Source: Nitrosospira multiformis ATCC 25196
Lineage (GTDB): Bacteria; Pseudomonadota; Gammaproteobacteria; Burkholderiales; Nitrosomonadaceae
Assembly (NCBI RefSeq): GCF_000196355.1
Contig: NC_007616.1
Coordinates: forward strand, 1-17,036
Direction of reading: 5' to 3'
Length of the DNA: 17,036 nucleotides
Numbering within the stretch: the stretch's first letter is position 1; every line of letters begins with the position of its first letter. The notes under the pieces are model-generated. The model was not told where the DNA came from, ran no database searches, and was given only the letters and a program-made list of their open reading frames with translations. The position numbers and the translations under genes are program-made. This document shows, piece by piece, positions 1 through 17,036 of the stretch.

Positions 1-256
1 CTCCCTCGTTTCGCAGTTTCTCGATCAGGGAAATCAGGAAGCTTAAGGATCGGCCCAAACGGTCCAGCTTCCAAACAACCAGAACATCCCCCTTCTCCAC
101 TGCCGCGATAGCCTGGGATAGTCCCTCCCGCTCGATGGTCGCTCCGCTGACGCCCTGATCGGTAAAAATCCGCTCGCACCCCACCCTGCTCAATGCATCC
201 ATTTGCAGGTCAAGGTTCTGGTCGTCCGTGGATACTCGGGCATAGCCTATTTTCAT
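1..256 (-). CDS. Serine recombinase (resolvase/invertase family), N-terminal catalytic part. It continues across the window junction into 16723..17036.
   Basis: Minus-strand ATG at 256-254, preceded by GGAGG 9 nt upstream. Translation is MKIGYARVSTDDQNLDLQMDALSRVGCERIFTDQGVSGATIEREGLSQAIAAVEKGDVLVVWKLDRLGRSLSFLISLIEKLRNEG. YARVST carries the catalytic Ser motif. The ORF runs off the window start with 1 leftover base. Confidence 0.9.
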   Translation of the reverse strand, partial: MKIGYARVSTDDQNLDLQMDALSRVGCERIFTDQGVSGATIEREGLSQAIAAVEKGDVLVVWKLDRLGRSLSFLISLIEKLRNEG

Positions 257-486
257 CCAGTTCAGCCTCCTATTTTTGCACCGCCCTTTTACACCACTTG
301 GAACATAAAAAAAACAATGGCTTGGCATTGTTCATTTTTCTGCGGCGAAAGGGACCCCTTTTGCCGCAAGAAATCTGGTAGAACTGATCTAGGAAGAAGG
401 TAAATCTGCTACTATTCGCGCGGCTTTGCCTGTGAGACAAGCTAACCCATTAGCTTCATATACCGCTAATGATCAAGCTAGAAATG

Positions 487-520
487 AAAACCCCGGCTCT
501 TGGCCGGGGTGGAATTTTTA
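487..520. terminator. Orphan GC hairpin flanked by A- and T-runs (bidirectional terminator-like)
   Basis: AAAA-CCCCGGC-tcttg-GCCGGGG-Tggaattttt. The 7-bp GC stem is followed by a T-run on the plus strand, and by TTTTCATTT when read on the minus strand. No annotated gene ends here. Confidence 0.4.
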
Positions 521-672
521 GGTCTTACATGATAGGTCGTAGACTTTCGTCCATTGGAGCCTATCACCAACCTTACAGAAATAATAAACCCAAAGTACTG
601 TACTTGTCAACCAAAATGAACCGAAATGGTGACAAGGCTAATAATAAATAGAGAGAGAGTAAGAGTATAAAA

Positions 673-1593
673 ATGCCAAAAACGCTTCGGTACCGCCCGA
701 TTCTGATCGACCAGCTTATTACGAATGAGCGGATCAATAGTTACCAAAGCGTCTTCCAACCTAGCAACGACATTGAATTAATGGGCGTCTATCTCTGGAA
801 TGCTCACGTCTGCGGTGTGATTTATCCCATAATCGGTATGGCTGAAATTACGCTGCGTAATGCCATTGATCAAGCACTCCAAGTGCACTTGGGAAATTTT
901 TGGTGGAGAAATTCTTCCCTTCGCTATCGTTCCTTCAAGCCCGGTGCATTACCGCCAAAAGCGGTACAAGCAGTACGCGACAATTTCAAGCGGGCTACAA
1001 ATAAGTTTATAACGACAAAACGTCACCGCTATAACATCACTGGACATGTCTCTCTAAACCATTCAGGCATAGTGGCCCAAACTGAATTTTCTACTTGGGA
1101 GTACATGCTGGATCACGAGTTCATGGGCAACAAACTGATCTGGCCCAGTCGCCTCGGTACCGTCTTTGCAGGTCCCTGGCCCAGTACTCATGCAGGTATC
1201 GTACTTACCCATGCGAGCGACCTTGTGTCGACCGTACGTGAGTTTCGCAACCGACTGTCTCATCATGAACCAGCTTGGAAGCGATTTGGTATTGTTAAGG
1301 AGGCAGATGCGCTCTTACATTTGCAGGAGAAAATTACAAAGATTGAAAATCTTATTGCCTTGATCCACCCAGAAAATATTAAGCTGATAGAAAGAAATGG
1401 GTTGCTCGAAATGGCCCGACGCGCTTGTACTTCCCAAGAAATCCGGCGCTTCCAGCATATGACCGAAACTTACAAAGTTAACTCGATGGATAAGCTTCAA
1501 ATACTAGTGGATCGTTGCAGAACAGAAAATAGTATTCTGCGTGCCGAGCTAGATTTGGGGGCACAGCAAATGTTCCTCATCAGTCCTTGTTAA
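673..1593 (+). CDS. Abi_2 (AbiD/AbiF-like) abortive-infection family protein
   Basis: 306-aa ORF with ATG start and AAGAG 7 nt upstream. Family-typical motifs: LMGVYLWNAHVCGVIYPIIGMAEITLRNAIDQAL (the YxWN...E[IV]xLRN block) and a late FRNRLSHHEP (RNRxAHHEP-like) block. Confidence 0.7.
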   Translation: MPKTLRYRPILIDQLITNERINSYQSVFQPSNDIELMGVYLWNAHVCGVIYPIIGMAEITLRNAIDQALQVHLGNFWWRNSSLRYRSFKPGALPPKAVQAVRDNFKRATNKFITTKRHRYNITGHVSLNHSGIVAQTEFSTWEYMLDHEFMGNKLIWPSRLGTVFAGPWPSTHAGIVLTHASDLVSTVREFRNRLSHHEPAWKRFGIVKEADALLHLQEKITKIENLIALIHPENIKLIERNGLLEMARRACTSQEIRRFQHMTETYKVNSMDKLQILVDRCRTENSILRAELDLGAQQMFLISPC

Positions 1594-1652
1594 TCCAAAT
1601 AGGCCTAGGGGATAAGCTCTAAGTACGCAATAAAAAGCTCATCCTGTCCAAT

Positions 1653-2528
1653 TCACCCTTGGGCTCTATTTTCGAAGAATGTAAATGCATCCCAGTCTTT
1701 TTCCTCAGCTTGCTCAACCATCCCCGCATATGGGAACCGGACTAGAAAAATGGCCAAGTCGAAATGATCAGAAATTATTACAAATTCCTCAGCTTCTAAT
1801 TCTGGATGCCAAACACCAGGAGGAACCCGAGAACCTTGATTTCGTCGGTTGATATCAGCGGCACTGTTCAGCCGTCTAAGTGATGATTGAGGCACCGGTG
1901 TACCAGGGGGCAGATACGTACGAAGTAAACGGGCACGGCGGCTCGGGTAAGACCAGCAAATGAACCCATCACGCGCCATAGCGAGCAAGGCAGGTTGATC
2001 GGTAAGCTCAACCCATTTTAATGCAGTAGCTGTAAATGACGTTCCATAACGATTAGCGCAATGCCCCAACAAATCTAATGTGACAACCTGTCCTTCAATT
2101 TGACTTCTAAAATCCGTCGCAGGCATTAACAAATAAGAGGCAAATTTATTTGCCTCTGATTCAAATTTTCTGGACTCTGGGCTTTCATAATCTAGCATTT
2201 CCGCCTGGCCACACTGGAAGCCTTCCTCTCTGATCTTGCGATGCAAGAGATAATGCCCAAACTCATGCCCAAGGGTGAAATTAATTCTTCCGGGGACAGT
2301 GATGGTCTCATCATATGAAATGCACCAGTCTCCCCTCTTACGCTTTGACAGTATTCCATCGATACCCTGAATACCGTGTGCCCTAACAAGCCCTACAGGG
2401 TCAGAAAATCTAGTCTTGGTTACCTCGAGGGCAATTTCCTTCACATCAACAGGAAAACCTTGCCCACATACCATCCAAAGACTGGCGAACTGATTAGCCC
2501 AAGCAGCAGGCGTTGTAGGATCACTCAT
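1653..2528 (-). CDS. ImmA/IrrE-family zinc metallopeptidase (COG2856-like) with an extra C-terminal region of about 130 aa
   Basis: 291-aa ORF. It has the HEXXH motif LGHEFGHYLLH followed by E..ANKFASYLLMP and a CANRYGTSFTATALKW helix, which are typical of ImmA/IrrE. Its start overlaps the stop of the upstream XRE gene by 8 nt (ATGAGTGA). Confidence 0.8.
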   Translation of the reverse strand: MSDPTTPAAWANQFASLWMVCGQGFPVDVKEIALEVTKTRFSDPVGLVRAHGIQGIDGILSKRKRGDWCISYDETITVPGRINFTLGHEFGHYLLHRKIREEGFQCGQAEMLDYESPESRKFESEANKFASYLLMPATDFRSQIEGQVVTLDLLGHCANRYGTSFTATALKWVELTDQPALLAMARDGFICWSYPSRRARLLRTYLPPGTPVPQSSLRRLNSAADINRRNQGSRVPPGVWHPELEAEEFVIISDHFDLAIFLVRFPYAGMVEQAEEKDWDAFTFFENRAQG

Positions 2529-2841
2529 CGTCTATCGCTTTTAAGAATTTTTCTAGCTGCGCCCGTTTTGCGGGATCGAGCTGGGTGATCCTACGGAAAA
2601 AAACCTGATCAGCATCTGACGGAGTCAGCTCGTGTTTTGCATCATCCAAAAGAAACTCTACAGGAACTCCAAACACCTCCGAAATTTTGGAAATTTTTTC
2701 GGCTGAGGGCCTTACAACGGGCCGGTTTTCCAACTCCCAGATGTAGCTCTTACTTGAACCTGTTTTTTCCGCAAGTTCCTCAAGCGTTAGTTTCAAACGC
2801 TTCCTTTCAGTACGAATTTTCTCCCCTAGCAATGAAGCCAT
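2521..2841 (-). CDS. XRE-family helix-turn-helix transcriptional regulator
   Basis: Translation is MASLLGEKIRTERKRLKLTLEELAEKTGSSKSYIWELENRP, a classic Cro/C1 HTH. I prefer the ATG at 2841 because GGAGGGTTAGGAG lies directly upstream. The track ORF extends to 2898 with no RBS. Confidence 0.8.
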   Translation of the reverse strand: MASLLGEKIRTERKRLKLTLEELAEKTGSSKSYIWELENRPVVRPSAEKISKISEVFGVPVEFLLDDAKHELTPSDADQVFFRRITQLDPAKRAQLEKFLKAIDDE

Positions 2842-2891
2842 CACTCCTAACCCTCCAATAAATAAGTTCAGAGTAGACGTATTTTTTTTAT

Positions 2892-2923
2892 TTGGCAACA
2901 GGAATTCTATATGTTAATATAAT
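2892..2923 (+). promoter_or_regulatory. Candidate sigma70-type promoter for the yjzC-like/DUF3892 cassette, in the divergent intergenic region shared with the XRE gene
   Basis: TTGGCA (2892-2897), a 17-nt spacer, then TAATAT (2915-2920). An overlapping TATAAT sits at 2918-2923. TTGGCAA read on the other strand gives TTGCCA as a possible -35 for the XRE gene. Motif match only. Confidence 0.3.
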
Positions 2924-2991
2924 TTGTAAGTCTATACCGAACTTTTCGGGAAGAGGCGATTCCTTCAAAACCTCTATAAGGAGAAAAAAAT

Positions 2992-3171
2992 ATGGGTATG
3001 AAACCTGGAAGTAGTACTGGTAATGGCGGTGGGATTTTTCAACAGGTAGGTCCTAAAGGAGGCAAGCAGCCTAACTTTGCGACTGTCCCAGATCACAAAC
3101 CCCTCCCCCCTACCACAAAGCCTGGCCACACCTGGGTACCGGTACAAACCACTCCAGATAGCAAGCGATAA
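2992..3171 (+). CDS. Small YjzC-like protein (59 aa), function unknown
   Basis: It falls below the 60-aa cut-off of the ORF track. AAGGAG lies 8 nt upstream of the ATG. Translation is MGMKPGSSTGNGGGIFQQVGPKGGKQPNFATVPDHKPLPPTTKPGHTWVPVQTTPDSKR. The KPG...G.F..VGPKGG...LPPT..PGH.W pattern resembles YjzC-family proteins, recalled from memory. Confidence 0.5.
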   Translation: MGMKPGSSTGNGGGIFQQVGPKGGKQPNFATVPDHKPLPPTTKPGHTWVPVQTTPDSKR

Positions 3172-3205
3172 AAGCTTCTTCCACTTTCGAAAGGAAACTA
3201 ACTAT

Positions 3206-3430
3206 ATGCCTGATGTTCAAGTTACCTGCATTATCAAACCACATCCCCAAAGCCCACACGAATATATTACCCATCTTGGAAATGGCAGGACGTGGTTATG
3301 GACGCGTGAGCAAGTTATTGACAGCATTGATGCGAAAACAAATACGTTCTACGTGCTTGATCCAAGCAATTCCAAGCGGTCTAACGTGGGAGTGGTTCGA
3401 GAAAATGGTAAAGCACCATATTTACGGTGA
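3206..3430 (+). CDS. DUF3892-like protein, 3'-truncated by IS insertion (disrupted gene)
   Basis: ATG at 3206. Translation is MPDVQVTCIIKPHPQSPHEYITHLGNGRTWLWTREQVIDSIDAKTNTFYVLDPSNSKRSNVGVVRENGKAPYLR. The TGA stop at 3428-3430 is supplied by the first three bases of the IS. The track ORF starting at 3077 is an upstream read-through extension. Confidence 0.7.
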   Translation: MPDVQVTCIIKPHPQSPHEYITHLGNGRTWLWTREQVIDSIDAKTNTFYVLDPSNSKRSNVGVVRENGKAPYLR

Positions 3431-3475
3431 CCTGCTATTGATTTTTGTAGCCAGTTTCGAAGTGGGTCTTCCGGT

Positions 3476-4297
3476 TCAAACATTCTGGATTTGCAACCTT
3501 TGCAAGCCTGCCTGGGCTGGAGTTCGGTTGGCGAGCGCAGAATGCGGGCGCTCGTTGTTATAAAACTGCCGCCATTTCTCGATCAATACTTTCGCTTCCT
3601 GCCGTGTGATGAACCATTCGCGGTTGAGGCATTCATCACGCAATTTACCGTTGAAGCTTTCCACGAATCCATTCTGCCAAGGGCTGCCAGGCTTGATAAA
3701 GGCTGGCCCCACGTTATTGTCTCGCAGCCATGTCATTACTGCGGTTGCAGTAAATTCAGCGCCATTGTCCGAGCGAATAAAGGCAGGCTTTCCATAGATA
3801 CGCATCAGCCGTGACAGGGTCAGGATGACATCCTGGTTACGCAGCGATTTGCCGACTTCGATTGCAAGGCACTCACGCGTATGCTCATCCAGCACGCAAA
3901 GCAGCTTTAGCGTCTGCCCATTGGCCAGCCGGTCATGGACGAAATCATAAGTCCAGACACTGTTTGGTTTTGTTGCTCCAGGAAGGCGTATATCCGTCCC
4001 GCAGCGGCGTTTCCTGGGCCTGCGCCTGGGCAAGCTTAGTCCCAGCTTACCCCACAAGCGCCACACACGCCCCATACTCTGATCAGTCATGACAGCAATG
4101 CGCCGATACCCAAAACGGGGATAGCGGCTTGATGCTTCAATTATCCGTGTGGCAACAGCACGATCCTTAACGGGCTGCTTGACCTCATAACTGCCAATAC
4201 GACGGCTTACCCCGACAATTCGACACGCTGATCGCTGCGATAACCCCTTGCCCGTCAAAATTCCAAGCGCTTCGCGTCTGGCTGCCGGGGTTACCAT
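3476..4297 (-). CDS. IS3-family transposase OrfB (DDE/rve integrase domain), expressed as an OrfAB fusion by -1 frameshift
   Basis: 273-aa ORF. Motifs: WTYDFV...[13 protein letters not shown] (first D), IRSDNGAEF (second D), [12 protein letters not shown] (E), and a [10 protein letters not shown] tail. Confidence 0.9.
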
Positions 4298-4557
4298 TTT
4301 TTTGTGGCAATCTCCTTCAAACCCTCGATAGCCAGCATCTGCTCAGCAACAATCTTCTTCAGCTTCGCATTCTCCGACTCCAGATCCTTTAACCGGCGCG
4401 CATCCGATACCGTCATACCTCCAAACTTCGTGCGCCACCGGAAAAATGTCTGCTCCGTAATGTTGTGCTTGCGGCATACATCTCGGATAACCACCCCATC
4501 CGCTTCACCTTCCCTCAGTATCCCAATAATCTGCTCTTCACTGAATCGCTTCTTCAT
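4291..4557 (-). CDS. IS3-family transposase OrfA (HTH)
   Basis: Translation is [16 protein letters not shown]...[34 protein letters not shown] (HTH plus leucine zipper). GGAGG lies 5 nt upstream of the ATG at 4557. The track ORF start at 4593 has no RBS. Confidence 0.85.
4297..4303 (-). other. Programmed -1 ribosomal frameshift heptamer A AAA AAA joining orfA to orfB
   Basis: Minus-strand ACA AAA AAA TGG TAA in the orfA frame. A -1 slip reads ATG GTA ACC..., which is MVTPAARRE, the start of OrfB. Confidence 0.75.
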
Positions 4558-4626
4558 TTTCGCCTCCATGTCAAAATTAACATGAAGACTCACTTAGAGG
4601 GTGGTCACAAAATTCTTAGCAGATCA

Positions 4627-4690
4627 ACGGACCTATGCAGACGGTTACTGGAATAACAATTTGTTATCGCTAGACCAGTGCCCAATTTAA
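4627..4690 (+). pseudogene. Displaced 3' end of the DUF3892 gene (duplicated ACGG plus 19 codons and stop)
   Basis: After removing the IS and one ACGG copy, the frame continues CGG ACC TAT GCA GAC GGT TAC TGG AAT AAC AAT TTG TTA TCG CTA GAC CAG TGC CCA ATT TAA. This reads ...YLRTYADGYWNNNLLSLDQCPI*, a typical DUF3892 C-terminus. Confidence 0.75.
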
Positions 4691-5107
4691 GCAATACCTA
4701 AACAACCAAAATCACCCGTCGTGTATGACCATGACTGGTGATGCGCTTTTCATGGTCTGGTCTCCTTTTAGGGCTGGGTGCTGTGCTCATGCACATGCAC
4801 CGATGCCCGTCGGCGAGACCGGGGGTAGAAGAGCGCAAGGGCGGACGGCAGGGAGGGGGATCACCCGGCCTGCACAAGCGTAGTGCGGAAGGCCGGGGAC
4901 ACCCTGCCGGCAGGCGCAGCTTTACCCTTGTGCGACGCGAGGGGCAGCGCCCCTTAGAAAGCTTTTAAGAAAACAGAAACAGCGTGGGCCGCAGGCAGAC
5001 GTTGCCATTGATATTGCAAAAGGGATCGTTACCGGATGGCCGGGACTACAGGCCCGGGACGAAGCGTCTAGAGCCCGGCCCGCTGACAGAATGTGAGCGG
5101 GCTGCCC

Positions 5108-6079
5108 CTATTTAGATGCTTTGCTATTTTCAGTCTGTTGGTACGGACCAAGAAATCGTATGCCATTGAAGTGAATCAGATGCGAAGGAGCATCTGCAAC
5201 CCATACTTCGGTCTCCCATGCGATCTCACCTAAATAACGACCCATTATGGAACGATTTGGAAAAGCAGTTACGTAGACAAGACCAGCCTTCGAACCGGCA
5301 AACAACTTGGACAGCTCTGCATGTCGCTTGCCATCGACAGGACCATGGCTGGTTACGGACTCGACGAGCAACAACCAATTGCGCTCAGTGAAGTGCAAAA
5401 CCACATCCGGCATCTTGCCATGCGAGTCCACGCTGACCCCTAACTCAGCAAGAAGTGGGGCATCAAAATACCCCCACTTCTCCCCTGTATCACCGGCATA
5501 GACAAGCACGCTACCAGGTGCAAAGCGCGGTGCGAAGTCCTCAATAATTTTCCGGATGAGCTCGCTGTGTTCACCAGGACTGAGCGTAATTTTCTTACCT
5601 GGCGCAATCTCAACCGGAATCCTATTTTGCTCTCTCTCCATTGCATACTTCTCGGCCAATGACTGTCGCTTTGAAAGATAGGTCATTAGATTGTCATGCC
5701 ACATATCGGTACCAAAGCTCCGAAGCAAAACGAGTGCCTCTGGCTCGATCTGATAAACCGCTTTTGGGCTGTTGACGGGCCGTAAAGGATTGTCTGGGTT
5801 GTAAAGCGCGATTCCCGCATCTACAAACTGGTGCATAGTCTGTCTTCTTACAGTCTCACGGGTGTTAGGAGCATAGTCCTTTCTATAGTGCTCACGCGCC
5901 CAATCCATGATCGGCGTAATACCCATAAGTGGGTTTTGTACCTCATTCCAGGACTTTTCTGGTGTTAAGTTGAGCAAGGCTAGAAGGCACAGGGCTGAGC
6001 GTTCATTTTGTTGAGCTCGGGGAAGGCCTAAGGCAAGGATGATGTTTTGAGCATCTTCGAGGTGGTTACCATTCGTCAT
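5108..6079 (-). CDS. Type II restriction endonuclease, BsuBI/PstI family
   Basis: Family-typical blocks: QQNERSALCLLAL, YAPNTRETVRRQTMHQF, NPDNPLRPVNSPK, MPDVVLHF...WLLLVESVTSHGPVDGKRHAEL, IAWETEVWVA, HLIHFNGIRFLGPY. The ATG at 6079 overlaps the methylase TGA (ATGA). The track start at 6085 is a TTG. Confidence 0.8.
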   Translation of the reverse strand: MTNGNHLEDAQNIILALGLPRAQQNERSALCLLALLNLTPEKSWNEVQNPLMGITPIMDWAREHYRKDYAPNTRETVRRQTMHQFVDAGIALYNPDNPLRPVNSPKAVYQIEPEALVLLRSFGTDMWHDNLMTYLSKRQSLAEKYAMEREQNRIPVEIAPGKKITLSPGEHSELIRKIIEDFAPRFAPGSVLVYAGDTGEKWGYFDAPLLAELGVSVDSHGKMPDVVLHFTERNWLLLVESVTSHGPVDGKRHAELSKLFAGSKAGLVYVTAFPNRSIMGRYLGEIAWETEVWVADAPSHLIHFNGIRFLGPYQQTENSKASK

Positions 6080-7590
6080 GAACAAAGCTTTTCTAGTTGT
6101 TCATCAATCTGATCCTGCGAAAGCTCAAAGCGGCCAGCAGCCCACTTCCCTAGAGAAACGAGAGCTGCCCGACTTGGATACTTCATGACCCTGAGGTCAG
6201 TTGCATTGACTTGAGTGTGTCCATTGAAGCGACGGAAGTATTCATCAACGGCAGTTGTATTAAGGAAGACAGACAGGCCTCGTGCCAATTCTGCTGGCAA
6301 TCCTTGGCGCCCCTTGTGAAAAACGTTGAGATGGTTTTCAAAGCCGATAGCCGTAACGTCACCAAAGGTGGATGGATCGACCATACTTGCGACAATACGA
6401 CGCCGCTCCTCTTTCGAGGAAAAACGACGAACAACGCAATAGAACCCATTTGGGTACAACCATCGCTCGGTGTCTTTGTTTAGTGCAATCGCATTGGGTT
6501 TCCTGAGTCCTTGTTTAGGCCACTCAGTACCTGTGCCGGAGAAATGTCCAGGGTAGAGAAGTGGAACAGAACCAGCTTCTGGCATATCAAGTAGGTAATC
6601 CTTCATGCGGAAGTCAACCACTGGACCAGTCGATACCTCGACTCCGATATCCGCTAGGCTATAGCGAACAGCGGGAGACAATTCGATTGCACTCAGGCCA
6701 ATCGATGTAGGAATGTGAATGAAGCGCTCGGGATCGTCAGGAAAGACGATACGTTCGAAGTTATGTGTGTTGGTTTCGAGGTCTGAAAACGTATCATCGG
6801 TCGATGTTGAGATAGTAACTGTGCTTTGCTTGCCTCCACGTTCTAACAGGAGAATGACGTTCTCCTGCAAAACATCATCCTCCTTAAAAGCTTTACTTCT
6901 TGATGAGAACAGATGCATATGGCGCAGAGCCGCACGGCTTAAAATGAAATCTCGAAAAGGTTTGTAATAGGGGCCATTGCAAAAGCTGCGAGGAATGATC
7001 GCTACTACTTGGCCACCAGCTGCCATCAAAGCAACAGTGAGAGCGACGAAGGCCGAGTAAAGGTTAACCACCTCAATGCCGACTGACCTCAGGGCATGGC
7101 GGTGTGAGGAGGCGCTGTTAATTTTCCTGTAAGGCGGATTGAGGATTGCGTGCGTGAAACCTGGGTAATCCTGCAGACTTTTGCTGGTAACCAGCTTAAT
7201 AAAATCTCCCTTTATCACGCGATAAGAAAAAGACTGATCAGCTGCGTACCTATGCAGTGCCGCTTCAAGATGAACACGTAACTTTGGGTCAATTTCATAG
7301 GCTGTGGCCTCGACTTGGTCGAAGGTAAACTTCCCTGCTGTCCAGCGGTCAAGGAAGGCGCATGACAGAGCCCCCACCCCCGCTCCAGCATCAAGAAGCC
7401 GACAAGTCTGCAGGGTTGACGGAGGAAACAGGCTCGCCATAAACCGAGCAACCGAGGATGGGGTCATAAATTGGCCTAACTCAGACTTGTGCTTCTGGCT
7501 TATCTTCGGCGCGATAGAGCGGCGTAGAGTATCAGCGTGGTCAAGCACTTGCAAAGTTGCCGGGACTTCGAGTGTATCAGTGTAGGCCAT
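6076..7590 (-). CDS. N6-adenine DNA methyltransferase, Eco57I/PstI-BsuBI-type (gamma-class motif order)
   Basis: 504 aa. The AdoMet motif LLDAGAGVGAL precedes the catalytic ILNPPYRKI (NPPY). The size and the partner gene match M.PstI/M.BsuBI-type enzymes. Confidence 0.85.
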   Translation of the reverse strand: MAYTDTLEVPATLQVLDHADTLRRSIAPKISQKHKSELGQFMTPSSVARFMASLFPPSTLQTCRLLDAGAGVGALSCAFLDRWTAGKFTFDQVEATAYEIDPKLRVHLEAALHRYAADQSFSYRVIKGDFIKLVTSKSLQDYPGFTHAILNPPYRKINSASSHRHALRSVGIEVVNLYSAFVALTVALMAAGGQVVAIIPRSFCNGPYYKPFRDFILSRAALRHMHLFSSRSKAFKEDDVLQENVILLLERGGKQSTVTISTSTDDTFSDLETNTHNFERIVFPDDPERFIHIPTSIGLSAIELSPAVRYSLADIGVEVSTGPVVDFRMKDYLLDMPEAGSVPLLYPGHFSGTGTEWPKQGLRKPNAIALNKDTERWLYPNGFYCVVRRFSSKEERRRIVASMVDPSTFGDVTAIGFENHLNVFHKGRQGLPAELARGLSVFLNTTAVDEYFRRFNGHTQVNATDLRVMKYPSRAALVSLGKWAAGRFELSQDQIDEQLEKLCS

Positions 7591-7747
7591 TGGGTCTCGA
7601 CAGGCAGGTGTTCAGCGTTCAGCTCTTGGGCTGATAGCTTTGAAGTAGCATATTTGAGGCATAGGGTCAAAACGACACTAGCTAGCGTAATAGCTTATGT
7701 TCGGTTGACAAAAACGTTAACAGAACCTGGATGATTCTTAAAAGCTA

Positions 7748-8062
7748 TTACTCGCCCCGATAGGGCTCGGGAACCCCATATTTTGCGCAAAGATCATTGA
7801 TTGCTTCCCCCAAAAGTTCCTTGGTTAGTTTTCCCTCGTTATTCGGATGAGCTTGTACGAGCAGTAATGCGCGGCGTACCTGGGGAGAAAAATGCGCCCC
7901 TATCATCACCGTTTTATCAGCGGCCTTTTTATTAGCTACAGGAGTAACAGGCTTAGCCTCAGACTGATGAGGGCTTACATGCTGAATTGGTTCCGGCTGC
8001 TTTTGCACCTGACCGGCTGCCATGGCTTTAAGCCCGGCGGCTAAGGGACTAGGCTTTTTCAT
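7748..8062 (-). CDS. Small partition partner of ParA (ParG/RHH-like centromere-binding protein, putative)
   Basis: 104-aa ORF immediately downstream of parA, overlapping it by 14 nt, with AAGGA 8 nt upstream. It has a basic, disordered N-terminus and a structured C-terminal 50 aa (VMIGAHFSPQVRRALLLVQAH...LLGEAINDLCAKYG). The assignment rests mainly on position. Confidence 0.5.
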   Translation of the reverse strand: MKKPSPLAAGLKAMAAGQVQKQPEPIQHVSPHQSEAKPVTPVANKKAADKTVMIGAHFSPQVRRALLLVQAHPNNEGKLTKELLGEAINDLCAKYGVPEPYRGE

Positions 8063-8699
8063 GATGTATATCCTTATATTTGTATAGCGCTATATTTATA
8101 TATTTATATAGCTCACTGAGTTCAAGAGCTGCTTTACCGCCGGGATCGTATTCCAGGGCAGTTTGACCCAGATTGGTGGCATCTCCATAAGCTGTTCTTT
8201 GATAGAGTACGACGGGACAAACCTTAAGCCCCATTCCTTCTATCGCTTCCATCGTATCTAGATGGCGTCTTCCTTGCACAGGGGCGGCATTTATCACGAC
8301 CAGAGCAGTGGGATTACCAGCAAGGGTTAGGATGTCTTTAACATTTAACAGCGTTTCAATGTCGAAGAGCTGAGGCCGGATGGGTAGCAGAACAATATCT
8401 GCAACTTTTGCGGCCTCTATAGTGGCTTCGGTGCTTTTTCCTGCTGTGTCGATTATGACCAACTCAGCGCCTTGCTCTTTTGCCCCGGTTAATACGTTAC
8501 GTAGGCGTGAAACTTGGCAAGATACTACTGCCGGATGTTCAGATTCTCTCCGATCTCCCCAGTTAGCCGCTGTAGTTTGGGGATCAAGATCGATTACGGC
8601 AACTGACTTGCCGTCCAGAACACCTGCAACAGCAAGCCCTAATGCGGTTGTTGTTTTCCCGTTACCGCCCTTTTGTCCGATGATGGCTAAGGTTTTCAT
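8049..8699 (-). CDS. parA: ParA/Soj-family partition ATPase (small, type Ib-like)
   Basis: Translation begins MKTLAIIGQKGGNGKTTTALGLA, with the deviant Walker A KGGxGKT. It also has VIDLDPQ and a Walker B-like LVIIDTAG. Confidence 0.9.
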   Translation of the reverse strand: MKTLAIIGQKGGNGKTTTALGLAVAGVLDGKSVAVIDLDPQTTAANWGDRRESEHPAVVSCQVSRLRNVLTGAKEQGAELVIIDTAGKSTEATIEAAKVADIVLLPIRPQLFDIETLLNVKDILTLAGNPTALVVINAAPVQGRRHLDTMEAIEGMGLKVCPVVLYQRTAYGDATNLGQTALEYDPGGKAALELSELYKYINIALYKYKDIHHEKA

Positions 8700-8706
8700 T
8701 ATATAG

Positions 8707-8794
8707 TCCTATATTTGTATAGTCCTATCCGAATATATTCCTATATAAGTATATTTCGATAGGGCTAGATTTATATATTACGATAGGAATATAT
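8707..8794. repeat. AT-rich TCCTAT/ATAGGA repeat array upstream of parA (candidate par operator/centromere)
   Basis: TCCTAT recurs at 8707, 8723 and 8739 with a 16-bp period. Inverted ATAGG(G/A) copies sit at 8759 and 8783. A 12-bp inverted repeat pairs ATATATTCCTAT (8733-8744) with ATAGGAATATAT (8783-8794). Confidence 0.45.
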
Positions 8795-8865
8795 CAGAGT
8801 TCCTTGAATGTCTATCCTGTTAAACGCAAAAAATCCACGGAATCGCAATCTCGACCACGTTTAAA

Positions 8866-8930
8866 TCACCCTTGTTTAATATCCTAGCGGGTGAATTTGC
8901 CCGGAGGGCAAAGAGGGGCGGCAATGAGCC
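8866..8930 (+). repeat. Left arm of a long-range inverted repeat pair (partner at 12635-12687)
   Basis: TCACCCTTGTTTAATATCCTAGCGGG...GAGGGGCGGCAATGAGCC. The first 26 nt match the partner at 23/26 and the last 18 nt at 18/18. This arm carries an extra internal hairpin, TTTGCCC-gga-GGGCAAA. Confidence 0.8.
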
Positions 8931-8983
8931 CCTTGGATGATGTTTTGTGAGCGGAGCGAACTCATAGTCTATTGTCATAACTT

Positions 8984-8992
8984 GTTATCCAC
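8984..8992 (+). promoter_or_regulatory. Consensus DnaA box TTATCCACA. A second 8/9 box, TCATCCACA, lies at 9088-9096.
   Basis: Exact 9-mer match, located between the AT-rich region and the iterons. This is the expected architecture of an iteron-type oriV. Confidence 0.5.
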
Positions 8993-9098
8993 AGTCGCGA
9001 GTTTCATCCCTGTGTGTGTTAAATATAGAGTTAAGTAGTGTTAAGGGCGGGAAAACTCTTGTAACTATTTGCAATAGCTCAGCAATTTCATCCACAGC

Positions 9099-9250
9099 GT
9101 CAACAGAACCACGAAAAACTGTCAGCACAACCACGAAAAACCGTCAACGAAACCACGAAAAGTCCCTTGCGTCATTGAAACCCCGAAGCTATGATGGGCG
9201 TCAACGAAACCACGAATCGATTATGTCTGTCAACGAAACCACGAATATTA
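9099..9250 (+). repeat. oriV iterons: five 22-bp direct repeats with core GTCAaCgaAACCACGAA, plus one degenerate copy
   Basis: Copies: 9099 GTCAACAGAACCACGAAAAACT; 9121 GTCAGCACAACCACGAAAAACC; 9143 GTCAACGAAACCACGAAAAGTC; 9200 GTCAACGAAACCACGAATCGAT; 9229 GTCAACGAAACCACGAATATTA. The degenerate copy at 9171 is GTCATTGAAACCCCGAAGCT. Confidence 0.8.
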
Positions 9251-10275
9251 AAAAGAATGAGCGATCGGTCTTGTTGCCGGAACGCCATCCCAATCACGAG
9301 CTGTTCATCTGCGATGTGCTTGAGGCCATCCCCAAGGATGACTTGGCAAGCATGGAACACCCCGTATTCTCCCTGGCAACCAAACCAGATACACGGACCC
9401 TGATTTATGAGCACAGGGATGTAAAAATCCAGATCACGCCAAGCGTTAAGGGGTTGGCGACGATTTTCGATAAGGATTTATTGATTTTCTGCATCTCCCA
9501 AATGATCGCAAAAAAGAATAGGGGAGAGCCTCTATCGCAAAATGTACGCCTCCATGCATACGATCTTTTGATATGGACGAACCGGGAAACAAGCGGCGAT
9601 GCTTACCGGCGCCTCATAGAAGCATTTGAGCGGCTACGCGGGACCACAATCGTGACAAACATCAAAGCAGACGGTGAGGAGATAACCACAGGTTTTGGCC
9701 TTATCGATAGTTTCAAGGTTGTTCGTCATACCGCCACCGGGCGCATGAGTGAGCTGGAAGTCCGGATCTCGGACTGGATGTTTAAAATCATTCAGGGTTC
9801 ACAGGTGCTGACGCTGAGCCGGGATTATTTCCGGCTTAGAAAACCCATCGAACGGCGGATTTACGAGATAGCACGTAAGCATTGCGGGGAGCAGGACGAA
9901 TGGCGGATTTCTATCGAACTGCTCCAGAAAAAAACTGGAGCCAGCAGTCACGAACGGGCGTTTAAAGCCATGGTGCGGGAGCTGGTCAAATGCGACCATT
10001 TGCCCGACTACAGCGTCACATTGGAAGACGATATGGTAATTTTTTATAACCGGGCGGGCTTATCGGAGAAAATTCCTCTTACCGCGTTTCCTCAGCTCAA
10101 TGCTGAAACTTACAACGATGCTCGTACCGTGGCCCCAGGTTATGACGTCTATTATCTCGAACAAGAATGGCGGGACATGTGGGTTGATACCGGAATGCCG
10201 CTACTCCACAATCCCGACAAAGCTTTTATAGCTTTTTGCAAATCCCGGGCAAAACGTCGCCCAATGGGTCGGTAA
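9223..10275 (+). CDS. repA: Plasmid replication initiator RepA (replication initiator protein A type)
   Basis: 350 aa from the first ATG. Typical blocks: LLPERHPNHELFICDVLEAIPKDDLASMEHPVFSLATKPD and LSRDYFRLRKPIERRIYEIARKHCG. The track ORF start at 9016 is a non-ATG extension that merely translates the iterons. Confidence 0.85.
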   Translation: MSVNETTNIKKNERSVLLPERHPNHELFICDVLEAIPKDDLASMEHPVFSLATKPDTRTLIYEHRDVKIQITPSVKGLATIFDKDLLIFCISQMIAKKNRGEPLSQNVRLHAYDLLIWTNRETSGDAYRRLIEAFERLRGTTIVTNIKADGEEITTGFGLIDSFKVVRHTATGRMSELEVRISDWMFKIIQGSQVLTLSRDYFRLRKPIERRIYEIARKHCGEQDEWRISIELLQKKTGASSHERAFKAMVRELVKCDHLPDYSVTLEDDMVIFYNRAGLSEKIPLTAFPQLNAETYNDARTVAPGYDVYYLEQEWRDMWVDTGMPLLHNPDKAFIAFCKSRAKRRPMGR

Positions 10276-10305
10276 TTCTCTTTTTAAGATCGAAGGGGTG
10301 CTGCT

Positions 10306-11979
10306 TTATCTGCCGCGATCTCGATATGGCTCAGGACGAGCTTGTCCATGCGCCAATTTCTCTTCCGTAGAATTATTAGACTCGTAGCTCTCGAACAGAC
10401 TTGCCCGGTTGTTGTACCTATCTGCAAGACTGACGCTTTTATCCTCTTTTTGCCTCTCCGCTTGAGTTGCACGAAGCTTCTTGTAGGAATCCCAAGCGGT
10501 CCGGCGGTCGGCATTTAAAGCCGCCCATTCTTTCCGCAATTCGCCTGTCTCTTCTGCCTGCTGCCTTTTTAAATCCTGCCGCTCCGTCTTGTGACGAGCT
10601 GCAAGCAAGGTGCGAGCTTGCTTATCGGTTTCCTTAGCCGCTTCTATTTTCTGGACGGCATGTTTCTTGGCAAGATCGCGAGCCTCTGCATACTTAGTGC
10701 GCAACTCATCCAGTTCCGTGTTTTGCTTGGCCCAGAGCCTTTGGAAAGCAGGCAAATTACGTTCGTCCAGCTTCTTGAAGAAAGCTTCTTTTTCGCTGTT
10801 CAAGCGCTTTGCGAACATTGCAGCACGCGCATCTTTAGCCACAAGCGCAGTAAAAAACCGGGATAGATGGCCACGATGATGGTTCCCGTGTTCGGAGAGG
10901 GGAGTCTTGATCGTCGCTTCAAGCGTAGCCAGAAGTACGGCCCATCCCCCGGTGCGGTTCATTTTATAAAATTCCCGCCTTTTTTCTTTCTGTGTTGCCA
11001 TAAAGAAGGAGACTTCCGGCACATTCTCTTCTTTAAGACGGGCTCTTAAGGCGCGCATTTGGTCTTCGTGCCTTTTCTTTAATTTGGCCCTGTCGGCCTG
11101 GTATTTCTGCCAGGAATACTCGCCCGCTTTTGAAGCCTTGTTAAAACCCTGCCGAATTTTGAACGCCTGGCACTGCTTATCCCAAAGAGCGGCCCGTTCG
11201 TTTGCCTGGCGAGCTTTAATTTCCTCCCATTGAGCCGAATGGCGCACCGCGTTATCGCGGCCCTTCCTGGCCAGATTTTTGATCCGCTCGGCGAACTCCG
11301 CCTTAATATCCAGGTAACGTTTACTCTTAGGATGGGTTGCTCCTGCCGCCGCCTCCCAATCCGCACGAGCCTTGCTGTTGGCCGTGCCTTTGTGCTGCCG
11401 CGCTTCTTCCGCCATACGACGGTATTCAGCCTTCTTTTCCGGGTCTTTCTCGTATTTCGCGGCACGCTCGGGGCTGTGATGTTCCATGCCCCGTGCCTTG
11501 TCGTATTCATGGCCCCAGGAGTGCAGGATTTTATGGTCGTCCTTGGGATTGTGCGAGATTCCTGTCACCGGATTAACGCGGTTGACGATGATATGCAAAT
11601 GCATGTGCGCCTTGTCGCCGTGCGCGGCAAACACCGCTTCATGCTCCCCATATCCAAGCTTTTCCAGTATGGCAGTCCCGGCCTCCATCATTTCGGCCTG
11701 GGTGGGCTTCTCGCCTGGCACCCAGGACAGGGAGAGGTGATAAACCGGCGGGCCGGGTTTGCGGCCGGTCGCCTTGATGCCTGCCGCTTCTTTCAGCTCG
11801 GCGGCATGCTGCGCGGTATAGGCCATGACCTTGGCCGCCTTCTCCGGGTCGTCCGTGCGAAGGTTGCGCGTTTCCGTAAACAGAACCCGCTCGGCTGTTT
11901 TGGCTCCGTCCGGGTCGTGAATGATGTAGGCCACCGCCCCCTTGAAGCTGCGGCCCTTTTTCGCGGCGTTCGGCGTCAT
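10306..11979 (-). CDS. mobA: Relaxase/mobilisation nuclease (VirD2/TraI-RP4-like N-terminal domain) with a long K/E/A-rich C-terminal region
   Basis: The N-terminus FKGAVAYIIHD provides a candidate catalytic Tyr. The His triad is HGDKAHMHLHIIVNRVNP (HxDxxxxHxH). The start overlaps the mobC stop (ATGA). Confidence 0.85.
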   Translation of the reverse strand: MTPNAAKKGRSFKGAVAYIIHDPDGAKTAERVLFTETRNLRTDDPEKAAKVMAYTAQHAAELKEAAGIKATGRKPGPPVYHLSLSWVPGEKPTQAEMMEAGTAILEKLGYGEHEAVFAAHGDKAHMHLHIIVNRVNPVTGISHNPKDDHKILHSWGHEYDKARGMEHHSPERAAKYEKDPEKKAEYRRMAEEARQHKGTANSKARADWEAAAGATHPKSKRYLDIKAEFAERIKNLARKGRDNAVRHSAQWEEIKARQANERAALWDKQCQAFKIRQGFNKASKAGEYSWQKYQADRAKLKKRHEDQMRALRARLKEENVPEVSFFMATQKEKRREFYKMNRTGGWAVLLATLEATIKTPLSEHGNHHRGHLSRFFTALVAKDARAAMFAKRLNSEKEAFFKKLDERNLPAFQRLWAKQNTELDELRTKYAEARDLAKKHAVQKIEAAKETDKQARTLLAARHKTERQDLKRQQAEETGELRKEWAALNADRRTAWDSYKKLRATQAERQKEDKSVSLADRYNNRASLFESYESNNSTEEKLAHGQARPEPYRDRGR

Positions 11980-12308
11980 TCCACGTCCTGCAATCGGTCC
12001 AGCAACTGATTGAGCCGGGCAAGAGTCTCGCTCAGCTCGTGCGGGCTATGGCCGAGGCCACTGTTCAGGGCACGGGCAATCTGGTTGAGATTGACGCCCG
12101 CCCGGTTCACAGCCAGCACCAGGGCAGGGTCAGCCCGGCGCGGAGCAGCGGCAAGCTTGCCCCCAAGGGCGCGGCGGCGGGCGTAGTCGGTGGGGGTGAG
12201 GCCCGAAGCGGCAGCGCGGGCCTCAATGGTGGCCCGCTCGTCTGGGAGCAGGCGAAGATTCAGCCGCTCGCTCCGGGACTCCGGTTGCTGTTTCCTGGGT
12301 CGCGCCAT
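11976..12308 (-). CDS. mobC: MobC-family relaxosome accessory protein (RHH)
   Basis: Translation from the ATG at 12308 is MARPRKQQPESRSERLNLRLLPDERATIEARAAASGLTPTDYARRRALG...AVNRAGVNLNQIARALN. The 69 codons further upstream in the track ORF are GC-rich read-through. Confidence 0.8.
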   Translation of the reverse strand: MARPRKQQPESRSERLNLRLLPDERATIEARAAASGLTPTDYARRRALGGKLAAAPRRADPALVLAVNRAGVNLNQIARALNSGLGHSPHELSETLARLNQLLDRLQDVE

Positions 12309-12382
12309 AAGGACTGGACTGGATAAGTTATTCAGGACGGTACGCAATGGTGACGCAATTAGCCAAATCCGGCTTTTCCGGT

Positions 12383-12728
12383 GCCTCCTCGTTTCGGGGA
12401 GGAGGGGGAATACCGAATGGCCAGGCAAGGCCGTTGCAGGGGGTCCAAAGGGGGAGGGAATGCTCCCCCTTGCAAGCGTTTTTGGGTACCAAAAACATAG
12501 CTTGCTACCCTGCACCTACAATTGTACCACTCAACTCAGGCGCTAGGTCAACTGCACCAAAGGGAGTTATGCACGAGGTTTTTCAGGCGCGACGCGTCGG
12601 GAGTAGCTGACGCCCTTCGGGCGTCAGTCGGAGAGGCTCATTGCCGCCCCTCCGACACCTCCCTGCTAGGATACAAAACAAGGGTGAGCGGCAGTTGATC
12701 GCAGGCGAAGCGGCCTGTATCCTGATAC
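12383..12728. other. Candidate oriT region upstream of mobC (several inverted repeats plus nick-core-like motifs). The exact nic site is not determinable.
   Basis: Hairpins: 12383-12405 (CCTCCTC/GAGGAGG); 12448-12471 (AAGGGGGAG/CTCCCCCTT); 12478-12496 (GTTTTTGG/CCAAAAAC); 12607-12627 (CTGACGCCC-ttc-GGGCGTCAG). There is also a 10-bp palindrome CGACGCGTCG at 12590-12599 and GTATCCTGATAC at 12717-12728, which contains TATCCTG. Confidence 0.3.
12635..12687 (-). repeat. Right arm of the long-range inverted repeat pair (partner at 8866-8930)
   Basis: The reverse complement reads TCACCCTTGTTTTGTATCCTAGCAGGGAGGTGTCGGAGGGGCGGCAATGAGCC. Confidence 0.8.
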
Positions 12729-12777
12729 GGCGGTACAGCAGGGATGCGATGACCGCACAAGGGTGAGAAATCACCGC

Positions 12778-12811
12778 AAAGGCCAGCCCTCAAAAGCTGG
12801 CCTTTGTTTTT
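12778..12811 (+). terminator. Rho-independent terminator-like hairpin, plus-strand oriented
   Basis: AAAGGCCAGC-cctcaaaa-GCTGGCCTTT, a 10-bp stem, followed by GTTTTT. On the minus strand no T-run follows the stem. Confidence 0.5.
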
Positions 12812-12869
12812 ACCTAGACAATCCGGCTCCCGTTACAATCTGTACTCGCTCATCTTTTCAGGGGGGAGT

Positions 12870-13343
12870 ATGGCAACTACCGATAGCGGAGACTTGCCAA
12901 AAGGCCAGGCAAATGAAGGAAATCGAGGGAAACCATCGGAACCGGGCCAATATAATCCGCATCAAGGCAGTGACCTGGCTGTTGCCCAGACTCTTCTTCC
13001 AACAGGCCCGACGGCAACCCATCGAAATGACGAACAAAAATCAAAAATACCGGAGGGAGTCCGAAAGGACGGCCAAAACCTGACCCTTGAAATGAGAACT
13101 CCTATGGGGTCGGATGTCCGAAGGCAAGCCGCATACTCACAAGCTGCGAAGGATTACAATGCCGCCAACAAAAAACGGGTAGAAAAATATTTCGGTGACA
13201 GTAATAAAGGACCCCTGGTAACATCAAGAGATATAAAGGATAAAAGCGTTATTGAACGACGGGAGCCAACTAGGGGATCGCTTTCAAACGAGCTATCCAA
13301 AGCGAGCGGTTTCGAAACAGGGAGTAAGGATTTAGAAAGATAG
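12870..13343 (+). CDS. Hypothetical protein, 157 aa, highly polar and probably disordered, with no recognisable domain
   Basis: ATG at 12870, preceded by AGGGGGGAG. It is the first gene of the plus-strand operon. The sequence MATTDSGDLPKGQANEGNRGKPSEPGQ... is rich in K/E/G/S/N/Q. Its coding status is supported only by length, RBS and operon context. Confidence 0.55.
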   Translation: MATTDSGDLPKGQANEGNRGKPSEPGQYNPHQGSDLAVAQTLLPTGPTATHRNDEQKSKIPEGVRKDGQNLTLEMRTPMGSDVRRQAAYSQAAKDYNAANKKRVEKYFGDSNKGPLVTSRDIKDKSVIERREPTRGSLSNELSKASGFETGSKDLER

Positions 13344-13349
13344 CCCGCC

Positions 13350-13661
13350 ATGAAATACAGCCTTCCTCACGATCAAATGCATTCCAGGGTCATCACTGCC
13401 CCTGACGGTATAGATCATTTAATAACCATGGGCGGTTGGTACTGGAATTCTCTCGACTGGATGCATAACGAAACCGATTGGAAAAATATCGATTTTATTG
13501 AGCTGGCTTGGAAAACTGCCAAGCAAATGGAAAACGACGGAACAATGGAAAACCCGGGCAATTTACCGGCGGAATTCCAATTGGCTTTCAAATATCACAT
13601 ATGGTTCCGCATGAAGGATTTGATTAACAAAGAAGATGGCATAGTTAACGATAATATTTAA
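13350..13661 (+). CDS. Hypothetical protein, 103 aa, Trp-rich
   Basis: ATG ORF lying 6 nt after the previous stop. The segment HLITMGGWYWNSLDWMHNETDW faintly recalls the ExxFWxxL block of RHH_4-type proteins. That resemblance is weak. Confidence 0.55.
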   Translation: MKYSLPHDQMHSRVITAPDGIDHLITMGGWYWNSLDWMHNETDWKNIDFIELAWKTAKQMENDGTMENPGNLPAEFQLAFKYHIWFRMKDLINKEDGIVNDNI

Positions 13662-13677
13662 TCTGCCGGGACATTAA

Positions 13678-15663
13678 GTGGGTAACGACATTCTGGCTTT
13701 GGGAGAAAGCCAGCCAAAATACAATCGCCGAGCATTGGCCTCGGCCCAATTTATTCCCCAGGAATATCTAGACCGACAGGGATACCGCAAAGGCGATTTC
13801 TGGCTTGGCCGAACCCTCAACGGACGGCCTTTCGGTTGGAACGAGGAAATGAATCTGCTGACCTGTGCGGGACCAGGGGCAGGGAAGGGCGTTTCGACAG
13901 TCGTACCGAACCTGCTGGAATTTCCTGGGAGCGCAGTGGTAGTGGATCCAAAGGGAGAGCTGGCCAGCATGACTGCCGCTTTCCGTCGCGACGTGCTTGG
14001 ACAGAAGGTCATCGTCCTGGATCCTGCGCGAACTGCTAAGGTAAGCGAGGATCTGCGCGGCACTTACAACCCTTTCGACGAACTGGATGCGGACGATCCC
14101 TTTGTTACGACCGCCGCCCAGGTTATTGCCTCCGGGATCGTCGTTCCCAATCCCAAGGCAAAAGAACCGTTCTGGGACGACAACGCTCTCGATTTCATTC
14201 AGTCGTGCATCCTCTATATGGTGCGGCATTATCCGCCTAATTTACGCACCCTTATGAAGCTGCGGGAGACGGTTTCTATGGGGGACAGCGACCTCTTCGA
14301 TGCATATGTACGGCGCAAACAAGAAGAGGATCCAGATTTTATGGGATCCGAAAGTGATGCCTTCGGGCTGTTCCTGAAAGAAATGTTTAACACCCCGGAC
14401 TTTGGCGGCGTGATACGTGAGACTGCCGCCAAAATCGGGCGAATGGGCGAAAACACGAAAGGCAGTGTACTTTCTACAGCGGCCACACATCTGGACTTCG
14501 TAAAATCCCCGGAACTTTGGGACGTGCTGCAATCGAACCCGGACCCGTCTCGAACCTTCCGGCTGCGGGAGCTGAGACGTAATGACCGGCCCCTCACGGT
14601 CTATCTATGCCTTCCTGTAGACATGATCCCGCGTCAAGGAAGATGGTTTCGGATGATCATATCCCGCATCATCCAATCCATCGAACGCAGCGAATTCGAT
14701 AAAAAACGAGATCACCCTGTTTTGATGATGATCGACGAGTTTTTTCAGCTCGGTCCGATTCCTTCTATTACTAACACCCTCACATATTCACGAAGCTTTG
14801 GGCTGCGGCTGTGGCTAATTGTGCAAGATTTGAATCAGCTTAAAACCAATTACCCGGACGCCTGGGAAACCATTCTCGGTTCCTGCGGAATAAAGCAGTT
14901 TTTCGGAGTAAACGATCTCGTTACCGCTAAATATGTTTCGGAATTGATTGGGGAAGAAGAGATAGATATACCCTCGATCTCGCTTACCAAAACCTCTTCC
15001 GGGACGGAGAGCAGAAACTCCTCGCAAACGCACAGCCAAGGGATGACCAGTACCGCCGGAAATAACTGGTCAAGCAGTACAGGAAGGTCTGTATCCTTTT
15101 CGCGCACGAATAGCACAAACCATAACATTACGACCGGGCGCGGGATTTCCAATAATCAGGCTGCCAGCAGCGGGGTAAGCGAAAGTTGGGGAAGCGGTGC
15201 CAATAACGGGGAAACTATTACAAATAGTCAACAAACTTCCCAGAACTCGGGACGCTCTGCGCACGCAACTACGGGACAAAATTACGGCGTTAGCAGCTCC
15301 CTTGGCCAGTCCTCCTCCCTATCTGGCTCGGCAGGCCAAAGCGCCTCTTCTGGCATGACGTTTGGCTCAAGTATCTCGGACACCCGGGGCGGATCCATCT
15401 CGACATCAGAAAGCCGAAATATCTCCAACACGGCGGGAGAAGGTTCCTCTGTTTCAACCGGGATAAATTACGCTTTTTCTGTTTCCAAACAGAAAAGACG
15501 GCTCCTGCGCCCCGAAGATGTTCTGGTGAGCTTCACCAAAAAGAACCTGGTGCAACTTACGCATATTCGAGATCAGGGGGGCATGATGCTATTCCGTACC
15601 CCATTCTATGCCGATCCGTATTTCCGATTCCTTCTGACGGAAAAAACAAAAAATGACACATAA
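13678..15663 (+). CDS. Type IV coupling protein (VirD4/TraG/TraD family ATPase) lacking the N-terminal transmembrane domain, with a large Ser-rich insertion
   Basis: GTG start. Walker A is CAGPGAGKGVSTVVPNLL, followed by SAVVVDPKGE. Walker B is HPVLMMIDEFFQLG. It also has SRSFGLRLWLIVQDLNQLKTNY and a C-terminal RRLLRPEDV...FRTPFYADPYF. Only about 20 aa precede the soluble-domain homology, with no hydrophobic helix. Confidence 0.85.
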   Translation: MGNDILALGESQPKYNRRALASAQFIPQEYLDRQGYRKGDFWLGRTLNGRPFGWNEEMNLLTCAGPGAGKGVSTVVPNLLEFPGSAVVVDPKGELASMTAAFRRDVLGQKVIVLDPARTAKVSEDLRGTYNPFDELDADDPFVTTAAQVIASGIVVPNPKAKEPFWDDNALDFIQSCILYMVRHYPPNLRTLMKLRETVSMGDSDLFDAYVRRKQEEDPDFMGSESDAFGLFLKEMFNTPDFGGVIRETAAKIGRMGENTKGSVLSTAATHLDFVKSPELWDVLQSNPDPSRTFRLRELRRNDRPLTVYLCLPVDMIPRQGRWFRMIISRIIQSIERSEFDKKRDHPVLMMIDEFFQLGPIPSITNTLTYSRSFGLRLWLIVQDLNQLKTNYPDAWETILGSCGIKQFFGVNDLVTAKYVSELIGEEEIDIPSISLTKTSSGTESRNSSQTHSQGMTSTAGNNWSSSTGRSVSFSRTNSTNHNITTGRGISNNQAASSGVSESWGSGANNGETITNSQQTSQNSGRSAHATTGQNYGVSSSLGQSSSLSGSAGQSASSGMTFGSSISDTRGGSISTSESRNISNTAGEGSSVSTGINYAFSVSKQKRRLLRPEDVLVSFTKKNLVQLTHIRDQGGMMLFRTPFYADPYFRFLLTEKTKNDT

Positions 15664-16426
15664 CCCTCCACCAGAAGGGGCCAGATGGGATATCCCGGAC
15701 TGGAGCCCCGTTCAGGAAGCCGATTCTGATAAGCACAAGTCCTATCTTGACCAGCTAGACGAGTTACAGGACCTGCGCCGACAGCTCGCTGACATGAAGA
15801 ACCGTCCCCCCGAGCAACCTGCGCAACCTGAGCAAAAGGACAATTTCGAAACAAGAAGCGCCGCAATCAAATCTCTTATCATCAAGCTTGACACCATAGC
15901 ACGCCGTAATCCGCCTGCTATCCTAGACGATGAAGATATAAATGGCAGGTTTGATGCTATCGAGGCATTCTTGAAGAAATACGGTCTTCTCAATATCGGA
16001 ACCCAACGATCTTACAATTCTCCATTTCTCACATTAGGGCAAGCTGCCCGATCAGATCTGGAAATAAATCTGGCCGAGCTTGAGGTAGCACGCACTCATT
16101 TCCTTCGATGGCACGGCTCGATGGCAAAAAATCTGCCCCCTCCGCCAAAAACTGAACCCAGCGGTATTATTAACCGCATGATTGAGCTATATCACTATCC
16201 AAGAAAAGAGGATCCCGAGATTGCGCATATCAAAGCCTACTTAGGGACAGAGTATATTAAATTTAATCCCCAGGGAGTGGCATCTGAAACCGACAAGAAT
16301 TCATTTAAAACAATAGCTTTAAAAAAACTCCCATTTGAGATGCGGGTATTGAAATACTGTTTGGAGCTTTGGGTTATTGCTCTAATTGGAATGCTAATAG
16401 GCGGTTTAATACGCCTCTTCATATGA
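15653..16426 (+). CDS. Hypothetical tail-anchored membrane protein, 257 aa
   Basis: The ATG overlaps the coupling-protein stop by 11 nt. The N-terminus is Pro/Gln/Glu-rich with a predicted coiled segment (LDQLDELQDLRRQLADMK). A single hydrophobic helix sits at the extreme C-terminus (LELWVIALIGMLIGGLIRLFI). Confidence 0.6.
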   Translation: MTHNPPPEGARWDIPDWSPVQEADSDKHKSYLDQLDELQDLRRQLADMKNRPPEQPAQPEQKDNFETRSAAIKSLIIKLDTIARRNPPAILDDEDINGRFDAIEAFLKKYGLLNIGTQRSYNSPFLTLGQAARSDLEINLAELEVARTHFLRWHGSMAKNLPPPPKTEPSGIINRMIELYHYPRKEDPEIAHIKAYLGTEYIKFNPQGVASETDKNSFKTIALKKLPFEMRVLKYCLELWVIALIGMLIGGLIRLFI

Positions 16427-16441
16427 TAGAGACAAAAAAAA

Positions 16442-16705
16442 TTGAACGTATTTTCGGTCATTGCAACCACTCTTAAAGTAGCGAGATTTCTCACCGTTAA
16501 GGCGGGCTTATGCGAAAACTGCAATATTCGTAAACCGATATGTCAATGCAAAAATTGCGACGCTAATATTTGCGAAAAATGTGTCGAATGGATTTATTGG
16601 AGCAGGCGTCAGTATAACGAGAGGTCGCGGAAAGCATATGGACCCAATGCCCACCAAACTGATTATATAGAGTGTCCAATATGCAACAAACCATGGCAAG
16701 AATAA
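16442..16705 (+). CDS. Putative small Cys-rich (zinc-ribbon/RING-like) protein, 87 aa, with a TTG start
   Basis: Nine Cys residues arranged CxxC...CxC..C....CxxC...(30 aa)...CxxC: CENC, CQC, C, CEKC, CPIC. There is no in-frame ATG anywhere in the ORF and only a weak RBS, so the coding call is tentative. Confidence 0.4.
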   Translation: MNVFSVIATTLKVARFLTVKAGLCENCNIRKPICQCKNCDANICEKCVEWIYWSRRQYNERSRKAYGPNAHQTDYIECPICNKPWQE

Positions 16706-16722
16706 TGGAGAGGACGCTACCC

Positions 16723-17036
16723 CTAAAAGCTATATAGCTTGTTTGCCTTCAGCGCACGACGCAGGGTGCCTCGATCAACGTTCAATAGCCCTGCCATACC
16801 AGAAACCGTTTCCCGCCCCTCCCGCACCATCTGCGCTGCATGATTGATCTGTTCTTGGCTCAGCTTCCCGGGACGACCTACATGCTTTCCCCGCCGCCTG
16901 GCCGCCTGCATCCCTGCCTTTGAACGCTCCGATATCAATGACCGCTCGAACTCGGCCAGAGCGCCCATGATGTGAAAAACCAGTTTCCCTCCGGCAGTCG
17001 TTGTGTCGATCCCGTCTGAGAGGCTTTCAAACCCAG
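16723..17036 (-). CDS. Serine recombinase, C-terminal part (E-helix plus HTH DNA-binding domain); the 5' part lies at 256..1
   Basis: Minus-strand reading from the window end gives (2 leftover nt) GFESLSDGIDTTTAGGKLVFHIMGALAEFERSLISERSKAGMQAARRRGKHVGRPGKLSQEQINHAAQMVREGRETVSGMAGLLNVDRGTLRRALKANKLYSF*. Confidence 0.9.
   Translation of the reverse strand, partial: GFESLSDGIDTTTAGGKLVFHIMGALAEFERSLISERSKAGMQAARRRGKHVGRPGKLSQEQINHAAQMVREGRETVSGMAGLLNVDRGTLRRALKANKLYSF

Follow-up and report, generated by a model that had tools for sequence, protein, structure and literature searches.

In the Ti plasmids (traCDG/traAFB) and in R388 (trwA-trwB), small accessory genes followed by the gene for the type IV coupling protein (T4CP) lead away from oriT, opposite the relaxase operon. 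The T4CPs of these plasmids, TraG and TrwB, have N-terminal membrane domains, and the plasmids encode a type IV secretion system (T4SS). T4CPs without a membrane domain that are paired with a separate membrane protein form a recognised class: in the TraJ/TraI pair of pIP501 such a T4CP depends on a small membrane protein, R27-type TraG-TraJ pairs have been described likewise, and in both cases the small membrane protein is encoded by the adjacent gene and is postulated to localise the T4CP (PMC7434980, PMC7431656). Plasmid CloDF13 encodes a relaxase and its own T4CP, MobB, together with no mating-pore genes, an arrangement called rare (PMC7434980, PMC7431656); the membrane domain that MobB possesses is essential to its function (PMC7431656). 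Auxiliary subunits that join a T4CP in a coupling complex are also established, as in the Legionella DotL-DotM-DotN-IcmSW complex and the 'D4Aux' proteins, where dedicated subunits, some of them membrane proteins, recruit substrates (PMC12857230).

Here we describe a plasmid region of Nitrosospira multiformis ATCC 25196 in which a T4CP without a membrane domain is encoded among four ORFs that a preliminary description had called unexplained partners; given the systems above, they are not wholly so. The region has the divergent layout of Ti traCDG and R388 trwA-trwB, with small genes followed by the T4CP gene, but it differs from both in that its T4CP has no N-terminal membrane domain and the plasmid encodes no T4SS, and its small proteins ORF1 and ORF2 match no Pfam family at E<=0.1, a search in which the TraC and TraD models would be included. 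With CloDF13 it shares a relaxase and its own T4CP on a plasmid devoid of mating-pore genes, whereas the CloDF13 relaxase belongs to the MOBC family rather than being of the MobA/VirD2 type (PF03432), and CloDF13 has no equivalents of ORF1, ORF2, or ORF4. In contrast to the Dot/Icm coupling complex, the module described here is far smaller, its presumed substrate is DNA instead of protein effectors, the complex itself is hypothetical, and no Dot/Icm or other known family in the libraries searched matches ORF1, ORF2, or ORF4.

The plasmid and its relaxase side

The window, by which we mean the whole 17,036-nt stretch analysed, is a complete circular plasmid of ~17 kb, because the NCBI contig of the same plasmid reads continuously from the window end into the window start. 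This circle contains no T4SS genes, and the earlier statement that the operon comes with no secretion channel thus holds for the whole replicon; T4SS genes are also absent from L005 (12.3 kb) and L094 (14.6 kb), relatives that are likewise complete circles. The plasmid further encodes Rep, ParA/RHH, a relaxase, MobC, a resolvase, and an IS3 element as well as defence-like genes, namely a PstI-type restriction-modification pair, a PD-T4-5/Abi_2 gene, and a CapP/CapH-like pair.

The relaxase (10306..11979, minus strand, 557 aa) has a MobA/VirD2-type nuclease domain (PF03432, 1.6e-25), is MOBP/Q-like, and is the other half of the mobilisation region. It matches NCBIfam TraI_MobP_relax at 1e-29, which is under the cut-off of that model, and is 48% identical to the L005 relaxase. 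Next to it on the same strand lies the gene for a MobC/NikA-like relaxosome accessory protein of 110 aa (11976..12308, ATG at 12308; PF21983, 4.3e-16; PF05713, 1.3e-7) that is 82% identical to the L005 protein. A 179-aa MobC ORF starting at GTG was rejected as an over-extension, the source annotation and all relatives calling 110-111 aa.

The intergenic region between mobC and ORF1 contains a candidate oriT core at 12463..12512, in which a palindrome found by scan, the inverted repeat GTTTTTGG(G)TACCAAAAAC, is followed by ATAGCTTGCTACCCTG. Over these 50 nt the window and L005 are 100% identical, against about 80% in the rest of the intergenic region, and we take the organisation of the block to resemble the repeat-plus-nick-site arrangement of RP4/RSF1010-type origins. 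A terminator-like element on the plus strand (12776..12812) lies directly upstream of the ORF1 promoter region; our scan recovered the hairpin noted earlier at 12776-12807, with 12 pairs (7 G-C), followed by TTTTT. The element is 92.7% conserved in L005, where the single stem change converts G-C to G-T, and no plus-strand gene lies upstream of it.

A four-part module conserved across replicon types

Five ORFs follow on the plus strand, and their coordinates, the gaps of 6, 16, and 15 nt, and the overlap of 11 nt were all as first described, as was the observation that only the ATPase belongs to a recognisable family; ORF1, ORF2, ORF4, and ORF5 have no significant match in Pfam, NCBIfam, PADLOC, or PHROGs. 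The ATPase (13678-15663, 661 aa, GTG start, 16 nt past ORF2) is of the VirD4/TraG type (PF02534, 1.5e-60; PF12696, 5.2e-26; PF10412, 6.8e-18), is also strongly matched in NCBIfam, and carries a Walker A motif (GPGAGKG) at residues 64-70. As proposed previously, it has no N-terminal membrane domain, no segment reaching the hydrophobicity threshold. Judged by its sequence, the ATPase is a true T4CP that lacks the membrane domain. Ahead of the last ~50 conserved residues comes a low-complexity insert (roughly residues 455-610, about nt 15040-15508) in which Ser, Thr, Gly, and Asn abound; over one 80-aa segment the S/T/G/N/Q content reaches 74%. Identity of the T4CP is 80% to L005, 68-69% to L008, and 60-61% to L009.

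ORF1 (12870-13343, 157 aa, ATG start) encodes a small charged protein whose N-terminal half is variable and of low complexity and which has the conserved core ...EM.GP.G..VR....A...KD......R..... Members of its family lie directly upstream of the ORF2 and T4CP genes in L005, L008, L009, L014, L015, L016, L094, L096, and L097, with HMM E-values of 1e-10 to 1e-65, and ORF1 has no Pfam or PDB match. ORF2 (13350-13661, 103 aa, 6-nt gap after ORF1) encodes a compact domain in which, as described, Trp is abundant (6 of 103 residues). The conserved motifs of ORF2 are PDG....T..GWYWN.LDW and, at the C-terminus, G..NDN. Its AlphaFold2 model (pLDDT 89, pTM 0.81) predicts a beta-hairpin followed by three helices, and Foldseek searches of the PDB and BFVD returned nothing better than E=0.17. 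The ORF2 family comprises 43 clusters among 1.84 billion representatives, all of them small stand-alone proteins; RHH_4-like signals are weak only, and the family profile found nothing among the plasmid's own ribbon-helix-helix proteins. Neither ORF1 nor ORF2 could be linked to a known family or structure.

Comparison of about 12 related loci shows that four parts are conserved as a module: ORF1, ORF2, the VirD4/TraG-type T4CP in its soluble form, and membrane proteins of the ORF4 family, of which there are one to three. The order ORF1-ORF2-T4CP-ORF4 recurs on RPA replicons (the window, L005, L009, and L097), on the TrfA replicon L008, on the Rep3 replicon L094, and in the chromosomal islands L014, L015, and L016; the module has moved between at least three replicon types. 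This synteny bears on the earlier proposal, which was to be abandoned if the orphans were absent or shuffled in related plasmids with the same ATPase and their deletion had no effect: ORF1, ORF2, and ORF4 are kept around the T4CP on at least three replicon types as well as in chromosomal islands, and the proposal survives for these three. In most plasmids the module is divergent from mobC-relaxase across the oriT-like intergenic region. Relaxase and MobC genes are divergently upstream in the window, L005, L008, L016, L094, and L097, and a JGI contig has the same layout. The module is not strictly tied to a relaxase, because no Pfam-recognisable relaxase or MobC is found within 10 kb of the intact chromosomal modules L099 and L100.

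The constant downstream neighbour of the module is a serine resolvase gene (PF00239 and PF02796), whose C-terminal part lies at 16723..17036 on the minus strand and which crosses the circular junction to continue in window positions 1-256. It follows the module in L004, L005, L094, L096, and L098 and lies further downstream in L008 and L097. In the window, the convergent resolvase stop at 16723 is 17 nt past ORF5 (16442-16705, 87 aa, TTG start, 15-nt gap after ORF4), whereas in the closest plasmids, which lack ORF5, the ORF4 stop is 6-12 nt from the resolvase stop. It is very improbable that ORF5 forms a true fifth subunit, as was assumed previously. It does lie on the same strand 15 nt past ORF4, its product is indeed Cys-rich and zinc-finger-like, with 9 Cys including four CxxC pairs, a number unlikely to arise by chance in 87 residues, and its best PDB match is weakly RING-like (E=0.1). 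However, ORF5 belongs to a ~300-nt segment peculiar to this plasmid and is absent from all module-carrying relatives, and neither the fetched loci nor the plasmid database yielded a homologue; it was not called by the source annotations, TTG is its only possible start, its ribosome-binding site is weak, and its GC content of 41.6% is lower than that of its neighbours. ORF5 is thus outside the conserved module and unrelated to it; it is an accessory gene confined to this strain, if it is a gene at all. The "five-gene operon" is consequently too large, the unit being four genes; of the four orphan partners, ORF1, ORF2, and ORF4 stand as syntenic partners of the T4CP while ORF5 is a plasmid-specific insertion.

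ORF4 and the anchoring of related coupling proteins

The start of ORF4 (15653-16426, 257 aa) lies before the T4CP stop, the overlap being 11 nt; in 9 of 10 intact modules the two genes overlap in this way (-8 to -23 nt). No strong ribosome-binding site precedes ORF4. In the protein, a PPPEGARWDIPDW peptide in the N-terminal part (nt 15665-15703) is followed by a variable body of helices and by one hydrophobic transmembrane helix at the extreme C-terminus (residues 232-257, nt 16346-16423), in line with its initial description as tail-anchored. Across 11 family members the N-terminal peptide, PP(R)EGARW, is the sole conserved sequence feature. The family is very rare (19 members among 5.8 billion proteins), loci carry one to three copies, and the AlphaFold2 model of the monomer, poor at pLDDT 43.5, contains nothing but helices, the transmembrane helix included. 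The conserved N-terminal peptide, the variable helices with a transmembrane helix, the overlap with the T4CP gene, and the presence of one to three paralogues make ORF4 tether-like, and ORF4 probably supplies the missing membrane anchor of the T4CP as a separate protein.

This arrangement shares with the pIP501 TraJ/TraI and R27 TraG-TraJ pairs a T4CP without its own membrane domain and an adjacent gene for a membrane protein, here ORF4, which reaches over the end of the T4CP gene and encodes a transmembrane helix. It differs from them in that those plasmids are self-transmissible with their own T4SS while the present one is a proteobacterial, presumably mobilizable plasmid, in that ORF4 is tail-anchored with a conserved N-terminal peptide, and in that ORF4 can be duplicated or, in some relatives, bear a periplasmic domain; within Pfam, NCBIfam, PADLOC, and PHROGs, the libraries on which this comparison rests, ORF4 matches no family.

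A separate clade of related T4CPs, represented by 15 fetched loci in genomes of Acidobacteriota, Planctomycetota, Hyphomicrobiales, and others, likewise lacks the N-terminal membrane domain, and many of its members have an S/T-rich insert. In these proteins a transmembrane helix follows a C-terminal coiled coil, so that the anchor is fused to the T4CP instead of being a separate protein such as ORF4; the extension lacks the PPEGARW motif, and some members have an extra beta-rich segment. None of the papers searched describes this architecture. The clade indicates that C-terminal-side anchoring is a working design in this group of T4CPs. In a rough neighbour-joining tree the fused-anchor clade is not sister to the split clade, so the argument is one of analogy and not of demonstrated gene fission.

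A model for coupling and its alternatives

Altogether, we favour a model, with a probability of about 0.6, whereby these genes provide the coupling half of the mobilisation functions of a channel-less mobilizable plasmid and encode a minimal type IV coupling complex in which ORF4 acts in trans as the membrane tether. In this model, the relaxase and MobC would nick the plasmid at oriT, and the T4CP would recognise the resulting relaxosome, possibly assisted by ORF1 and ORF2 as small auxiliary proteins, a role that we take to parallel that of TrwA of R388 or TraC/TraD of the Ti plasmids by analogy and not by homology; none of ORF1, ORF2, and ORF4 matches a known family of T4CP auxiliaries or relaxosome proteins. 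ORF4, made by translational coupling with the T4CP, would keep it at the inner membrane, with the cytoplasmic N-terminal peptide (PPEGARW...) docking on the ATPase and the C-terminal helix residing in the membrane. The tethered complex would then engage the T4SS of a co-resident conjugative element, and the fast-evolving, sometimes duplicated body of ORF4 together with its membrane part may set which helper channel can be used, a role that agrees with the specificity adaptors for a hijacked helper channel that were suggested earlier. We know of no helper T4SS for this host.

Alternatively, ORF1 and ORF2 might be leading-region establishment or anti-defence proteins, whose genes would reach the recipient first and merely share the T4CP transcript, and ORF4 an exclusion- or immunity-type membrane protein. 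We regard this as unlikely, although ORF1 and ORF2 lie across the oriT-like region from the relaxase operon, on what is presumably the leading side going by RP4-type systems, are small orphans without a DNA-transfer family signature, and include in ORF1 a fast-evolving protein (30% identity, against 80% for the T4CP). Shuffling would be expected of independent cargo, whereas the order of ORF1 and ORF2 and their tight spacing to the T4CP gene are fixed on every replicon, including chromosomal islands without a nearby relaxase or oriT; neither protein matches a PADLOC or PHROGs family, and the overlap of ORF4 with the T4CP stop argues for its co-production with the ATPase.

Intact modules in chromosomal islands without a recognisable relaxase, MobC, or T4SS within 10 kb also raise the idea, akin to the non-conjugative ATPase system suggested earlier, of a relaxase-independent ATPase system unconnected with export of its own plasmid and serving defence, exclusion, or fertility inhibition, in which a soluble, T4CP-like, ORF4-tethered motor would act on incoming or co-resident conjugative DNA or machinery. 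Host plasmids are full of defence genes (restriction-modification pairs, Abi genes, PD-T4-5, and a CapP-like gene), the T4CP weakly matches the PADLOC model mad8 (7.8e-8), and one chromosomal copy has three ORF4 paralogues. This explanation appears quite improbable to us. The match of the T4CP to the conjugative family is about 50 orders of magnitude above that to mad8, the operon has no further component of a known defence system, and defence cargo is common on small plasmids whatever their mobility genes. Moreover, a MobC-relaxase pair accompanies the module in eight plasmid contigs of three replicon types, usually divergently across the conserved oriT-like region, and the chromosomal copies could be decaying integrated plasmids, a decay that is directly seen in L098.

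A conserved four-gene module on a complete circular plasmid

The VirD4/TraG-type coupling ATPase gene of this plasmid, T4CP, belongs to a conserved module of four genes, and this module is followed by one unrelated ORF. The five ORFs lie on the + strand in the order ORF1 (12870–13343, 157 aa), ORF2 (13350–13661, 103 aa), T4CP (13678–15663, 661 aa), ORF4 (15653–16426, 257 aa) and ORF5 (16442–16705, 87 aa, TTG start), separated by gaps of 6 and 16 nt, then an overlap of T4CP with ORF4 by 11 nt and a last gap of 15 nt, and the stop of a convergent resolvase gene lies 17 nt beyond ORF5. These positions and spacings agree with a preliminary description of this DNA as a five-gene operon with four orphan partners and no secretion channel, and so does its statement that only the ATPase has a recognisable family (PF02534, 1.5e-60); Pfam, NCBIfam, PADLOC and PHROGs assign none to ORF1, ORF2, ORF4 or ORF5. 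NCBI contig FNVK01000040.1 (GCA_900108135.1), from the same plasmid, runs unbroken from the window end into the window start. The window is therefore a complete circle of ~17 kb, the resolvase gene spans the junction, and the lack of a secretion channel extends to the whole replicon, with no T4SS gene anywhere on the 17-kb circle. The rest of the window encodes an RPA-type Rep, a ParA/RHH partition pair, a MobA/VirD2-type relaxase, a NikA/MobC accessory protein, an IS3 element, a PstI-type restriction-modification pair, a PD-T4-5/Abi_2 gene and a CapP/CapH-like pair.

Close relatives are scarce: among 5.8 billion proteins, ORF4 has only two close homologues and ORF2 only six. About a dozen related loci were obtained from the contigs of ORF2 and ORF4 homologues and from a genome-wide scan with the T4CP alignment. 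They comprise complete circular plasmids (L005, 12.3 kb; L094, 14.6 kb), plasmid contigs (L008, L009, L096, L097 and a JGI contig of 16.7 kb) and chromosomal copies in a Stappiaceae MAG, Rhodobacteraceae HLUCCA12 and Parasphingorhabdus (L014–L016). HMMs of the ORF1 and ORF2 families, built from the first four plasmids, place members of both directly upstream of T4CP in nearly every locus (in L016 and L097 the gene in the ORF2 position scored under the HMM threshold, and its assignment was made by eye), and an ORF4-family gene, identified from the N-terminal motif and the transmembrane helix, lies directly downstream in all of them. Because the replicons that carry it differ in type (RPA, TrfA and Rep3), the module is a mobile cassette. 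Identity between the window and L005 is 92% for Rep, 82% for MobC, 80% for T4CP, 55% for ORF2, 50% for ORF4, 48% for the relaxase and 30% for ORF1. A near-identity DNA search of PLSDB with the operon gave no match, ORF2, ORF4 and ORF5 protein queries against plasmid DNA returned nothing meaningful, and the single Rfam match in the operon region was sub-threshold and due to chance.

Synteny in these relatives bears out the proposed operon for ORF1, ORF2, T4CP and ORF4, which are conserved in order, but not for ORF5, which is not part of the coupling system. In L005 and the JGI contig, where ORF5 is missing, 6–12 nt separate the ORF4 stop from the resolvase stop; the ~300-nt segment that holds ORF5 is AT-richer and is missing from the close relatives compared, and no ORF5 homologue was found in the related loci or the plasmid database. 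Source annotations leave ORF5 uncalled, TTG is its sole possible start, its ribosome-binding site is weak and its best PDB sequence match has E=0.1. Four CxxC pairs in the predicted protein suggest that ORF5 might be a real zinc-finger gene.

Three copies of the module illustrate its surroundings. L098 (Rhodobacteraceae bacterium CCMM004, RZWH01000017, 4984–6426) is a decayed module with only a C-terminal T4CP remnant, followed by a truncated ORF4-like ORF, an intact ORF4-like gene and a resolvase gene. L099 (Stappiaceae MAG JBDWFY010000011) is an island of ~7 kb with an intact module, a Phd antitoxin and three ORF4 paralogues, while in L100 (Rhodobacteraceae HLUCCA12, LJSV01000013) an intact module lies near a second, shorter T4CP-like gene, together with a DUF87 ATPase and an ArdC gene.

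A soluble motor and a separate membrane protein

Besides PF02534, T4CP matches PF12696 (5.2e-26) and PF10412 (TrwB_AAD_bind, 6.8e-18), the last over residues 340–448 only, which bears on the question of an all-alpha domain inserted in the nucleotide-binding domain. The Walker A (GPGAGKG) and DEF motifs are unchanged in all of six homologues. The protein opens directly with the conserved cytoplasmic segment and has its Walker A at residue 64; it has no N-terminal transmembrane domain, and no 19-residue window reaches a hydrophobicity of 1.8. Such a domain is also missing from most of the 80 best genome relatives of T4CP, and the TM-less group is large, mostly uncharacterised and distributed over Alphaproteobacteria, Acidobacteriota, Planctomycetota and Verrucomicrobiota. 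A low-complexity insert of ~150 residues, rich in Ser, Thr, Gly and Asn (residues ~455–610, about nt 15040–15508), precedes the last ~50 conserved residues; its presence is kept among relatives and its sequence is variable. Inserts of 60–190 residues occur across the split clade of T4CPs with a separate ORF4, in Sphingobium CAP-1 p2, in Labrenzia p1BIR and in many C-terminally anchored relatives. Assignment to the MADS defence system was rejected, because the mad8 match of T4CP in PADLOC is weak (7.8e-8 versus 1.5e-60 for the T4CP family) and the operon has no other PADLOC match.

The sole feature conserved among 11 ORF4-family members is an N-terminal peptide, PP(R)EGARW(D/K)IPDW or PPREGARWGDDP, referred to below as the PPEGARW peptide; the forms of the peptide read PPEGARWDIPDW and, in the L014 type, PPREGARWGDDP. 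Beyond it, a variable helical or coiled-coil body leads to a transmembrane helix (residues 232–257 in the window copy), and the proteins of L009, L016 and L097 carry an extra domain of ~170–220 residues past this helix. L008 and L096 have two ORF4 paralogues and L014 has three. In nine of the ten intact modules ORF4 begins before T4CP ends (−8 to −23 nt), and ORF4 of the window has no strong ribosome-binding site of its own, which together point to translational coupling of the two genes. A profile search of the 5.8-billion-protein collection recovered only 19 family members, ORF4 had no significant match among PDB sequences, and there its profile gave noise. The AlphaFold2 model is poor (pLDDT 43.5), with helices and the C-terminal membrane helix only.

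ORF1 combines a variable N-terminal half with a conserved charged core, and its family has no Pfam or PDB match (PDB searched with the profile, ten members scanned against Pfam at E≤1). For ORF2, the Foldseek comparison that had been proposed as a route to remote homologues started from a confident model and gave no relative: AlphaFold2 predicts a beta-hairpin and three helices (pLDDT 89; strand 22–28, helices 29–41 and 46–63), and no neighbour was found in PDB or BFVD, RHH structures included. An exhaustive profile search of 1.84 billion representatives recovered 43 clusters, and each of them consists of small stand-alone proteins. The RHH_4 ribbon-helix-helix family is the sole lead for ORF2: one of 35 ORF2-family members matches PF13467 (RHH_4) at E=0.049, and the family profile aligns with PDB 3kk4 in a plausible RHH_4-like manner at E=1.8, neither value being significant; profile comparison was negative for a kinship of ORF2 with the plasmid's own RHH proteins, NikA/MobC or the ParG-like protein. 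Homology of ORF1 or ORF2 to the Ti-type proteins TraC/TraD likewise gained no Pfam match, either for the window proteins (E≤0.1), for 35 ORF2 members (E≤0.1) or for ten ORF1 members (E≤1).

Proposed coupling to a helper channel

We favor a model, with a probability of about 0.6, whereby the module encodes a minimal complex that couples the plasmid to a helper T4SS for mobilisation. In this model T4CP, as a soluble protein, would recognise the relaxosome, ORF4 would use the conserved peptide to tether T4CP to the membrane and might also determine which helper serves, and ORF1 and ORF2 would act as auxiliaries. Relaxase and MobC genes lie divergently upstream of T4CP, and the intergenic region contains a conserved oriT-like block. 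The observation in the preliminary description is confirmed, and its interpretation is supported in part. Alternatively, the module may have a role that is independent of a relaxase. The intact chromosomal copies L099 and L100 speak for such a role, as neither has a relaxase, a MobC or a T4SS that can be recognised within 10 kb, although the decayed module in L098 shows that remnants exist too; if the module works without a relaxase, it would represent a new use of a T4CP-like motor.

The mobilisation model agrees with several recognised concepts. T4CPs without a membrane domain but with a membrane partner (pIP501), TraG-TraJ pairs, the CloDF13 T4CP and coupling complexes have all been described (PMC7434980, PMC7431656, PMC12857230), and the module fits among them, yet its architecture differs and library searches detect no homology. 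The T4CP/ORF4 pair matches the TraJ/TraI type of pIP501 in its gene arrangement, in which a T4CP without a membrane domain adjoins a small membrane protein; a kinship of ORF4 with pIP501 TraI or R27 TraJ gains no support from the family libraries or from PDB sequences, where ORF4 has no significant match. Similarly to the window, CloDF13-like MOBC1 plasmids have their own T4CP and no mating-pore genes, but they encode a MOBC relaxase whereas that of the window is of the MobA/VirD2 type (PF03432), its best NCBIfam model being TraI/MobA(P) with a score below the model cut-off.

A different arrangement of the membrane anchor is found in 15 fetched T4CP relatives (L020, L022, L026, L028-L032, L034-L036, L039, L042, L044 and L049), which have no N-terminal membrane domain and extend past the ATPase domain. 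The extension carries an FDPHPDH motif ahead of a coiled coil and has one or more transmembrane helices, and in some of the proteins it includes a beta-rich segment or WD40-like repeats. Because these fused extensions carry transmembrane helices, anchoring on the C-terminal side exists as a fused design, of which we found no description in the T4CP reviews consulted. In a rough neighbour-joining tree without support values, the split clade is monophyletic and the fused-anchor clade stands apart from it; canonical T4CPs with an N-terminal anchor are interspersed. The fused anchors would back the tether idea by analogy only, with no gene fission shown. The sequence GARLTIAQW in the fused extensions was considered as ORF4 homology and rejected; since it sits in a different, beta-rich W.V..G..V..GQ segment, we take the likeness as chance. 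A 1290-aa T4CP with an S/T-rich insert and a C-terminal extension of ~590 residues is encoded in Labrenzia sp. PHM005 p1BIR (L002, 133–5232), where a downstream ORF of 134 aa (4828–5232) ends in ...GYANDNLY and resembles the ORF2 family by eye. This T4CP was dismissed as a natural T4CP-ORF4 fusion, as it contains neither a PPEGARW motif nor a transmembrane segment.

It is tempting to speculate further that the T4CP is of a "plug-adaptor" kind, a soluble motor docking by the invariant PPEGARW peptide on interchangeable, tail-anchored ORF4 proteins whose fast-evolving membrane and periplasmic parts choose the foreign T4SS to be exploited; ORF4 occurs in one to three copies and sometimes has a periplasmic domain, but we hold this extension to be rather unlikely. 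Equally doubtful is its corollary that the split and fused-anchor clades together form a class of T4CPs with a C-terminal anchor, which the five-class scheme (PMC7434980, PMC7431656) does not include, and we suggest only tentatively, with the odds against it, that ORF1 and ORF2 are new auxiliary subunits. The standard domain-based classification would count C-terminally anchored T4CPs among those that have no membrane domain. It is poorly understood how the coupling protein that a mobilizable plasmid encodes engages a foreign channel, and a recent review notes that the contacts between T4CP and T4SS are still undefined in nature (PMC12857230). Here the ATPase and the membrane-contacting part appear to be separate polypeptides that a 12-residue peptide connects, the membrane part being both variable and duplicated; such a split system would make helper specificity, and what the membrane domain of a T4CP does, cleanly accessible to genetics. 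The module also adds three very rare families (ORF1, ORF2 and ORF4) to conjugation-associated genes.

The mobC-ORF1 intergenic region and other plasmid features

A block of 50 nt at 12463–12512 is 100% identical in the window and L005 and contains an inverted repeat followed by ...GCTACCCTG, the palindrome reading GTTTTTGGGTACCAAAAAC and then ATAGCTTGCTACCCTG. With its resemblance to RP4/RSF1010-type origins, this block is a likely candidate for the oriT nick region; it sits within an over-long, GTG-started mobC reading of 179 aa. Another nick-site candidate, TATCCTG at 12718, is not conserved in relatives and was set aside, making 12463–12512 the better candidate. The terminator that the preliminary description had placed just upstream of ORF1 was recovered by our scan as a strong hairpin with a T-run at 12776–12807 (12776–12812 with the T-run, + strand). 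This terminator-like element is kept in L005 with a G-C to G-T change in the stem, and no + strand genes lie upstream of it; its part may be to shield the operon promoter, to terminate a small RNA made in the oriT region or to contribute to the oriT structure.

Elsewhere on the plasmid, an IS3-family element (HTH_Tnp_1 and rve ORFs) occupies 3476–4593 on the − strand, and the NCBI contig breaks there, which probably explains its length of 16.0 kb versus 17.0 kb for the window. The listed Rep ORF (9016–10275, +, 419 aa, GTG start) exceeds its L005 homologue (92% identity, 350 aa, beginning MSVNET...) by ~69 residues, and the true start is probably an internal ATG near 9223. Finally, at 673–2898 a PD-T4-5/Abi_2-type defence gene (PADLOC 3.1e-83) adjoins genes for a CapP-like IrrE/M78 peptidase (5.2e-58) and an HTH_3 regulator, a pair of the kind that regulates CBASS and that here stands beside an Abi-type gene.

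Follow-up and report, generated by a model that had tools for sequence, protein, structure and literature searches.

Most coupling proteins of type IV secretion systems (T4CPs) carry an N-terminal transmembrane (TM) domain (PMC7431656), and canonical members need it, since TrwBΔN70 and MobBΔTMD are inactive (PMC7434980, PMC7431656). According to a 2025 review (PMC12857230), the way in which coupling proteins engage their secretion channels has yet to be defined. TrwB of R388 (1E9R/1E9S), the archetypal T4CP structure, works alongside a relaxase and needs its two-helix TM domain for transfer (PMC7434980). Cagβ (HP0524, 8DOL), the coupling protein of the Helicobacter pylori Cag T4SS, carries a protein effector and has three predicted N-terminal TM helices; in its crystal hexamer six β-hairpins, each pointing away from the NBD, form a 12-stranded β-barrel in the membrane-proximal layer (PMC9886983). 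The hairpins of TrwB are shorter and differently oriented (PMC9886983), so perhaps not all T4CPs form barrels. TraJ/TraI of pIP501, a conjugative plasmid of Gram-positive bacteria that has its own T4SS, represents the “T4CP lacking TMD” subfamily, and TraJ reportedly acts together with a small membrane protein from a neighboring gene (PMC7434980). MobB of CloDF13 (MOBC1) shows that a mobilizable plasmid can bring its own coupling protein and borrow the channel; its TM domain of ~150 aa, with three helices, is essential for mobilisation (PMC7431656).

The window analyzed here, 17,036 nt in length, is a complete, circular mobilizable plasmid from Nitrosospira multiformis ATCC 25196 (NC_007616.1). 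Besides a T4CP of its own it encodes a MOBP-type relaxase and an accessory protein of the NikA/MobC type. A mating channel is lacking: neither VirB4 nor mating-pair genes were found anywhere on the 17-kb circle. A PLSDB megablast returned no near-identical plasmids. The open reading frame at 13678..15663 (+ strand; 661 aa, GTG start) is, by profile search and predicted structure, a VirD4/TraG-type T4CP, as the first-pass annotation of this DNA had proposed. It matches Pfam PF02534 (T4SS-DNA_transf) with 205.8 bits (1.5e-60; cut-off 20.1) and also exceeds the cut-offs of PF12696 (91.5 bits) and PF10412 (65.2 bits), the last of which is matched by TrwB as well. Its AlphaFold2 model has a mean pLDDT of 79.5, rising above 90 at residues 20-438 and 596-655, and in Foldseek it retrieves Cagβ (8DOL, 1.5e-20), TrwB (1e-14) and DotL (5e-10). 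TrwB shares the fold of nucleotide-binding domain (NBD) plus all-alpha domain (TM-score to target 0.67), while Cagβ, the best structural match, has the same three-layer plan at a sequence identity of only ~14%. The Walker A motif GPGAGKG had been placed correctly at about residue 65 (residues 65-71, 13870..13890), with G69 and K70 invariant in 109 homologues. Walker B, LMMIDEF, spans residues 349-355 (14722..14742; D353, E354), has its E354 invariant among homologues and aligns with Cagβ D550/E551. An all-alpha domain extends over about residues 143-300 (14104..14577), limits that are read from the AlphaFold2 secondary structure (helices H143-154 to H296-300). None of the named NCBIfam T4CP groups (CD1115 family, TraG, IncP TraG, Ti TraG, VirD4, F TraD) reached its cut-off, the best score being 164.8 for NF045973 against a cut-off of 250 and the others falling far lower; the protein thus lies outside all curated named groups in that collection.

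This T4CP has no TM segment in cis. Its Kyte-Doolittle 19-residue mean peaks at 1.27 overall and at -0.27 before Walker A, in keeping with the hydrophilic N-terminal part noted in the first pass. An in-frame TAA at 13675-13677 adjoins the GTG start, so the reading frame cannot be extended in the 5' direction, and the N-terminus MxNDL...RRxLA is common to the homologues. As had also been observed, the two small upstream ORFs (12870..13343 and 13350..13661, both + strand) contain no hydrophobic segment. Restoration of a TM domain by an upstream start or a frameshift, raised earlier as a point to check, is therefore excluded by the stop codon, the hydrophilic upstream ORFs and the conserved N-terminus. 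The protein starts about where the soluble domain of a canonical T4CP starts and may thus be regarded as a natural “ΔTM” form. The absence of the domain could mean a decaying, non-functional T4CP that lost its TM domain and gained low-complexity sequence; the inactivity of TrwBΔN70 and MobBΔTMD (PMC7434980, PMC7431656) and the plasmid's lack of its own mating channel would fit such a remnant. We consider it very improbable, because about 57 positions, including the catalytic motifs, are invariant in homologues down to 30% identity, the operon organization, relaxase included, is maintained, and the architecture persists in 124 or more 50%-identity cluster representatives drawn from several phyla. 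Among the best matches, 124 of 125 such representatives are anchorless, with inserts of 16-266 aa, and the clade includes Proteobacteria, Planctomycetota, Acidobacteriota and others.

The second departure from known coupling proteins is a Ser/Thr/Gly/Asn-rich tract at residues 433-603 (nt 14974-15486). Its 171 residues comprise 50 Ser, 23 Gly, 21 Thr and 16 Asn, with one Lys, one Asp and neither Pro nor Cys, so the hand count of about 50 Ser given in the first-pass annotation was accurate, as was its statement that the DNA is no simple tandem repeat (Tandem Repeats Finder returned nothing for 14900-15560). The empty repeat search and the occurrence of the tract in hundreds of independent sequences exclude a tandem repeat or assembly artefact. 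What had been described as low-complexity sequence proved to be strictly patterned: the tract keeps a single unbroken two-residue register, with S/T/G/N at 82 of 86 odd positions (95% of odd positions versus 33% of even ones) and a lag-1 autocorrelation of -0.38, a value as low as which was found in none of 10,000 shuffles. Matches to the NF033849 “serine-rich protein” model and to binary-toxin, L29 and pyridoxal-kinase entries of the PDB had non-significant E-values and were treated as compositional. Aligning the C-terminus directly to solved structures after removal of the tract gave nothing useful.

The unbroken register, shifts that in relatives occur only in mid-tract and the antiparallel complementarity of the two halves allow the tract to be read as one giant β-hairpin, predicted to span residues 426-608 (14953..15501, + strand). 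Its base strands (residues 426-438 and 596-608) are modeled by AlphaFold2 at pLDDT >90, its tip lies near residue 518 (nt ~15229), and its arms are ~85-88 residues each. The AlphaFold2 strands are mirror-symmetric around residue 518; pLDDT is below 50 over residues 440-594, which leaves the tract without a confident three-dimensional model. A homologue with a shorter hairpin (P0033) has a similar strand symmetry at a mean pLDDT of 58, and its model is usable for strand symmetry only, since the same-length alignment is too shallow. Of 70 tracts from homologues, 32 are free of register shifts and the other 38 contain a single one, located at 0.48±0.04 of the tract length; among 77 independent 50%-identity representatives with tracts of at least 100 aa, 27 have none and 50 have one, at 0.47±0.05 (tracts of relatives in the register analysis were 82-270 aa). 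One homologue (P0062) carries 6-residue gaps mirrored in both arms. Hydrophobic and charge complementarity across the arms in antiparallel orientation reaches 360, with shuffles attaining at most 220; inner cross-arm pairs still score 210 against 60-100, and 322 in the independent 50%-identity representatives, where no shuffle exceeds 160, all of these being statistics on related sequences and hence not independent observations. In the protein of the window by itself the complementarity is weak (7 pairs, a number reached by 54 of 2000 shuffles).

These features bear on the proposal, made in the first pass, that the tract acts as a flexible tether, is a target for modification or provides a platform for recruitment, in which case composition alone would matter. 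An intrinsically disordered segment would agree with the pLDDT below 50 across 440-594, with a composition typical of disordered regions and with the highly variable tract length in relatives. Composition alone does not predict a dipeptide register unbroken over 171 residues, nor a single shift confined to mid-tract, mirrored indels and antiparallel complementarity of the arms, and a modification platform is further disfavored because no glycosyltransferase or kinase gene was found on the plasmid. We therefore regard disorder or modification as improbable; the register, the equal arms, the cross-arm complementarity and a position homologous to that of the Cagβ barrel hairpin all speak against the earlier proposal, and together the sequence patterns point to a giant β-hairpin rather than a disordered linker.

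The tract had been taken for a Ser-rich segment, usually short, that has grown much longer here, which agrees with 28 residues in Cagβ and 20 aa in the shortest relatives; the implication that it is peculiar to one gene was not borne out. Equally long tracts, whose frequent occurrence the first pass had named as a ground for refutation, are common in close homologues, being carried by ~90 clusters at 90% identity and by dozens of 50%-identity representatives. Hairpin length in relatives varies continuously from 20 to 270 aa, which argues against a fixed structural distance. A scan of metagenome contigs for close relatives yielded only 5 loci. In the literature searched we found no description of a serine-rich or hairpin-expanded T4CP; the fold is known, and the anchorless giant-hairpin form, with its many uncharacterised relatives, is apparently undescribed there. 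Ser-rich tracts annotated as “low-complexity” may conceal regular β-structure, which is a caution to annotators.

Comparison with Cagβ suggests where such a hairpin would be located. Both hairpins have the same flanks, a GxxxR segment on one side and the invariant Arg of R.L..P(D/E)E on the other, and Cagβ residues 631-658, which follow “GKYTR” and precede the invariant Arg of RFLMTPDE, correspond to residues 426-608 of our protein. On these aligned flanks the T4CP hairpin is the positional homologue of the Cagβ barrel hairpin, lengthened ~6.5-fold (183 residues versus 28). With its orientation taken from the Cagβ structure (PMC9886983), the tract would be an elongated, NBD-borne β-hairpin at the membrane-proximal pole, and upon hexamerisation six such hairpins would form a polar β-barrel tube of ~200 Å; the Cagβ barrel is coaxial with the central channel. 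In contrast to Cagβ, with its three predicted TM helices and its protein effector, the present T4CP has no TM helix and its gene is linked to a relaxase; the tube may replace the TM stalk as the link between motor and secretion machinery. A narrow lumen would be suitably lined by a strand in which every second residue is small and polar. Long alternating hairpins also build the narrow, long oligomeric β-barrels of pore-forming toxin stems (anthrax protective antigen, CdtB, iota Ib), whose lumen is lined by small hydroxyl residues. The stems of the toxins have a hydrophobic tip that spans the membrane; the T4CP tract has no such tip, its own being polar and free of any obvious docking motif, and the family profile matches CdtB/Ib over the tract only weakly (E 0.24), a compositional resemblance without significant homology.

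Real β-hairpins need not form a coaxial barrel. They might instead remain six separate ribbons or assemble as a cross-β “polar zipper” that serves self-association, polar clustering or partner adhesion. Alternating strands rich in S/T/G/N are also typical of steric-zipper sequences, and wide length variation would be easier to accommodate in an adhesive element than in a conduit. The different orientation reported for the TrwB hairpins (PMC9886983) points the same way. Against this, the only T4CP hexamer with long hairpins, that of Cagβ, has a 12-stranded barrel (PMC9886983), intramolecular pairing of equal arms suits hairpins that pair with their neighbors, and a lone two-stranded ribbon with arms of ~85 residues would probably not be stable. 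Hairpins without a barrel thus seem rather unlikely to us.

Directly downstream, the gene at 15653..16426 (+ strand) overlaps the T4CP stop by 11 nt and is translationally coupled to it. Its 257-aa product has a C-terminal TM helix at residues ~235-257 (nt 16355-16423; KD19 maximum 2.4 at residue 239) and the N-terminal motif PPPEGARWDIPDW at residues 5-17 (nt 15665-15703, + strand); the conserved N-terminal motif of this single-pass partner is PPEGARWDIPDW. The statement that the ATPase has no membrane anchor, correct in cis, is consequently not supported for the system as a whole, as this downstream TM protein had been overlooked. At 11 of 13 clade loci the partner carries P[PR]EG[ASP]RW, the remainder of its sequence being unrelated, and the TM helix is likewise present at 11 of 13 and absent at two. 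No homology to a named family was detected for it, and only three full-length homologues were found among 5.8 billion proteins, too few for a family profile to be built. In nine loci, hairpin length showed no relation, by eye, to where the partner's TM helix lies. The arrangement recalls that described for pIP501 TraJ, which likewise lacks a TM domain and for which no giant hairpin is described; here the adjoining membrane protein is the single-pass product of the overlapping gene, with its conserved N-terminal motif. The product of 15653..16426 is likely an anchor supplied in trans, with the N-terminal PPEGxRW motif as the site that would bind the T4CP and keep it membrane-attached.

Taken as a whole, the locus is best explained as an anchorless T4CP of a mobilizable plasmid with a giant barrel-forming hairpin and a partner in trans, a reading to which we assign a probability of roughly 0.55. 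The T4CP would pick up the relaxase-DNA complex of its own plasmid and pass it to a T4SS channel supplied by another element; we infer the barrel assembly, the side facing the lumen, the binding of the partner and this biological role. Like MobB, the protein is a coupling protein borne by a mobilizable plasmid; it differs in lacking the TM domain, and the relaxase is of the PF03432/MobA(P) type here and of the MOBC type in CloDF13. A more detailed version of this reading is possible, if speculative: a continuous 12-stranded, S/T/G/N-lined coaxial barrel (~100-350 Å in the family, ~200 Å here) might serve as a conduit replacing the TM stalk and as a portable adaptor that docks onto the cytoplasmic ATPase and inner-membrane complex of a foreign T4SS, allowing the plasmid to hijack channels while the fast-evolving partner tethers the motor through PPEGxRW. 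A large clade dispenses with the TM domain and hugely lengthens the element that forms the membrane-proximal barrel in Cagβ. If the long polar barrel is real, it would be an unusually long β-barrel on a hexameric DNA translocase, would offer a direct structural handle on the interface between T4CP and channel, and would explain how mobilizable plasmids that carry a T4CP engage unrelated channels.

The T4CP gene is linked to a relaxase gene and a candidate oriT. The relaxase (10306..11979, - strand) has a MobA/VirD2 nuclease domain of the TraI/MobA(P) type (PF03432, 1.6e-25) and matches NCBIfam NF041893 at 8.4e-30, under that model's cut-off; the NikA-like/MobC relaxosome accessory protein (PF21983, 4.3e-16; PF05713) is encoded at 11976..12515 on the same strand. 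In six of seven homologue loci examined, the T4CP operon is bordered by genes for a relaxase and a NikA-like protein; the seventh (L090) had neither within the stretch fetched. Between the T4CP operon and the divergently oriented relaxase and accessory genes lies an intergenic region, 12607..12727, which by analogy with MOBP-type systems is a candidate oriT; it contains inverted repeats at 12607-12627 and 12627-12656 and an ATCCTG core at 12719, which we take to resemble the RP4 nick core. Pfam and NCBIfam searches gave nothing meaningful for either small upstream ORF (the second had no Pfam match at all) or for the downstream partner. Both upstream ORFs are conserved. The first, ~157 aa from the ATG at 12870, contains the block LTLEM..P.G...RR and matches ORFs at the same position in two homologue loci, L003 and L004 (BLASTP 3e-10 and 7e-9). 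The second, of 103 aa, is 61% identical to its L003 counterpart, and ORFs of 102-107 aa lie directly 5' of the T4CP gene in four further homologue loci.

The 661-aa product of 13678-15663 (+) is a VirD4/TraG-type coupling protein (T4CP), as the first-pass annotation had concluded, with Pfam matches to T4SS-DNA_transf (1.5e-60, residues 37-453), TraG-D_C and TrwB_AAD_bind; none of the named NCBIfam T4CP models is matched above its cut-off. The closest structures to its AlphaFold2 model are Cagβ (8DOL; 1.5e-20), TrwB (1e-14) and DotL (5e-10). Walker A (GPGAGKG) lies at residue 65 and a transmembrane (TM) segment is lacking, both as that annotation had it: the 19-residue Kyte-Doolittle mean (KD19) peaks at 1.27 over the entire protein, and an in-frame TAA stands immediately upstream of the GTG start. 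TM-bearing relatives from the same search show hydrophobicity peaks of 1.8-3.1, with Walker A at 116-225. Residues 3-6 (NDIL; nt 13678-13700; consensus [DN]D[LI]) are spaced approximately as D181-D182-L183-F184 of Cagβ, a segment that sits there as a plug in the cavity separating adjacent strands of the barrel (PMC9886983). Judged by this spacing, the segments being aligned by no tool, the polypeptide may begin exactly at a Cagβ-like plug.

The second peculiarity of the protein is a tract at residues 433-603 (nt 14974-15486), whose 171 residues include 50 Ser, 23 Gly, 21 Thr and 16 Asn, a single Lys and a single Asp, and neither Pro nor Cys. No DNA tandem repeat was found in the tract region, and the earlier description of a Ser/Thr/Gly/Asn-rich stretch of ~170 residues with ~50 Ser, not built from a tandem repeat, therefore holds. 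Its reading as a flexible low-complexity insertion was mistaken, given an unbroken two-residue register, equal arms and arm-to-arm complementarity. Ser, Thr, Gly or Asn occupies 82 of 86 odd positions and 33% of even ones, and the register runs through all 171 residues without a slip; the lag-1 autocorrelation of a small-polar indicator is -0.38, a value as low being reached in 0 of 10,000 shuffles. A GxSxSxTx-like pattern is also present in the family consensus. The tract is thus a regular structure rather than low-complexity filler.

Comparison among homologues indicates which structure this is. Across 70 homologues with tracts of 82-266 aa, 32 keep a single register throughout and 38 change it exactly once, at 0.48±0.04 of tract length, within sequence rich in Gly, Pro, Asp and Asn (e.g. 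TGPQ, DPGS, GGGG). An independent set, consisting of representatives of 50%-identity clusters with tracts of at least 100 aa (n=77), gave no shift in 27 and one shift in 50, at 0.47±0.05. Such a distribution is expected of one hairpin whose arms are equally long and whose tip loop has an odd or even number of residues. Complementarity was scored by matching each residue with the one equally far from the opposite end of the tract and counting the hydrophobic-hydrophobic and opposite-charge pairs. The homologues show a sharp peak of 360 pairs at the symmetric offset, against ~100 elsewhere and a maximum of 220 in 200 shuffles, and the signal is still present with 15-20 residues at each base left out; the independent set gave 322 pairs against a shuffle maximum of 160. 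Across homologues, then, the tract arms are complementary in antiparallel. In the window protein by itself complementarity is weak: it has 7 pairs, and 54 of 2000 shuffles have as many or more. Alignment of the ~100-aa length class places indels mainly at the tip, and in one homologue, P0062, both arms show a gap of 6 residues, at places that mirror each other. AlphaFold2 models the catalytic core at pLDDT >90 and the tract at pLDDT <50, and its strands (426-438, 467-479 and 491-507; 529-545, 557-569 and 596-608) are mirror-symmetric about residue 518, the tract centre, the two base strands being confidently predicted. A second model, of a shorter homologue and of lower quality, is symmetric in the same way (strands 433-457 and 507-531).

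Profile alignment to Cagβ, whose numbering was verified via the published Walker A (239-PTRSGK-244) and Walker B (D550/E551), places the tract between '...GKYTR' and the invariant Arg of 'RFLMTPDEL', so that its positional equivalent is Cagβ residues 631-658. These form two long anti-parallel β-strands directed away from the nucleotide-binding domain, and in the Cagβ hexamer such strands build a 12-stranded barrel at the membrane-proximal layer; TrwB has a similar element that is shorter and oriented differently (PMC9886983). On this positional match, the window protein carries a ~6.5-fold elongation of a known T4CP element, its hairpin spanning 183 residues (426-608) as against 28 in Cagβ. 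Among 159 relatives measured with flanking-profile HMMs, insert lengths form a continuum between 20 and 270 aa; the non-redundant set has a median of 126 aa and extremes of 16 and 266 aa.

A two-stranded ribbon with arms of ~85 residues would be unlikely to stand alone. By analogy with the oligomerisation of the homologous element in Cagβ, we infer that six hairpins could form a 12-stranded barrel in the window protein, the narrow lumen of which is the proposed reason for a small, uncharged residue at every second position. Rough geometry at 2.4-2.8 Å axial rise per residue would give a tube of ~200 Å here and ~100-350 Å across the family. Because the hairpin starts at the membrane-proximal pole, we propose that such a tube may take the place of the TM stalk and link the protein to a borrowed secretion machine. 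Against the barrel stand the low AlphaFold2 confidence in the tract, the large length variation among relatives, the polar hairpin tip of the window protein and the reportedly different orientation of the TrwB element (PMC9886983).

Attachment to the membrane may involve a second protein. The first-pass annotation was correct that nothing upstream supplies a membrane segment, and it overlooked a partner directly downstream: the gene at 15653-16426 (+) overlaps the T4CP stop codon, and its 257-aa product ends in a strong TM helix (KD19 2.4 at residue 239). A gene overlaps the T4CP stop in 9 homologue loci, with products of 198-738 aa for which Pfam gave no match at the loci with recorded gene calls. 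Partners at 11 of 13 loci carry an N-terminal motif, P[PR]EG[ASP]RW (PPPEGARWDIPDW in the window), and partners at 11 of 13 have a hydrophobic helix; the motif is the sole part shared among otherwise unrelated proteins, and a whole-database search returned only 3 full-length homologues. A trans-acting anchor or adaptor would be expected to have this appearance: a short conserved peptide at the N-terminus of a membrane protein that otherwise evolves fast and is translationally coupled to the T4CP. From its sequence, we regard the partner as a putative one. TraJ/TraI of pIP501, the recognised 'T4CP lacking TMD' pair, provides a precedent for a TM-less T4CP with a separate membrane partner (PMC7434980). 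The partners at loci L006 and L093 lack the hydrophobic helix, have a degenerate motif (IPSDGARY and IPKSGSRK, respectively) and have MDSYHE in common; T4CPs of this subgroup may have another kind of tether or none. Two small ORFs upstream of the T4CP, at 13350-13661 (directly upstream; 61% identity to its counterpart at locus L003; carrying GWYWNSLDWMH) and 12870-13343 (with an LTLEM..P.G...RR block common to homologous loci), are conserved in position and sequence and have no family matches. Their products may be accessory proteins of the relaxosome or the T4CP that have so far escaped recognition.

The first-pass annotation had named tracts of equal length in many close homologues as evidence against its reading, and close homologues were found commonly to carry such tracts. 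An HMMER scan of 1.84 billion cluster representatives returned 14,406 relatives at E≤1e-3, of which 1,685 reach E≤1e-30; both flanks could be recognised in 125 of the best 140 new representatives, and 124 of these 125 have no TM segment. A genome scan located such genes in Rhodobacteraceae, Sphingomonadales, Planctomycetota, Acidobacteriota, Nitrospinaceae and others. The long tract is a family trait and not a single-gene oddity. Some anchorless relatives have a hairpin of the canonical 20 aa, and a few TM-bearing relatives have tracts of 34-85 aa, so anchor loss and hairpin expansion are separable. Many giant-hairpin relatives (many representatives being 800-1340 aa) have C-terminal extensions of 250-700 aa that the window protein lacks, for example a 1,290-aa protein of Labrenzia sp. 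PHM005 plasmid p1BIR (L001, 133-4005); another, P0081, is annotated with Sel1/TPR (PF08238). Reviews know TM-less T4CPs through pIP501 alone and describe T4CPs encoded by mobilizable plasmids as rare (PMC7434980, PMC7431656), and the literature searched yielded no account of a T4CP with an expanded hairpin or a serine-rich tract. The structural regularity and the breadth of the clade would surprise specialists, and the finding bears on the open question of T4CP docking to secretion channels.

The window is the whole of a circular plasmid of Nitrosospira multiformis ATCC 25196: a minus-strand serine resolvase (MKIGYARVSTDDQ..., ~190 aa), an 81-aa fragment (16723-16968) within the linear window, is restored to full length by joining the window ends (16723-17036 + 1-~260). 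The plasmid also encodes RepA (RPA family), ParA and a ribbon-helix-helix protein. Its transfer genes comprise, besides the T4CP, a MobA/VirD2-type relaxase (10306-11979, minus; closest NCBIfam model TraI/MobA(P)) and a NikA/MobC-type accessory protein (11976-12515, minus). VirB4 and other mating-channel genes are absent from the 17,036-bp plasmid, which is therefore a mobilizable plasmid bringing its own coupling protein. Between the divergent relaxase and T4CP operons, 12607-12727 contains inverted repeats (CTGACGCCC/GGGCGTCAG and GTCGGAGAGGC/GCCCCTCCGAC; 12607-12656) followed by ATCCTG at 12719, which we take to resemble the RP4-type nick core, and the region is thus read as a candidate oriT.

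The remaining cargo lies elsewhere on the plasmid. An IS3-family transposase is encoded on the minus strand by an HTH_Tnp_1 ORF (4291-4593) and an rve ORF (3476-4297), whose 7-nt overlap looks like the usual programmed-frameshift layout. A BsuBI/PstI-type restriction endonuclease and an adjoining Eco57I-like methyltransferase form a restriction-modification pair (5108-7590, minus); the equivalent place in homologous plasmids holds other restriction-modification or defence cargo (NotI, EcoRII, SMODS/SLATT, Abi). An Abi_2-like gene (673-1593, +; 24.6 bits, just under the Pfam cut-off of 25.6) and the adjoining pair of an M78 peptidase (ImmA/IrrE-like) and an Xre-type HTH protein (1653-2898, minus) may constitute a small defence or regulatory island.
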